Made by a program: the position numbers and the translations under genes. From Octopus vulgaris (lineage: Eukaryota): 64,000 nucleotides of DNA. Each line of letters starts with the position of its first letter. Within the stretch, counting starts at the first letter, position 1. Positions 1 to 64,000 of the stretch are shown here, one piece after another. Under the pieces are notes generated by a model, which had not been told where the DNA came from, did not search any database, and worked only from the letters and a program-made list of their open reading frames with translations. Location: assembly GCA_951406725.2 (NCBI GenBank), contig OX597824.1:67518001-67582000 (forward strand), written 5' to 3'.

Positions 1-169
1 CTGCATTCGGATCACGTAATACTACGACGAGAAATATAAATGACTTTCAACAGAGCAGAAGTAAAATAATTTTTTGATATTATTTTATATTGTTGATAAG
101 CCAGTCTAATCAACAGTTAAACATGCACACACATATAGATAGGTACAGATACATACGTGTATGTTTATA

Positions 170-567
170 TGCGTATAAACCATAAAATGTCAGGACGTAT
201 GAGAGTTGACTATATTTATTTAACCTCTTATCCCTTGGATTACAGCCGTTTCGCAGCCTTCTTCATGAAATAATAATTTCAGTGTATAATAAATGACACT
301 TATATGCCATACATGCTACACATACACAATACAATTGTATATTCACAAATCAGTGCAGATAAAGGAAGTTAGCTGCATTGAATTGCGACTATACAAGTGT
401 ATTGTGTAATGTGTAGCATGCATATTAGTGCAGACGTCTAAACATAATTTACTAGACACTGAAATTATTATACGATGAAGGCTGCGAAACGACCGTATTT
501 CCAACGATAACAATTGGTTGAATAAATATATTCGCCTCTCATATCTCCAAATAGTTTATGGTTATAC
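170..567. repeat. Degenerate ~400-bp fold-back (palindrome) with hammerhead-like remnants
   Basis: Arms such as gtttcgcagccttcttca..aataatttcagtgt / acactgaaattatt..gatgaaggctgcgaaac, and catgctacaca / tgtgtagcatg; centre ~365. Confidence 0.7.
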
Positions 568-1411
568 TCCTTATGAAATGGTTTCATCGATCGGAGCTGC
601 TGGATTTCTGAAGTGTAGATCTCTGCATTATACTCCTCTGTATTGTATTACTACGTTGTTTGTTAGCCGAGTCCGCGGGAGGGGCTTTCTGTAATAGCCA
701 CACGATTCTATGAATCCATATATTACACTACAAATTTATGTATAACTTATCAGCTAATAAGAGTATTTTCAAACTAAATGAAGGCTACTAAAACTTAGCA
801 CTTATGAAGGCGGGATATAATGATAAAATAAAGTTTAATAAGTCGAATAACTGATTTAAACAGCGATTTTAATAAGTCAAATCTAAAATCTAGTACTATA
901 AATAAATCTACTTATAAGAAAAATAGTAATGGAAATTTAAATTCAAATATAGAAGTTAATAATAAATTAACAATAGTAGACGATTTTAATAGAGAAAATA
1001 ATCAAATGAACGATTATAAAAATTCAGACAAAAGGGAAAGTTTTAAGATAGTTGATAACCGAGTTAAAAATTTTCGTACTGCTGATAGAAATGAGGATGT
1101 AGTATTCTCTAATAGAATCTCGAATTCAGCTAAAATATTTAAAGGTAAAATAAACGCTAACTTTAACATAGATCGAAATCAAGGAATACTTACTCCTTCG
1201 AAAAACTGGTATAAATATTAAGATTATGATTCTAACTCGAAAAATATTTTATGGTAAACAAGCAAATTATCATTTTTCCAAATTGTTCAATATAGCAAAT
1301 GAAAAAAAACAAAAACATTTCCAATGAATCATAAATATAAAAATCCTAATAAACATAAAATCCGTATGGCTTATTGTAACAGCAGAAAAATAGCACAAAT
1401 TATAGCGACTC

Positions 1412-1759
1412 GTCTGAGTCTGAGACCCCCTTCGGTTACGACACTGACCATGGGATTGTACCTAGAAAGTTACCCTCCCAGGCACAAGTCCGGGCAAGGT
1501 TGTTTATGGAAGACCAGCAGTCGCCCATACATACCGGCCTCCCCTCTCCACTCCACCAGTGTTATCCAAGGGAAAGGCAAGGGCCGATACAGCTTGGCAC
1601 CTGTGACGTCGCAACTCATTTCTACAGCTGAGTGGACTGGAGCAGCGTGAAATAAAGCGTCTTGCTCAAGAACACGACACGCAGCCCGGTCCGGGATTCG
1701 ATCCCACAACCTCACGATCGTAAGCTCGACGCTCTAACCACTGAGCCATGCGCCTTCAC
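1412..1759 (-). mobile_element. tRNA-derived SINE (CORE-like central domain), nested in the PLE remnant
   Basis: Head gtgaaggcgcatggctcagtggttaga..ggatcgaatcc (A/B boxes), then ttcttgagcaagac..cagtccactcagctg. TSD tagc(g/a)actc at 1403-1411 and 1760-1768. Relatives at 12583-12868 (+), 17929-18250 (+), 46200-46523 (-), 56092-56390 (+). Confidence 0.85.
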
Positions 1760-2687
1760 TAGCAACTCATAACGTAAAAGTAATATTGAAATTTCAAAAA
1801 AGTTATTATAATCAGAGTAGCATAGTAAATATTCAGAATAATATAACATCAAACGGAATAAAGAAACTCAAATAGAAGAGAACACCAACAATTTAAAAGT
1901 CGCTGAAAGAGAAACAACCAGAATTAACATAGTTTATAACGTAGGATCGAATAAAAATTCAGCTCAAAATAAAACAATGATAACGTTAACTAAAAGAGTA
2001 AATAATAACGAAAACCTTGATGGAAATGAATTTAATTTTAACATGAATGATAAAATTAAAACTAAATCTGAGAGAAATATAGAAAGATATCTTTGCAATT
2101 GTTCTAAATGGGAATCCTGTTATATGAAAAACTAGTGTAAGAGTAGAGATGTAATACATAGATGTAAAGTTACATCTGAGAGTAAAGATACTTTTACATC
2201 GGTGCGTCATCACTAGTTTTCAAGACGAGATTGGCACATCATTTGAGTCCATTTAGAGATAAAAATAAAAAATTCCTAACAAGTCTTAGTAAATTAATCT
2301 CGTCTATTAAAGACAGAAGAAAGATTATGCTCTCAGTTGGGAATTAATTTGCACTGGAAAACCATACAGAGCTGGAACAAAAAAATGTGACTTATGTTTA
2401 GAAGAATTATACCAAAGTTTTACATCAACGGGTAAAGTAATAAATTCTAGACAGGAACAAGCTTTCAGACGCTTGCACATGAATAAATTCACATTTTCCA
2501 AGTATGAATGAATAGCAAACGTTTAAACAACGGAATGTTTTGAAATAACGGTCTATAAGTGATTATCCAATCAAAACTTGAATTGAAGGTAGTTCGCATC
2601 TAACTTAACGAATAACTCTATATCATACAACGCAGAGTAGATAAACGAAAAACTTCAAACAGTTAAATTGAAGGATATTAAAGTAAA

Positions 2688-2771
2688 GATCCTGAAGAAA
2701 TTGTACCGGTATTGTATTAGGGTTACAATTGCAACGGTTACTGACCGGTGCAATTGAAACATGTGTAGGTA
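2688..2771 (+). ncRNA. Type I hammerhead ribozyme motif
   Basis: CTGAAGA 2692-2698; stem II aattgtaccggt/accggtgcaatt; GAAAC-ATGT-GTA (site 2765-2767); short stem I atc/ggt. Lies at the 3' end of a PLE remnant. Confidence 0.75.
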
Positions 2772-2844
2772 TATGTAAAGCTGTATATAAAGAATGAAAG
2801 GTAATGCTATGCCACTTTGTAATAATCCTTATTATTATTATTGT

Positions 2845-2894
<50 letters not shown>

Positions 2895-4293
2895 ATATGC
2901 TTAAAGGATGGTCATATATTTTGCAAGGAGATATGGACGATTATCATTCTGCAATATGACATAATTTCTTTTGTAAATAAAAAGTGCAATGTTTATATGG
3001 TTCATGTTAATTTTTGTTTTTGATATTTCGTGTTGTGGTGAGAAGCAGCTGTGTAGAATCAAATAATTTTATTCACCTAAAATATTACCTTCAGTATTCA
3101 AACCACAAGTATGAACATATGCATTTTTTAATGGGTAATGGTTGGGAATCAACTTTTAATCAATGTATACCAAAATGAGCATGACTCGGAAGTGGTACTA
3201 ATGATTTCACTGCACTTTAAAGCTTAATCTTCCCAGTACTTCCAAGATCCTTGTTGAGCAACGAAGATATTTACATCGTAGAGCTGTGGTTTTCAGAAAG
3301 ACACTCATATTTTATGTGATTACTTATGTGGCGCTTGTAAAGCTAGTCAGATCATAAAAGTGTCTACATGCAGCTAATGTTTTATCGCTTTTTTTTCTTT
3401 AGTTACCATTATGGTTTGGTCCGTGCGTTTATTAGAAGAACGTTTATCGAGAACGGTGAAGCTGAGAGAAACTTCTTTTTTTTTACGCATTCTGTACTTC
3501 TGCTTCGTACTACTAAGGTCAAAGAATTATTAAAAACATTACTTCACTTACGAAATATTATTATTCTTACTCTTTTACTTGTTTCAGTCAGTTGACTGCG
3601 GCCATGCTGGAATTTCTTATAAGAACTTTTATTGTAAAGTAAAAATTAACACTAATATTCATGTAAAGTTATTTTTCTACAGTTTACAATATGTACCACT
3701 GATCAGAACTGTAATTAAATCCAGGATTTTCTTTGAATCAATACAGAAAATAGATTCTTAGTCAAATATTTATTGAAAAGTATGTAAAATTGTGCTCATG
3801 TTCCTTGAGACAGTTAACAGCAATTAGATAATTCTGAGTTAGGTTAATTTCGAAATTATATTCTGCCGCATGTTGTTTTTAGATAATATATATTTAACGT
3901 AATCATGTCCGTAGGAGAGCCACTGTAATCTGCATAAGATAACGCAGCTGGAATTCTCTGTGTTATATATAGGTAAAAGAATTGTGCGCTCTTAAAAATA
4001 ATTGATTAATTTCGTTAAAAAGAAATCACAGTTTTATGTGAGGAATCATTTGAATGGATCGATTTGTCTACTCAATTAGGATTTATATTATGATGTCATA
4101 GGCATATTAACAAATATTATTTTCTCAGTTGCCTAAACCTGGTTCTGATATGGTATGAAATCATTATGTAAGCTATCATGTGGCGTTCTACAAATTCTGA
4201 CACCAACTGTCTTTTTACTCAAAAATAATATTTAACAAACACGGAAAAGAAAAATTAAAGAAAGAAAGGATTTAAAAATTCCAAAAAGAAAAA

Positions 4294-28684
<24,391 letters not shown>

Positions 28685-30039
28685 TTCAGAGATATTGAAC
28701 TGAGAGTGTATAGCATGTAAGAATTGTATTCAATATTGCATTTATAAATTACTGATACGTTGACAATACTTTGCATCAATGCTATAAGGTATTACAGGAT
28801 ATATCTATAGACTTTTGCAAACACCGAACAAAGTAGACAAATATAAATACTTTGTCTCTATATTTTTCTGTCCATGATTAGAAGAAATGCAGGAAAAAAA
28901 CAAACAATAACAAAAAGAAAAACAAAGCAAACCAAACAACCAAAATATTTCACATATAGTTCATCTTTTAATTCTGTTTAGTTAGAATGTAAAGTAAGAA
29001 TTATATGTGGGAACTCAGGCTTTTCCGCTTTTATTATAAATATGTTGCTCTTAAGGATTGTTTTAGCCAATTGCAATCTTGCAAGTCAATCCCACTTGAT
29101 ATTGCTGCATAATGGAGTTTAAAGAAATGTAATTAATTGATCACTTAATTTTCGTAGATTATTTTTGTTACCGATGATTTATTAATTGAGTTCTTAATTG
29201 CAGTAGATTTTTCATGTTTGTATATAACTTCTCTATATGGATATATCTCTGTCCATGATGATAACGGACAAGACGTTTATATATGTCTATCACACCTAAA
29301 ACTTAATGGATACACTCTATAGTATATAGCAGCATAATGAAAGTGATTAATGATGGCATCTGTAAATACATCGACGACTTATTGGTGGATGTCGATACCA
29401 TGTAGAACAACGGTTCAACTATTTTTCCCTGTTTGATTACTATTTTGCTCTGGTGGACACCCATAAACACAGAAACTTCTTTCTTATAAAATACAACTGT
29501 GGATCGCCAGAGTACTATTTTACTTGCATGGAACCCCTTCCTCCAATAGTATAGAGAACCCCAGTGGTCATATGGACGACAGTTGAGAACTACTGGTCCA
29601 GAATGTAGATGTATTAGAAAGTCAATAAATATCGTTACATCATTTCTACAAAGGGTTTGTTATTCTTGAATAATTCTCTATTACATTTGTCTTTCAAAGT
29701 ATACGTAATATATGTGACGTGAAAAGAGACACTCTTAGTATCTATTAAACCATAAACTATACTGACGGTAATGATAATGATAAATAACATGTATATATAT
29801 GTATATATATATATACATACATTCATACACATGCATATATGGGCACAGGACGTCACCATATGTGCAAATAACAAGAAATACGTAAAAGTTGAGAAAAAAA
29901 ATGGAAAATAGGACAAGTAAATACAGGGAAAGGACCCGTCATCAGTTGTTGGCTATCTGTCTACTCCTTATTTTGAGCATACAACGACAATATGTATCTT
30001 CAAAAACAGATGGTGCCATAAATTCTAAAATAAATATAT

Positions 30040-30093
<54 letters not shown>

Positions 30094-30115
30094 GTATATA
30101 TATATAGTATATATA

Positions 30116-30157
<42 letters not shown>

Positions 30158-31639
30158 CATACATATATGTATACATATATATATATACATATGCATATTC
30201 ATATATATATACATACATATAAATACTTATTCATATATACATAAACACATACATATATGTATACATACATACATACATATATGTGTGTATGTGTTATATG
30301 TGTATGTGTGAAGACATGGATATCACTGTATGTTGAGTTGTATATATGTATGCGTGTATATATATGTATGCATGTTTGTATATGTCTTTACGTCGGTATG
30401 TGTAGCGAATAGACGTGTAACTACTGGTAAAGTGAGGTTCTCACGAGGGAGATACCATTAAAGAACATTGAAGAATAACATCGAAAAGGAAGGAATATTA
30501 TTTACATGTTTATTTGTCTGGTAAGTGGTTAGTATATAAAACAGCAGTAATTGTACATAGTTTACGTGACAACGGGTTCGCTCGGTAGTGTGGAAGTTGC
30601 GTTCTGCTGATAGAGAGAGAAGATGAGCAGGGATTGCATGCCGCTGACAGAGAGGGTAAAAATTTGACCGAAAGGTGCTCTTCTCTTGTTGACGGAAAGT
30701 TGAAGAGATCAGAAAAACAGAGTTCTCCATTATATAGCAGACATCCAGGAAGTACGTCGTATCTGAAAGAAAGGACTGATCTCTTAGTGACACGAAGAAA
30801 GTCGTAGGTCAAGTGTTTGCTAAAGTTTTGAGAATTGCTTGACATGCAATTAGTGAGTGGTTTCAGTTTCGAAATACAAGCAGGGCCAAGTGAGGTCCTT
30901 ACATATGTATTTATGCGAATATATCTTTGAATGTGTGTATACGACAACAATAAACATCGATATTGTTTGCAGCAATGGTAAGAACAACCTGAATTATACA
31001 ACGAAAGGACATCAGGAGCTTAAGGGAAACACACACACGCACACACACTCACTCACTCACTCACTGATATACTCATTGACACACAATCCTAACCCTAACT
31101 CTAACACCATATCGGAAGTTGTGTGGTACTAGCAGCAGCAGCATCGTCACCACGACAACCACAGATTAACCAACGCGGACCCTGTAGCCCTGATGGTGAA
31201 TAATTATTTGCTCTCAATATATTGGGCTTCTAGACACTTGTCTAAGCCATGTTTTCTTTCCTTTTCCTTCTTCCTTCTGTTTATATTATGTGCTCTTGTT
31301 TTTCACTCTGATGAAGATCCGTTGCCTTAATTCGAATGCCCTATGAAGATGAAGAATTTTATTCTCGCATATATGTATAGACTGCATTTTGGCAATTTGA
31401 TCAGTAACGGTTGTAAGATATGTTATGTCACCTATTTTGTTATGTCTTGCTTTGTATTAAAAAATAAAGGTATAAATGTGGTCCAACCGATGTGTTTGTT
31501 AATCTGTGGTTTTCTCCATTTTCTAATTATTTGCATTGGTTCCTGATAAACTCTTGTTTATCCTGTTGTTATCTGTACTCTACGTGTATGGTGTGCCTGC
31601 ACACCATTGCCCGGGGATAATACAGGTAACGGACACATA

Positions 31640-31805
31640 TATACGACGGACTTCTTTCAGTTTCCGTCTACCAAATCCAATCAAAAGGCTTTGAGCGGCT
31701 CCGAAGGTATAGCAGAAGACACTTGCCCAAGGTGCCATGCAGTGGGACTGAACTCAGGACCATGTGGTAGGTAATCAAGCTACTTACCACACAGCCACTC
31801 CTGCG
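31640..31805 (-). mobile_element. tRNA-derived SINE family 3 (5' part)
   Basis: gcaggagtggctgtgtggtaagtagcttg..gagttcagtcccactgc..ccttgggcaagtgtcttct; full-length copy at 47221-47615. Confidence 0.8.
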
Positions 31806-31807
31806 AC

Positions 31808-31894
<87 letters not shown>

Positions 31895-31903
31895 GTACGT
31901 ATT

Positions 31904-32260
31904 AAATAAAATCAAAAACAGAACGCAAAGGATGTCGCGGTACACGTGTTTCAAGCTTTATAAACAACCTATTCTTACATCAGTGTATAATAGACATAAA
32001 GGATGGTTTAAAGCTCTATTCAGCCGCATGCAATTGTTATTCAAAAGAGTTACATAACACTATGAAAAATCCCAAAGGTACATTTACTTTCGGATTTTTC
32101 ATAGTGTTATGTAACTTTTTGGAATAACAATTGCATGCGGCTGAATAGAGCTTTAAACCATCCTTTATGTCTATTATACACTGATGTAAGAATAGGCTGT
32201 TTATAAAGCTTGAAACACATGTACCGCGACATCCTTTGTGTTCTGTTTTTGATTTCATTT
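31904..32260. repeat. Near-perfect ~175-bp-arm palindrome with a hammerhead-like motif in each arm
   Basis: Arms mirror about ~32082. Motif tgcgg-CTGAATA-gagcttta...taaagctt-GAAAC-ACAT/ACGT-GTA-ccgcg at 32136-32228. Confidence 0.9.
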
Positions 32261-32706
32261 GATACATATACCCTCTCACCTCTGCTACTAGCTGGCGTAT
32301 ATAGGTGCTTACACTCATCAAGTAGTCACCCTAAATTTACAGTATATATATATATATATATATACAGTTTATGTGATTAACCTGGATTTCAAGTCCGTAA
32401 AGCGAATCGTCAGATTTGAAACCTGTTGACTTTTGGCTTCTTTAGCAAGTTACCTCTCTAGAAAATGTAGAAGGAAAAGACTTCGCTGAGGTCAACAACA
32501 GGAGACTGTCTCTCTCTGTCTTTGGCTGTCATTCATATATGACTCTGTTATCGAGCAGATCTCAAGCATGGTCCGAAGACATCCGTTCTAGAGTTAAAGA
32601 TGTTCCGCGTGCCGGTGAAGTCCTTTTGTATTCTTGCCCATTCAGCTATGCCCAGTATATAACGCTTTGTCCCGTACATGTAGGGGCCTGGATTGTCTAG
32701 GATTCT

Positions 32707-32745
<39 letters not shown>

Positions 32746-32875
32746 AAAATAGTAAAGAGTGAAAAAACGACAGAAGGCTTAAATGTTAAAAAATATATAT
32801 ATTTGCGTCAAAATGTCTGGAGAATATTGGAAAAATTTTTTTCCTCCTTAAAATGACATAATTTTATAATTTTTA

Positions 32876-32914
32876 AAGAAATACCGGTTTCGCAGTTAGC
32901 TCTTCAAATTTCTT
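32876..32914 (-). ncRNA. Minimal type I hammerhead-like motif in the PLE 3' end (variant core)
   Basis: aagaaa-t-TTGAAGA-gc taact gc-GAAA-CCGG-TA-tttctt. Stem I aagaaa/tttctt, palindromic ACCGGT stem III, U in place of C3. Confidence 0.6.
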
Positions 32915-33041
32915 GTGACTTAATGTTTATTTTTAATAACGTAATCCTTGTATTTTTGCTACGGAGAGTTCTAAATAAGGGAAAGTAGTGAGTGATTTCT
33001 TCCGGTGTAAGGGAGATAATCATTAAAAATTTTTTTTTCCT

Positions 33042-34568
33042 TTAGTGTGAATTTCTCTGTATTATTGAGTTCGGATAGTTGAGTCTGGGTTTGTACTTTT
33101 CAATGAAGAATGTTTCCTTATTTAGTCTAATTTGTGATGATGATCCGAAAGCACATTGGTAAAATGGAAAGATTAAAAATTGTGGTTGTAGTTGCTTTGC
33201 GCATTTCTCAATGTGCTCACTAAAAGGTATCATTCTATATTCTGGGAATGCAATCTGTTGTCGATGCAGTGTGCATCTACGTCTGAGTGGTAGTCCCGTG
33301 GACCCCACGTAGTCTTGGTGGCAGCCCGAGCATTTAATGACATAAATTATGTTTTCAGAGGCACAAGTAAAGTTAGATTTGATCTTGAATTTCTGTCCCT
33401 CTTTAAAGAAGAATTCGGATCCTTCCAATAGGTTAGGACATGTTGCACAGTTCGATCTACCACATTTTTTTACTTTTGCATCCGTAATTTTAGAAGACAA
33501 TTTTGCCTTTGTGAGAATCTTTTTAAGTGATTTAGGCTGTTTGTAGCTTTTAATGATTTGGTGTATGTTTAGAATTTCCTTTAATTTGGTTTTTTTTTGA
33601 AGTATTGGTAAATTCTGGGTGATGATGGTGAAAGCTTCTTTGTTTCTGGGGTTGTATGTAGATATGTAAGGTAGTATTTTCGGGGAAGGTGTGTTGTTGT
33701 GTTGAACTTTTCTTAAAGTTTCTATGTTGATTTCTGTTGCACGTCTGATCCCATCCTCTATGAGTTGAGTTGGGTAATGTCTGTCAATTAAGGTGTTTTT
33801 GAGTTCTTGCAGTCTGAAGTTCCTGGTATTTTGTTCTGACACTATTGTGCATATCCTTCTTGCAAGGTTGAAGGGGATGTTTGTTTTAGTGTGTCTTGGG
33901 TGGCATGAACTAAAAAGAAGGTATTGTTTGGCGTCTGTGGCTTTGTAGAAAATGTCTGTTTCTATTTTAAGGTTAATTTTTTTAATTAGTATATCCAAGA
34001 ACGGGAGTTCCTTTTGGTTGTATTCCATTGTGAACTGTATATTTGGGTTTATGCTGTTTAATAGGTTTTTAAATTTTAAGAGTTTATCTGTGTTTTCATT
34101 CCAGAGAATAAAACAATCGTCCAAGAATCGTTTCCAGTTCTCTTTTATGTATTGAGAGAGGGGGTTTCCAAAGATTGATAAGGATTCCTGGTAAATGGTT
34201 ATTTCCATGTATCCCATTGTTAAGTTCGCAATGACTGGTGCTGCCCTTGTACCCATAGCAATTCCGGATTTTTGACGGTAAAATGTATTGTCAAACATGA
34301 AGTGGTTATTGTGTAGGATGAATTCAATTGATTTAGTAATGAATTCTTTACTGATCCTTTTTGGTATTTCTTCCGGAAATTGGTCTAACCAGAACTGAAT
34401 TGCTTCCAGTCCATAATTATGAGGTATACTGGTATACAAGTTGACTACATCAAATGAAACCAGGATTGTTTCTTCCTTGGCTTTTTTTGAGAGGTGGTTT
34501 AACATATCTAAGTCATCTCTGATATGGCTATCGATATGTTTAAGGAAGGGTTTCAGGAGGATGTCCAT
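33042..34568 (-). CDS. PLE reverse transcriptase (N-terminally truncated) + GIY-YIG endonuclease
   Basis: ORF-track 508 aa with the motifs above. The frame continues upstream as HRLSLL to the poly(A) junction at 34586. Confidence 0.85.
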   Translation of the reverse strand: MDILLKPFLKHIDSHIRDDLDMLNHLSKKAKEETILVSFDVVNLYTSIPHNYGLEAIQFWLDQFPEEIPKRISKEFITKSIEFILHNNHFMFDNTFYRQKSGIAMGTRAAPVIANLTMGYMEITIYQESLSIFGNPLSQYIKENWKRFLDDCFILWNENTDKLLKFKNLLNSINPNIQFTMEYNQKELPFLDILIKKINLKIETDIFYKATDAKQYLLFSSCHPRHTKTNIPFNLARRICTIVSEQNTRNFRLQELKNTLIDRHYPTQLIEDGIRRATEINIETLRKVQHNNTPSPKILPYISTYNPRNKEAFTIITQNLPILQKKTKLKEILNIHQIIKSYKQPKSLKKILTKAKLSSKITDAKVKKCGRSNCATCPNLLEGSEFFFKEGQKFKIKSNFTCASENIIYVIKCSGCHQDYVGSTGLPLRRRCTLHRQQIAFPEYRMIPFSEHIEKCAKQLQPQFLIFPFYQCAFGSSSQIRLNKETFFIEKYKPRLNYPNSIIQRNSH

Positions 34569-34586
34569 AAGCAGACTTAGTCTGTG

Positions 34587-35088
34587 TTTTTTTTTTTTTT
34601 TTTTTTTTTTTTTAAGGCTTAAAGAATATTTATTTTTGGCCTGAAATATATCTATTCATCCTCTTGGGAGCGAAGACGACCATGTGGATTTGTTACTTTT
34701 ATGTTCAACTGCAATGCACGATCAACTATGTCTTTTCTTTTCTTGCTGGAGACACCATGAGCAATTTCAGCTGCATATACTCGATTTTGCATCATCAATA
34801 TTTCCAATTCTCGAACATTGTGAACTAAAAACTTTCTAAATCCATCAGGCAGCATATGCTTGGTTTTTTTATTTGAACCATAACCAATATTTGGCATCAA
34901 GTATTGACCTTTAAACCGCCGTCGTACTCGATTATCAATTCCCTTAGGTTTACGCCAGTTTGACTTCAGCTTTTTATACCTATCAGACTGATGTCTGATA
35001 AACTTTTTGGTACGTTTCTTGATAATAGTTGGCTTATGGAGTGGGCGCACCATTTTTGTTCAATAAACCAGGCATAATTCCAAGAGAG
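34587..35088 (-). pseudogene. RPL32: Full processed RPL32 cDNA: putative 5'TOP start, UTRs and poly(A)
   Basis: CTCTCTT pyrimidine tract (35088-35082) starts 35 nt upstream of the ATG. Short 3'UTR with AATAAA 15 nt before the 27-nt A tract. Expression unknown. Confidence 0.85.
34652..35053 (-). CDS. RPL32: 60S ribosomal protein L32 (eL32), intact ORF in an intronless processed retrocopy
   Basis: 133 aa with eL32 signatures [64 protein letters not shown]. No introns or stops. AATAAA at 34629-34634, genomic A27 at 34587-34613. Confidence 0.95.
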
Positions 35089-35235
35089 TTAGAGCTTGCG
35101 AATCCAACCAACTAAGGGATAATATCTATCCAATATACTGCCAGTAGAATACTCAATTATTAATACACAAGTGTTTTTTCATTGCATGAATATAATAAAT
35201 GGGTGAGGGTAAAAAAGTTGTTTTACCCTTAATTT

Positions 35236-35675
35236 ATACGGCAATAAGAAAATGGAGGGGATCAAGAGGTGGTATTCATCAACTTTTAGACGTTATATTG
35301 TCTATTTATTTATTTTTTTATAAAAAAACTGTTATAACAAAATACAATCATTTATAACAGATTATGCTTTACATATATAAAAATACCAGTAATTATTAAA
35401 ATATATAACATAGAACATCATCATCATCATCGTTTAAAGTCCGCTTTCCATGCTAGCATGGGTTGGACGGTTTAACTGGGGTCTGGGAAGCCCGAAGGCT
35501 GCACCAGGCCAGTCAGATCTGGCAGTGTTTCTACAGCTGGATGCCCTTCCTAACGCCAACCACTCCGAGAGTGTAGTAGAAAGTAGAATAGTTTCTTACA
35601 TAAATAAACATAATATAATGCCTAAAAGTTGATGAATACCACCTCTTGATCCCCTCCATTTTCTTATAGCCGTAT
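35236..35675. repeat. Inverted repeat (~100-bp arms) with a nested repeat fragment
   Basis: ataagaaaatggaggggatcaagaggtggtattcatcaactttta versus its reverse complement at ~35620-35670. The interior (35416-35575) matches 43825-43985 (catcatcatc..ccatgctagcatgggttggacgg..ggatgcccttcc). Confidence 0.75.
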
Positions 35676-35699
35676 ATATATATGTGTATGTGTGTGTGT

Positions 35700-36200
35700 A
35701 ACATATGGTATAATTAAAAACAGGGCAAATTTTAGTAATTTCTCCGCAGACTGAAAAAACGATGAACAAACTTAATCGATTTTCGCACCTTATTGGGTTC
35801 ACATCAGATGTGTCTACATCATTCTGACAGTCTCCAGAGAAACAATCATCTAATCTGTTTATATACTCAACAAATGCATTAGTTACTCTATGAAAGATTC
35901 CCTAATTTGTATACTGAAAGTGTTTAACACTATAAATACCAGCGGCCTGTCAACGGGGATCTTAGTCCACACAGTATCACGGTGTGAAATAATATATATG
36001 TAACATATGACATAATTATAAACAGAGCAAAATTTAGTCATTTCTCCGCAGACTGAAAAAAAATTATGCACAACCTTAATCGATTTTCGAACCTTAGTGG
36101 GTTCTCATCAGAGGCGTCCACATCATTCTGACAGTCTTCAGAGAAACAAGTAGCCAAACTGTTTATATACTCAACAAATGCAGCAGTTACTCTATGAAGG
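35700..36200 (-). repeat. Two tandem copies (period ~304 bp) of a hammerhead-bearing unit
   Basis: 35700-35900 matches 36000-36200 (tttctccgcagactgaaaaaa..ttaatcgattttcg..catcattctgacagtct). Confidence 0.85.
36073..36115 (-). ncRNA. Type I hammerhead ribozyme motif, canonical core
   Basis: gcct-CTGATGA-gaacc cactaa ggttc-GAAA-ATCGAT-TA-aggt; palindromic AATCGATT. A degenerate tandem copy lies 304 nt away (~35769-35811). Confidence 0.8.
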
Positions 36201-36202
36201 AG

Positions 36203-36313
<111 letters not shown>

Positions 36314-37293
36314 AAGATGAACGGCTGTGTGTGTGTGTGGATTTATAGAAAGAAAGACAAGAGCGTCTACATAAAAACTAAAAGTTAATTCTTGAGTAAA
36401 ATCTTCCAAGGGAGACAATGGAAGTGATCCTGAGTCTCTAGGTGTTCCCCACCTAAGAGAGCTAGTGGCCCTTTTACAAATGTTGTACATTGCGCAGTCC
36501 CAACTAAAACAAAAAATTACCGCTCTAAGGTAGGTAACTAAATGGAAATTCTGGGAAAAACTAAAACCTGAAAATTATTCATGGGTTATTTTTTCATGCT
36601 TTACGATAGTTGATCTTCAATTCTCTACTTCATCATTCTATGTATAAGAAGCATGCTACTCACAGAGATAGATTGTTACTATGTATCCCTATTAGATATG
36701 TGTGTAGACTTTAATAGTATTATAATATTGCTTTTATTCTTTTTATATTTATATCTTCGAGCTACCAGCCTATTCATCTAAAGCTATGTGTATTTGGCCA
36801 AAACTCACCCGACAGTAAATCAAAGTTCCATAAATACTTAATATTCAAATTTATTTATTCATTCGAATTCTGAATGTTCAATAATTATATTCTTTGAATT
36901 AAAATCGCCGTTTTTTTTTCAACATTTATTAGCGAAGTCTCATATAAATTAATTTTTTGTTTTAATCTTAGAATTAAATGGTTTTTGATTTACTGTCAAG
37001 TAACTTTTGGCTAACCCTGTATATATATATATATATATATATAGTTTACTTTTTCGTTAAAGTATGATCAACCAAACAAGTATACCAACTGGTTAGAGAT
37101 AAATATTGTTTAATGTACACAGTACAGTACCTATATTTGTTTACTATATACGGTGCTAGGAAAAGTCTATAGATACACCGTGTAGTACATTATAGCATTG
37201 ATACAAAGTATTGTCAACGCATCAAGTAATTTATAAATGCAATATTGTATACATTTCTTACATGATATAAACTTTCAGTTCAATATCTTTGAA

Positions 37294-63028
<25,735 letters not shown>

Positions 63029-64000
63029 CTTGTTCTTTTCTGTCTTTGTTTTTTTTGTTTGGTTGTTTTTCGTGTTTGTTAAATATTACTTCTGAGTAGA
63101 AAGATAGTGGATGGCAGAATTGGTAGGAAGCCAGATAAAATGTTCCACTGGATAAAAATATGATGGTTTACATAAGTTCATACTGTGTCAGAACCAAGTT
63201 TAGGCAACTGAGAGATTAATACTTGTTAATCATACCTGCGGCATCATAATATAAATCCTAATTGAGTAGTCAAATCGATTCATTCAAGTGAGCCCTTGCA
63301 TGAAATCTGGAATGAATTTTACCAAAATTAATTATTTTTGTCCACATACAAGTTCTTTGATTTATATATAATATAACACAGGTAATTCCAGCTGGTAGAT
63401 TATAGTTGTATTCCTATGCACATGATTTCTTTAAAATATATTATCTAAAAAAAAAATAAATAAATAAAAAAAAATACGTGCTGCTGAATATAATTTCGAA
63501 ATTAACCTACACTACTTTTCAAAACTATGTACTCACATGTTTTTTAAAGTTATTTTGAAATTTAGCTCTGTATTTAAGTGTTTTTAGCTCTGTATTTAAG
63601 GTTACAAATCAGCTGTAACCCTAAAGGTAAGTAATTAAATATATTCACCTCTAATACGTCTTGACATTTTATGGTTTATGTACATATATATGTATGCATG
63701 TATTTATACCTATCTGTATGTGTGTGCGTGTTTAAATTTTGATTTGACTTGTTTATCAACAATGAAAAATGTTATCATAAAAATTATTTTACGTCTGCTG
63801 AATTGAATGTTATAAACTCAGGGGCATAATATATTGTAAATGGTATTTCGTTAATACTTTGAAATGTAAACCTTGTACCTTTATTGTCACTTTACAACAC
63901 CTGATTTTCCAGTTTTCCTTTCTATATTAACACTTCAAAACTATAAATCCACTAATACATTTTCATTTCTTTCCAGATTGTTTCGGGAAAATATCCGACT

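Follow-up and report, generated by a model that had tools for sequence, protein, structure and literature searches.

Template jumping has been described for the reverse transcriptases (RTs) of non-LTR elements. LINE chimeras, which include the U6/L1, U6/L2, U6/RTE, Alu/L1 and fungal MINE types (PMC4476161, PMC13174262 and PMC2104539), are presented in these sources as composites with a cellular RNA on the 5′ side and a 5′-truncated element on the 3′ side, in the same orientation and from one integration. Messenger RNAs are named among the partners in the background of PMC2104539, and PMC13174262 reports 17 mRNA/lncRNA-L1 chimeras, mostly first exons spliced to near-full-length L1. According to PMC4476161, processed pseudogenes are few where the LINEs of a genome are stringent, and copies of this kind arise there as chimeras. 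In the LTR-mediated retrocopies described in PMC5131818, a host mRNA likewise enters the genome when reverse transcription leaves the RNA of the element for the host message; the cases given there involve two switches, an LTR on both sides, a median microsimilarity of 6 bp and an example without poly(A). Host gene sequence has also been moved by the machinery of a Penelope-like element (PLE) in Adineta vaga, where introns are retained, pLTRs flank the gene and an 8-bp target-site duplication (TSD) is present; going by PMC3846280, the only host genes known to be moved by PLEs lay between the elements' terminal repeats and retained their introns. The abstract of PMC5131818 states as an open question which elements make retrocopies outside mammals, L1-type and LTR routes having been shown.

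In the 64,000-nt stretch of Octopus vulgaris DNA analysed here (contig OX597824.1, positions 67,518,001 to 67,582,000; hereafter the window), we examined a composite on the − strand that consists, in order, of an older repeat, TAT, an RPL32 copy, A27, a PLE and (TA)17. Its features are as follows.

35077..35418, − strand: left flank, the end of an older, unrelated high-copy repeat, whose family copies end ...CTCTCTTGGAAT and then (TA)n
35074..35076, − strand: TAT, remnant of the target TA tract, bridged by a DNA contig of run X14 (35039-35125) with 0 differences
35054..35074, − strand: copied RPL32 5′ UTR, 21 nt, with the final 7 nt of exon 1 (35074-35068) spliced to exon 2
34652..35053, − strand: RPL32 ORF, intact and intronless, 133 aa, with further introns removed at ~34964 and 34811/34810
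34614..34651, − strand: RPL32 3′ UTR, 38 nt, with AATAAA at 34634-34629, as read in the sequence
34587..34613, − strand: A27 tail, with 1 nt (up to 3 nt) of A microhomology with the PLE
32744..34586, − strand: 5′-truncated PLE, 1,843 nt, equal to positions 2147-3994 of the 3,994-nt full-length copy L052
33042..34586, − strand: open remainder of the RT-endonuclease ORF, with FLDD, a Cys linker and a GIY-YIG-type core
34127-34116, − strand: FLDD motif of the PLE ORF
from 33464, − strand: Cys linker CxxxxCxxC of the PLE ORF
33350-33303, − strand: GIY-YIG-type core of the PLE ORF
~32877..32912, − strand: minimal type I hammerhead-like motif with a variant core, a short helix II and a palindromic CCGG loop
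32709..32743, no strand assigned: (TA)17, right part of the target tract

The A27 tail meets the PLE at 34586 without a spacer, the cellular RNA being 5′, the truncated element 3′ and the orientation shared. A first-pass annotation of this DNA had read the intact RPL32 ORF, AATAAA, A27 and the adjoining PLE from the letters alone, and these parts were borne out by matches of the ORF (35053-34652) to PF01655 (Ribosomal_L32e; E 4e-52) and of the PLE to RVT_1 (E 3e-8). While the composite is built like the LINE chimeras, its element is a PLE, with a GIY-YIG endonuclease and a telomerase-related RT, and its partner is a near-complete spliced mRNA with poly(A). In contrast to the A. vaga transfers, it is intronless, carries poly(A), has the PLE on its 3′ side only and shows no pLTR on the RNA. 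A pLTR-flanked, intron-retaining transfer was accordingly rejected, as introns are removed and no pLTR lies upstream. Unlike the LTR-mediated retrocopies, it would need a single switch, onto the tail, and direct joining to the target DNA. The legend to Fig. 7 of PMC13174262 takes a shared orientation to indicate template switching or RNA joining but not twin priming, which we rejected on that ground. The composite most probably arose in one insertion event, in which the PLE RT switched from its own RNA to the poly(A) tail of an RPL32 mRNA. In the mostly open literature searched, no published fusion of a spliced, polyadenylated mRNA with a truncated PLE was found, although supplements (e.g. PMC13174262 Table S5) could hold whole-mRNA cases.

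To establish the nature of the RPL32 copy, we compared it with contigs of sequencing runs. The encoded protein is one residue apart from, and 99% identical to, Octopus bimaculoides RPL32, and a foreign or parasite origin was rejected on this basis. Three introns are absent from the copy, which is spliced at 35068, ~34964 and 34811/34810. All three are represented in runs X1 and X14, whole-genome runs from two studies that we take to be DNA and one of which is possibly the assembly's own sample: 35068 is marked by a polypyrimidine-AG loose end, 34810 by a GT donor and 34964/5 by contig breaks. The parent contigs extend ~360 nt past the RPL32 3′ end into other genomic sequence, and by comparison with them the A27, which starts 15 nt past AATAAA, is non-templated. 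The same two runs hold exact exon-exon pieces of 58-59 nt, with 29-30 nt per side (below the 31-nt bridging threshold), and an 87-nt contig of X14 spans the flank/copy junction with 35 + 52 nt. An intron-bearing RPL32 parent gene therefore exists in two DNA runs, and the copy is a processed retrocopy present as DNA, with introns removed and poly(A), its status being settled by the presence of both the intron-bearing parent and the spliced-junction pieces in these runs. Searches of the assembly found no intron-bearing RPL32 parent, only the composite locus and an 81-nt, 90% fragment. This blank result suggested a retrogene that had replaced a lost parent, an idea rejected because the two DNA runs hold the introns.

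We then considered whether the copy could be a functional gene. A promoter is lacking, and among the RNA contigs listed none spans the junction with the flank; these contigs carry the parent 5′ end or stop short. The copy is therefore best regarded as a young processed pseudogene whose ORF is intact. With the parent in two DNA runs and no sign of expression of the copy, neither a functional retrogene nor a retrogene replacement is indicated.

The 5′ end of the composite required reinterpretation. The first-pass annotation had taken CTCTCTT (35088-35082) as a TOP-like mRNA start. A dispersed repeat, for which a first look gave 2,202 candidates, matches bases 35188-35074; its end motif was located in 12 of the 14 copies fetched, and in all 12 it continues directly into TA-rich sequence. 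The TOP assignment was rejected, since CTCTCTT is part of the terminus of this high-copy repeat, after which (TA)n normally follows. One RNA contig, of run X2, continues 18 nt beyond 35074 and starts CTTTCC, which is probably the true capped start of the RPL32 mRNA; the letters before it are presumably a template-switch oligo. Since this contig starts 18 nt further up, the copy has no real TOP motif and misses the first ~18 nt of the mRNA; it is nearly complete. The T at 35074 is common to the TA remnant and the mRNA, a microhomology of 1 nt. Because the left repeat is normally followed by (TA)n, and the PLE by (TA)17, both outer ends appear to lie in one TA tract, and the pre-insertion site was likely the repeat followed by (TA)n, with the whole composite inside a single tract. 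The TA tract is the usual target of this PLE family, and this placement favours one insertion. In agreement with the first-pass annotation, no unique TSD was seen around the composite, which lies in (TA)n, where a TSD cannot be read, and no PLE 5′ part was found anywhere in the 64-kb window, upstream of RPL32 or otherwise; a retrocopy bounded by a TSD within a PLE, looked for in the same window, was likewise not found.

We next characterized the PLE, which belongs to a large, young family. The full-length copy L052 has an ORF1 overlapping the RT-endonuclease ORF, partial tandems and an optional 49-nt tail. The PLE of the composite starts just past the RPIV motif of the RT (HRLSLL...) and ends at the exact family 3′ terminus. 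Its Cys linker, CGRSNCATC, meets the CX2-5CxxC definition given in PMC8557442, where such a linker marks Neptune and Nematis PLEs and is linked to microsatellite targeting. The GIY-YIG Pfam match is weak (E 0.004, below the Pfam cut-off), and the motif was read by eye. The element is an EN+ Penelope-like element and, judged by linker and motifs, would be of the Neptune/Nematis type. With the EN+ elements described in PMC8557442 it shares a C-terminal GIY-YIG with the Cys linker and CCHH-type residues, an ORF1 offset from the RT ORF, partial tandems, inverted 5′ copies, a short tail (49 nt in the octopus PLE against the 30-40 nt given there), a putative hammerhead-like motif and a bias to (TA)n.

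The first-pass annotation had reported a GIY-YIG and a hammerhead-like tail running into (TA)n. The (TA)17 was confirmed, the GIY-YIG match is weak, as above, and the hammerhead-like motif is minimal. The motif was compared by eye with PMC4209133 (further background in 10.64898/2026.07.22.740005), and cleavage is putative. It recurs with its variant core across the family (~100 pattern matches), and in an older subfamily its helix I pairs perfectly. As a monomer, the motif or PLE tail RNA folds no better than shuffles, and an Rfam scan of 28000-40000 gave no hammerhead match, only sub-threshold microsatellite/miRNA noise.

The first-pass annotation had called for the breakpoint to be placed against the PLE family, and this could be done: the truncated PLE begins at element position 2147, where the family sequence reads ...GTGAAACA|CACAGAC. 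The A microhomology with the tail is 1 nt, or 3 nt in the register of the relative L060, which has one CA fewer. This junction is seen in the assembly only, the read contigs having been compared without 34573-34624, and a misjoin at the poly(A), with a real retrocopy and a PLE that belongs elsewhere, might be imagined all the more as the blank searches for the parent show the assembly to be imperfect for RPL32. The assembly is, however, contiguous (227 contigs for 2.8 Gb), the 5′ junction is present in run X14, and a misjoin over a 1-3-nt overlap would hardly restore a TA-bounded unit; we regard such an artefact as very improbable.

The same junction bears on whether the parts were joined outside reverse transcription, within one insertion, by prior ligation of the mRNA to a PLE RNA fragment or by insertion of a free RPL32 cDNA as the 5′ junction was being repaired. 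In PMC13174262, RNA ligation is recognised as one way in which U6/L1 chimeras form. Neither ligation nor cDNA capture can be told from a template switch by sequence alone. RtcB needs a 3′-phosphate or cyclic phosphate, however, and a normal poly(A) end has neither; in addition, A microhomology is kept at the junction, and no RNA contig joins the parts, though the junction region was outside the contig comparison. We therefore give this route very little weight.

We then assessed the age of the two parts. The RPL32 copy shows 0 differences over 443 nt from an RNA contig of run X4, and 0-1 differences from the RNA contigs in general. The PLE falls in the youngest subfamily; it is separated from its nearest copy by 17 differences over 1,841 nt, and from the majority of the ten copies in its group by 13. 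By a rough calibration from PMC13282606 (JC 0.09 = 25 My), these values point to both parts being young, under about 2 My, as the first-pass annotation had supposed in calling the event very recent. The PLE part has 13 private differences against 0 in the RPL32 part (~3 expected at an equal rate), several of them clustered at A/T runs; the contrast is weak. It would suit a sequence of two insertions in which the PLE came first and an RPL32 cDNA was later primed within it and deleted back to the TA tract. Against this order, the deleted stretch would need to reach precisely to the TA remnant, priming would have had no more than 1-3 A available at the breakpoint, and the window retains no PLE 5′ part; we judge it a very unlikely history.

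How often could the parts meet by chance? The family has 907 exact 3′ ends (211 + 696), and the genome has ~1.2 million TA tracts of at least 8 units, a figure extrapolated from 28 in the window. The chance of a young PLE at a given TA tract is thus <1 in 1,000, before the same orientation and a joint inside the tail are required, and from these numbers a chance meeting is unlikely.

To see how other members of the family are joined to their surroundings, we surveyed 140 other loci, a non-random sample of 20 long best matches and the first-listed places on C1-C7, in which two loci may be one duplicated insertion. Inverted, head-to-head halves were found in 95 of the 140 insertions. The remaining 45 copies were non-inverted; TA was present at the 5′ junction in 30 of them and absent from 15, one of which was incomplete at a sequence edge, and the 14 examined join flanking DNA with little or no TA. 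Extra internal pieces were flagged in 13/140 insertions (2 of these edge artefacts), and two copies, L070 and L114, have T runs of 24-30 nt at joints. The frequent rearrangement and the T-run joints suggest that the PLE RT often restarts or switches while copying its own RNA and is able to accept A-rich templates.

By the 14 copies with little TA, the family can delete target DNA at its 5′ side, so that TA between an older retrocopy and a PLE inserted behind it could be lost. They thereby lend something to a history in which a LINE, or a PLE protein acting in trans, first made the RPL32 retrocopy and a later PLE in the same tract joined its A-tail with loss of the TA. The TA tract already adjoins the older repeat, and RTE, CR1, L1-Tx1 and Dong-R4 LINEs are reported in PMC13282606 to have been recently active in Octopus vulgaris. 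Such a history nevertheless requires a young PLE in the same tract, with the low chance given above, in the same orientation and with its joint inside the tail, and the sole older full retrocopy that we saw (RPLP1, L130) lies outside a TA tract. We consider it improbable.

The component parts and the order in which they stand, the loss of the introns, the TA surroundings and the young age are observed directly; from them we infer a single event with the PLE RT as the switching agent. One event is favoured because there is one TA tract, an exact family 3′ terminus, two young parts and one orientation, and it gains from the scarcity of young retrocopies and the unlikelihood of a chance meeting. 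These same features, in support of the first-pass annotation, speak for a template switch from TA-primed PLE RNA to the poly(A) of an mRNA. The microhomology of 1-3 nt, the lack of a readable TSD or empty site and the 0/140 second cases count against it. In the single event, the GIY-YIG endonuclease would have nicked the (TA)n tract behind the older repeat, and the RT would have primed at the nick on the normal 3′ end of the PLE RNA and copied 1,843 nt. At element position ~2147 it would have left the PLE RNA, the cDNA end (1-3 T) pairing with the RPL32 poly(A). It would then have copied A27, the 3′ UTR and the ORF, continued through most of the 5′ UTR and halted 18 nt short of the mRNA start, after which the cDNA end may have joined the left TA remnant via one shared base.

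Further mRNA-poly(A)-PLE junctions, which the first-pass annotation had proposed to look for, did not emerge: none of the 140 other family copies has an mRNA with poly(A) upstream of the PLE, and searches of five other gene families (PF00428, PF01248, PF00160, PF01157 and PF03143) gave no young retrocopy. The latter searches yielded the one old RPLP1 retrocopy mentioned above, which has no PLE next to it, and four coding regions that are poor in introns and have no poly(A). A second copy of the whole composite was not found in the assembly, and multiplication of the composite as a new element was rejected. Given the absence of a second case from the 140 copies and the five gene families, the mRNA-poly(A)-PLE chimera is rare. 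The broader proposal of a PLE-driven route to retrogenes has this one case in its favour, against 0/140 other copies, no promoter and no sign of expression. That PLEs are a regular source of processed gene copies in the octopus, with the RT jumping onto poly(A) tails and copying whole mRNAs, seems doubtful to us; if it were true, a number of mRNA-poly(A)-PLE units should be present in TA tracts across the genome, and some would be retrogene seeds.

Read as a template switch, the locus extends the known mechanism of chimera formation to a new element class, the PLEs, and to a nearly whole mRNA. It suggests that the RT of a PLE is able to engage a mature mRNA through the poly(A) tail and reverse-transcribe an intact ORF, the passenger having neither a hammerhead nor a pLTR. 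As the PLE transposition cycle is described in PMC8557442 as still undefined, the locus gives a concrete prediction on the behaviour of the PLE RT.

The retrocopy is the sole full RPL32 in the assembly and will attract RPL32 annotation and RNA-seq reads. Short-read polishing of the assembly, if done, could erase differences between copy and parent, but the copy-specific pieces also match. In X14, the depths of copy-specific and parent-specific pieces overlap (9-18 vs 12-17), and zygosity is unreadable from contig depth. A 75-nt contig of X1 (depth 26) diverges from the window sequence at 34633; as a guess, its length would fit an allele of the copy with a 1-nt change running into the A-tail.

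Searches of the O. vulgaris assembly (G000) found no intron-bearing RPL32 gene; the sole full RPL32 in this assembly is the retrocopy at window positions 34652-35053. The protein in the public record P0001 is identical to that encoded by the retrocopy, which has probably been annotated as the RPL32 gene. In X1, a DNA run that contains the intron-bearing parent as well as spliced pieces, a 75-nt contig with a depth of 26 diverges from the window at 34633, one base into the AATAAA. It may come from a slightly altered allele of the copy or from a second one. A further RPL32 piece, an 81-nt stretch of the 3′ coding end with 90% identity, lies on another contig (L017:1501-1581; G000:C7:37623110-37623190), embedded in a common repeat and flanked on both sides by ATGAATGA. 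A contig matching it was present in a second DNA run, X14, and the piece is possibly an RNA-templated patch.

Other genes also have intron-poor or retrocopied forms in the assembly. An old, full-length RPLP1-like retrocopy (L130:1436-1850; G000:C8:54720414-54720686) carries a stop and a decayed A-tail, and no PLE adjoins it. Two diverged RPL21 copies with uninterrupted coding regions lie 11 kb apart (L222 and L223; G000:C1:33834223-33845710); these, together with an intron-poor cyclophilin and an EF-Tu-like gene (L202; L225), are probably old retrogenes.

The following features lie near the composite.

Window 35697-36207, minus strand: retrozyme-like dimer beside a TA tract, two ~87% identical copies ~304 bp apart
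Window 36114-36067, minus strand: type I hammerhead-like motif with a canonical core and a palindromic loop, in one dimer copy
Window 35810-35763, minus strand: degenerate type I hammerhead-like motif with a palindromic loop, in the other dimer copy
Window 35422-35577: second repeat, interrupting the repeat left of the insertion

This left-flank repeat has an inverted arm (window 35232-35312 and 35597-35679) and a TA-abutting end, features that resemble a PLE-mobilised element, and on C24 (G000:C24:35548869-35553342) it is arranged as a ~164-bp tandem array. Between TA/CA tracts at window 31896-32268 lies a near-perfect (95%) inverted repeat of 182 nt with a 9-nt spacer, similar copies of which occur elsewhere.

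Several PLE copies showed unusual joints. At L070:2660-3323, ~T30 links an inverted PLE piece to (TA)n at a point where the element itself has only A5, and at L114:536-551, T24 separates the halves of a copy; such runs could stem from a short transcript that had been polyadenylated, or from telomerase-like slippage of a reiterative kind. Four copies (L092, L085, L072 and L170) are truncated at element positions 3852-3855, where the hammerhead is predicted to cut (after position 3853). These end points could be traces of in vivo cleavage, or they could lie where the alignment passes from one subfamily to another. At L055:1-2019, a PLE of another family, ~67% diverged, directly abuts the 5′ junction of a window-family copy in the same orientation, as would result from a PLE-PLE switch or from insertion into the TA tail of the other-family PLE.

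Finally, 37-51% of the words of the octopus stretch were present in insect and termite-gut metatranscriptome runs (X16, X17, X19 and X20), possibly through cross-contamination.
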